Numbered from the stretch's first letter, positions 1 through 64,000 are shown. The stretch: DNA of 64,000 bases from Antechinus flavipes (GCF_016432865.1 NC_067403.1:195610001-195674000), one strand, 5' to 3'. Translations and numbers: made by a program. Notes: generated from the letters alone by a model not told the origin.

Positions 1-199
1 GGAGAGAGAAAGTAGGGGAGTCAGACAAGTCTCCCCAAGAATCTAGCTGAGAAAAGGAGAGGAGATGGGAAATGATGACTTGCGAAAATCTCAGGGTCTA
101 ATGAAGAGTTTGGGTGATTTGTTTTTTTAAAGATGAGAGAAATATGGTCATGTCTGAAGGCAGAAGGAGGACATAACAGTTAAAAAGACTTGTGAAAGA

Positions 200-612
200 T
201 ATGACAATAGGGTGAGGGGGAAGAGAGAGGGAATAAAACAGGGAACAAGGGGGGAAAGGTGGAGAGGTAGTGAAGGGGAAGAGAGAGAAAGAGAGAGGGG
301 GAGAGAGAGGAGAGAAAGAGAAAAAAGGAGAAAGAAGAGGAGGAGAAGGAAGAAGAAAGGAGGGAGGAAGAGGGAAGGGGAGAAGGAAAGAGAGGGGAAG
401 AGAGGAGGAGGAGAATAGAGAGGGACAGGGAGCCAGAGAAAGACAGAGACATAGAGGGGGAGAGAGACAAAGATAGAAGAGAAGAGAAAGGGGGAAATAA
501 AGGGGAGGAAGAAGAAATTGGAGAGAAATAGGTGAAGAGGAGGGAGAGATAAACAGGGAGGGAGAGAGAGAGAAGAAAGAAAAGAAAAAGAGAAGGAAAG
601 AAGTGGGGGGGA
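200..612. repeat. Polypurine (GA-rich) low-complexity tract
   Basis: Almost entirely G/A on the plus strand for ~400 bp. Confidence 0.9.
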
Positions 613-1569
613 AGGTTATTCAACTTGTAGATCCACTGTTCTATCACGTTATTGTCTGGGTATGTTCCCTCATCTGAAAAAAGGGATAATAATCCCTGCA
701 AAGGTTATACATCGTGAAAAATGTCCTGAAATGGATTTTCAGGCTTTAAGTGACTATATAAATGTCCATTGATAATAACTAGTCTCTTTCCCCATCTATA
801 AAATGGGCATTGTGATAGTTATACCACACGAAGCAGTGGGGACAATCCAAGGAAATGTAAAAGGATGAGACTGGGCCTTGTCTTTTCCAGCTCTGAATTA
901 GAATGTCAGAGATGCTCTATATTAAGAAGAGCCACATTTCTTTCTGTGGGGCTTCCAGGTTTACAAAGCCCTCTCCTCACTGTGACCCTGAGTTAGGAGG
1001 GTATAAAGTACATTATTACTAAAGACACCCTCTACAAAGTGGCCACTTGAGCTCTCTCCCGATTCTGCCATGAGTTTTCAGAGGTTCTGCCAGCTGTCCC
1101 GTACAAAACCCACTGCTGACCAGTGTCCAGGCAAGTTAAGGCCAGAGGCCTGACTGCCAGAGTACCACCCAGCATTTCCAGATATGGGGATTCATGAATC
1201 CAACCCAGAAACTCTGAAATGGAACTGGAACAAGATTTGTGTAACAGTGGGAGAAAGGGAAAGTGTTAGGAATATCTGTTCCCAACCAATTTAACTGTAT
1301 CCACATCACCTTCCTAAAAGGAACTGAGCTCCCTATCAAAAAGAAAAGCCTTTGGTCTATTGGATGAACCCTGTTCTAAGTGCAACCAATATTTACCAAA
1401 ATATCAGTGTCTACTGTGGGCAACATCTTTAACTGGATGCTGAAGAAACAGACACAAAGACCCAAAAAAACAATGGCTGCCCATAACCTAATGGAAGGAT
1501 GTAGCTAGGTGGGAAGCTAAGTAAAGCAACAGATAGAGTGGAGATGGGGTGACCCATTTTTGACATCCT

Positions 1570-1840
1570 ATATCTCTGAACTAGCTAGTGATACAGTGGA
1601 CCATGACTTGAGTTCAACTCCTGCCTTATTAGCTATAGGATCCTGGGTAAGATATGTATTAACCTCTCTTAGCCTGTTTCCTCATCTGTAAAATGGACAT
1701 AATAATAACACCCAATTCCCAGGATTGTTATAAGGATCAAATAAAGTCATACTTATAAAGCACTTAGCATAGTGCTTGGCACAAAATAAGTGCATTATAA
1801 ATATAAATATAAAATATTATCATTGTTACTGTTGTTACTG
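1570..1840 (+). mobile_element. MIR (CORE-SINE), representative of dozens in the window
   Basis: CORE motif ttcctcatctgtaaaatgg...aggattgttataaggatcaaataa. Similar cores occur at e.g. 4130-4360, 6320-6520, 19940-20150, 20900-21110, 42390-42560, 44700-44950, 45990-46220 and 55980-56180. Confidence 0.75.
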
Positions 1841-2869
1841 TTCTTATATTGTAGCATTTTGTAGGCTTTAAAGAGCTACATGAATACTAGTTATTATTAT
1901 TATTATGCAACATTGTACACAAGCGGGTATAATTCGAGGCAGAATGAAAGCAGAGACTCAGAAAAAAGTGTACTTAGAAATGTGAGGGGAGGAAAGGAAA
2001 AATCTATTTTGCTGGGGGAGGAGGAGGGAACCCAAGGAAAGGTTGGAACCTAAGCTGAGCCCTGAAGCAAAAAGGCTTCCAAGGATCAAGAAAATCCAAG
2101 AAAAGGGATTCCAAGAAGTGGCAAAGAAAAAGTAAAAGGACATTCTTGGTGATGGCACAGAGTCATAAGATGAAAAGATGAAAAGATAGGGAATAGTACT
2201 ATTTTGGGGGGGGAGTGGAGTTCATGAAGAAGAAGAAACGACAGATAAGGCTGGAAAGGTAGTTTAGGAACTTCTCTGGAATATTACTTAGAGGATCCTA
2301 GCTGCTTACTATCTCAAGATTCCAGAGGGACCCACTCCAAAAACTATAACTCACCAGCCCCCACCAGTGTGCTTCCCATTAATAGTCAGCCCGTAGTCAC
2401 AATTAGCTTAAATAAAGGCATTGCTAAGAAGGTATAGTCAGCAAGACCAATAGCTACAAAACAATTCCCATCTGTCCCCATGACTCTGCGATACCTTCTA
2501 CAAACACACTCAGCATTAGGTGGAGGAGCAGACACAAACCTGGAGTATAAATAAATGAGGTCAGGGTCCCAATGTCTTTCCTCCCCAATCTTCTCAGAGT
2601 CTTTACTTTATTCCTACCCTGTGAGTGAAATATTTTAGTGACTTCCTTGGTTCTATTCCTCTCCACATATCAATTCCCACCTACCCGAGATAATTCCTCC
2701 TTAGGTCCATGGTCAGCTCTCTTCTCTGCTGCCAGAGATCACTCATGAAATTGCCCTCTCACTGATGGCAGCTTTAATTATTTGAAAGTTTTTCCTAACA
2801 TCAAGCCTAAATCCAGAGCTTGCAAATTCCACATATTGTTTCTGGTTTTACCTTTTGGTTCCACCCAAA

Positions 2870-3080
2870 ATAAGTATGACCCCTCTTCTGCAGACATAAG
2901 TAGGATATGCAAAATAGAAGTTGAGAGGAGAGGATGGGTGTCATCTGCATAGAAGTGATAATTAAAGCCAGAAGATGAGATGAGGTCACCCAGAGAAAAA
3001 GTATAGAAAGAGAAGAGGGTTACAAAATATGGAAGGGACACAGTGAATCAGCCAAGGAAACAGAAGAGAGGACAGAAAAA
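2870..3080 (-). mobile_element. L2 LINE RT fragment
   Basis: FSFYTFSLGDLISSSGFNYHFYADD on the minus strand. Confidence 0.8.
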
Positions 3081-6000
3081 CTAAGAGAAAAGAAAATATC
3101 AAGAGCTCTAACTCTTGGATCTTCCCTCAGAATTCTGAAGCCACCAAGTCACTTGGTAAAGGTCACTCTCATATTTAAGGCATTAACTTCACTGCAGTCC
3201 AGACCATGGGTCATTATTAGACTCAGGATCTTCTCAGCCCTGAGCAGAAGCTAAAGAGAGAAAATCTCAGGTTCTTCCTAAGCTTAAAAAGAGCCAAATA
3301 GACCCCTTGAGACCTTTCCCAGAATCACAGTCAGACCCATCTAATGCAAACTATCAGACTGTCTCCCAGTAAGATATAAAGTGTCACTGGGAATTAATAC
3401 CACCAGAACATGGTCTCCTGGTTCCCAGCCAAGGTTCTGCCTCTCTTTTCTTTCTAATTACAATTCCCACTTCTATTGCACTATAATATAAACTAAAGTA
3501 CTTGACTTACAAAACTCCTAAAGTGTCATACTTCCCATTTTACAAGTGAACATTCTAAGGTCCGGAGAAGAGAATCATTTTTTCTAGAGTCATACAACTA
3601 ATTAAGTATGGCACCTTGGGATTCAAACTCAGCTCTTAGCAGCACCAAGTAGAGATGAACTTTTCATTCTAGCAGATTGTCCTCCTTTACAACTCCCGCC
3701 TTCTCTCCTACAAGTATTCTGCCGATGACTAAAAAGACATTTGTAAGCCTCCTGGTGTAATAATTTTCCCTTTCTACTTCTCTTCTAGTTTCCCAAGGTC
3801 AAAGTGCTCTCTGCTTATAAAGGAAAGGTAATCCAGGTATAGTAGAAATGAAATTGGACATTGGAGATATGGTGCCTCTGGGTGTGCTTGTGATTAGGGT
3901 CAATGTCACCCTCACTACTGTCCTAGGAATGGTCTTCAGCATTCTGGTGAAACTTAGCCTGAATGTATATAATATTTCAGACCTTGAAATATTAGAGGAA
4001 AGAGCACTGATCTTAGAAGACCTGAAATGAGTCCTAGGAAACCTTAGACAAATGCTTCATCTTCTCATCCCAGTACCTTAAGTTTTCTCCTCTGTTAAAT
4101 GTAAATAATATTTGTCCTACTTATCTTATCAGGAGACAACCAGTGGTACAATAGATAGAGCACTGGGCCTACAGTCAGGAAGCACTGAACTCAAATCTGA
4201 CCTCTGACTCCCTAGCTGCGTGATCTGATTGCCTCAGTTTCCTCATTTGGAAAATCAATTGGAAAAGGAAATAGCAAACCACTCCATTCTCTTTGATCCC
4301 AAATGAGGTCACCAAGACTTGGACACAACTAAACAACTGAACAGCAACAATTTCATCAGACAATCGTGAATAAAGGGTTTTGTAAACTCTAAAAGCCCTC
4401 CTGAAACCCTTCAATACTCCAATGAATAGCATAATAGCCAGGATTTAAAAGGTTCACAAAATCCTTCACACATGACATCATTGGATCTTCACAAGAACCC
4501 AGTGAGGTACGTGTTGTTATCACCCCCATTTTATAGATTTTATAGATTTTTATTTTACATAAATTTACATAAGCTCAGGATCACATAGCTGAGAGTCTAA
4601 GGGATGATCTGAATTCAGATCTTCCCAATTTCAAGTCCAAAGCCCTATCTGCTTTGCCAACTAGGTGTTTCAAGGAATTGGGATGTCTTCTTCCATCAGT
4701 GCTGATGACAAAGTTGCCAGCCTGTATGACATTGGTTTATGTCCCCCCTACCCCTGCCAGGAAAGGATGTGGGGAGAAGGAATCCATCTGATGAATGAAG
4801 AGAAATCTCTTTCCATCAAGTAAATGCCAATAAAGCCTGTGGGCTTTCCACTGCTGCGGCTCTCATCCAGTGACTCTATTTCACCTCTATTTTCAATCAT
4901 ATCTTTCTTTGATGACAAAGGATGTCAAGATAAAAATATGTGCTATAATTTGATCCAACAATAGCCCTGGAGGGGGAATTTTTATATCCATTTAACAGAT
5001 GGGGAAACATGCTCAAAGAGTAAGGTGACTTGCCTAAAGAGTAACCCAGCTTGCAAAGGAGTAACTGGCAGTACTCGAATCCAAGCCTTCCAACTATTAC
5101 CAATACCATGCTGTCTCCCCTACAAAGCAAAACCTCCACTAAAAGGGAGATCTAGCTAAGTAGAACCCTCAAATAAATGAAAATTTTAGAAATTCCGACT
5201 TTTAAAAGAAAAAAGATGAAAACCACACACAAAACACACAAAAAAAGGACATATAAGGGATTTAGCAAAAGTAAACAAACTCACCAGGAGTATCCTAAGC
5301 CTCAAGGAATTCATGGCGCTCAGTCTCCTACACCTTCTCCATCTCCATCCATAAGCCTGGGCACTAAGAATTCACATTCAGCCAAGTCTCCTCCAACATT
5401 TCCATCCCTACCCACAGGCCTGGGCAGTGAGAATTTCCGTTCAGCCCAGTTTCCTCTACTTTCCCCATCTCCAACTTCATCTTCAACAAACGTTAATTAA
5501 CCATGTACTATGTGCAGGACCTGGAGAGGGGGCACTGCAAAGGACACAAAAGAGGAACATGACACGGTCCTCCGCTCGGGTGGCTCACATTCCAGAAAGG
5601 GGCAGTCTCACACACACATAAACATAATACACAACGAGTGCGTGAGAAGTACAAACACAATGTTCTCTGAGTTCTACAGAGAAGAAAAGGCCATCAGGGA
5701 AGGCTTCTTGGAAGAGGGAGCCTTATTAAAAGACTTTTCTCTACTCAAAAGCCAAGAAAATGAGAGCTAGCACAAAGAATTATGGCCCTGAGGATCTACT
5801 AATGATATTAACTTACTTTGATTAACAAACACATTCCTTGGGAGATACAAATAAAGATTAGACCCAGGATTTCACCAGTATAAGGAACTCCAAGGTCCAT
5901 CAATGCAGGGCCACACCTTCTCTGGGACTTGTGAGCTGGGGAGGAGAAGGTATCTAGAGCACTGAGAGGGTAAATTACTTGCCCAATGATTATGTGTCAA

Positions 6001-6939
6001 AGGTGAGACCTGACCCCTGATCTCTGTGGCTTCAAGGCCATCATTTTATCCTTTATGCCTTTTGAAAAAAAAAATCCTTTCAATCTGTTACCTCATTGGA
6101 CCATCTCACCCTTTGGGGTTGTGGTCCAAATAGTATTACCCCCTTGTAACAGAAGTGGAAACTGAGGTGCAGAGAGAATAGGATTTCTACATGGTCACAC
6201 AGCAAGGACTTGAACACAGATCTCCTGATTTCTCATCCAAGGTCTTTTCTATAATACTGTGTTGTTACTGTTTGCAGCTGGAACATCTGAGAAAGGTTTT
6301 CAGCTAATAAATAGAAAAGAGGACTGAACTTGGAGTCAGGAGGTGTATGTTCGAATCCTGGCTTTGACATACATTCTATGTGACCATGGGTTTCTTCTCT
6401 CTAAGCCTCCATTTCCTCATCTGCAAAATGGGTACAATGAGGCTTGCCCTACTGACTTAATAGGGTTGTGTAATGAGGAAAGTTTTGTAAACAGTACAGA
6501 AATGTGAATTATTTTTTAAATCATAGCAATTATTCATAATGATGAAAGATTTGAGGAAAATATGCCATTGTTAACAGGAAAACTTAATTAGCCATAAGTC
6601 CCTATGTCCCAAACATCCTGGTTACTTATTGGTTTCATCAAATATATATAACTTAAATGATTACACAGGTAAGATCGGAAACCAATGAGAAAAAGGCTGG
6701 AAACCAGCAGAACTGGACTATCAAGCAGGAGTAACAGAAGCCCCTTCTGAACAAGACAGAACCAGAAGCGTGACTAGAAATTCTATCACCTGGGACAAAT
6801 TTGATCCAGCTGGAATAAGGAGGATGTTAAAGCAAGATCACTCCTGTGTAAGGTTAAGATAAATAGAAATAGGTTAGAGGAGGTAGAAAACTGAAACAAT
6901 GAAAGGCCAAGATATTTGAAGAGGAGGATGAGGTCCATA

Positions 6940-7400
6940 GTCAATAAAACATTTTATTAAGTGTCCACTACGTATCAGGCCTTATCCTAAGTGTTGGGCA
7001 TACAAATACAAAAAGACAGTCCCTACCCTCAAGGAGCTTATATTTGAATGAGGATGATGACACAGAAAAGAAAGCTGAAAATATAAGAGAGGAAACATGA
7101 GGTATCCATGATGGAAGGATGATGGAGGAGTAATAAAAGAAGTCTAAATTGAATGCAGCCAGATGGAAAAGAGGAGTGGGAAATGAGAGATCTGAGGACA
7201 CGTCTTTTCTGGTCCCCATCCTTAAATGGAGGAGTTTATGGTTCTACTCCCCAATTAGCAGTCACTGATGAGATGGAAGCAACAAGGCATCATATATTTG
7301 CAAGATGATGAGATTTCCCAAAGATGAGTTTATTAAGGCCAATGAATATTGGTGGAGAAGTTAAAGAAGGATGAGGGAGGGAGAAGACTAATAGCTAGGG
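6940..7400 (-). mobile_element. L2 3' fragment
   Basis: aacattttattaagtgtccactacgtatcagg...ccctcaaggagctta signature. A similar fragment lies at ~5490-5730. Confidence 0.6.
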
Positions 7401-9319
7401 ATTGAAGGGATTGGAAAGAGGGCAAAATGACTCCAGAGGTCCACAGATCACAGCAAAACGGCTGGAGTAAAGTTCAAAGAGAGATGGCTGCTTGCTGAGT
7501 GATAACAGCAAGGGGAGAGGGGGAGGATGGGAAATCAGCACCAGGGAAGAGGTAGCAGGCCATCTCTTCCTCCTGGTTCCGTGTGCAAAAGGCTTGAAAG
7601 AAGCAGCCAGCCTTGCCAAGCTGCCAAGAGAGGTAGTGTTTTCAGGAGAAAGCTAGTCCGAGTGAGCACTAAGATGGGAAGAATGCAAGAAGAGATCCAG
7701 AGAAAGAGAGAAGTTTGTAAACAATAGATGAGATTTCCAGATGACACAGTGGAAAGGGAGATTAGAGGAGGATAACCTGTCCTATTCTCCAAACTTCATT
7801 ATCAGAAACCCCATTCCCTCACCCTCTCCCTGAGCTGCCTTCTCCCCACCCACTCTTAAGGGGGGTGATATGGGTTGGCAAAGGACCATAAATTACAGGA
7901 AGGCAATCTGGTCTAGACCATGGCAGGGGAAAAGTAGCACCTTCAAGGATCAGGGCCTGAGGCAAAGTTCCAGCTGCCTGCATTCCTTATGGATCTACCT
8001 GAAGTTCACAGCATTTGTGGGAAACAGAAAAATAAAATATCAAAAATAAAAGAGGTCTACAACACTGGAGTCAATTGTCCTGGTGCCAGACCCTGAGGAA
8101 AATCTACCTTTCTCTGTCTAACCCATGATCAACTACATTTCCCTGAGTGTCAAACTCATAGATTGGGAGCTATGAAGACCAAGGTCACCATCTACAACTG
8201 TACCACTCTTGCAGTCTCCTATGGCCCTTTCCATAAAAACTGAAAATATCCAAGCAATGAGGCCTAAAGAAAAAGCTAATTAATAAGCCTTGGGACCTAC
8301 CTTTGGCAAAGACCTTGCCAAGAAACCAAGACAATCAAAACTCAACACAGATCATGGAACCTGATGCTCCAGAGAAGACCGGACATGTCAGAACACTCTG
8401 CTTGCCCTAGCAAACCTCTCCTGCCCAACTCTGACCTATCAAAATAAGGGATGTATATGAACTGATTTTCTGACTCACACAGCAACAGTTCAGAGCTTTG
8501 CCCCCTTACCATTCCCTCCCTCTTCCTTTAGCTAGGAGGGGCCACAGGAAGCCTCTGTGTCAACTCTCTCATTACACTGGTAGAAAAACTTGAAGCCCTA
8601 ATTGAAGTGACTTACAGGATAACAGGATGTAGGGCAGGAAGAGGGCTTAAAGATCATCTAGATCCAACCAGCCATTTTTACAGATTAGGAAACTGAGGCT
8701 AAGAAAGCAGAAGTGACTCACCAAGGCCACTGATAGGTAGCAGAGCCACGCTTACAAACCTAGGTTTTTTTCATCCTGAGACTAGAACTCCATCTATACC
8801 TCCTAAGATTCTTATATACAAGGCCCAAGCAAAGATCTGCTCATTGACCTTTGCCTTCAAAGAGCATATTCAAGAAAGCCTAACAGAGCTCCAAGCTGCA
8901 GGTTTGTCCCATTTTTCCTGCCCCACCCCTAGTGGGCTCTTCCTGAGAGCCCAAGAACAAAGGCTCAAACATCTATAACATTTTAAAGTTTACAAAGCAC
9001 TTTCCTCAAATCAACCCAATGAGGCAGATGGTACAAGTATTATCCCCATTTTACGGATGACCAAACTGAGGCTCAGAGCTAGGGAGTGGCTTGCTCCCTT
9101 GTTGTACCCAGAAACAGCAAAGGCCTCCTGCTTCCTAGATCTCATCGCCTCAAGAAGCCCAAACCCTCTGTATGTGGTCATGGGCTCTCCATTTTTATCT
9201 TTTCAAGGAGCAACATTTCAGTCCAAGGGAATGGTCCCACTTTGCACTGGCCACACAAGGGATTCCCGGGGGCAGCCTCTCTGGGGCTGTGGCCGCAGCT
9301 ATGGCGAGCCCAAACTCAC

Positions 9320-9484
9320 CTGGAGGCTTCATGTAGTACTGCTCGATGTCAGCCATGTCCGTGTGCAGTGCACACTCCAGGTAGGTGAGGATCACCTTCC
9401 GGCTGTAGTAATACCTCATAGCCAGAAGGAAGACAGGCACGAAGCAGGTGAGCAACAGACATCTGGTCAGTAGAAAGCACAGCA
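9320..9484 (-). CDS. NAT8L: NAT8L coding exon 2 (165 nt, membrane-association segment)
   Basis: Pyrimidine tract plus acceptor cttctcttccgcAG, then (L)LCFLLTRCLLLTCFVPVFLLAMRYYYSRKVILTYLECALHTDMADIEQYYMKPP(G), then donor G|GTGAGT. Phase is compatible with exon 1. The final GNAT-domain exon (GSCFWVAV...) was not found in 1-9319. Confidence 0.96.
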
Positions 9485-11110
9485 CTGCGGAAGAGAAGGG
9501 AGGAAAAGGAGAGACTGCAAACCCATCATCTGGGGTGGCCAGCCAGGCCGGCGGCTGCAGGACAGGGTCCATTTCTTCCCTCCCTCCCTCCCTTCCTTCC
9601 CCGTCCCATAACCTTGCAACAAAGAATTCACCATAGCAGCCGAAAGCAGCCACTCCACAGCAAAAGTCGAGTTCCCCAATATCTCAAGAAGGTATTTGAA
9701 GATGGGGAGGATGTATTTCCCTCATCTCTTAGAGGCAAATAATAACAGCTCATGAATCTATACTGATAGGAAAACGGAGGCTCTGAATTTGAAGGGACTT
9801 ACATGACAATGGAACTTAAGAGCTGGAAGATCAACTAAGTCCAACCACTCGTTTTACAGACAAGGAAACTGAGGCTTTATGTGTATAAAGGGCTTTCTTC
9901 ACAGCAGCATTGTCAGATGGATAAACTAAGTATCAATATTTCCATTTTGCAGCTCAAGAAACTGAGGCAGAGAGAGGTTTCAGTGGCTGACCCAGAGCCA
10001 CAGAATCTCAAACCTAGAAGAATTCCAGTCCCCATTTTCATGTCACGGTTCCAACTTGTCAATGCCAGGATTCCAGTCTAGTTTTCCTGACCGCCTCCCA
10101 AGGAGGGAAAAGAAATTAAGAGATAACAAAATAGATAGCAATGATTCTGAGGGAGACTCAGGCAGGCGGGATTTTGAGGCTAGGAAACAGGAAGCACCTT
10201 GACTGCACCAAGCCCAGATTCCTGTCCTGGAGTGTGTTGGACTGACGCACATTTCCTAAATCCCAGATAAGGGAACTGCAACCAATCCAACTCTAAGGCT
10301 AGATGCAGCAGGATTCCGCCAAGCTTTCTCCTCTTAGTTAAAGTGCTTAGGAGATGGGTGGAATGGAGAAGTAGAGGCAAAGAACAGAAGGTCTACTGGC
10401 CAGGAACTGCCCAAGCCACTGTTGAAGAAAAATGGTTCATCCCAGAGAAATGTAAAGGGAGTGGGGGGACCCATATCACTAACCCTTAAGGCCAAAGGTC
10501 ATTCTCAGTCTGTTTAGGGAACCAGTGGAAGCTTGCTTTGTATATCTCCTACCCCAATCTTAAGCAGTCTTTCTTGTTTCAGCATTTCTACATGCTGGCT
10601 ATACAGATAATTAATGGGATGGATGAGGACATTCAAAAATCAAGAATGGCTAAGTATTCCTCCCAAGTCCCGATACTATTCCCCTTCTCCTAGTCTCTCC
10701 TGAACCTAGGAGTAAAGAGTATTCTCTCTCTGACTTTCTTTCTCTGTGTATGTCTGTCTCTATTTCTGTCTCTATCCCTTTCCACTGTCTCTGTCTCTGT
10801 CACTTTTCTCTGTCTGTCTGTCTGTCTCTCCTTTGTATCTGTCTCTCCTGGAGCTGGAGATCTTCCCCTCATAAATTAACACTTGGGGGCTGTGCTGAGG
10901 CAGCCTCCCCCGTCTTGATAAATTATATATAGTCACACTTCCCTGGCAGAGCATCAATTGCCCTTATCAACCGTCCTGAGCATCTCCTGCAACCTTCACT
11001 AACCACCCCCATCTCATTCCAAGAGAAGAGTACCATAGGCTGTGACCTCTCTGTATTCCAAAATGTACTGTTCAAGCCAACTAAAGTCAGAAGAGCATGA
11101 AAATAGAACA

Positions 11111-11112
<2 letters not shown>

Positions 11113-11178
<66 letters not shown>
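11113..11178. repeat. (GA)33 microsatellite
   Basis: Read directly. Confidence 0.97.
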
Positions 11179-11181
<3 letters not shown>

Positions 11182-11347
11182 TGGGTGGTTATAGCAGAGT
11201 GAAAATGAGAAAGCAAAATCTAAAAAGGGAAAAGGGGAGAGTCTGTGGGGAAGGAAAGGGGATAAAGAGGGAAGATAAGAATAAAGTAGAAGAGATGGAG
11301 GATATGGAGAAAGAAGAGAGATGGAAAGGAGTTAACACTATGAAAGA

Positions 11348-11515
11348 NNNNNNNNNNNNNNNNNNNNNNNNNNNNNNNNNNNNNNNNNNNNNNNNNNNNN
11401 NNNNNNNNNNNNNNNNNNNNNNNNNNNNNNNNNNNNNNNNNNNNNNNNNNNNNNNNNNNNNNNNNNNNNNNNNNNNNNNNNNNNNNNNNNNNNNNNNNNN
11501 NNNNNNNNNNNNNNN
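11348..11515. other. Assembly gap (168 N)
   Basis: Run of N. Confidence 1.
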
Positions 11516-12407
11516 TAGGAACGTGCTCAGAGTGGGGCAGCGAGGGGACTCTCCCAGGAGCTTCAGGTGCCACTGGATTCAACAGAAAATGACAAATCGA
11601 CCCCCCCCCAACTGCTCGTCCCACCTCCCACTCCACCCGTCACAAACCCAGTCTCTGAAGAAAAACAACAACTAGGCAGCTCCCACACGGCAGAGGGCAC
11701 TGGTAGGGAAAGGGGCGACCTGGCACGTATTCTGCCCCAGGGCGGCCGCAAGTTCCTCCTCCTCAGGCCCAGGGGCTGGCCAAGAAGGGCAGGCAGGAGG
11801 CCTGCCTTTGGCCCTGGGCAGTAGTGCACTGTGCCAGCGAGCTGACCGAGCCCAGGAGGCTGCGGAGAATTGCACCAGCTCTCCCGCCAGCCCCACTCGC
11901 AACCTGACCCGCACCTCGGTCTCTAGGTTACGGTGGAATCCTGTTTCCCTGGGGCGGAGGGGCTGGAGAACAGGAGCCAGAGCGTCCACAGCTCCCTTGA
12001 AGACGGGGAAAATGGGACGGGGAAGGGCGGGGGTAGGGGGAAGACGGAGAGAGTTGAAGGAATCGAAAGAGGGAGGGAGAAAGAACGCCAAGGAGCAGCT
12101 CCTTGTACATCCCACCCCGGCCCTGGATCCCCCCGCTGCTCCGGCGGCTGCCCCCTCCCCTCCAGCAGCCTCGGGACTGATAGGCCTCCTACGGCCAAGA
12201 GGAAATGCGTCCACAACCCCCGCCCCCCAACCCCACGGAGACACCCGGCTTATAAAAGACTCCCCTGGGCTTAATTGTTTTTAACTCCTCTGCCCCAGTC
12301 CGAGAGTGTGCAAATTGTGCATCTTCTTCTAGAACTGGGAATCTGGCTGCGTCCGTTTATAGACTGGCTGCATTGTGCGTGTGTGGTGTGCGCGTGTATG
12401 AGAGTGA

Positions 12408-12412
<5 letters not shown>

Positions 12413-12458
<46 letters not shown>
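12413..12458. repeat. (TG)23 microsatellite
   Basis: Read directly. Confidence 0.97.
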
Positions 12459-12459
<1 letters not shown>

Positions 12460-12719
12460 ATTCTGAATGCATCGGTGGAGTGCTGCGCTCCGGGGGCAGG
12501 ATGCGGAGGGAGTTTTTTGCACACTGCGGGATCTCCGGCTGCTTCTGCGGCGGGAGAGGAGAGGAAAGGGAGATGTAGCGCGTGGGGCTCCGCAAGTATC
12601 TGCGCCAAAAATACAGCCCCGGAACACGAGAGGATGGGAAGGAAGGAGGACAGGTCCTCCCGTGCTCGCGTCCTGGGACCCCACACCGCGGAGGTGGCGC
12701 GAACAAATTGGCTACTTAC

Positions 12720-13080
12720 ACGCCAGGAGCACATACATCAGCTGCGTGAAGGGCTGCTGCTTCAGGCCCCGGAACGCCGTGTTGGGGATTCTCTCCATGA
12801 TGCCGTCATAGAAGATGCGGCGCACCGTGTCTTGCTCTGCAGGGTGGAACTCGCGGATGCAGACGTGCTCCTTTTTGCCATCTTCACCCGCCACCTCGCC
12901 GGCCGCCGCGCTGGGGGGCGGCATCGGCGGCGCCGGGGAGGGCGCTGAGCCGCCGGAGAGCGAGGGCCACATCTGGGAGGAGGACACGATCACTGTGTCT
13001 TTCTTGGCGCCGGGGATGGTGTCATGATCTTCTGCCACGATTTTCGTCTCGCAAACCATTTTGGGAGACAGACAATGCAT
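12720..13080 (-). CDS. NAT8L: NAT8L coding exon 1 (aa 1-120 plus 1 nt)
   Basis: Translates MHCLSPKMVCETKIVAEDHD...CIREFHPAEQDTVRRIFYDGIMERIPNTAFRGLKQQPFTQLMYVLLA, recognisable as NAT8L. It ends at a canonical donor T|GTAAGT (GT at 12719-12718), phase 1. Confidence 0.96.
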
Positions 13081-13596
13081 GCAAACTGGCCGGCAAAGAG
13101 ACTAGGTGTGCAAAAAATAATAAATAAATATTAACTTAAATACTAGAATATCTTTTAAAAGGAATGCCGTGAGTGGGCTCTTCTTTCCCCCCCTCCCCCC
13201 AAGCCTGTGGTTGGTCGTTTATGAGCCCGAAACGGATGGAACCAGCTGGAAAGATAGAAAGGAACAGCGGTGCATTTTGGAGAAGTATTTATAATGCGGC
13301 AGAGCCGGTGCAATCTCGGATCCCGGGGTCCCGCAGGGTCCTAGCGTCCATTGCATTGGCTGAGAAGGGTCACCATGTGATCTCGAGGGGTGGGGAAGAG
13401 AAACACCTCCCCCGCTTTGGCGTTTGATTGCAAATTACTACAGCAGTGCCTTTCTCCGGTTTTGCGTGTGTCATTCTCCCTCCCCCTCCATCCCCTCCTC
13501 TCTCCTCCTCCCTTCCTTTCCCTTCCCTTCTTGGTTCGGGGCCTGCAGAGAGGCGCTATAACACTCACTAAGCTGTCGAGGGTGGTCCCGGCTTAC

Positions 13597-13708
13597 TCCC
13601 GGCCGAGGCAGGGGGCGAGAAAGACCGAGTTTGATGGCGAGCTAGGGTTTCGCTGTGTGCGTCTTGGTAAACTGGCGGCGGCGACAGCGACAGCCCTGAG
13701 CGAGCGCT
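13597..13708 (-). other. NAT8L: Putative non-coding leader exon of NAT8L
   Basis: TATTTAA (13739-13733) lies 31 nt upstream of a CCA+1 initiator-like site at 13708. The segment is ATG-free, with donors GA|GTAAGC (13596) and TA|GTGAGT (13568). An acceptor ttattttttgcacacctAG at 13103-13102 lies 21 nt before the ATG. Confidence 0.45.
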
Positions 13709-13732
13709 GGACGCGTTGCGCTTGGGCGCAAG

Positions 13733-13786
13733 TTAAATAAGGCGGCGTTGCCTCAGCCTGCCAAAATCGCCGTCTCCCCCCGCCCC
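13733..13786 (-). promoter_or_regulatory. TATA-like box plus GC box (NAT8L proximal promoter candidate)
   Basis: On the minus strand, GGGGCGGGG at 13786-13778 and TTATTTAA at 13740-13733, inside CpG-rich DNA. Confidence 0.45.
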
Positions 13787-16700
13787 AACCCCCAGTTTTG
13801 GGTGGCTGCGTTCCCCTCACAGAAGAGTTGATTAATTTGAAGGTCGTATCCCATTCCCTAGCCCGGGAAGCCCCCTTTAAGGAAGTGACGGGGGGGAGGG
13901 GGACAGATTATCCGTTGCACTTTAGGCGTTCGCATCCTATTTTTGGATGTTTTAAGGAAGGCCTTTGGAGAACTTGTAATTTACCGGGAGGGGGAGGGGA
14001 CAGGTGGAGAGAGTTGCAGCGGCTGATTCCGAATTGGAGAATCTTTCCTGGGCTCTCCCTCTAGTCTTTGTCAAGCCGAGCACCTCCCCGATACTCGGGC
14101 CGCTCTCCTCCGGAGGAGGAAGGGGAGGGGGGAACCTCCTGGGGTCTTAGTCCTCGGGCAGCACTTGGGCGGTTTAGGAAGGCCGAACTTAAGCTCAACC
14201 CAACCACAAACATGCATCTCGATTACAACGGGTGAACAATAGCGAATGGAATCCCCGAGATCAGACGTTCTCACGACAAACGCGTTGGGGACAAAAACGA
14301 GGTTGAATTTGGGAAGCCTAAAGGTTCCGAAAGAGATGGAATCCCAGTCCGGGAAGGGAAGATTCTGCTCTGGCTTGTAAACCCGAGCTCGATCCTTCCC
14401 GAGGCAGTTCTCTCAAGGGAGAAGCTCGGAAACTCCGCTTGGGCTGGACCAAGTCGAGAAATAGCGGGCTGTGGTGCCTAAACTCGCTTCGCGCAGCAGC
14501 TAGTCCGGCCCGGCTTACTACCCCCGGGGGGTAGGTCTGGAGGCAGGGCCGGACAAATGAATACATTAGATACCCAGCTGGGGCGCCCCAAGGGTCGGAA
14601 GAGGGGCTAGAAGGGGTCCTCAGGGCGCCGCGCTCCCTTATTTACGAGTCCACTCTCCCGACTTAAGTCCTGCTGCTGCAAGTCACGCAGCCCCATTTCC
14701 CCTAGGGATAGAAGGTAGACTCGGCCAACACCCTAGCCATCCCTGCTTTTATTTTAATCACCCAAGACTGAGATGGCTGGGAGAGGAAGGAAAGAGATGA
14801 CTCTCCGGACAGCAGACAGAACGCCCCAGGCCCTAGGCAACCTGTCAATCGGATCAGAGAACGTTAGGTCCCCAGCACAACTCCCGGTCCCGACCCTAAG
14901 ATCCCGGTGCTGAATCCAAGTTCACTGCTGGGCCTGGGGCAATCCAGGTACAAGGTCCGGGCCAGTTCCCTCTCTTCCATTCCCCTCCCCTGCCCTCCCT
15001 CGCTCCATGAGCCTCCGCTTGCCTCTTATGGATCAAACTCAACCTTCTCCCGGTTCGAACCGGCCAAGCCACCGGCTCTCCCCCTCTCCTTTCTCCTCCC
15101 CTCCTCCCCTCCTCCTCCTCCTCCACCTCCTTCTTCCACCGCCCCTTACAGCAGTCGAGCCCCCGGCCCCGCCCCCGCCCACAGTCTCCCGCCCCCGCGC
15201 TCCTCCCCACCCCACCAGGAACGCATGCGCCTTGCTGCCTCGGTGCAGGTACCCGATGAGGTGTCCCATTCTCCCGGTTGGGGCATTAGGCTGGAGTTGG
15301 GGGAGGAGGAAAGAAGGAAGGCTCTTAACTGGCGAGGGATGAGGGGGCGGTTTCCTCCCCCTCTTCGCAACCCCCGTCTCTATGCTAAAGCTGCGGCTCC
15401 CTCCTGCTGTCCGGCTGTACCCGCCCCGCCCCGGTGCTGCCTGAGAGTCCGAACGGGAGGGGTAGGGGGAAGAAAGATGTGAGGGTCGGGGCCCACCGCG
15501 CCTGCGCCTGCGGCAGCCCTACTGCAAGCAAGGGAAAGAGAGATGGGGTCCATCCTGGCTAAGGGTTCCGATCTACGTGGGGACCCTCTCTGCGGGACTG
15601 GGAGACCTTAGTCAGAGTCCCAGGGACAAAGATTCAGGGAAAGATTTAGAGACCCCCTAGTCTGTCAAGAACACCCCCCTGCCCTCCTCCAGCCTGAGGG
15701 GAATCCCTGAGCTGGAAGGAGATCCTATAATAAGGAGGAGGCTGGATCGAAGAGACTTGAAATCAAAGGACTTGTCCAAGGTCATACTGGTAGCAAGTAG
15801 TCAGAAGTCAAGCCTGATTCTATGACTCTTGGAGTGAGAATGGTGGGACTTGGATTGGTTTGTTTTATTTGGAGGAAAGGAGTTGGAGGAAGGTGAATAA
15901 ATTGAGTGACACCTCCTGGAGTTTTGAGTGACCCTTTCTGGGGAGGAGGTTTTCCATGTTTTTCCACCCAGAAATCATAGAAAGCTAGATTGATGTTCTG
16001 GAATGATGTTTACATCTGCCTCTCAGCAGATCTGCCCTCCTCCCCCGACCGCCCAGAAACTGTGTCACTGTCTTGGTTCTGTGATGAGGAGCTGCAAGAA
16101 AAGTTAATCTAATCGTATTGGATGTGCCCCAGGCCTTGTTCTGGGTCCCTGTTTCCCTTTGCTCTGGGCTCTTTTTTTACCAAGATCTAAAGTCCTCTTT
16201 TCCCCAGAGATGTTGCCTTGTCTGGGATGATGGCCCCTGGACACATTTTAATTCCTTTCCTTGTCCACCCCCCTTCCCTCACCGTGATACCATGATTGAA
16301 TTTACAAGAAGTTCTTCTTTGTGAATATGGCCTTCAAAGCGGACACAGAGAAAGGAATTTGAAGACTGGAGACCTGGAGAGAAACACCCGCTCAGCTCTT
16401 TGGAGGAGCCTGCCTGGATAGCTGGGAAGAATCGAGACATTCCTAGATCAGGCTTCCTGGACTAAACACTGGTTCTTGAAACAAATGGAAACCAAAGTTA
16501 GGGCAGAATGAAATGGAAGGACAGAGCTCTGATGTGGATGAGCAAACCTGAATCTTACCTTTTATTAGTAATAGGAGTTCTCCCGTGGGGACTAAGGGAC
16601 AGCATGCAGGTAGCAGGACTCATATGTTCTTTTGACTGAGTATTTTTTCCTTGGAAGTGGGGGATCCAAGATGGTATTTTAAGTCTAGAAAACATATAGG

Positions 16701-16974
16701 GCTCTGGGAGGTAGAGGTCCACAAGAGGAGGGACTGTAGGAGTTGATTATTTGGTTTGGTTTACTGGGGAGGAGGGGTTGGAAGAGAATGAGTAAGGACA
16801 ATAGGAACTCTTGTAGGAGCTGAGAACTCTTTCCCCTTTCTGTGGGGATCTATGGGATAGAGACTTCCCAGATGAAGAAACTTCCTCTACCAGTATAGGT
16901 AGGCATCCTTCTTCAACTTAAAGTCTTAGAGAGTTGCCTAGAAATTGAGAGGGTAAATATAATTTACCCAAGGC

Positions 16975-17180
16975 TACATGGCATGTATACATATATATAG
17001 TGTGTATATGTATATTGTGTGAGCATATATTACATATATATTCTATATGTGATTACATACACATATATGCCCTGAAATCTTGTGTAAACACATACATGTA
17101 TGTATATGTTGTATATTATATCAAATATATATTCCTATATGTTTACATATATACATACATAAGTATGTGTATATATGTCA
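16975..17180. repeat. Degenerate (TA/TG/CA)n low-complexity tract
   Basis: Alternating purine-pyrimidine, AT-rich. Similar tracts at 30710-30795 and 51145-51240. Confidence 0.8.
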
Positions 17181-17872
17181 GAGGCAGAACTCAGATACAT
17201 ACTGACTCTGAAGTCAGCCTTCTACTACTACACCATAGAAGCTAAGCATGCAGCCCTGCCTTCTGACTGCCTTGGGCAGCAACACTTCTGAGTGCTTTTA
17301 TATAATTGGAAAATATTTAACAAAATATAGATAATGTTAATATACAGTTTTCTGGGTCGATAAGCTGCCTGCAGGGATCCTTACTTATATCCTTGTTTCT
17401 ATCTTGAGTTTGCTGTGACTGCCCTACACTTATCAGCCAAATTCAGACATTCTTAGAGGGAGACTAATCAAAGAATGATTTGTGTGAGAACACCCCAGTA
17501 GTAAACCATGAAAATCTGAAAGTTAGGCTACAGGTTAGGTAATGAACAAGAAAAAAAAATAAAAAACAGGAATTTGGGATCAGAGCTCAACTTCCAATTC
17601 CACTGTGTAATTTTGGACAAGTCATTGTGCCCTTATCTGGACTGTAATTTTCCCTCTCAAAAACTGAACCAATTGGACTATGTGAGCTCTTTCCTGATTT
17701 TTATAGTCTGTCTTCTGTGATTTGAGAACGTTTCCAAACTCTGACATCCTAGGCATTGGGTTATTTTCAGACTCTAACATGCTGTTCAACTCCACCAGCA
17801 TCTACTGAGCCCCAAAAATTTAATCCATCTCAAGACAGATAAAAATCACTATCCCCACCCAGGAAAGAGTCG

Positions 17873-17962
17873 GTTCTGGACAATACTATCTCAGTTCTGG
17901 ACAATACTGTCTCAGTTCTGGACAATACTGTCTCGGTTCTGGACAATATTGTCTCAGTTCTG
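17873..17962. repeat. 4.3 x 21-bp minisatellite (GTTCTGGACAATACTGTCTCA)
   Basis: Units start at 17873, 17894, 17915 and 17936, with a partial unit at 17957. Confidence 0.95.
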
Positions 17963-20900
17963 TAGATTTCCTTTTAAAGGGGCAAAGGCAGATACATTGT
18001 GCCCATCTTGGATATTCAAATTGATTTTTCTCTACTATAATCTTGGTGGGGAGAGTTTAACATATTAGCCTCTTTTGCAAAAGTCAATAAAGTGAGATAC
18101 AGAGAGGTTAAGCCCTTGACCCATGGTCACATTGTCTGGACTTCTCCATAAAACATAACTTTTTTCTCACTTTGTGGTTCTTAATGTTCACTTCCTACTA
18201 CATCAAAGTAGAAACTGGCATCTTTCTGACCATTTATTTGCCTGCAGTGTGATGAGGATTTTTTTTTTTCAGAAGATCCTGGAGCCAGATACAGAAATAA
18301 ACAAACCTTTCCCTTTAAAGCCCTGCTCCTTGGCCAAAAGAGAGAGAAAGAATAGCTCTCTGGCTGCATCTAGGGGAGCTGAGAGCAATTGTCTGGAGAG
18401 GTCATTGGCTGCAGCATCCGCATTGGGAGGAAAGACGAAGCCTGCCCTGTGGCGTAACATAGCATGATGTTGCACAGTGAGCTTGGAAATTTCTGATCCT
18501 CCATTTACCAGGGAAGCCCCACACCAGAAAATGAGCCAGTGGTTCTCTGGGAGAGTTGTTTAGTATGCAAACAGGATGGAGAAAGGCCTTGGGTGGAAAT
18601 AGCAATCGAAATTCTAGGAGCAGAAATGGTTCTTGGAGATTTTCATCTACTCTCAGCTACTCATTTTAGACCTGTGGGAACTGGGGCCTTTAGAGGCTGT
18701 GACTTAGCCCAGAGCTATTAAGCACAGGACATGGAACTTCATTGTACTGATGAGGAAATGTGTGAACAGAATATGGAAACTGGAGACCTACCAATGGTCT
18801 TCTGGGTGGAATTAGGCTGCACAGGAGGGAATAGGGAGAGATAAGGTTGCGAAGATAAGTTAGAACATGTAGATCTTAAATGTCAGATCAGTCGTTTTTA
18901 TTCACTGAATTTGAGTCCACAAGTAAGTTTTAACAAGACTTCCCAGATTGGTACTGGGAATATAGCCTTTGCTTTCAAGGACCTTACATTCTGCTGAAGA
19001 TTTTTGAGTAGGGAATGACATGTACTTCCTTCCCAGATGGATTGTAAGCATCTTGAGGACAGGGATCCTACCTCATGGAATTTCACAACATATTTTTTTT
19101 CATCTTAAAGCCACCCCTTCCCCATTCCTCCACAAATAGCACCTTGATAGCACAAATAGACACTTCCATAGATACTTTTTATAAAACTAATAATAATAAC
19201 AGTGTTACTGTTTCTATTATACCTTATGATTTTCCTTGAAACAGCCTGGGAATGAGGTAATCTAAGTATTATCAAACCCCATTTTACAGATGAGGAGACT
19301 GGGATTCAGAAGTAATTTGATAGATTCTGAAATAGCCCAGGCAATAAAATTCAAGACGGCCATAGTAATTCATAATTTAGAAATAATTTATTTGTAACTG
19401 GCTTAGATGGTGTGCATGGCCAGGACGGACCTCCAGAAGGATTCTGGCATGGTTCTGTGCCCAACTGAAGTAGGGATAGCCTTATAAGCATTCTTGTTCA
19501 CCCTTGCTGGCGTCTTTGACATAAAACAGTAACTCGACTTTACAGGAAGAAAGATACAAAGGCAGATGTTTTAACATAGATAGGGAACAGATATCCTTGG
19601 GAGCATTGTTGATCTGGCACTTTAAAGAAAAGAAGTCCCCTAATCTAGCTGAGCAAACATTCTTCTGCTAGCCCGAGGCTTTGAAGTATGGCTAAAGAAG
19701 AGGGGCCAGTCCTTTGTCCATTTCAGATTCAAAGTCACCCTGTTTAGGAAGCAGTGAAGTGGATCTCCAAAACGAGATTTCCTGACACCAAATTACCTTC
19801 TTTCTCTTACATCTTGTAACACCCCAGCTCAACTATTGATAATGTTTCAAAATTTTAAGCAAAGTTATGTCGGGTACATTGAGCAGTTTGGGAAGTAAAA
19901 GAAGCAGCTAGGTGGTACGATGGATAGAGAAGTGGGTCTGGAGCCAAGAAACTGAGTTCAAATCCAGCCTCAAAAACTTGCTAGCTCTGCAACTATGGTC
20001 AAGTCATTTAACCTTAATATATCTCAGTTCCCTTATCTCTATAATGGAATAATACTAGCACTTACCTCTCAAGGTTGTTGTAAACATCAAATGAAGTATG
20101 AATTGTAAAGCAGGTAGCACAATGCCTGGCACATAGTAGGTACTTAAGAAAAGACAAAGAGGTAGGGTCTGTTACTATCCTATTTTAGAGATAAGAAAAC
20201 TAAAACTCCAGTTAGAAAACTCTTGTTGGAGTCACTCAGCTAGTGCATGTCTGAATCAATACTCAAACTCAAGTCTTTGTGACCCGTTTCCACTATTTCT
20301 CTATCACCTACTAGTGATAAAATTCAAGACCACAATTTCATTTTTTTTAAACTGCTCTGTCTTCCTGATCCATCCCACACAGGCCACATCTTCCTGTTTT
20401 TCACAATTATTATTCTGTTCTTTAATCTCCACCTACTGGTCACTTTAAATCTCTTTCTTTCCCTAAGGGAAAGTGCGATGGGGTGCTGCAAAACACAAAG
20501 CAAAGCTGAATTTGTCTTGAAAAACTGACTAAAAAGAATAATCTTTCTGCTACTTTCCTCTACAAAAATTGCTAGTTGCTACTTTGTGTGCTATTGGATT
20601 TTATGGTTTTATGTCAGCTAACATTTTTTGTTTATGTCAGCCTAACATTTTGTGAGCTCCAATGAGTCTTAGCTCTACTTTGCATCTTCCTAGAACCAAA
20701 ATAAGGACTATGCACGCAGCAGGTCCTAAAATATACAAAGAGAGGGAGTTTACTTTTTTAATAATAGAGAAAGCAGTAACCTTTTGTTCTAGGCTTAAGG
20801 GTAACCCCAGCCATATTATTCCCAGTTTCATATGCAGAAACAGACTTTAGGAAGGGAGGAATAGAGAAATTGTGAGATGCTAATTCCCCATGCTTAGGCA

Positions 20901-21931
20901 GAGAGGTGTGGACTCAGGAAAACCTTTGTTCAAATATGGCCTCAGACTCTCTCTAGCTGTTTGATCCTGGGAAAATCACTTAACTCAGTTTGCCTCAGTT
21001 TCCTCTGCTATAAAATGACCTGGAGAAGGATATGGAAAATCACGCCAGTACTTTTACCAAGAAAAGCCCAAATGGGATCACAAAGATTCAGATGCAAGAG
21101 AAAAGACTGAAAAGAGAACAATTTTCATGTTGTAAGGGACCCAGGATGTAGTTAGTAAGATATCCTTCCTGACAATCCCTTGTTTCTCCCGTCTCCTCTG
21201 CCACATCCCCGATTTGATAGCTTGGGTGGCAACCAGGATGAGTGGGAGATATTCCATAATAAAGTGGAAGGCAAGTCTCATCATTTTGTCTAAGTTCTTC
21301 TTGGCCTTCAAGGCTTTGCTTCAGATCCCATCTTCTTCCTAAAATCATTTTCACCCACAACACTTTAAAACTTCGATAGAATCATTTATTGGAGTGGGCA
21401 TCCGAATATAGAGCATAGGATTTCAGAGGTGAGGAACTTTAGAACGCAGACTATCTGAGTTTTGAATTTGAATTTGAATATAAAATATAGAATGGCTAAG
21501 CTTAGAACACAAAATATAGAATGTCAGAGCTGCAAAGACTGCTGGGTCCTAGCGGCAGCAACTGGCAATTTATAAATGGATTTCCTAGCCATTATTTCAT
21601 TTGATCTTCACAAAAAGATGGGAGGAACAGGGCAAGGATTATTATTCCCATTTTACAAAGGAGGAAGCTGAGGCATGGACAGAGCTCCTCCATAAAATGA
21701 GAAGGTTGGTGTGACTCCAGAGGGAGGATGGTGAAAAATGCCACCCACCTCCTGGCAAGGATTGATGGACTCAGGATGCAGAGTAAGACATACTTTTAGA
21801 CATAGTCTAAGTGAAATTTGTTTCACCTGACCATTCATATGTATTACAAGACTTTTGTTTTTCTTTTTTTTCTTTTTTCTTTTTTTTGGTGGGAAGAGGT
21901 GAATGGGAAACAAAATAAATGCTAATTAATT

Positions 21932-22162
21932 GTAAAAGTAATTTTAATAATAGCTTTTTTATTTTCAAAATATATTCAAAGATGGTTTTTAGCATTCACC
22001 CTGGCAAAGCCTTGTGTTCCAAATGTTTCTCCCTTTTCCTCCCTTTCTCCACCCCTAGACAGCAAACAATCCAATATGTGTTAAAGAAGTGATATTTCCA
22101 CATGTATCATGCTGCACAAGAAAAATCAGCTCAAAAAAGGAAAAAAATTTGAGAAAAAAAGC
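21932..22162 (-). mobile_element. 5'-truncated L1 3' end with 14-bp TSD
   Basis: The direct repeat aatgctaattaatt (21918-21931 and 22163-22176) flanks an L1 3' UTR. Confidence 0.7.
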
Positions 22163-23201
22163 AATGCTAATTAATTTTTAAAAATTATTTAATTTAAGAA
22201 ATAATCATAAAATGGACTGGATGCTTGAAGATTCCTGAGATCCACTCCAGTGCTAGGTTTTTATGAGCCTCACAAAACTAGGGGCTGCTTAAGCTCTGAT
22301 AAACCCATCTTTTAGAGGAGATGGGGGTGAGGATAGCAGTAGGAGTTCTCACACTGTGATAAATGATCGGAGTCAAATCGAACTTGGGGCATCAGTAAAA
22401 GATTATTAAAATTAGAAGAGCCCTCAGCAGAGAAAACAGAAAAATCCAACAGATTTGATAGCCCTTGAACTTGTTAAAGCCAAGAGGAACCTTGGAACAA
22501 AGAACGTTCTAAGCAGAAGAGCCTTGCTTAGCAAGAGTTATTTAACTTTGTCCTTTTATCACCAGCACTTAACACAGTGCCTGACCACAGAGAAGACACA
22601 CAATAAACAATTGTTGATTTAGGGGACAGACTGTTAGATTTGGAAAGAATTCCAAACTGAAAGGGACATTAAAACAGAGAATGTCAAAAAGGGACTTGGG
22701 AAAGCATTGAGCCCAGGGCCCTCGTTTGACAGATGAGGAAACTGAGACTGAGAAAGAACGACTTGCCCAAGATCACATGGACAGTAAGTGGTTCTTTGTG
22801 GGAGGTCAAATGCCAAGTCTTTCAGAAGGTCAGCCTAAGGGTGGACAGCACAAAAGGACCTGAGGGATCCTCCTCTTCTTTTTTCAAATAGGTGAGCGGG
22901 AACCAGGGAGGGAAAGTCACATGGTGAACCAATAACAAAACAACATGTATTTCCTCACCTAGTCAGTCACCAGTATCCCTTGTCAACGAAAGGAGTATTT
23001 TGCTGTCGATGAATAAAGTTAGTTCCACTATTGAGTGTCTTCAGACTAGTAAATGCTCCCATTTCTATCGTGCTTCTCTCCCAACCACAATATGTTGTGT
23101 GTATTTTGAGTCTTATCATCCCTATAATGCAGACAGGAAGACTGAGGGTGAGGGGCTTTAAAAAGTTTACCCAGAATTACATAAGCAATAAAGGTCATGA
23201 C

Positions 23202-23204
<3 letters not shown>

Positions 23205-23232
<28 letters not shown>
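23205..23232. repeat. (AC)14 microsatellite
   Basis: Read directly. Confidence 0.95.
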
Positions 23233-23394
23233 GACTTCCTTTCTTTTGAGGTGGAGGCCAGATTACGCTTGAATTTGAAATGAACAGACGGGTATCAGTT
23301 CCAGAATGCTCCAGAGGAAGAGGAAGCAATAATAGATAGGATGAAATTGGAGGGGGGGAAAAAAAAATCCTTCTAAGGTCAGAACTCTGCTGTG

Positions 23395-23413
23395 GGGCAC
23401 CCTCTAGTGGCCA
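23395..23413 (-). promoter_or_regulatory. CTCF-binding motif
   Basis: TGGCCACTAGAGGGTGCCC versus the consensus TGGCCACCAGGGGGCGCTA. Core differences fall at positions where the consensus is degenerate. Confidence 0.6.
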
Positions 23414-23639
23414 AAATGGGGGAGAGTTGGAAAGACCCCCAGAAGTCATGGAGTGCTACCCATAGAAAAATCAGAATTACCACTGAGGAATCTATTAAAC
23501 AAATGGCATCTAGCCCTAGCCTCTTTTTGAAGAATTCCAAGAAGAAGAAACCCATTCCCTTCCAAGGCAGCCCAGGTCCCATAATGCCTTCTCAAGCTCT
23601 CTCCACTCTCATTTCTCATGAAGAAGTGGCCCTTACTTT

Positions 23640-24322
23640 TTTTTTTAATTTTTCAAACGGTATTTTATTTTTCCAAATACATGCAAAGATAGTTTTCAAT
23701 AATGACCTTTGCAAAACCTTGTGTTCCAAATTATTCTCCCTCTTTCCCCCCATCCCCAAGACAGTAAGCAATTCGATATAGGTTAAATATGTGCATTTCT
23801 TCTAAACAAATTTCCATATTCTTCATGCTGTGCAAAGGAAAAAAAATCAAAGAGGAAAACAAAACATGAGAAAGAAAAAAACAAGCAAACAACAACTATG
23901 CTTTGGTCCAGATTAAGTCTCCATAGTTCTCTCTCAGAGTGACTGGTATTTTCCATCCCTGTCAACTGGAATTGCCTTGAATCGCCTCATTGTTGAAAAA
24001 ATCATCACGTAATCTTGTTATCACTGTGTACAACGTTCTCTTGGTTCTGCTCACTTTCCTCAGCATCGGTTCATGTAAATCTTTCTAGGTTTTCATTTCT
24101 TATAGAACAATATTCCATAACATTCATATATCACAATTTACCCAGCCATTCTCCAATTGATGGGCATCCATTCATTTTCCAGTTTCTGGCCACTACGAAA
24201 AGGGCTGCCACAAACATTTTTGCACATGTGGGTTCCTTTCCCACATTTAAGATCTCTTTGGGGTATAAGCCCAGTAGAGACACTGCTGGGTCAAAGGGGA
24301 TGCACAGTTTGATAGCCCTTTG
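23640..24322 (-). mobile_element. L1 ORF2 C-terminus plus 3' UTR
   Basis: QRAIKLCIPFDPAVSLLGLYPKEI..AALFVVARNWKMNGCPSIGEWLGKL, with a T-rich tail at ~23640. Confidence 0.9.
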
Positions 24323-24324
24323 GT

Positions 24325-25170
24325 GACCCTTACTCTCTGCCTGCACAAGCAATCCCATTCCATCCCATCTCTTCTCACAAATTTCTTTCTCCGTCATTCC
24401 CACTCTATCAATTATCTTCAATTTGTCTTGTCTACTGGCTTCTTCCCTACTGCCCCAAACATGCCCATAACTCCTCCATCCTCCAAAAAAGCCCTCACTG
24501 GATGCTCCTATCCCATATATGGTAACCCTAGATCTCCTCTGTCCTTTGTGGTCAATTGCTTGAAAAGGCCATCTACCACAAGAACCTCCAATATCTCCCC
24601 TGTCACATTCTTCTTTCTTTATCCCTTACAATCTAGCTCTGGACCTCATCATTCCATCAAAAGTGCTCTCTCCAAAATTATCAATGATCTCTTAATCGCC
24701 AAATGCAGTAGCCCCTCGGCAGTTCTCATTCTCCTTGACCTCTCTTCAGCCTTTAACACCTTTGATCACTCTCCTCTGTCTCCTCAATACTCATTTCTCT
24801 CTAGGTTTTCCAGACACTATGATCTCTTGACTCTTCTCCTGCCTATCTGACTGTTCCTCAGTCTCCTTTGTTAGATCCCTATCCAAATCAAATACCTTCT
24901 AACCATAGGTATCCCACAAGATTCTGAGCTGAGCCTTCTTTTTTCCCTCTATACCACTTCATTTGGTGATGGCATCAGATTTAATTACTATCTCTATACT
25001 AATGATTCTCAAACCTACCTCTTCTTGCCTAATCTTTCTATTGACCTCCATTCTCAAATCTCCAAATCTTCCTTTCATGTAACTTAATCTGAATGTTCAG
25101 TAAACTCAATTTTTAAAACTAAGTTTATCATCTTTGCCTTAAACTGTCTCCCCATCTACTCTAATCTATT
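24325..25170 (+). mobile_element. L2 LINE RT fragment
   Basis: SALSKIINDLLIAK...LILLDLSSAFNTFDH, followed by a degenerate YADD-region block. Confidence 0.8.
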
Positions 25171-25184
25171 ATTGGGGAGGGGTT

Positions 25185-25600
25185 TTATTTTGCTTTTTCA
25201 TATTTCATTTTTTTCAATTGCATGTAAAAATAATTTATACATTAGTTTTCTAAAATTTTGAGTTGCATAATGTCTTTCTTCCTACTTCTTTTCCCCCTTC
25301 ATTGAGAAGGCAGGCAATTTTATATAGGTTGTATATAAGCAGTCGTGCAAGACATATTTCCACATTAGTTATATTGTTAAAAAAAATAAAGTTTTAAAAG
25401 TATGCTTCTATCTGCATTCAGACTCCATCAGTTTTTCCTCTGGAGGTGGATAGCATTTTTTCATTATGAGTTCTTTGTAATTCTTTTAGAGCATTGTATT
25501 GCTGCGAATAGCTAAATCATTCACAGTTGGTCATTGTACAATATTCCTGTTACTGTGTACATTGTTCTCCTGGTTCTGCTCACTTCACTCAGGAGATGCC
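25185..25600 (-). mobile_element. Old L1 3' UTR
   Basis: Reverse-complement marsupial L1 3' UTR (tatctgcattcagactccatcagt, ttctggttctgctcacttcact). Confidence 0.7.
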
Positions 25601-25952
25601 ATTTTCTTTAATTATCTCTTTGGCAGGAAGTTTTACCTGACATCAAGCCTAAATCTGTCTTTTTTCAACTTTAATCCAAACAGATTTAGTCTAACCCTAG
25701 CATCTGAACCTAAAGACTATGAATCTGGGCTTTAAAAAATATTTTTTAAAAAATATTTTGACAATTATTGCAAGATAACTGGTTTCCTTTGTAACCCAAT
25801 GTATTTTATTTTATACCTCTAAAAACATTTGTCTAAAAGGGGGCTCTAGGCTTATCCAGACTATCAAATAATCCATATTATGAAAAAAAGATTAAAAAAC
25901 CCTAAACTAATCCTTCTTACAACACTGCTGCTCATCCCTCCTTCCCCAGTCT

Positions 25953-26084
25953 NNNNNNNNNNNNNNNNNNNNNNNNNNNNNNNNNNNNNNNNNNNNNNNN
26001 NNNNNNNNNNNNNNNNNNNNNNNNNNNNNNNNNNNNNNNNNNNNNNNNNNNNNNNNNNNNNNNNNNNNNNNNNNNNNNNNNNNN
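25953..26084. other. Assembly gap (132 N)
   Basis: Run of N, followed by the end of a SINE. Confidence 1.
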
Positions 26085-26817
26085 CTGAGGCTAGATTTGA
26101 ACTCAGGTCCTCCTGACTTTAGGGCTGGTGCTCTGTCCACTGCTCCATCCATCTCTGGTTCTTTCAATGAATCCTCACATGACATGTACTCCAGATTCTT
26201 TATTATCCTGGTTGCCCTCTGGATTGATGTTATTTAGTTGTTTTTTAGTCTTTCCCAGCTCTTTGTGACTCCATTTGGAGATTTCATGACAAAGACACTA
26301 CAGCAGTTGGCCATTTCCTTCTCCAGCCCATTTTATAGATGAGACAACTGAGGCAAACGGAGTTAAGTGACTTGCCCAGGATCACACAGCTAGGAAATGT
26401 CTCCGTGACTCCAGGCTGAGCACTCTGTGCACTCGGGTGCCAACTAGCAGCCCTGTCTCTAAGACTTTCCATTTTCCCCTATTGAATTTCATCTTACATT
26501 CAGTCCAGTGCTCTAGCTTATTAAGATTTTTCTTGATCCTGATATGCTTAGGAGGAAGCCCATAGTACTGGAAACGTTCCAAGATTCTTTGTTCCCTGCA
26601 CCCAACAATCCTTTCCCTGAGTTTCCCAAACTCAGCTATGAGTCAACTATGTGTTAAAATGAGTCAGGAAGATGGGTTCAAATCTAGCTTCAGACACTTA
26701 TTAGCTGTGTGAATCCAGGGAAGGTCACTCACCCTGTTTGCCGCCATTTCCTAATCTATGAAATGAGCTGGAGAAGAAAAAGTCAAACCATTCAGAAAAC
26801 CCTCGAAGGGGCAAACA

Positions 26818-27790
26818 ACTCTGAGGTACCACTCCACACCTCTCAGATTGACTAAGATGACAGGAAAAAATAATGATGAATGTTGGAGGGGAAAACTGGG
26901 ACACTGATGCATTGTTGGTGGAGTTGTGAACAGATCCAATCATTCTGGAGAGCAATTTGGATTTATGACCAAAGGGTTATCAAACTGTGCATACCTTTGA
27001 TCCACCAGTGCCATTACTGGATCTATATCTCAGGAAATCATAAAGAAGGGAAAAGACCATTATTTGTAACAGCCCTTTCCAAAGAATTGGAAAATGAGCA
27101 GATGCCCTTTCTTTGGGGAATGGCTGAACAAGTTGTGGTATGTGAAGGTAATGGAATATTATCATTCTATTAAAAATGATGAACAAGGTGATTGTAGAAA
27201 GGCCTGGGAAGATTAACATGAACTGAGGCTGAGCAAAACAAGCAGGACCAGGACTATATCCTACACAGTAACAGAAAGATTGTGCAATGACCCGCTATGA
27301 AAGACTGGTTCTTCTCAACGATTCAGTGATCCAAGCGAATCCCAATAAACTTTGGATAGAAAATGCCATCTGCATCCAGAAAGAGAACTAGGAGATTGAA
27401 TGTAAATCAACACATGCTGTGTTCACTTTTTTCTTTTTTTTCTTCTCATGGTTTTTCCCTTTTGTTCTAATTTTTCTCTCCCAATGATTCATAAAGAAAT
27501 GTGTATTTTAAAAATTAATTTACATGTATAACCAGAAAAAAGAAAAAAAAAGAAAACTCTCAACAGGGCCATGAAGAGTCAGATGGGACTGAAATGATGG
27601 AAGAGCAACAATGGATTTGACCTGAAAAGCAAAAAGGAAGAAGAAATATTGGATTACTTGCTGTCTGGGGAAGGGGGGAGAAGGGAAGGGAGGGAGGAAA
27701 TAAAATTGGAACACAAGGTTTTCAGGGATGAGCATTGAAAACTATTTTGCATATATTTTGAAAATAAAAAGCTTATTTTTTAAAAAAAAT
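26818..27790 (+). mobile_element. L1 ORF2 end and 3' UTR fragments
   Basis: GKTGTLMHCWWSCEQIQSFWRAIW..IKLCIP, followed by an L1 3' UTR and A-rich tails. Confidence 0.85.
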
Positions 27791-28606
27791 TTTAAAGGAG
27801 GAAGAAGACACATTTATTAAGTATTTGCTACATGTCAAGCACTCTGCTAAGTGTTTTACACGTGTTATCTTATTTTATCTTCACAACAACCCTGGCAGGG
27901 GAGGGGAGAGAGGAATAAGTGCTATTTATTATCATCCCCATTTTACAGTTGAGGAAACTGAGGCAGCGGTCAAGTGATTTGCTCAGGATCACTCAGCTAA
28001 GAAGTATATAAAACTAGATTTCAACTCAGATCTTCCTGACTCCTTGCTCAACACTCTATCTAGACATCTCAATGTCTCTTAGGACCAGTCCTAAGAGGGG
28101 CACAAACTAATTGGTATGGGGGTTTACAAACAATGGAAAGATCACCGATAACTGGAGATGAGGGAAATCAGAGAAAATTTAGAGCCAGTGATGTACCATT
28201 TGAAAAAGGAGGGCATTCTAGATAAATGAATTTGCAAATATTTTAACTGAGTGGCAGTAATCCTTTTCAGAAAGGCCATTAAGACTAATGAGAGGGAAAA
28301 GGGATAAGAGAAAGGGGGAAGGTGATAGAAGGAAGGGCATATTGGGGGGAAAGGTGGTCAGAAGTAAAAAGATTTTTGAGGAGGGATAAGGTGACAGGAG
28401 GGAGAGAATAGAATAAATGGGGTGGGGGGAGAGGAGATAGTTAGCAATAGTAATTGTGAAAAGAATTTTGAAACCAGATTCATGAAGGCTTCATTTCTCA
28501 AACATATAGGAAACTGAGTCATTTTCCAATTAATAAGTGACCAAAAAATAGAACAGTCTTCAGATAAACTAATCAAGCTATTTATAGGCATACAAAAAAA
28601 ATACTC

Positions 28607-28750
28607 AGGGCAGCTAGTTGGTGCAGTGGATAGAGCACCAACCCTGAAGTTGGGAGGACCTGAGTTCAAATCTGGTCTCAGACACTTCCTAGCTGTGTGA
28701 CCTTGGGCAAGTCACTTAATCCCAATTGCCTCAGGGGAAAAAAAAAAGAA
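28607..28750 (+). mobile_element. WSINE1-like tRNA-derived SINE
   Basis: gggcagctagttggtgcagtggatagagca...gagttcaaatc...aattgcctc plus an A tail. Confidence 0.85.
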
Positions 28751-28995
28751 AAAAGTCTACTATTTATTGGAGAAATGCAAATTAAAACAATTCTAAGACT
28801 ACCTTATATTAGATTGGCTAATGGGCCATAAAAGGAAAATGACAAATGTTGGAGAGAATGTGGGGAAAATGAGACATTAATGCATTATTGGTAGAATTGT
28901 GAACCAATTCAATTATTCTGTAAAGCAATTTGAAACTGGGCCCAAAGGGCTATAAAATCATGAATTCCCTTTGACCTAACAATACTACTACTAGG

Positions 28996-29330
28996 GATTT
29001 CTTTGACAAAGAGACCTGAGTTTCAATTGATAAATGACGGACAAAAGCAGCTACACCCAAAGAAAGAACACTGGGAAACGAATGTGAACTATCTGCATTT
29101 TTGTTTTTCTTCCCGGGTTATTTATACCTTCTGAATCCAATTCTCCCTATGCAACAAGAGAACTGTTCGGTTCTGCACACATATATTGTATCTAGGATAT
29201 ACTGCAACATATCCAACATATAAAGGACTGCTTGCCATCTAGGGGAGGGGGTGGAGGGAGGCAGGGAAAAAAAAATCGGAACAGAAACGAGTGTCAATAT
29301 AAAGTAATTATTAAATAAAAATTTAAAAAA
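28996..29330 (+). mobile_element. Younger 5'-truncated L1 with 18-bp TSD
   Basis: aacaatactactactagg at 28978-28995 and 29331-29348 flanks an L1 3' UTR with an A-rich tail. Confidence 0.85.
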
Positions 29331-30139
29331 AACAATACTACTACTAGGCATGGATTTTTTTAAAAATGCAAAGAACCTGTACTTACAAAAATATTTATAT
29401 CAGCTCTTTTCTCGGGGCAAAGAATTGGAAAATGAGAGGATGCCCATGAGAGGGAATGACTAAAAAAACTGTGGCATGTGGTTATGATGAAATACAATTC
29501 TATAAGAAATGATGAGCATGATACTCTCCAAAAACCCCGAAAGTCCTCCATAAGCTCGTGCAAAGTATATGTATATGTATAAAGTAATAGCAGTGTTGTG
29601 GGATGATCAGCTGTGAATGACTTTGCTATTATCAGCAACACAATGATCCAAGACAACTCTGAAGGACTTATGATGAAAAATGTTATCCGTACCTACAGAA
29701 AGAACAAATTGTGCCTGAATACAGATAGAAACATACTTTTTTAAAACTTTTTTTTAAGTTTTTTTTTGGGGGGAGCAAATCTATTTATATGATTTTTATA
29801 TTTATATGATTATATGATTGCTTTCACAATGTGACTTTTATAGAAATGTTTTGTATAATTTCACATGTGCCTTTTTGATGGGGGATGAGGGGAGGGAGGA
29901 AGAGAGAGAATCTGGAACTCAAAGTTTTAAAAACAAATGTAAAAAATTATTTTACATGTAACTGGAGGGGGAATAAAAATATTAAATTTAATCAAAAGAC
30001 TAATGGGGGTGAAGGATGTTTCCCTCTGTCTTTGTAAATAGGTTCTTAGCCGGCTTCTTAACTATAATCTTGGGGTGGCTATCACTGCATGGTGATTCAT
30101 TCTGTGCCAATAACCCCAGAGAAGGACAGAGGTTTTTGG

Positions 30140-30720
30140 AGTGAAGAACTTTTCCCAAAAGGGACCCACATGTACAAAAATGTCTATGGCAGCCCTCTTT
30201 GTAGTGGTAAGAAACTGGAACCGAGTGGATGCCCATCAGCTGGAGAATGGCTGAACAATGGTTTGTGAATGTTATGGATATTATTGTTCTATATTATTAT
30301 ATTACATATATTATAATATTATTGAATATTATTGTTCTATAAGAGATGATCATCAGGATGATTTCAGAAAGGCTTGGAGAGACTTACATGAACTGGTGCT
30401 AAGTGAAATGAGCAGGGCCAGGAGATGGTAACATGGTAACAAGAAGACTATGACCATCAACTCTGACGGATGTGACTCTTCTTAACAATGAGACAATTCA
30501 GACCCCTTCCAATGATCTTGTGATGGAGAGAGCCATCTATACCCAGAGAGAGGACTGTGGGAACTAAATGTGGTTCACAACACAGCATTTTCACTTCTTT
30601 TGTTGTTGTTTGCTTTGATTTTATTTTCTTTCTCATTTTTTTTCCTTTTTGATCTGATTCTTCTTGTGCAGCATGATAATTGTATAAATACGGATGCCTA
30701 TATTGGATTTACATATATTA
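30140..30720 (+). mobile_element. L1 ORF2 end and 3' UTR
   Basis: gggacccacatgtacaaaaatgtctatggcagccctctttgtagtgg...; L1 3' UTR. Confidence 0.85.
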
Positions 30721-31699
30721 TATATGTATGTGTGTGCATATATATATATGTGAACTATATATATATATAGAACTATATAGAACTATATAGAACTAAGCTT
30801 CTCCTTCTAGTTAAGGCTTCCCCATCCTTCAGAGCCAAAGTCCCCTGTCTCTTCCAGAAATCAACAGAGGCCAGTTAGCCTCTTTCTCCTGGGTCTGAAT
30901 CTTACACTTGACCCTCCTGTTTATTCTTCTCATGGCTCCAGGTAGCATCTACCCAACCACTGACCTCCCCATGTGAAGCTGAAGAAGAGCCATTCCCTCT
31001 CTGGGTTCATTTCTCCAGCCTAGTTGGGCTCAAAAATCCCTCAGAATTAATATTCTATTTTCTAAGAACCCTGATGTTTTATAATAGGTAACATTTATGA
31101 AGCACTTTATAAATGTTAAATAACTTGAATTGATTTTCTAAGACCCCACTAATGAAATTCTGGATCTGCCACTTACAACCTGCATAACATGAGGCACTTA
31201 ATCAGGCCTCAGTTTCCACATTTATTAAAATAAAAAGTCCCGGCTCCAAGGTCCCTTCCAGTTCTAACTGAAGCTTGATAGTTACCCTATGCTCCAGACT
31301 AGAAGCACAGAAGGTCAGCTCTGACAACCCATTTCTCTGCGGTCTCTCTCCTTGCCTGATACAGTGCCTGAAACAGCTAGCATTTCATAATAACTAGCCT
31401 TCTTTAAAGCTTTATAGAAATGCTAAGTGTTTTGTGTTATTCCATTTGCTCTCCACAACAACGCTGGGAAAGAGGTGCTATTATTATGACCATTTTCCAG
31501 ATAAACTAAAGGTGAGGGGGGAAATATCAGTAAGTATTTGGGGTAGGCCCCTAATCCGGGTCTTTCTGTGTTTTAGTCTGAAAGCCTCTTAACATTAAAA
31601 GAAAGATATACCTTAGGGTTGGGGCCCCGTGTCTCCTATTAAAACTCAAGTAAACTTAGGAAAGGTCACACCCAAAGCCTTTGCCAGTCATTGATACAC

Positions 31700-32590
31700 T
31701 CAATTCCACTCAATGCCACAAACATTTATTATAAGTACTTACTATGCTCCGGGGCCTGTGCTCAGAGCAGGGATACAAAGATGACAAATGACCCAGCCCC
31801 TGCCCTCAAGGGGCTTACAGTCTAGTAGGGGTGAGAAGGTACACGCACAGAGAAGTCTTTCACGAGATAAGGGGAGACAGGAGCAAAGGAGTGTGGGAAA
31901 GTCTAAGAAGCAAAAAGTTGGAATAGAGGATCCAAGAGGGCTTCATGGAGGAAGTGGCTCCTGAGCTGAGCCTCAAACTTTACCAGCAGAAATAAAGAGG
32001 AAATATGTTCCAGGAGCTCCCAAGGACAATCTGCACGAATTCTTGGGGGTAGGAGCGTACAGGACAAGATCGGCAGGGCAACACAGACTGGCCCCAGTGC
32101 TCAGTGCATTTAGGAAATACCACCAAGAGAAGGTGCAACCAAATTGTGGACAGCTTGAATTTGCAAAATCAGGGGTTCACATTTTATCCTGAAGATGATG
32201 GGCAGCCACTGATAGTTTTTCAGCAAGGGAGCATCCTGATCAGAGCTATACTTAACTTAATTTGGCAGCTCTCTGATTAGTTTGGAGAGCGGTGAGACGA
32301 GAAGCAGGGGAAACCAATGAGGGGTCTATCGCAGCAACCCTGGTCAAGTTAGTGAGGGTCTGCACTAGGTCAGAGGCCTGGTAGGGAGAGGAGAAAAATG
32401 AGGATGGATTTAAGATGCAGGAATAGGGGGGAAAGCAGAATTAGCAGGAGCTGACAAGTGTTTGGATGGGAGAAAGGGGAGTAGGGAGAGGGAGTGAAGG
32501 GTCTAGGATGACGCCAAGGTTGCACACCTGGATGTCTGGGAGAGCAGTGGTGCCATTAATAGGAAAAGGAAATTGGAAAGCAGGGCAGAC
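31700..32590 (-). mobile_element. L2 3' region downstream of NICOL1
   Basis: Reverse complement of the L2 3' end (caaacatttatt...cctgccctcaagg). AATAAA on the minus strand at 31730-31725. Confidence 0.7.
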
Positions 32591-32863
32591 TTGGGAGAAA
32601 TAATAACTCACATATAGAGCAACTCACGATTCTTCAGTGCTTTTAGGTTTTTCAAAGCACTTTCCTTAGGACAGGTCTGTGAGGTAGGTAGTGCAAGTAT
32701 TACTCTCCCCGCTTTTCAGAGGATGAGTTCAGTTTGGGACACACTGAGCTTGAAATGGTGGAAAAGCCAAATGCATGTGCCCAGGAGGGCTAGCATGAGC
32801 TCAGGGCAGAGAGCTAAGAGACGCCTCCCATGGAGATGATTCCTGAAAAAGCCATGAGAGTGG

Positions 32864-33150
32864 ATGTCGAGGAGGGGGGGAAGGGGGAAAGTGAGGGGGA
32901 GGAGGAGGGAGGAAAAAGGAGGGGAAATAGGGAGGGAGAGAAAGGGAGAGGAGGGAGGAAGAGAGGAAGAAAGAGAGGGGGGAGGAGGGAATGAAAGAGG
33001 GAGAGAGAAGGAAGGAGGGAGGGAGAGAGAGAAGGAGAGACAGAGCAAAGGGAGGGAGAGAGAGACAAAGAGACAAAGAGGAAGAGAGGAAAGGGAATGG
33101 GGGAGAGAGAGAGACAAAGAGAAGGAAAGAGGAGAAAGAAGAAAAAGAGG
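32864..33150. repeat. Polypurine low-complexity tract downstream of the NICOL1 stop codon
   Basis: ~290 bp of almost pure G/A on the plus strand (CU-rich on the NICOL1 sense strand). Confidence 0.9.
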
Positions 33151-33554
33151 GCCAGAGACACTCACAACTAGGCAGCAGGAAGATGAAAAGGGCCAAATGT
33201 TCACTGAAATGGCCTAAAGCACTCCTTGATGCTTGTAGCTTCTGGGAGCTCTCCTTGTCAATAATACCTTAGCACCTTGGAATGGATGGGAGGCAGGGCC
33301 CAGGTGGGGGTGAGGGGTCCTGAAAAGGGGGTGGGAGGGACCCCAGACCCCGGCTTTGGGCCGGGAGGTCCCTGGGCCAGAGACAATTCACAGTGCGGGG
33401 GGCCACAGCTGAGGCAATGCAGGCAGAAGCAAGGGAGATGTGCTCTGGGGGAAGGAGAAGGAACAACCCCTTTTCTTTTGGGGAAGAACATCTTGAACCA
33501 AAGTTTCCTGCAGTTTGGGGATTTTTCTAACTGCAGGGTAGAAACAGGGATTGG

Positions 33555-33620
33555 CTATGACACTGCTGGCCAGCATTCACACAGGGCTCTTCTTTCAGCC
33601 TGTAGCAGGAGGGTCTCTGT
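33555..33620 (-). CDS. NICOL1: NICOL1 (C4orf48) coding exon 3 (66 nt including stop)
   Basis: Acceptor cttctctgcttcttttgcAG, then TETLLLQAERRALCECWPAVS*, phase 0 as required by exon 2. Confidence 0.94.
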   Translation of the reverse strand, partial: TETLLLQAERRALCECWPAVS

Positions 33621-34299
33621 CTGCAAAAGAAGCAGAGAAGTGAGCATGTTAATGCTGGCCCATGAAATGAGAGAGAAAGGGAGTCCCTTTCCATCCACTA
33701 TTATAATAACCCATGTAGAGATTCAGTCTTTCCAAAGTGCTCTTCTAATATCTCAGCTGAATTTCATAACCAACCTCCTCTCCCTCTCCCCTTGTCCCCA
33801 ATCCCCACCAAACTTTAAGATCCGGGGGGAGGAGGGGCAGGGACATGGAATCACAGAACATCATCTGTGATTTGACATCATCTGGCCCAATTCCTTCATT
33901 TTTCAGATTGGGAAATTAGCACCCAAATAGGAGGGGACTTGCCCACAGTCTACGAATCTACAAATTGGAAAAGCCAGAATTCAAATTGAGGTCTTTTGAC
34001 TCTGGGTCCCATATATCCAGTGCAATCCCATGGGATTAGAAGGTCTTCAGGAAGCATATGAATGACCAGTTCATAAGAATTCAGTCAACATTTATTAAGC
34101 AGCTACTCTGTCCAGGGTCCTGAGAGAGTTATTAAAAATACAAAGAAAGGCATAAAGGCCCCTGCTTTCAAGGAACTTACAATGGGTTTAGGGGTACCCC
34201 AAAATGTTGGGGTTCCAGGAAAGGTATTGCCGGGTATCCTAAAAGAATTCACAGACTCAGATCATCAAAATTGGAGTAAGTATGGAGATCAATAGACAC

Positions 34300-35520
34300 A
34301 GTAGCCCCATCCAGAGGAAGACTTTGGTGAGATGAGGTTTTATGAATATCTTACAACCATTCAGCCTTTTCTTCCCCGTGGGTACACACAGCAGGAGGTG
34401 TTGGCAAAGGGCACAGACAACCACTAAAGGTGAGAAGATAACCTAGGGCCAACTTGTTTTTCAAGACTATAACGGCTAGTGAGTCTAGGAATTCCTCGAG
34501 TTCTCAGAAAGTGTGTAATGTTGTTGGCCAGTTGGTCGATGATAACAATCAGGTTGGAAAGGATATGTTTATATTCTGAGTGTCCAACTCAGGGAATGAA
34601 CATTGCCATTCTTTTCCCCAAATATCAGGGAACATTCTCCCCAAATCCTAGCTTTTGTCTCCTTAAAGGGGTACGGGTAGTGGTTGGAACAACGGTGCTA
34701 TAAACAGAAGTGTGGATGTGCCAATTTAGACACAGCAAGGATGACTGGTGCAGGGATTTCTGGTTGAGGTATTCTCTCGATAGGGCCATTAGAGATATCA
34801 ACGTGAAAGAGGAGATTCATCTTACAGAGAAGAGTACAGATGGTGCCTGAGGTCAGGTTCTGTAATTGCTCCCTGGTTAGGTCTCCCTAAGAGTCAATAT
34901 AATTGCAAGACATCATACCAATAGGGACATCAGTTTTCAGGGTATCAGGGAGAAGTCTCTAGGCTGGGAAGGGGGCAAAGCAGAAGTACCGTGGGTGAAT
35001 TTGCTGGAATAATTTTGGAATGGGGATCCCACAAATTATCTCTATAGATGGACCATAGTCATAGGTACAGTGAGAGTTTGGCCCATCAGGAGGGCTAGCA
35101 CAGTGGCTGAGGTGAAAGTATGACACGTGACAGGGGCTACATTCACTTGCTCTGACTGTACTTGCAGTAAAAGTTAATGTCCCAATTGCTAGTATGAATA
35201 AAGAGATATCCAGGGTCAAGACAGTGACATCTTTGCAAATAGAGCATCAGGTCACAGATGTGGGTTGCCTTGATAGTGCTGATGGTGTATGTACCAGCAA
35301 TCCTGGATGTTCCCACTGCCCACAGAGCTTTCTAGCCTCCCCAAGGAGTTATCCTGCCAGTGATAAAAGCCCATGAGGTAGGTTAGAGAGTACTTGGAGC
35401 AAAGCCTTCATCCTTGGGATCTGTGGTTAAAGGGGCAGAGAAAATGGTTTAAAAAGTATGGGATGGAGAAAATGGAAAGTAACAGCAAAAAAAGCAAAGA
35501 GGAGGAAGAGGGGGACAAGT
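34300..35520 (-). pseudogene. env: ERV env remnant (leader, SU, TM ectodomain)
   Basis: Leu/Phe/Ser-rich leader at ~35520-35440, basic RRQK furin-like site at ~34655, heptad IIDQLANNITH, ISD-like LAVIVLKNKLALGYLL and frameshifted C..ANTSCCVY (CX6CC). Confidence 0.75.
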
Positions 35521-35559
35521 TTATTCTACATTTCTAGTATTACCAGGGATCTTGCAGAA

Positions 35560-38500
35560 TACTAGTTTCAGGTTTTCTTTGAGTTCACATGAATAGCCAG
35601 GAAGGTCTAGAAGGGAAAAGGTAACAGGAATAGCATGTTTTTTTTCTGGAAACATGAGTCCAGCTGAGAAGGCCTTTGAGTTTACCAGCAGTTGAAGTGG
35701 TGGAAATGACCCAGGACGGTCCTTTCCACTTTGCACCCAGAGGATCTGTGCCTTGAGCCTTCCAAGATTTCAAGCATGTCCCCTGGATTTACTGGGGCGA
35801 CGGTCTGAGTATGAGCATCTGCCAGTTCTGGGAGATATTCATTCACATATTCAGAAAGGGCCTTCTGAACTATCCCAGATTGTGTGGCAAACTGAGTGAT
35901 CAAACATTTGGAAGCTGCAAGACTGTCAGAGGTTCAGAAAGACCTCTCATCTAATAATTCAAAGGGGATGAATTCAGTGTTCTCTCCAGTGTGATGTGAA
36001 CCCCAAGTAGTTCTATCGAGAGGGTGTCTCCAGGCACAACTTCATAAGGACTCACTTGAGAATAAGAGTCATTTTCTCTATCTTCCCTGAATATTGAGGA
36101 TACCAGGAAGAATGGAAATAATAATTAATTTTAAGTGCCTCAACCAATTTGGGTTATTTATCACTCTGTCACTCTGTAAAGAGCCAGGCTGGCCAAAACA
36201 AGGCAAAATTTCCTTTTTCAAAAATTTTAAAACCACCTAAACTTTTTTAGTCCTGCAAGAAAAGACTTCCTCCCAACAAACCCAGAAGTAATTTGAAACC
36301 CCTCCATGAGGGTATAAGTGTAAAGTCTTCTCTGCTAGTTTTTTCCTGGATGAGTGAACAGGTATTAAAAGAAAGGAGGAGTTAATGGCATCTTCAAGGA
36401 TTCACCTAGGTACAAATTGGTTGAGCTTGCACAAACCTGCCTAATGATGTCTCATAGTTTATGACCAGTGGAAAAAGGCTTCACAAGGGAATGGAGGGTG
36501 TTCTTTCTCGAGTTGAGTAGCTTGATGTAGACCAAAGAGAAGCTTCCATTGGCTTGCCTCTGGGGTTAGAAACTGGCCTCAGAGTTTTTGAAACTACCTG
36601 GAGGGAGAAAGAGTATATCCCGTCTCCTCAGCAAGGGCTTGCTCTTGGGAACGATAGAAAAGTGTTTAAGAGTCAGGGATTTGAGGAAATGTTGATGCCA
36701 TGGTTAGGGGCAAACGTGCAGCAGCTCAGATGGCTGAATCTGCAACTCCTGGCCTGGAGTGAAGCCCCCTTTTGGTGTCTTTTGCAAAATATAATAGAAA
36801 TCTCTCTAGATTCATGGATACCTTGCATGCTTAACAAGGGAATATTTAGCTGTCAAAGTCTCCTTTTTTCCATCTAGTTCCATGAGCATATAAAAAAGAC
36901 ATTAACAGCTCTGAGATTTTGCATCATGTGGTATTCCCCATTCAGTTTTTAAACTGGGAGGCTGGAAATGTTACAGAGAGGCCAGCATTTTTCAACCAAG
37001 GGTATTTGAAATCAGTACAAATGTTAACACTCAGTCCTTTCCCTAGTTCTAAAGCTATGGTGAGGGCAATGAGTTCAGCCCTCCAAGGAGAGGTCCCAGG
37101 AGGAAGTGGTTTAGCCTCTTAGGTGCTATTAAGGCTAACCACAGAGGAGTCTGCTTTCCTTTCTTTTTCCACAAATTGGACCCATCAGTAAATCATTCAT
37201 CATCTGGGTTATCAAAGGGAATGTCCTCAAGTCAGGGCAGCTAGAAGAGATGAAATCTAAAGTTTCTTCATTACTATGAATATCATAACCCGGTGGTGTG
37301 GTGATTGAATTGAGAATGCGATGGGCTCAAAGAATTAAATTGGGAGTGACCTGATATTTAGAAAGCCTTCCACTGGCCAGCCACTGATGGCCTTTAACTT
37401 CCAAAGTGCCCTGAATCAAGACCTCCAAAGGTTGGCCAAGAATGAGTTTAGAGACTTTTCAATTAAATAGGCCGTAGCAGTCACAGCTCTGAGACAAGAG
37501 TTACAAGAGAGGCCACAGAATCAAGATGTTTAGAAAAGTAAGCTACAGACCGAGTCCTAGAAAGAGAGTTAGAACTCCCAAGAAAGTCTTGACCCTGCCA
37601 TTCATCAATGTAGAGAATGAAAGTTTTTTCCAAATTAGGTAGGGCTAATGCAGGGGCAGAAGTGAATTTAGTTTTCAAAGTCTTAAAAGCCTTGACCTGG
37701 GCAGATCTCCAGTCTAGGGAGGGGGAAATATGTCAGGGTCTTGAATAGAATTATAAAGAGATTTTGCAATAACCCCAAAATTGAGTATCCAGATACAAAA
37801 TCCAGCCATCCCTAGAAAAGTACCCAGCTGTTTCTTTGTGGCTGCTTCAGGAAGTGACAATTAGCTTGTGTTCTTTCTGCTGTGAGTGACCGAGAGGTGG
37901 GGGTCAGATCATGGCCTAGATAGACAGGTGATGTGTGCCTTAGATAAGTATACCCAACCACCCCAGGAGCCCAGAAAATAAAGAGCTTGTACGGCAGCCA
38001 GAGAAGCCTCCCAGCTTGGGCTGCAGATTAAAAAAAATGTTATCTACACACTGGATCAGACTCCAGTCTTTTCCTAGTGCCTGACCAAATAGATGGGGGA
38101 CTGGCCATATCAGTTGGTGGGGGTTGAATTCCCCCAGAAGAGTCCACTCAAAAGCAAAATGAGATTGTGCAGTAGAGATTATGGAGTACGATGCAAAAGA
38201 AGGTATCTTTAAGTTCTAAAGTGGAAAACCATTGGGTATACCCTGGAATCTAGCATGAGGATGGCCCTATTGGATCTAGCAGAAATAATGGCCTCAATAG
38301 CTCCAGATTTTACACCATGTGGTATTCCTCATTCAGTTTTTTTGCTTAACTGGGAGCTGGAAATATTACAGAGACTGGCATTTTTCAATCAAGGGTAGTG
38401 ATCCCCTTCTGGCCTCCCATTGGGTATCATTGGGTTCAGTGAGAGTTAGGAATCCAGAAGAGAGGGCACTATGGCTGGGGCAGCATGAATGGCTTGCCCT

Positions 38501-38830
38501 GGGATTCCAGAGGAGTCCACTTCCTCCCAGATTTCAGATGGGATATGGGAGGGCCTGGAGAGAGGTACAAAAAGTGCTCCCAGAGTTCTGAGAAAGGAGA
38601 GCTGGGTCCCCAGCTTCACCATCAGGTCATTCCCCAAACAAGGGGCGCTGGAAGAAGGGACAAGAAATAAGTGTTTAAATAACTGGTCCCCAGACTGACA
38701 GGGAAAAGGGAAAGTCTCAAAATATTTCCTAAATTTTCCTTCAAATCCCATTACACAATAGGGTGAGGGGCAGGTAGGGCCCGAATACTGAGGCAGGACA
38801 GAGTAAGTGGCTCCTGTATGGAAAAAGAAA
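35560..38830 (-). pseudogene. pol: ERV pro-pol remnant
   Basis: Protease FFHTGATYSVL (D of DTG mutated to H). RT WFSTLELKDTFFC, HLFGQAL and QCVDN (from YVDD). RNase H FTDGS. Integrase DFT, LQSD, HSSWYPQYSGKIEKM and C-terminal KWKGPSWVI. Confidence 0.88.
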
Positions 38831-38949
38831 ATCTTAGCTGCCAAATATAAAATTACTCTGGGTTCAGAAATAGTGATGGAGTTGGGGGAGCTTGGCCAAT
38901 GTCCAAGCCCTATCATTCCTAGTCCTAAGGAGATTAGAAGGCAGGGAAA

Positions 38950-40210
38950 TGGAAGAAAGTGGCTGGACCCCTCCTCCCCCGTGGGCAATTCCTCTTCCAA
39001 TGCCCTTCTGGCTGCACACAGGGTACAGGACTGGGGCTTCGTTTAAGAACAGTTTCAAGATCAATGTCCCTGTTCATGGCACAGAGCACAAATCTCCCCA
39101 CGTGGGGCCCCTCTGAGTGGCCCCAAATCTGAGCCTAGCCTTAGCTCTATGGTCCTGTTCCTCAGTTGTTCAAAAATTCCAAAAGCTGTCTCCAAAAGCT
39201 GGGCCTGGGAAGTCTGAGGACCCCAAAACTAACTTCCGCAGCTTCTTCTGAATTTTTGGGGCAAACTGACTAATAAAATACATGCTGAGGACAGTGGCCC
39301 CTTCTTTTAGAAAAGTCCAAGCTGGTATATGTGAGATCCTCTACAAGTCTCCCTTGAAAAAGGGTGAGATTTTCCTCAGTTCCCTGGGTAACTTCCTTAA
39401 GCTTCCCATAATTAAATCTGATTCTTAATTCCCTTCTTCACACCTTCAATGAGGCAAGTAAGCATATGGTCCCTTCTTTTTCTGTTTCTGCTACCCTCTT
39501 AGGAATCCTACCCAGGGTCTGCAAGTGGGACAGCATTAACCTCTAGGGAGGTATCTACCTGAGGAGGATCACTCAATCATCACCACCAAATTTCCTGGCC
39601 TAAATCCTTAATTCTTTTTCCCTTTATTGTGCAGCAGGAGGAGAAAATTATATTAGCATCTCCTCAGGTAAGATAAAATTGATTGGAAAAGGCTTTAAAT
39701 CCCTCAGTAAAATGAGGTCTTCAGAGTAATGACCAAGTTTTCTCTTCATTTGGGAAAGGTCTGTCATTGAGAAAGGGACATGTAAACTGATTATTCTACC
39801 CTAAGAGTCTGCTACTTCTCTCAGTGGGCAGAGTTTAGGGTGGGGTGTCTGGATCAGGGCATAGAGAAAAGAGAAAATGGATCCTACTCCTTGTATGGGA
39901 GGTACTGAAAAGTGAGTGCCGGGAGGTTATAGAATTCAGCTCAAGAGGTAAGGGTCTGGAAGAACTGTAAGAAGGGGATAGAAGAACTGAGGATATATTT
40001 CTGGACATTGAGTCCCGATCCTAATATGGGAGAGGTCCCAAGAGGAAGTTCTGGGCCCCCTGTTAGGAACTACATAAAGGGCTGGAGAAGAGGGAAAGGG
40101 GGAGATCATGGCCTTGGAGGTGTAGATAAGAGAGGGTCATTTAGGTCAATCTCAATCTCCACCTGCAATTCCTCTCTGCTAAATTTAACCAGCAACATTC
40201 TGCAGCACTA
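38950..40210 (-). pseudogene. gag: ERV gag remnant (capsid MHR and CCHC knuckle)
   Basis: RDHMLTCLIEGVKKG..NYGKLKEVTQGTEENLTLFQGRL (~39330-39460), FISQFAPKIQKKLRKL, and ...GHWKRNCP (~38980-39035). Multiple stops and frameshifts. Confidence 0.8.
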
Positions 40211-40359
40211 ACTGAAATGTGGGGAGGTTGCATAATTATGATTTATTATCAGTAAATGTTTGATTTGTATACCTATTTTATATACCTATATACCCAGGAT
40301 CATGTAAAAATTTCTCAGGCAAAAAAGGGTAGTAAGTGGAAAAGGTTTAAGAAGCCCTG
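40208..40359 (-). mobile_element. Truncated hAT/Charlie-like MITE
   Basis: Terminal CAGGGCTTCTTAAAC (minus strand, from 40359) and an internal sequence recalled as a marsupial Charlie-type MITE. The other end is missing. Confidence 0.5.
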
Positions 40360-40864
40360 GCCTAGAACATCCCAGTGGTAAAGCATCTTCTTCAATGTCA
40401 TACACTGAGAGGAGTGATTATTTTTCTGTTATATTTCTGTTACATATCCATTATTAATATCAGGGTTCAGAGTTTTTCCTCTTTTTAATTCTTCATTTAA
40501 AGTCCTGTGGTCAATCTCTGAAGAATATTTAGGATAGATGAAATTGCCAGGAATTTTCCTCACACAGAGAATCTAATCTAGATGAATATTAGCCCTAAAA
40601 AAGCATTAAACTCACACCCTTGAAACTCTCCACCCTTTCCCTTACATGGTTCAACCTGAGTAGTTTGAATGAGGATAAATTCTTTTATCTGAAGTGCAGA
40701 AAACAACTGAGTTTCGTGATCAAGTCACTTTCTCAAACAGAGGGGCTAAGGACTTTTTAGCCCATACACAACTTAGAAAAAGTCCACCCACCCATTAATC
40801 ATCAATCAATCTGGGCTGATTTTCACTTATCAGGGGCAACCCACTTTTCCAAAGATATTTAAGC

Positions 40865-40994
40865 ATTTGATGATCTCCATGGTTATTGTCTTTGTTATCT
40901 TATGCCTTTAAAAACATTTTTCCAAAAGGGGACCCCCAAGCTTCTCCAGACTACCCAAGGGGTCCATAACAAAACAAAAAGTGAAGAAACCCTG
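40865..40994 (+). mobile_element. hAT-Charlie MITE fragment (MER113-like)
   Basis: ...ggggtccataacaaaacaaaaagtgaagaaaccctg terminus. Related fragments lie at ~25750-25905 and ~52455-52585. Confidence 0.45.
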
Positions 40995-41289
40995 GTTTAG
41001 ACAATCTGGACATTTGCTTAGCTATTTAGTAATTTAAATGTGGAGGGAGGGGAATTTGAGAGGACAGTTATATAGTGAAGTGAATAAAGTACAGGCCCTG
41101 GAATCTTCATGAGTTCAAAATTGGACACTTACTGTGACCATGAACAAGTCACTTAACCCTATTTGCCTCAGCTTTCTCAGCTATATATACAGAAGGAAAT
41201 AGAAAACGATTATGTTTGCCAAGAAAACACAAAATGGAGTCACAAAGAGTCAGACATGACTGAACAACTTTGAGAGTCAGATCTTTGCC

Positions 41290-44200
41290 CAGTGACAACT
41301 AAGATGATGCATCACTGGGGAAAAGAATAAGTTCTATCCACCTTGATGTTCCTGCCACAAATGAAACCAGAAGACAAAAGGAATGGAAGAATTGTTCATT
41401 TATCTCCTTGGAGGAGTAAAAAAAAAGTCAAAGGGAGGTGAACAAGTTGACTTGATCATGCGTTCATAGCCAATAAGAAACAATTGCCATTTCGTGGGAT
41501 ACTCGGATAGCTTATGTTACAATACTCTAGATAAGTTACTTGCAAAAAGACCACTGTAAATTTTAGTTATAACTTGTAAACCAACATCTGGGGCAGAGGA
41601 CCAGAAGGCAAAGAATCTTATGAAGAACTGAATGATACCCTTGAAATTAAATCAACATAGAGTTGAATACACAGTGGCTTTAAAGGCAAGATGGACAAAG
41701 GATAAAACTGAAAAATATATTGCTCATGGCTCAGGAATAAGAAAGAAAAAAGACTAAAGGCTTGTAGAAGCCTCTTGCCAAGTGGGAATATACCTTCAAG
41801 AAGAGAGTCAGAAGGCACTAGACATGATGGGGACCAAGTAACATTACAAAAAATGAAACTGGTCAGGAAATGGTTACCATTGTGAGAATCATTTAGCTGT
41901 CTGCATACAGACTGTTAACTTGTTAGAACCAAGACAAAAATCAATTTAAAAAATTAGAAGAAAGATAAAAATGAGATGATAACACTTCAACAAGTCATTG
42001 AAATGCTTTCAAAAATAGGAAATGGATAAAAGAACAGACATCAATGCAGATTACCACTATTTACTAAGGATTTTTAATCAATGCAAATCAAATGCCACAA
42101 TGAAGAGACCAAAAGACTCTCGAAACCATTTCAGCCAATAAACAGTTGACAACTAAGGAAATTTGGCAGACAAAGACAATATGTTTAAAATGTAAACTCA
42201 CAAAATCTCGGAGAAAAATAGTAGAAGATTATGGACAATATTGCTTCTTAAAACACTGATAAGCAGTGGAAGGAGGAAAAGAAACCCACAGAAAATTGAG
42301 CCAGATTGATCCAACTGAGCCAGATCTGCCTTTTCTTGCCAACAATTTTTTTAAAAGCAGCTTCATCATAAACATGCATTTGTTCAATCATTCCTGTTTT
42401 GTCTGACTCTTTCTGACTCCATTTGAGATTTTTTGGCAAAGATTCTATAGTGATTGGGCATTCACTTCTCCAGCTCCTTTTACAGATGAGCAAACTGAGG
42501 CAAACAAGATTAAGTGATTTGCCCAAGATCACACAGCTAGTAAGTGTTAAGGGGCAGGTCAATTCTCCAAGAGGCTCCCCAGCTATGGAGGCAGCCTTTG
42601 CTGACAAGGTGTTGCGGACTGGGAATGAGATAAATTGGGGGCAGAGGGAAGAACAGAGAGGTCAGACAACTCAACGGTCTTTCAGAGAAGTCAGAGAACA
42701 GCAACAGCCTCTCAGTCTCCTTGTATCATCCTCTCACAAGAGGAGATCCATTCTGGGTTGGATCTCCAGCAGCCATTGTCAGATGGCTCCCGTGTATTCC
42801 AAGAATTAAGTATCTGAGGCTGGATTTGAACTCAGGAAAAGGAGTCTTTCTGACTCTATTGTACAACCTAGCTGACCAAACATGCATAATACAGCCAAAT
42901 AAATTTCCTACATTAGCCATGCCTCCAAATCCCTCTGCCTTTTAACTTTATCACTTTTCTGGCAGAAGGTGACTGGCCTATTTCATCTTCAATTCTCTAG
43001 TCTTGTGGTTTATTATTGCATTGATCAGAGTTCTAAAGCTTTTGAAAGCTGTTTTTCTCTATTATGTTGTCATTATTCTCTTAGCTCTATTCACTTTGAT
43101 CTATATCAGTTCACAGAGATCTTCCCAATTTCTTCTGAAATCATACATTTCATCCTTTCTTACAGCACTCTAACATCCCTATATGAAAATTATATATTCT
43201 ATAATTTGCTTAGTCATTTCCCAATAAGAAGACAACTCCCTAATCTCCAACTTTTGGTTATTATGAAAAGAGCTGCTGTAAATATTTTCAAATATATAAG
43301 TTCTTTTCTTCTTTCATTTAATCTTTTTGGGATATGGGCCTAGCACAATAAATAAGAGAATACCAGATCTTATTGCACTTATCGACCATAAGTTGACTAT
43401 AATACATTTGATTCTACAGAGCAAAATTTGACTACCACTCACATATCAAAATCCAACTAGATTCCTTGAAAGGTGTAGAATCACTTTGATAACCCTCTGA
43501 TTATGGATACCAAAGGAATATAAAACAGAGACATAAACTCTCCAAAGGTATTTTTTAATGTGAAGGAAAATGTCTGCCAAAGAGTCCATACTGAAGAGAG
43601 ATTCCCTGTATACTTCTGTTTATGGATAACCTCGTACTGATTTCATCAAATTCCAAAACACTACAGAGCTTTTTAAATGAGACTCATATTCTCTCAAGTG
43701 TTTTGCCTAACTATCCACACAGGAAACACCAAATGGGTGAATGATGCTTATTGTCCTAACTGTGGTGTGTCTTTGGATAAAAATTCCATTGAACTAGTCC
43801 ATCAGTGAATATATTGTGAACAGATCCCATAGATGGGCAGTGAACTAGTCTGAGAATTGAAGGTGATAAGAACAGGAAGGAGGGCCCTTAGAAATCCTAA
43901 TGAGGACCAAAGTTTTTCCTGACACAAGGTCCACATATCTAACAATGGACCTTTCCGATGATGGAAGTATTATGTATACCTATGCCATGTAATAATATAG
44001 TCTCTGAAGAAAATAAAGTTGGAGCTCACCCAAAGGACAATGAAGAAATACACTCTCAGTATGGGTGGATCCTCACATACTACCAAGAAAACACTCTCCA
44101 AGAGCCACATCATGAGAGATTATCAAGAGAAACAGAACAAGAAAAGCAGGTGGATTAATCAGAGAATTCAAACAAGAAAAGAAACAATGGATAATCCACA

Positions 44201-44370
44201 TAATCTACTCATTCCCAGACAATGTTAAGAGCTCTAGATGAAGACCCCCAGTCTATCAGATGGAGACCTTGTGATTCATGGGAGGATGTGTATGACAAAG
44301 CCAGATAGGTTATAATCTGAACTGTTAAAGGGAGGCCATCAAAGTATCAAAGGAATAAATTACATTTCTA
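41290..44370 (+). mobile_element. Degenerate RTE-clade LINE, interrupted by a SINE and an L1 fragment
   Basis: Endonuclease-like PTSGAE..YEEL segment at ~41570-41700. RT-like (F)xDxxVLI...LTIHTGxTKW segment at ~43600-43740. Confidence 0.65.
42940..43345 (-). mobile_element. L1 3' fragment within the RTE
   Basis: Reverse-complement L1 ORF2 end and 3' UTR (aaagagctgctgtaaatattt, agtcatttcccaat). Confidence 0.6.
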
Positions 44371-45220
44371 CGTTATTCATAAAGTGTCTATCTCACAATA
44401 ACCCTAAGAATTGGACAGCATAATTATCATTACCCTCATTTTATAAATGAGAAATCAGTCTCAAAGAATGGAAATAATTAGGGGCAAAGTCAGAATTTAA
44501 AATCAGTCTCCTCACTCTAGGTTTACGGTTTTGCCTATTATACTATGTTGCCTTCCTATAATATAATGGCTTATATTTATGTGCCATTTTGGCATAGTAG
44601 CCAGTCATCTAGCATTGGAAATAAGATCTCAGTTCAAATTCTGCCTCTGATCATGCTAACTATGTGATCACAAGCAAGTCCCATATCTCTTGAGACTCTC
44701 TTTGTTATTATTGATATTCAGTCATTTCAGTCATATCTTAGTCTTCATGGTCCCATTAAGGATTTTCTTGGCAAGGTACTGGAGGGATTTGCCATTTCTT
44801 TTTCAAGCTCATTTTATAAACAAGGAAACTGAGGCAAATAGAGCTAAGTGACTTGCCCATAGTCACACAACTAGCCAGTGTCAGAAGTTGAGTTTGAACT
44901 CAGGTCTTATTGATTCCAGACCAGGAACGTTATTCAGTGGGACACCTTTAGCTCTCAGCAACTCTCTGAGACTTTGATAACAGAGAAATTGCTTATGCTC
45001 ACTTGGTAGAGGGAATTTCCTCACAGGAGCTCCCTATGCCAATAAAATCACAAGCCCGGTTCTTAAACTACCCTATCCTTCTCAAATCAGCAAGCTTTTT
45101 ACATGCAGTCATAAAATCTAGATCTATGAGCCAAAAGACTTGGATTTAAATCCAAGCTCCCACATTAATTTGCTTTTTGACCTTAGAGAACCCATAACTT
45201 TTCTAAGACCCTCTTTTCTT

Positions 45221-45288
45221 TTTTTTTTTTTACTCTTTTTTTTTTAAATTTTATTTTATTTAATAATAACTTTGTATTGACAGAATCC
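45221..45288 (-). mobile_element. 68-bp L1 tail insertion with 15-bp TSD
   Basis: agaccctcttttctt at 45206-45220 and 45289-45303 flanks poly(T) plus the extreme L1 3' end (ggattctgtcaatacaaagttattatt on the minus strand). Confidence 0.85.
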
Positions 45289-46521
45289 AGACCCTCTTTT
45301 CTTATCTGTAAAACTGAACTAATAATACTTACCTTTCAAAGTTATAATGAGGAAAATATTTTGTACCTCTTAAGGTTTTATAGAAATATGAGTTCTGATT
45401 ATAATTTTTCTCTTTCTCTTTCAACTCCTCCAGTACAATAACTTAAGTCACTCTTTAGAGACTCAGTAGAAGCATCACAATAAAACAAAAGCACTGAATT
45501 GGGAGCTAAGAGACTTGGTAGCTAATCCCAGTTTTGCCATCAATTATGTGAGCGAAGGCAAGTCATTTGCTTCTTCTTCCCAAATCCCATCCCTGCTCCT
45601 TACTAAAACCTCCCTCTGAGATTACTGCTGATTTTTTTATCTTGAAAGCACATAGTTGTTTGCATGTTGCTTTCCCCACTTGAATGTAAGCTCCTTGAGG
45701 GCAGGAATCAAGCATTTGCTTTTCTTCATATCCTGAGTGCTTAGCATAGTGCTCATAACATAGTAGGCACTTAATAAATGCTTATTGACTGACTATGTTT
45801 TAGCTTCCTCCTCCACAAAACAAGAAGCTTGTAGTAGATCTCTGGGTTCCTTTCTAACTCTGACATGCTAAGATCCCTCCAAGCTGAAATGTTTTGTCCT
45901 CCCTTTTATTTTTAGTGAATGCTTACATTGTTCCTCTTTAGCGTTGCCTGAGTGTGTTCCATCCTCTAAAGAGAGAGGATGGTACACGGGACAGAAAGGA
46001 GATAGATTTGGGCCAGAAAAACCTGGGTTCAGATATGTATGTAGCTGTGAAACCTCTATACAAGTGCCTTCATCTCTCAATCTCATTTTCCTCATCTATA
46101 AAATAGGAATAATAGCATGTACTTCTCAGGGCTATTGTGAAGATCAAATGAGATCTTATATGGAAAGCACTTTGCACACTTTAAAACCCCATACAAATGC
46201 TAGCTACTAGTACTATGAACAAAAAAAAATAATAAAAATAAAAGGCAATCTTGTCATAGGATCTTAAAGCTGGAAGGAACTTCAGAAGTTATTGAGCCCA
46301 ATCTCTTCTTTTACAGATGAAGAAACTGAGTCCCAAAGAGGCAAACTGCCTTACCCAACGTTATCCAGGTAGTAATGGAGGCAGCATTTGAACCCAGCTC
46401 CTATAATCTTAAATCCAGTGTTTTTCCCACCATACTTTTCAATTTCCTTGAGGGGAAGATGTCAAAATGCTTTCAGACCCTTCCTCAAGACAAGCCATGA
46501 TTTCATTCTGCAGATACTCAC

Positions 46522-46610
46522 CCTTGTGTCAAGGTTATAGGCAGTCTTCTTCAGATCCTGGAGGGCTCTCTGCATGAACTCAAAAGCATGGCAATCCACA
46601 CAAGGTCGAC
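46522..46610 (-). CDS. NICOL1: NICOL1 (C4orf48) coding exon 2 (89 nt)
   Basis: Acceptor ttttccccAG, then (S)RPCVDCHAFEFMQRALQDLKKTAYNLDTR, then donor GTGAGT. This is nearly identical to the conserved C4orf48 core. Confidence 0.95.
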
Positions 46611-47949
46611 CTGGGGAAAACAGAGAGAGCCCTAAAATGTCAGGGTCAGCTAGAGTATCCCCATTTGGAAAACCACCTTAGGGATCGTCTGGTCTCAGTG
46701 GCTCAACTGACAGAGGAAAGGAGGCAACTATTTCCCCAAAGTCCTTCAGGATAAGTTGGTAGCAGAGCTTGGAGGAACGAAGACCCCAGGTGAACCTGCA
46801 AACATCCCCAGAAGGCTCCTCCTGCATCTGGAGTCACAGTGGAATCATGGGAAGGGAGGAAGTAAAACTAGTTCTGCTTAAAGATAAGAGATAATGGAAA
46901 AGGAGGATCCATGACAACGCAGAGGACCTCAGACATCATCTAGTCCAAATCCTACAAAATGAAGATGCAGCAGCAAATCTAACAAGGAGCATAGATTGCA
47001 GGCTTATAGCTAGAAGAGTCCTTAGTTATCCAAACACCACTTCAAGACTTCCAGCAATGGGAAAGGGGGCTCACTGACTGATAAAATAACCTCTTCTGCT
47101 TTTAGATAGCTTGAATAGCTCCCTATAACAATTTAAAATCTGCATCCTTATAACTTACCCATCTTGTTCTTAATTTTTCCTTTGGGTTCAAGCAGAATAT
47201 CCAGTATGAGATTTGGGATTTCAAGGCAGAGAACCTACATTCAAATCCTCACTATTTACTCTCTGTATGATCTTGAGTAAGCCCAAAATAAATGTTTGTT
47301 GACTGACTGATTAACCTTTCTAAGACTCAATTTAATCATGTATAAAATGAAAAGATTGGACTAAATTACTTTTTTCATAATAGCTTTTTATTTTTCAAAA
47401 TACATGCAAAAATAGTTTTCAACATTCAGCCTTGTAAAACCTTGTGTTCCATATTTTTCTCCCTTAATCTCCTTTCCCTTAGACAGCAAGTAATCCAATA
47501 TAGGTTAAAAACACGTGCAATTCTTCTAAACATAGGACTAAATGACTCCTAAAGATCCAGATCTGGATCTATGAAACTGAAAGTGTCAGAAACTGAGCCT
47601 CAGAGAAGTGAACTTATTTACTTAGCTTGCTCAAGTAGTGACTATCAAAGGCAGAATTTGAATTATTAAAATTAAAAATTAAAATAAAAAAACTAGTGTT
47701 CTTTTTACTGAACCTTTTGGTCTCTGGAAGGGAAAGATATAAAAGCACTTTCCAAACCCTTATTCACTATAAGCCACTATTTCATTCTTGATGCTAATAT
47801 TAATTACTCTTTCCCCATGATAATTTTTTCAGATACTTCAAGATACTCATCTCTTCCTAATGTCTAACCTAGTGATTTCTCCAAACACACTCTAGTTTGT
47901 CAAAATCCTTCTTTTGTTGTTGTTGCTGTACAGATAATCTACGTTAAGC

Positions 47950-48800
47950 TTTTATTTTTTCAAATAATATTTTGTTTTTTCCTAATTACATGTAAAGACA
48001 ATTTTAACATTTTTTTTTAAATTTTGAGTTCCGGGGCAGCTAGATAGTACAGTGGATAAAGCACCAGCCTTGAAGTCAGGAGGACCTGAGTTCAAATCTA
48101 TTCTCAGATACTTAACACTTCCTAGCTGTGTGACCCTGGGCAGGTCACTTAACCCCAATTGCCTCAGCAAAATTAAAAAAAAAAAATAACTAAATAAATT
48201 TTGAGTTCCAAATTTTTTCCCCTTCCTCTTTACCTCCCCACTTCCTGAGAAGATAAGCAATTTAATGTGTAATCATGCAAAACATTTCCATATTAATCAT
48301 GTTGTGAAAGAAGATACAAATCAAAAGAAAAACACATACACACATACACACAAACAAAGAAATTAAAAAACTGTAAGTTTTAATCTGCATTCAGACTTCA
48401 TTACTTCTTTCTCTGGATGAGACCTTTGGGATTGTCTTGGATCAGTGTTTTACTGAGAATAGCTAAGTCATTCTCCGCTATCATACACTACTGCTGTTTT
48501 TATGCACAATGTTTTCCTGGTTCTGCTCCATTTACTTTGCATCACTCAAGTAAGTCTTTCCATGTTTTTCTGAAGTCAGCTTAATCATTTCTTATAGCAC
48601 AATAGTATTCCATCACAATCATATACCACAATTTGTTCAGCTATTCCCTAATTGATGAGCATCCACACAATTTCTATTTTTTTGCCACCATATAAAAAAA
48701 AAGTTGCCATATATATTTTTATAGAAATAGGTCCTTTTCCCTTTAAAAAAAATCTTTTTGAGATATAGACCTAAGAATGGTATTTTTGGGTCTAAGTTTT
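47950..48800 (-). mobile_element. L1 3' region with nested SINE
   Basis: Reverse-complement L1 3' UTR and ORF2 end. Confidence 0.75.
48033..48194 (+). mobile_element. WSINE1-like SINE with 15-bp TSD
   Basis: taaattttgagttcc at 48018-48032 and 48195-48209 flanks ggggcagctag...aattgcctcagc plus an A tail. Confidence 0.9.
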
Positions 48801-49490
48801 ATAGCTCTTTGTCAATATCTTTCTTCAAAGGTGCTCCCAAGTCAATTTTATCCTATCTAGGTACCTGTTTTCTTTGTCCTTTTCCTTTTTTAAAAAGTAT
48901 TTGATAAGAATTGAGTCTTTATACTGTGTTCTTTGAGTGTGAGACATGTTTGAGGAAGTGTAGGCAAATGAGTAGTGAACAAGAATAGCAAGTTGGTGGG
49001 GGTGAGGGGGAGAAGACAATCTGCATATGGAAAAGGAATTCTATTTCAGAGCAAGCTAGAAGGGAGCTGAGAACATCTAGGAAGGGCCTGAGAGCACAGG
49101 AGGCAAGAGTTGTAAGGGCACAGGACATTGAATGCCAGTGAGAGAAAGGTCCTTAGAATGGAGAATGTCAGAGCTGTAAGGGACTTGAGGACAGTGAATA
49201 TCACCACTGGGTGATCTTATTTTAAAGATGGGGAAACTGGGAGAGATAGCCTGTTGAGTTTGGGAAACATCCAGTCTGGCCATAAAATACAGTGTGGGAA
49301 GCTGAATATATGAAATCAGAATAGAAAGCTTTCTTTCATCCAGACTGTTCACCTTAAATGCCAGGCTGTGTAGTCTAAACCTTATCCTAGGAGCAATGAT
49401 GAAATTTTGGAAGATTCTGAGCAGGGAAGGGACAGGGTCAGACCTCTTCATTTGGAAGATTATTCTACCAGTCTATGAAGGATGGATTGG

Positions 49491-50168
49491 TGAAAGGAGA
49501 GGTTAGACTCACCTACAGGAAAATTTAAGGAATTAGGATCCCAGGAGAGGATTCTAAGAAAACGGAAAAGTAAGTCAGAAAATCCCAAGCTCTCCAGATT
49601 TCCCTCACAAACAAGACAAAACTGCAGCTCAGGACTAACAGAGTGGTTAAAAACAAATCAGAGTTGGGACAGAACTATGGTCCCCCTGAGACAATTGAAG
49701 ATCAGAGGAAAGAGATCAATCAGAAGGAGATTTAGAAGTGTAAATACCTTCAGGCTAATTCTGCTGAAGATCTTTGCTAAATTCTCTTCAGGACTAAGCC
49801 CACAATAAAGTATTCTCTCTTTTTCTCTTCCTCATAATGCCTTCCCTTTAATGAAGACTTTTTCCTTATTCTACCTAACTCTGATAAATCTAACCTGCCA
49901 GTCAATGGCTTACTTCCATCTCACAGAGTTATTTCCTTTCTCTTGATTAACTGTGAGTTTCTCTGGGGAACTTGTCTTTTTTCCTTGCTTGCTAACTATA
50001 TAGTTTCCCAATTCTATTTCATATTTGCCACTTCTGGTGCCTACTTTACCTCCTATTTTTGTCTGTAACCTCAAAACCCTAAATAAATCTTCCTTTTGCC
50101 AAAAAGAATGGCCATTGTGAATTTGTCACGTTTATTTCAAACTAGGTATTGCTACCCTGATCTCATCA
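49491..50168 (+). mobile_element. Possible solo LTR
   Basis: Starts TGAAAGG and ends CTCATCA, with AATAAA at 50082-50087, and interrupts L2-like sequence on its left. No matching TSD was found. Confidence 0.4.
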
Positions 50169-50259
50169 GTTCCACTGAAATAATAGTGGTAACTCCTAAG
50201 GTTATCTGGGTTGGTAGATAGTCTCAGTCCCAGACACAGGAACTTTTCCATCCCAAACA

Positions 50260-51520
50260 GTCTGGGGAATCAGGTTTCTAGTCAGGAAGATTGAGGGAAC
50301 CTCTGCTGGTAAGGAAAGCCAGGTCCATCTGTGCTGCTGAGATGCCTTCCTGGGTAAAAAGGAACCAGCACATAACAGGTGAGTGCAGAAGCAGTGGAGC
50401 AGGGAAGCACTGGTTGTGAGAACTTAGGGTGGAATTCTAGGTTTGGGATTCTAGGACAAAGCAGAGAACTGAAAGAAGACCTGAAACCAGAGGCGCCATT
50501 CCCCACCCTCACCCCAGGACTAGAGGTGATTACATTAACAAGCTTTTAAATTAAAAAAAAATGAGCAAGAACCCAAATATACCAAATTATTATGGGAATA
50601 GGAAAGACTTGTGTTCATTTTCAGAGGCACCCACTGATTTAAAAGGTACATCATTATCTGAAGAGTACCCTTAAATGGTTACCTACCCAAAAGATTATTC
50701 ATAGAAGAATTCAAAAAAGAATTTTAAAACCAAATGAGAGACATTGAGGAAAATGTTTTTCTAAGTACAATCCAAGAAAAACAAGAAGATTATGAAAACA
50801 AAGTCAACCTGAAGTTAATAGAAAATCTGACATATAAGAGCCAAAAGAAATATTAGGTAAAATCAAAGACTAGTTTTGAGGAACTCAATACATGGAAAGG
50901 TAAACCATAGAGCTAGCAATCATTGATCTCAAAGTTAAAGTTAAAAAAGATTCTATCAAAAAAGAGAAATCGACATTATGTCAGTCATATTAATATTGTT
51001 TTAGATTATTCAAAACAACTAAATAGTATAAGGTTGGAATATTGCATAGGAGATGATGAGTTAGTGGATTTAGAAAAATATGGAACACTTTTACTGATTT
51101 ATCAAAGAGAAACAGAAGAAAAATAAATGGAGTATAACTATACCTAGATGTACATGAATGTATATGTACATATGTGTGTGATTATAGGTATCTGCATATA
51201 TGCACATATTTGTATGTATGTATACATAACTATATCTATGCCTAACTGTAGCCTGCTTAGAGATCTGAGGGGGAAGAAAGGAGAAAAGAAGAATAAAGTA
51301 AAAAGGGCACAGTACAGAACAAAAGAAAACCTACAAAGAAGTAAAGATGAACAGTTTTGAATACAATGCCCTTTACTATATATGCTTTCTTGAAATGGAA
51401 ATTTACTGTTACATACTTTGAATTCTCTCATGTTTGGTTGTACATGACAATATTGGGTTTTTAGGTTTTTTCTATTTTGTATTTAAGTTTTAAATAAATA
51501 TATTTAATTTTTAAAAAAGA
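50260..51520 (+). mobile_element. HAL1/L1-like element (5' UTR, ORF1 start, 3' UTR; internally deleted)
   Basis: L1-type 5' region ending aaaaaaaaATGAGCAAG (ATG at 50561), A-rich ORF1-like DNA, and a 3' UTR ending aataaa plus an A run. Confidence 0.5.
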
Positions 51521-52529
51521 ATTGGGAACTCCTGAATTTCAAAGCTGTTTCACGATTCTTGGGCAAATGGCCCTTGCCATTAAGGAAAAAATAATAATAG
51601 AGTATGCTTCCCAACTTTTGATAAGCAAATGATGAACTACAGGTGCAAAATGAGACATACATTTTCAGACATGACTAATACAACATAGATTTGTTTTGCT
51701 TAACAGCATAGATGCTTTTTTGCTACATCAAGATTTTTTTGAAAGGAGGAAAAAATTGAGGATAATGAGAATAATATTTTTTTAAAAAGAACAAAGCGAT
51801 TAAACATTTTAAGAGACAGAAAAGAGCAGAAGAGAATTCTTCAAAAAAAAGATACTTTGTCCTCTCTCAAAAAAAATCATACACATCATGCCTCGCGTTT
51901 TTCCCACTTTTATTCCACCGCCATAGCTTTGAAATATACTCCCCCCCTTTTTTTAACCAATACAAATCCTACCTATCTTCAAGCAGGGTATAACAACAAG
52001 AGCAAAGAGCTGAGAGATCCGCAAACCCAAATTTGAATCCGGGGCTCTGCCCCTAAATTGTTATAGAAAGATAGGGGAGAAAACACCACCACTGGGATGG
52101 GGACACACAAGACTTGGGTTTAGGTCCTGGTTCCGACACCTGCTAGTCTTGTCATCAACTCTGCGCAGTTCGTCTCACCCCTCCAAGTCTCATTTATCAA
52201 CTGTTTTAAAAGGCGGGAGAAGGAAGAGTGATGCTTGCCCCTTCTACTTCGCAAAACTGGAATTTCAAAGATAAGAGAAAGGGACTATTGCAAATAAAGC
52301 TGGAACCTTAAATACCATCAGGGGAAATTTAGGTAAGGGGAAACGGCACCGACTGGTTTCGAGCAGGTAAGTGCTCCCGCCGAACAACGGGTAAAGAGGG
52401 AATGGGTCTAGATCAGAGATTCTGTTGAACTTTTACAAAATATCTTGATAATTGTCTGTCAATGTAACTGACTTTCCTTGTAATTTTATGGGTTTTTATT
52501 TAATGATTTTAAACATTATGCTAAGGAAC

Positions 52530-54060
52530 CCACGATCTCCGCCATTCTGCCGAAGGGCTCCAGAAAAGGCGGAGAACCTTAGGAGGGGACGGATCTCCGA
52601 GCTCTGTTGGAGCGCAGACATCGCTCTATCGCCGTGGGCATCTACCAGGATAGGGGCAAAGCCTCCCCCTGCTTTACAAATGCAGTGAACCTCACTCCCT
52701 ACCTACTGCACCCTGGCCCCACTGGGGGTGCCCAAATGATGCCAACAGTACGTCCACGGGAGAGGTGCCCTTCCCCGCCCCCTCTTCCACCCCCGGGGCA
52801 GCTCCCACGGACTTGGTGAGCTGGTCTCGGGCTGGGCCTCTGGAACAACCCCTCCCCGCCCACAGTCCGATAGGGGGCGCCCCGAGCCTAGGCAAGGGAA
52901 GGATGCGCGGTGTAGCCTGGGCAGGGCACACCGCGGAGGGACGCCGGATACGTGGCTGGAGCGGCTCGTGCGCCGCGGGGCGGGGCGCCACGGAGCCGCA
53001 AGGCGTGGGAAGGGAGGTGACGGGTCGGGTCGTGGGGAGGGGAGTTCCCGGCGAGGCTAGGCGAACGGAGACGGGCACGCCGCGCGGGCTGAAGCCACGG
53101 AGCCTGGCCCACACGGGGTGGGGCGGGAAGCCCTTGCGGTCGGGGCCAAGGACAGGTAGGCGCCGGGCTGCGCTGGGCGCAGTGAGCGCGGGGAGGGAGA
53201 CGCCAATCCGGAGCCAGCCGGCGTAGGCTGAGTTCAAGGCCGAAGAGGAGGATGGGAGGGTGCCCCGTACGCGGGGAAGGTACCTGTGGACGGGGCTGAA
53301 CGCTCCTGTCCCGAAGAAGGAGGCTTAGGGGAGGGGCTGGCTTATGAACAGGCCGCGATGATGGATGCGCCAAGCCAGACCGATCTGGGCGCACCAGGGA
53401 GGGGGGCCGGGGCTGGGTTGGGCACATCGGCATCAGGGAGGCCGGCGCCTGGCCAGCCGGGACTGGGCGCACAATAGAGAAGGACAAAGATGGACCCACC
53501 GGCCTCGGGAGGCAGGCGCCAAGCAAGGTGCACAGAAGAGAGGCAGCTCCAGCTGGGCAGAAATGGGCCCGCTGGACTGGGGACGGAAGCGCCAAGCAGG
53601 GCGCGCAGGGGAGGCGGAGGGCGCTGGGCTAAAATGAACCCACCGGCCAGGGGAGGGGAGGGGCAGCCGACACCTACTTTCTGCCGGGATGACACTTCCT
53701 GATGCGGGCTCGGCAGTCAGAAGCCGTGGTACGAGCAGCAGCAGCAGCAGCGCGAGCAGCATCGATACCGGGGCCCCGGCGGCGGGCCGAGCGGCCATAG
53801 CGAGTGTCTTGCCCCGCAGGTTGTGCGCTTGGCAGCGCGCGGCCCAGAAACTCCAGGAAAGGATCGGAGAGAGATGGATGGGGCACGACTGCGCTGCGAC
53901 CGCCTTCCCTGCAGACGTGTCTAAGCTCCGTGCCCGACAATGCCCACGCAGCCTCGCCCTTCCAGCACCTTTGTTTGGGGACCCCCAGCTCGGGGCGGAA
54001 TCCCTCCAGCCGGCACAGAGCATGCGTCCCCGGGTCTCCCCCACCCCACCCCGTTAGGGT
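52530..54060. promoter_or_regulatory. CpG island around NICOL1 coding exon 1
   Basis: Dense CpG and GC-rich DNA spanning the start codon and about 1.1 kb of intron 1. Confidence 0.85.
53678..53798 (-). CDS. NICOL1: NICOL1 (C4orf48) coding exon 1: signal peptide
   Basis: ATG in good Kozak context (gctATGG) gives MAARPAAGAPVSMLLALLLLLLVPRLLTAEPASGSVIPAE plus A, then donor A|GTAGGT. It has a hydrophobic leader, and AEPxxGSxxPAxS matches C4orf48. Confidence 0.9.
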
Positions 54061-57000
54061 CATTGCCAAGGAGATTCACTATAGCAACATCCCAAGGGGG
54101 GTGGGGGGGAGGGAGGCTCTATGAAGAAGGGAATTTAAAGCGACTATCTCAGAACGTCATAACCGGAAGGCCCTTGAGTTTTGAAACGAGAATATTCTGT
54201 GAGCACCATCTAATACTGTTATCATCTTACTGATTAGAAAGCCCCACACCAGAGAGCAAGGGGGCTGTAATGCAAAGCCTCAACACCTATTACTTCCCTC
54301 AGAACGGGATAATACCCCCCTGCTTTTCAGATTGAAGATTGTAAGGAGGCTAGTGCCTAGTCACTAATAGAAATGTGTGTATAATACCATATATGAAGTA
54401 TACAATAATTTAGCAAGTAAGAAAGAAGACAGGCTATAAGAATAGCACTCCTAGCTAGAAGCAAAGGCTGCTAAGAGAGCCTAAGGAGATCCTGAGGAAA
54501 TCCAAAATCAGATCTCATCTGTAGAGATAGGAGATGGACTCACAAACCATCAACTTTCAGGGCTGGAAAAGCCCGTAGAGATCATTTAATCTTATAAAGT
54601 GACTCTATTAAAAGATGTAACTGATCTTTGGAATGGGCAAGTTACCTTAGAGTGAGACTGGACCAAGCTGGGACTGAAGCCTTCCTGGCTCCTATCGAGC
54701 AATCCAGGCTTGGTTTGTAAGAGTAGGAAGGCTTGGACTACTTCTGCTAGGACTGAAAGTGGGAGATGGGGGGAGGAGAGGAAGAAGGAGCCATACCTAG
54801 CCTGAATTGCAAAGCCAGAGCGTTTGAAAGGACCTTAGGAAGTAAAGTATCAGAGCTGAATGAGCCTGTCTTATTTTTCATTTGAGGAAAATTAGCCCAG
54901 AGGAATGTGACTTGTTCAACATCTCACCGGCAACTAATGGGAGAGTCAGAAATAAAACCTAGGAGGGGCAGTTGAGTGATAGTGAATACTGGCAGTAGAG
55001 TCAGGAGAACCTGAGTTCAAATTGTGCTTCAGACGTGGTACCCTGGGCAAGTCATTTAATCCCATTACTTTATATATAAAACCCAGGATGCTAGACTTCC
55101 CATTAAATGAAGGCCAGTTGAGTGGAATTTGGGGGTGAAAGATCCATCCGCCAAACAGAACCAAATGCTTAGCCTATGACATTGTCTGAGAAGTCGGCCT
55201 CCCCTAAAGTCAGAAGAGCTGAGCTCTCTGCTCCTAATAGACTCTGTGACTTTGGGCACTTGATTTCCCCTCTTGAAGGCCTCAGATCATTAAACTAGGT
55301 GATTTCTTAGGTGGTTTCAAGTGCTAGACTTCAGACTATCTGTGGCTTAACACAATGCCCATTTGAAGATTAGGAGAGGGGTCAGAGCAATTAAAAATAA
55401 CTATAGAGAAGGAAAATTAGGCATGATTGGCAAGGGCCAATGTTGAAAAAACCCTGAAGAGGACCTGGGGTTAAATCACCAGCTGTGGGACCTTAGGAAA
55501 ATTACTTCCTTAGATCTCAGTTTCCTCATCTGTAGAACTGAGTTAGAATTAGAAGGATCTCTAAGATCCCCCTAGCTCAAGCTTAAGCTTGAAAATAGCA
55601 AAAACTCAGAAGAATTTTAGCTTCATTCAAAGACTGCAATGACTGGTTTTGAACTAAAATTTCGTTTTGTATTATATGGGTAAGAAGGGAAAGCATCTGT
55701 GAACAACTTGAGACGTTTTTCAAGTATGGACATTTCAAAAGCACCCATTTGTGGGCAATCACATTTCAGGGAAGTCATTAGGCAGCTCCCAGTAGGAACT
55801 AAACTAGACATTTCTAAGGCATGTTTGGGATACTAAATATCCATGTAACAAAACTTATCTAAAACTAAGCCTTTCATTCTTTCAGAAAAAATTTTATAGG
55901 CTTCTGTGCAGCCAGTGCAGGGAGGGGGAGTATAAATTTAATGAGCACTGATTTGGCTTCTGTGTGAGATGTAAAATTTACCTAATAATAGCTAGGATTT
56001 ATAGAGAATGTAAGGTTTGCAGAATGCTTTGCATGTATTAACTCATTTGTAGATATTACCATCATCCCCATTTTATTGATGAGGAAATTGAGGTTGAGAG
56101 CAGTTAAGGGACTTGTCCAGGCTAGATGAATATCTGAGATAAATTTGAACTCGGGTCTAAAAAACTCCAAGTCCAGAATCACCTTTGTGGCAAGTGTTTA
56201 GGAAAGCTTTCCTGGGAAATAATAAAAGCTAATAATTATACAACACTATAAGTATTATAAAGTACTTTACATCTGTTTTCTTATTTGACTCTCATAACCC
56301 ATGAGATTATTCTCATTTTCCAAAAGAGGAAACTGAGGCAGAGAGTGTAATTTGCCTTGGGTCAGAAAGGTCTGAGGTAGGATTGAAATCTTAGTCTTCC
56401 TGATTCTTGGTCCATTGCTCTAACCACTATGCGGAGTGATCCTTTTTTGGTAGCAGATCTGGACATGATTCAAGGAGAAAGCCAAGCTTAAAGAATATCA
56501 TAGGCAGCAGATTCATAAGATTAGGAAAGTGTGGGGGAAATATGGCAGATGGCTCCTAGTCTAATCCTATGGGGGATAATAGGAAATAGGAAAGGTCAGA
56601 TACTATAGTAAAAGAATGCTGCTCTTGGGACATAGACCAGGATGGAAGGTCCCAGCTCCAATTCTTGTTCAAATCCCTTTATCTATCTCTGAGCCTCAAT
56701 TTTCCCATCTATAAAATAGATATATACTTGCATTATATATTCAATAGGATTGTTGTAGGAAGAGTGCTTTATAAATCTTAAACATTCCAATCCCACTGCC
56801 TATATCATGTGGATCAATTGACTACACTTGACATCATCCTGATAGGGATGACCAAGAATAGGATTTTGCTAGTAGTTTTATAAAGAATTCCATTTTTGTA
56901 GCTAAAGCATAATTATTTGCCTAATTTCTAACAAAATATTTTAGAGGAATTTGTGGATTTAGAGGAAAATGTGAAGAAATAGAAAGACTTAAATACAGCG

Positions 57001-57179
57001 TGGTACCTAACCTTCAAACAATTCCTTTCTTTGACACTCAAAGACCCTCTGACTAATACAAGCTTACTGGGCAGCATGATACAATGGAAAGAGTGTGAAA
57101 TATGAATTTAAATCCTTCCCTGTAATTTACCTGTTGTATCATAGTGAGGGTATTTAATCTTTATAAATGTCAGTTTCCT

Positions 57180-57339
57180 TGTTTTGTTTGTTTTTGGTTT
57201 TTTTGCTGAGGCAATTGGGATTAAGTAACTTTCCTAGGGCCATACAGCTAGGAAATGTTAAATGTCTGAGGTTAGATTTGAACCAGGTCCTCCTGACTTC
57301 AGGTCTGGTGTTCTATCCACTGTGCCACCTAGCTGCCCT
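57180..57339 (-). mobile_element. WSINE1-like SINE
   Basis: T-rich tail, tgctgaggcaattggg, ending ccactgtgccacctagctgccc. Confidence 0.85.
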
Positions 57340-58789
57340 CCTAGTTGATAATTTTTAAGAAGTAACAACAAATGAAATAACACATGTAAAGCATTTTACC
57401 AGCCTCAAAAATATTATAGGAATATCAGAAAAATTATAGAAATATAGAAAATAATGTAGAAATATAGGATAGAAATTCTAGATCCTCTTTCTAGCATCTT
57501 GACTCTGGGCAAAGTAACATCCCTTCTCTTTAGTCAAATGAGATTACATATGAAAGGCATTTTGCAAACCTTAAAGTGACTATATAGATCGTATTAGTTA
57601 TTATCTTTGCCTCATTCCTCATCTGTAAAATGGGGATAATAATCACCCTCAAACAGCTACTATGTAGAAAAAGATTTTGGAAATCATAAATGATTATAGA
57701 AATATAATTTGTTATTAAGGTGACTTGCCTTTAGTGAAGACAATTTAGGAAGAAGTACTTGATTCAGTGCCCACTATAGGACCTTGTTGAGTAGGCACTC
57801 AATAAATGTTGAATTAAATTAATTCTCCCTCCATATTCTCACCTGGGAAGTTACTTCAGGCTTGTAGTTCTTGCAGGAACAATCACAAATTTTTTAGTGG
57901 ATACCTTTGGTTCCAATCTCTCCCCTCTCTTGATCCATCCTAGAGACTGCCTATGCCCAGGTCCTACCATGTCATTTTAGTCTTCAAAAACTTTTAATGA
58001 GCTATTTTTGCCTCTGGGATAAAACTATAGATTCCTCTGTCTGGCTTGAAGGCCTTATTCAAGATGATTCCATCCAGCTTTTCCAGTCATGTTTCATACA
58101 TCTCCTTCCCAACCAAATTTGGAAATCTTGGCCCTAAAAGTGTTTTCTCTTTCCTTTGTTCCTTATATCATATCCATATTGTATCCCCGTGTTAGACTGT
58201 AAGCTCCCTGAGGGCAGTCTTTTTTTTTTTAAGCTTTATATGTTCAATATAGAGCACAGAACATAATAGCTGTCAAATTGATGTTAAATTGAATTGGGTG
58301 TGGAGTTGTCTCTGGCCACCATTAAATGTTTGTTTTTTAAATGGGAGATATACTTTCAAACTATCAGCCATTTATATTAGTGTAAATAAATTTATAAGTA
58401 TTTCCAAATCTGACTCCTTCCTGAGAGCAGTTTCATAAATGGAAAGGGGGGTTAGATCTGGTCTTCTAGTGGGCACCTGAGGGAGGACGGAGAAGGGTAT
58501 TAAGAATCTCTTTGATGTTTCCTGGAACTAGCTCCCATCCACCCTTCATCTTCACACAGACATCTTCCCTCCCTCCTCCTGTCTCCCCCCTCATACTGCC
58601 CAAGAGAAATCACCCCTAATTAGACTAAATAATGACAGTAGGAAGGTTGGTGCCCCAAAGGTGGGAGACAATCAGAGAGAACTTAGCCGGAAAGATACTG
58701 GAGTGTGAGCGAGGACCCTACCCCAAGCCCTCCAATGTTGCCTTTTCCTTTACTGCCTTATTCCCCTCCTGTTTGCCTCCGTGAGGGTA

Positions 58790-59560
58790 GAATCCAGGGC
58801 TGCGCTAACCGTGTTTATCCCGATGACATCGATCACTGAGCTTGACGGACAGTTGTCTGAGGAGTATTAGCAGTTGTGGTGTTCTCGCCCCTCCCCTTCA
58901 CGGCCCCTCCCCCGGCCCCGTCTCCTCCCCCACCCCCACAGGTGCCCACATTAGGCTTGACTGCCCATAGGTCAGGGAGAGACTCGGGGATTGCGAGCCA
59001 AGCCCAGCCCCGCGTGTCTTCCGGGCCGTCTTGGGTGTGGGTCGGCAGAAGCGGTCCAGCCTGGGCACGTGACGTCAGCAGACGCGGGCCAGCCTGGGCA
59101 CGTGACGTCAGCAGAAGCGGGCCAGCCTGGGCACGTGACGTCAGCAGAAGCGGGCCAGCCTGGGCACGTGACATCAGCAGACGCGGGCCAGCCTGGGCAC
59201 ACGACGTGAGCACGGGGCCGCTCCGGTCGGGTCAGTGCTGCTCCCCACGTGCCGCTCCTCTGCCACACGAAGCCGCGCTTCCGTCTGGGAGGAAGAAAGC
59301 GTAAGAAGGTCAGCGGAGCACTCTCCCCCCAGCCCAGCCAGGTCTCGGGAGCACTTCTCAAGCTTGCGTTTTTCCCCGTCATCCCGCTCCTTTCCTCTCT
59401 CCCTGCCCCCCTCCCTTCCTGTTTCCTCCTCTCCTTTATCAAATGAATCCAGGCTCTCGGCCCACCGGCACGCCCGGGAGGGATTGAGGGTCAGGGAGAG
59501 AGACCGGCACGGGACTTTAAACTTCACCTCGGCCGTAAGGAAACGCATCAGAGCACAAAG
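58790..59560. promoter_or_regulatory. CpG island with promoter-like motifs (ETS, E-box, CRE)
   Basis: CpG-rich. CTTCCGG at 59018-59024 and GCGCTTCCG at 59275-59283 flank an array of CACGTGACGTCA motifs. Confidence 0.75.
59045..59209. repeat. 5 x 33-bp tandem repeat (GCAGAMGCGGGCCAGCCTGGGCACGTGACGTCA)
   Basis: Units start at 59045, 59078, 59111, 59144 and 59177, read directly. Confidence 0.97.
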
Positions 59561-62500
59561 GAAAGAGGGCTGAGGGGATCCGAGTTCGAATCCCATCTCT
59601 GCCACTTACTATTGGTGACCTTAAGCAAGGCGGTTCACCCCTGGGTTTCAGCCTTTTCCCTGTCAGATGAAGGGGTTCCACAAGATGAAGTCTAAGGGCC
59701 CTTGCAGTTTTGTCTGGGATCCTGGCAAGAGCAGGGAAGGAACTTGCCCAAGGGTCAAGCAGGTAGTTAAGTGGCTGTCCACTGCACCTCCACTTCCCAT
59801 TTCTGCTCTTGAAGAGTCTAGGATCTTTACTTCGTCTCTGTCTCTGTTTGCCTTCTCCCCCTTTCTGTCTGTCTGTCTCTGTCTCTGTCTCTCTGTCTCT
59901 CTTCCACTCTCTCTCTCCTTCTCCCTCCCATCACTGACATTCCATGTTCTAAAGCCCTTCCCAGTTCAGGCGTTCCATGTTTTCCTAGCTCTAACAGTCT
60001 GTGATTAAATCATTCTAGTTGAGAAGAACCATGCAGGATAGAATAGAATCTTGTGCCAAAATATGAAATAAGTGAGAACTTAGAGGGCTGTGTAGGCCAT
60101 AGGAAGTCAGGGAAATTTTCCTAGAGGAGTTAAGATTTGAAATAGGCCTGCAAGTACAGGTAAATGGGAAGGAATTTGGAAGGGACTCTTGGCAAGGGAG
60201 ACAGTCCTGCCCCCATCCCCAGGCCATGCCCGTGGCATAGCTGCCTGAAGACAATCAGTGTCTGACCCTGTTGTAGGATTTAAGAAAAAAAGCAAAGAGC
60301 AACAGATTGAATGCTTTGAATCAGCAAATCTTATAATCCTACAGGTTATAATTCACATTTTCAGAAAAACAGCTACCATATAGTGAAGAAAATAGTAGGT
60401 GAGGAGCAGAAGCCCTGGATTTAAGTAGCAAAAAAAAGAATTCCTATTTCTATAGGGTTTTAGTAATCATAAAGCATTTTCCCACATAAAAACCTATGAG
60501 GTAAGTTTTTACAAGATTATCATTTTCATTTTGTAGTCCAATAAAATGATGGTCAAAGGTAGGATGATTTGACCAGGTCACAGTCCATCAGAAGAACCCA
60601 GATTCAAGCACAAGGATCTGTTGGTTCCATTCTTCCCACTATAGCATACCCTTATCCCCATTGTCTTTGGTGCCCATTGACCCAGAGGAATGGATACACG
60701 CACACAAAAACAAAATCAGACCCAACAGGATTAGAACTTCAGGAAGACAGACCTTCAAGGAGTCTTGTTCTACCTGCTCCCAAAGCTATTTCTCTAAGGC
60801 TGTGAAACAGATAAAGTGAGGAGACACATTATCTCCAACACTGCTGCTGCTAGGTTATAAAATCTGGAAGATGATCTGACCAGCAAGACAGTGATTGTTC
60901 TGTGGATACACCTTCCCTTGAGCTTTGTGTGACCTAAGTTACAACAAGCTGCAGTCTTGTGTTTAGCAGAGTGCCTGACACATAGTAGATAATTTAGAAA
61001 TGCTTAGAAAAGCACCATCCGCTTTGACAGGGTTTTCAGTTGCCAGACAGCCTTATCCTTATACACTCAAGAAAGTTAACAACAGAATTCCTCCCCTTCT
61101 CTCTGCTTTTTTGAATAGTCCACTGGCTTCTTCCCCATAAGCCCCCTGAAACCTTTCTCATTACTTAGAGAAAGAAGTATGTTACTAATATTCTGGTGAT
61201 GTCATGGGACTGTGAATCAAGAAATAACAATAGCTAGCATTTGCGCAGCATTTTAAAACTTCAAGATTTGCAGGATGCTTTTCACATTTTAACTCATTTA
61301 CACTCATAACAATTCTGGGGAGATAGGTGCTTTTATGACTCCCATTTTACAGATAAGGAAAGTAAGGCAGACAAGTTCTGTGGCTAGAAAATATCTGAGG
61401 CTAAGGGCAGGTAGATGGCACAGGGACAGAGTACTAGCCTGGGAGTTAGGAGGACCCAAGTTCCCAAGCAAGTCACAACTCCAATTGCATCGAAAAGAAA
61501 ATATCTGAGGCTAGATTTGAACTTAAGTCTTTCTGATTTCAAGCCTTGTACTCTATCCACTGTACCATCCAGGTAAATGCCACAATGTCCAAAAGAAGTA
61601 AAACTTAAAGTTGTTCAGAGGTCAGTGGTAGAGCCCAATGAGTTGTTCTCAGTAAATAAATGTACACTAGAAGTGACGTGAAGGAAATCATCAGAGAGAT
61701 GTATAACTTAAACAGAAAGTGATCCAGATAACTGAGGATCTAGGTATCAAGAGGAATCTAGGAATAACCTAGCATTTGGCTACACCCCTGTGCAGCGTAA
61801 CAGAAGGTCATGGTTGAGAGTTGTAAAAGATCAGACAGGTGGCATTTAGCCACAGACACTAACTAGACAAATCCTTCTGCCTCAGTTTCCCCAACTGTGA
61901 AATGAAGATAATAGCAGGTGTCTCCCAGGATTGTTGTGAAGATCAAACGAGATATTTGTAAATGGAACATTTACCTAGCACATAATAGTCACTATATAAT
62001 TGCTAGCTATTATCATTATTATTATTAAGAAGATGTGGGTGGGTTACAATCTGCATCTTTTGGAAGAAGTGCCTACATCAGCAGGGTTACAGACCCTATG
62101 AAGGAATAAAGTATAAATGAATGAATGAAAAAATTAAAATAAAGACTAGATGAATGAGAGAGACTCTAGAACAATCTGAACAGCACTGTTGATGGGAAGA
62201 GGGGGTAAACTGAGCTTCTAGCCCATTCTTTGGGTCTTCTGACCTTCGTTATCAAATACTCAATTTCTCTGATGTCTAATCAATTGAAAAACTAGCCATG
62301 TTACCTGTCAGCTTGTAAATCACTCGTGTAGATTTCTCCTTCAAAGGAAGGATTGAGATAGGAGCCAAAACAGCTTCTCTCATTGAAGAGAGTTGTTCTG
62401 GCTATGGGGAAATCATCCCTCAAAGCACAGAACCATAGACTTATCAAAAACAGAAAAAGCCTTAGAACATCATAAAAGATCTGCACTAGACTTTAGAAAA

Positions 62501-63842
62501 TAAAACAGGATGTCTGAGCTGAAACATGATGCATAGAATCTTATACTGGGAGAATTTGAGAACAAAATGTCAGACCTGGAAGGAACCTTAGAACATGAAA
62601 GAACAGAGCTATCATTAATGGACTTTAGAATAAGGAAAAAAGACTATCTAAGATGGAGGAGACCTTAGAACAAGGAACTTTAGAACAGGGAATATAGCAT
62701 TGCATGTCAGAATTGGGAGGTACCTCAGGATTTAGGGTCACCAAATGTTAGAGTTGAAATGGAGCCTCTCTAAAGTACCCAGGATGTGCTTGATGATGTG
62801 ATTCAAATAAGAAAGAAGATAATAGAACTTAAGGATTGTTTTTTCCCTCCCACTCATTTTTAAACAAAAGTTTAATTTAGGTGTTAATACTTAGCAATAT
62901 ATTTACTAGTATTACTTGTACAATATAATAGTTATTTACTATTAATCTAATGTATTGCACATTTATTCTTATAAATCAATTAATATATTACTATTGTTTA
63001 GTCAATACATTGTGCCCAACTCTTCATGACTCTATTTGGGATTTTCTTGGCAAAAATACTGGGTTTGCTTCTTTGTTCTCTAGCTCATTTCACATATTAA
63101 ATATGTGCTCTTAATTACAAACAAAATGTAATTAATTCTCTATTAACTATAGTTTATACTGTTATAATGGAATAATCTATAGCTATTAGAGTGGTGGTTG
63201 GTTGTTAATTATTAATAATATAGTTATTCATGTATAAATTATTAATGATACATATTGATGTTTTATCAGATTTTTTTTAATTCAGAGCTATCAAATAAAA
63301 CGTATTTGTGCATACAAAGTAGATTGGAAAAATGAATTACACATGAAACTATGAATCTCTTATGTAAAGCTTGCTTTTCTTTTAAACTACATTATGAATT
63401 CAACATGTAAATTTGCCCTTCTTGTTCATGATTCTTTCTAGTCTTTGTTCTCTACTGTGTATTTTTTAAGATGCTTCAATAATCTTCTTTTCATTCCTTT
63501 TTTTTTCTTATAACTTTATCTCTTAAGTCTCCTCCTTTCCATCACAAACCCAGTGAAAATAGAAAAACAAAGTCCTTATAGTATATAAGCATGGTCCAGC
63601 AAATCAGATTCGCACATTGGCCAACTTCAAAAATGTGAAGACACAAGATTGCTCTGCCAATCTTTAAACCAGCAAAAGGTCCTACCTGTTTTTTTTAACC
63701 TATAGACAAAAAATGGGCCAAAAGAAAGTCTTCTACATAGCTCTAACTACATTTAGAAGGAAGATGTATGCAAAAGGCCAAATTTATATGTAACTAATAA
63801 CTGAACTAACAATTCTTTCTTTGCTTATATAGAACATTCTGC

Positions 63843-64000
63843 AAACTATAGGCCAGTGAACTTGACTGATCCTGGGAAAAGTCTCAATGGATCATTTATT
63901 TCTATTGAATTTATCTTATTCTCTGGACCAATAAAGAAATGATTAGTAAACAGAAAAGAAAACAGTGATCACAGAGAGCCAGCATGGGTTCATCAAGTGC
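63843..64000 (+). mobile_element. CR1/L3 RT fragment
   Basis: NYRPVNLT and SQHGFIK motifs. Another L3 piece (MKFNRGKWKVL) lies on the minus strand at ~26455-26560. Confidence 0.7.

Follow-up and report, generated by a model that had tools for sequence, protein, structure and literature searches.

An Array of Putative CREB-Family Sites, Expanded in Two Dasyurid Marsupials, in a CpG Island Upstream of NICOL1

Introduction

Antechinus flavipes, the yellow-footed antechinus, is a dasyurid marsupial with a published genome (PMC9290055). The stretch of its DNA that was analyzed here, called the window (64,000 nucleotides), contains the gene NICOL1 on the minus strand. Over 37.9 kb, the window is 100% identical to the A. 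flavipes locus on CM028222.1 (GCA_016432865.2). In the mouse, brain and testis are rich in Nicol, spermatocytes express it strongly, and male fertility depends on it (PMC10125973). Upstream of the NICOL1 start codon, a sequence-only reading had noticed a minisatellite that repeats an overlapping E-box and CRE five times. Two questions arise: how and when was this array formed, and could it influence the expression of NICOL1?

Results and Discussion

A 33-bp Tandem Array with CREs Lies in a CpG Island Upstream of NICOL1

Tandem Repeats Finder (TRF) revealed a tandem array at window positions 59041-59212 with a period of 33, 5.2 copies, 92% matches, no indels, and a score of 288, and a second repeat search of the window led to the identical register. 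The exact 12-mer CACGTGACGTCA is present at 59066, 59099, and 59132, a form with one mismatch, CACGTGACATCA, starts at 59165, and the fifth unit of the array has the sequence CACACGACGTGA. TRF and pattern search thus recovered in place everything that had been described for the array, i.e., five 33-bp units, three perfect composite sites, a variant fourth, and a degenerate fifth. In dinucleotide shuffles of the whole window 0.06 matches of the CACGTGACGTCA type are expected, and at least four were found in 0 of 100 shuffles. The exact CRE is confined to the array within the 64-kb window, while shuffles expect 0.2 per 64 kb. Also the E-boxes are concentrated here, as five of the nine CACGTG motifs of the window fall within 59066-59251. 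The positions of all features are listed in Table 1.

Table 1. Features of NICOL1 and of the upstream array in the Antechinus flavipes window.
Feature	Position	Strand	Basis or remark
NICOL1 exon 3	about 33623-33558	minus	tblastn
NICOL1 exon 2	46522-46610	minus	PF15161 matches; upstream exon joins here in devil models
Canonical NICOL1 exon 1 (ATG, signal peptide)	53672-53798	minus	100% identical to XP_051820175.1 over 42 residues
Equivalent of the devil upstream NICOL1 exon	58810-59284	minus	tblastn, alignment to devil locus L001, splice contexts
Pseudo-unit, old single-copy sequence resembling the units	59016-59047	minus	orthologous to the sole unit-like sequence of Dromiciops
ETS core CCGGAAG (plus strand CTTCCGG)	59018-59024	minus	inside the pseudo-unit; common to devil and Dromiciops
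Array of five 33-bp units	59048-59212	minus (NICOL1 strand)	TRF, repeat search, unit table
Array unit u1, degenerate	59212-59180	minus	
Array unit u2, TGATGTCA	59179-59147	minus	
Array units u3-u5, exact TGACGTCACGTG	59146-59048	minus	
Exact palindromic CRE TGACGTCA, three copies	59070-59077, 59103-59110, 59136-59143	strand-symmetric	pattern search, shuffles
Decayed fourth CRE TGACATCA	59169-59176		just beyond the span of the exact CREs (59070-59143)
Four CACGTG E-boxes, each sharing 2 bp with a CRE	59066, 59099, 59132, 59165 (span 59066-59170)		
Stand-alone CACGTG E-box	59246-59251		34 bp off the array; common to all three dasyurids
Second ETS-like core, plus GCGCTTCCG, minus CGGAAGCGC	59275-59283		at the exon start; Antechinus only

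The surroundings of the array contain several single-copy motifs. The pseudo-unit was also found in koala and in the devil (Sarcophilus harrisii), and its Dromiciops version reads TGACTCA. At the site of the stand-alone E-box Dromiciops has CACGTT and koala CATGTT. Both ETS cores that had been noted on the two sides of the array are present, but the second is specific to Antechinus; devil and Sminthopsis have CAGAAGCG at its position.

A 500-bp window at 59001 has a GC content of 0.67 and a CpG o/e of 0.74, and its flanks are CpG-poor. The NICOL1 ATG at 53798 on the minus strand is 5247 bp away from position 59045, which confirmed the location in a CpG island about 5.2 kb from the ATG.

NICOL1 consists of three small coding exons over about 20 kb (window 33555-53798, minus strand) in every marsupial locus compared. 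The RefSeq models of Antechinus, Sminthopsis, and Dromiciops have 166-167 amino acids and start at an upstream in-frame ATG (MLCAGW..., at about 54023). The approximately 75 residues before the signal peptide are probably an artefact of the open GC-rich 5' region.

The Array Is Part of an Upstream NICOL1 Exon in the Devil Gene Models

All frames through the array are open. A minus-strand frame of 156 amino acids (58972-59442) matched a single protein cluster among 5.8 billion proteins. The matched protein is NICOL1 of Sarcophilus harrisii (UniProt A0A7N4PIU9, 237 aa, E 4e-33), and the 90% cluster of this protein also has RefSeq XP_031797273.1, which is annotated as "isoform X1" (242 aa). Both consist of a long N-terminal extension, followed by NICOL1 exons 2 and 3, and lack the signal-peptide exon, i.e., canonical exon 1 is skipped in the long devil isoforms. 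The two devil proteins were used for tblastn, and the extension mapped to window 59371-58808 on the minus strand, followed by exon 2 and exon 3.

The exon and its donor are identical in the two annotation pipelines, UniProt/Ensembl-derived and RefSeq. The acceptor is an AG at 59286-59285 after a polypyrimidine tract, which is kept in all five species that were compared (see below). The last exon base is 58810, followed by the donor GT at 58809-58808 (CACG/GTTAGC), which has the same phase as canonical exon 1. A GT can be aligned at this position in each of the five species. As a donor, GTTAGC is weak. That both pipelines picked the same weak donor suggests that RNA-seq data underlie the models. 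The models indicate that the NICOL1 strand of the array is transcribed in the devil, and the Antechinus exon might be transcribed likewise; the upstream exon is not part of the CDS of XP_051820175.1, the RefSeq protein of A. flavipes. The devil UniProt model, which is Ensembl-derived, begins inside the island without a start codon, and the devil array begins about 150 nt downstream of its 5' end. The array had been proposed to be a promoter element. It is upstream of the NICOL1 ATG and in a CpG island, but in the devil models it is transcribed within the upstream exon and is thus more than mere upstream promoter DNA.

In Antechinus the long frame runs into a stop at 58972. Before the donor is reached, it is also shifted relative to the devil frame, by a 14-nt insertion and three deletions of 1 nt each. 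The frame is thus broken, indicating that the upstream exon is non-coding. The CDS of the devil "isoforms" is probably an artefact of the open GC-rich frame.

Two further observations were made at this exon. The first about 60 intron nucleotides past the donor (58745-58809, minus strand) are nearly identical in Antechinus and devil and recognisable in Dromiciops, and this intron start is more conserved than the upstream exon itself. The RefSeq devil isoform X1 opens in an extra exon (L001:10001-10102), 7.7 kb upstream of the array, the counterpart of which is beyond the window. It adjoins a long pyrimidine-rich low-complexity tract (L001:9657-9964), and the DNA around it is moderately GC-rich, without a CpG island (o/e 0.36).

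The Array Predates the Split of Antechinus and Sarcophilus

The NICOL1 loci of five marsupials were compared, i.e., the Antechinus window and the loci of Sarcophilus (L001), Sminthopsis crassicaudata (L004), koala (L005), and Dromiciops (L003). The distance between two conserved anchors is 185 nt in Antechinus, with five 33-bp units and the start of the pseudo-unit, and 194 nt in Sarcophilus, with three 36-bp units, two 33-bp units, and the start of the pseudo-unit. It is 36 nt in Sminthopsis, which has a single unit with neither a CRE nor an E-box, and 62 nt in koala, which has a single CpG-decayed unit without a CRE and the start of the pseudo-unit. In Dromiciops it is 23 nt, and only the pseudo-unit (TGACTCA) is present. 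The unit counts in the five species are 5 (Antechinus), 5 (Sarcophilus), 1 (Sminthopsis), 1 (koala), and 0 (Dromiciops), as expected from the proposal that the expansion is lineage-specific.

The devil array (L001:17709-17890) has a period of 36 and 5.2 copies, and it contains four exact TGACGTCA. Both arrays, with head-to-tail units of 33 bp and 36 bp, are minisatellites by the usual definition (unit of about 10-100 bp). The borders of the devil array are identical to the borders of the Antechinus array, and the last units of both carry one common position-specific variant. The presence of five units in both species, the common borders, and the common variant of the edge unit show that the array predates the split of Antechinus and Sarcophilus. 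As judged from the alignment, the expansion is specific to the lineage of these two among the five marsupials compared. By parsimony, the array is younger than the split from Sminthopsis, and one unit was there already at the koala-dasyurid split. The calibrations for these nodes are about 4-22 Ma for Sarcophilus versus the phascogaline Murexia (quoted in PMC9290055) and about 56-64 Ma for the koala-dasyurid split (PMC9290055).

The origin of the unit was also analyzed. The unit is repeated nowhere else in the window or in the five loci. At the orthologous site, koala has the flanks and one unit, and Dromiciops has the pseudo-unit. A transposable element or an LTR-derived promoter was rejected as a source, because the unit is unique to this site and the outgroups carry orthologous single-copy sequence. 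The array bears no sign of an LTR; the unit arose from single-copy DNA of this locus, which koala and Dromiciops also have. A search for an ncRNA origin yielded only sub-threshold chance matches in Rfam and no tRNA.

The CRE Is Retained in Both Arrays, the Overlapping E-Box Is Not

Over 28 gap-free positions the distances between units were 0-4 within species and 4-9 between species, and the units clustered by species. This grouping by species, and not by position in the array, indicates concerted evolution. The unit positions 14, 19, and 23 are T, A, and T in every Antechinus unit and in Sminthopsis, and C, G, and C in every devil unit, i.e., three W>S changes are fixed in five of five devil units. 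The fifth base of the E-box corresponds to position 14. All five devil units therefore have CACGCG, while TGACGTCA is retained in four exact copies, and the composite of E-box and CRE is thus not what the two species have conserved. The canonical E-box CACGTG is not conserved in the orthologous units, with CACGCG in the devil and CGCGTG in Sminthopsis, compared to four copies in Antechinus. The T at position 14 is also present in Sminthopsis (and koala), showing that CACGTG is ancestral and that the devil CACGCG is derived. An origin of the E-box by CpG decay of a devil-like form was rejected, because Sminthopsis and koala carry the T.

The 12-mer with the CRE, GCTGACGTCACG, has no fixed difference between Antechinus and devil, versus five at the remaining 16 gap-free positions (Fisher p 0.044). 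This is suggestive only of the CRE core and its flank as the portion that both species have retained. In Antechinus four of the seven unit variants fall in the CRE-bearing 12-mer, in the decayed units u1 and u2. Decay of edge units was observed in both species, i.e., u1 and u2 in Antechinus and u5 in the devil.

The unit length corresponds to 3.14 helical turns for 33 bp and to 3.43 for the 36 bp of the devil. The 36-bp unit thus removes the argument that the sites are helically phased by a spacing of three turns.

The CpG Island Is Older Than the Expansion and Evolves Fast

The exon equivalent coincides with the CpG island (476 nt, GC 0.67, CpG o/e 0.77). According to the definition of Gardiner-Garden and Frommer (a length of 200 bp or more, a GC content of 0.5 or more, and a CpG o/e of 0.6 or more), a CpG island is present in Antechinus, devil, and Sminthopsis, and is absent in koala and Dromiciops. 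This does not depend on the array, as the CpG o/e without it is 0.76 in Antechinus, 0.81 in the devil, 0.87 in Sminthopsis, 0.19 in koala, and 0.36 in Dromiciops. The island is present in all three dasyurids, including Sminthopsis with its one unit, and thus, among the five species, it is confined to the dasyurids and predates the expansion. Sminthopsis has retained the island without any CRE.

The identity of Antechinus and devil is 88.5% in the island, compared to 94.1% over the 3.5 kb of intergenic sequence next to it (p 3.5e-5), i.e., the island evolves at about twice the background rate. At the level of this pairwise comparison, the island is without visible constraint. The substitutions on the devil lineage in the island outside of the array are 15 W>S and 3 S>W, versus 37 and 52 in neighbouring DNA (p 0.0015), and this excess fits GC-biased gene conversion and would agree with a purely neutral origin of the island as well as of the array.

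A 41-bp segment just after the pseudo-unit (58975-58985 region) is present in koala and Dromiciops and missing in all three dasyurids, showing that the dasyurid island was reshaped by several indels besides the repeat expansion.

A Putative Alternative NICOL1 Promoter with a CRE Cluster, and Other Readings

The reading that we favour, and to which we give an even chance, takes the island for a NICOL1 5' exon with an alternative promoter upstream of the canonical one, the array for a cluster of three to four full CREs in the promoter-proximal, transcribed part, binding of the CREB family for the conserved activity, and the E-box for dispensable. The minisatellite goes back to the ancestor that Antechinus and Sarcophilus have in common, in which a single unit of about 33 bp that was already there was multiplied to five copies. 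It sits in a dasyurid CpG island that would represent an upstream non-coding 5' exon, likely an alternative promoter of NICOL1, on the minus strand. The likeliest activity would be that of a cluster of three to four putative CREB/ATF/CREM sites, located within a dispersed start region of the CpG island or shortly downstream of it. The CREs could make the upstream NICOL1 transcript, and possibly also the canonical promoter 5 kb away, cAMP-responsive. The upstream exon skips the signal-peptide exon, and thus its transcripts cannot encode secreted NICOL; an effect on the NICOL1 output would therefore be indirect, either by enhancer action or by interference. The E-box and the CRE share 2 bp, and thus bHLH-ZIP and bZIP dimers would more likely occupy them in competition than in cooperation. 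The overlapping E-box, although ancestral, would be dispensable. A link to CREM in the marsupial testis is speculation. The favoured reading draws on the two devil models, the splice signals aligned in all five species, the dasyurid CpG island, and the CRE 12-mer without fixed differences. Functional CREs are usually found upstream of the start site, within about 200 bp, and the location of the array in the devil models, transcribed and about 150 nt downstream of the Ensembl-derived 5' end, speaks against this reading. So do the fast evolution of the island, the unit variants in the CRE-bearing 12-mer of Antechinus, the CRE-free island of Sminthopsis, the weak donor, the skipped signal-peptide exon, and the A. 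flavipes RefSeq CDS without the upstream exon.

An extended version of the favoured reading starts from an AP-1-like single-copy site (TGACTCA in Dromiciops) in the newly formed CpG island, which would have become a full CRE and would have been multiplied five-fold in the antechinus-devil ancestor. This would have created a cAMP/CREM-responsive upstream promoter, and NICOL1 transcripts that lack the signal peptide or are non-coding would modulate the canonical promoter of NICOL1, on which sperm maturation depends, e.g., by transcriptional interference or enhancer action. We regard this version as unlikely; if it were true, a male-fertility gene would have been rewired in a lineage-specific manner in a clade that includes semelparous males.

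The data have also to be compared with readings in which the array has another function or none. The main rival, serious although less likely than the favoured reading, is that the array is a neutral GC-rich minisatellite driven by recombination or conversion, in which a unit with a near-CRE was amplified by slippage or unequal exchange and homogenised in each species, while GC-biased gene conversion keeps the CpGs, and that its motifs have no effect on expression. The clustering of the units by species, the three W>S changes fixed in all five devil units, the W>S bias of the devil island, and its rate of about twice the background are all in line with such a neutral history, and so are the decaying edge units of both species, the complete loss of the E-box in the devil, and the lack of a CRE in Sminthopsis. 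This history does not account for the annotation of the region as an exon in two devil gene models, and the CRE 12-mer is the sole block without fixed differences. In addition, a CpG o/e near 1 over a 5'-exon island is the usual mark of an unmethylated promoter, and five copies with the same borders were kept in both lineages after the split. The sequence-only reading had gone further in the functional direction and had proposed a helically phased, homotypic E-box/CRE promoter cluster, bound by USF/TFEB and CREB/CREM, that acts as a copy-number-variable rheostat for NICOL1 or for a divergent gene. The motifs and the 33-bp spacing in Antechinus as well as the lineage-specific expansion agree with this. 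Nevertheless, it is distinctly unlikely, as no devil unit has CACGTG, the devil unit is 36 bp long, the array is within a transcribed exon in the devil models, and overlapping E-boxes and CREs are reported to be antagonistic in the viral example discussed below. The copy number is identical (five) in the two array-bearing species, and thus variability of the copy number found no support. Also the assignment to the CLEAR type failed, because the minus strand, GTCACGTGCC, agrees with the CLEAR decamer GTCACGTGAC at only 8 of 10 positions, and the site is missing in the devil. For a divergent gene, no coding exon was found on the plus strand of the window or of the further 10 kb upstream in the devil. 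NELFA is the divergent partner of NICOL1 in the human arrangement; in a weak test, none of four of its N-terminal motifs was found on the plus strand of the window and of the further 10 kb of the devil.

Two more readings concern what is transcribed from the island. It could promote an unannotated antisense or divergent transcript on the plus strand, with the array upstream of the start. Bidirectional CpG-island promoters typically carry ETS, CRE, and E-box motifs, as does the island, and a donor-like GTAAGA is located at about 59300 on the plus strand. However, this GTAAGA is the complement of the polypyrimidine acceptor of the minus strand and is not a GT in Dromiciops. Neither an ORF nor a known RNA family was found downstream, and none of the compared loci is annotated on that strand, making the plus-strand transcript very improbable. 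The other reading takes the devil annotations literally, so that the repeat would encode an (ADVTCPGWPAS)n N-terminal peptide of a long, non-secreted NICOL1 isoform. The 237-aa and 242-aa devil models indeed read in frame through the array into exon 2, and the unit lengths of 33 and 36 are multiples of three. We consider a peptide function hardly credible and have rejected it, because the reading frame is broken in Antechinus by the stop and the indels described above, which tblastn reveals as frame switches and stops. In addition, the Ensembl-derived model has no start codon, no further match was present among the 5.8 billion proteins, and the amino-acid identity is 62-70%, compared to about 89% for the surrounding DNA, as in non-coding sequence.

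Comparison with Known Repeated Elements

Among natural systems, the TYMS enhancer region (TSER) comes closest. Here the 5'UTR of human thymidylate synthase contains tandem repeats of 28 bp, each of which can bear an E-box for USF1 (PMC7712088). The TSER and the NICOL1 array are both GC-rich minisatellites, with one transcription factor site per unit and with single-base unit variants that make or destroy the site. The TSER belongs to the transcribed 5' part of a gene with a CpG-island promoter, and the NICOL1 array would do so as well. Both occur with two unit lengths, 28 or 34 bp for the TSER and 33 or 36 bp for the NICOL1 array. A distinctive feature of the TSER is its copy-number polymorphism within the species, for which expression and clinical-association data exist. 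The site of the TSER is an E-box, whereas the conserved site of the NICOL1 array would be the CRE, in an upstream alternative exon.

The second example are the Tax-responsive elements of the bovine leukemia virus (BLV) LTR, which are described in PMC6202831, citing Calomme et al. 2004, as three repeated enhancers with a CRE overlapped by an E-box. The E-boxes are reported to lower the CRE-driven activity, probably by steric hindrance (PMC6202831). Competition is therefore more plausible than synergy for the NICOL1 array. Repetition and the combination of a CREB/ATF site with an overlapping E-box are common to both. As described in this source, the BLV elements differ in being dispersed in U3 and in having imperfect CREs and CAGCTG or CACCTG E-boxes, whereas the NICOL1 array is head-to-tail, with a perfect CRE, a CACGTG E-box, and no sign of an LTR.

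With regard to the CREs alone, the array resembles synthetic reporters, in which several full TGACGTCA are likewise regularly spaced at a few tens of bp. With 4 to 6 CREs in tandem in front of a minimal promoter, such reporters respond strongly to cAMP. In contrast to their CREs, which are upstream of a TATA box, the array is apparently downstream of at least one start site and in native chromatin. A possible further parallel is the human FMR1 promoter, in whose CpG island CACGTG would be directly followed by a bZIP half-site with an ACGT core. The FMR1 promoter contains an E-box for USF1/2 and NRF-1 sites (reviewed in PMC7920310). The E-box/CRE-like site of FMR1 is single, while that of the NICOL1 array is repeated. 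The array is a further example of the known type of the TSER, the BLV elements, and multiple CREs, and not a new type.

An active array would represent a natural and datable case in which tandem duplication has made a promoter-proximal cluster of transcription factor sites. The species form a series from no unit in Dromiciops via one unit in koala and Sminthopsis to five units in Antechinus and Sarcophilus. The two species with five copies differ in the overlapping E-box, which provides a comparison for the multiplicity of sites and the interplay of CRE and E-box at a fertility gene. If the array is inactive, concerted evolution and GC-biased turnover would have yielded DNA that is rich in binding sites, which calls for caution when CpG islands are interpreted from motifs.

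Further Features of the Locus

The window contains a second, larger CpG island at 12500-15500 (GC 0.56-0.66, o/e 0.63-0.91). Its location suggests that it might be part of the gene that follows NICOL1 downstream, which is NAT8L in human. Runs of N are present at 11348-11515 (168 bases) and 25953-26084 (132 bases).

The stretch at 59405-60247, directly upstream of the island in the NICOL1 sense, is colinear in koala and Dromiciops, while about 720-790 bp of it are missing in the devil and in Sminthopsis. A tract rich in (TC)n (59854-59930) is located within it, as is a B-box motif of the tRNA type near 59575-59595. In place of the missing DNA, the devil has about 120 bp, including a 31-nt poly-G (L001:17461-17491), and Sminthopsis has 11 bp, and the borders differ. 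The differing borders and the colinearity in koala and Dromiciops suggest two independent deletions and not an insertion in Antechinus.
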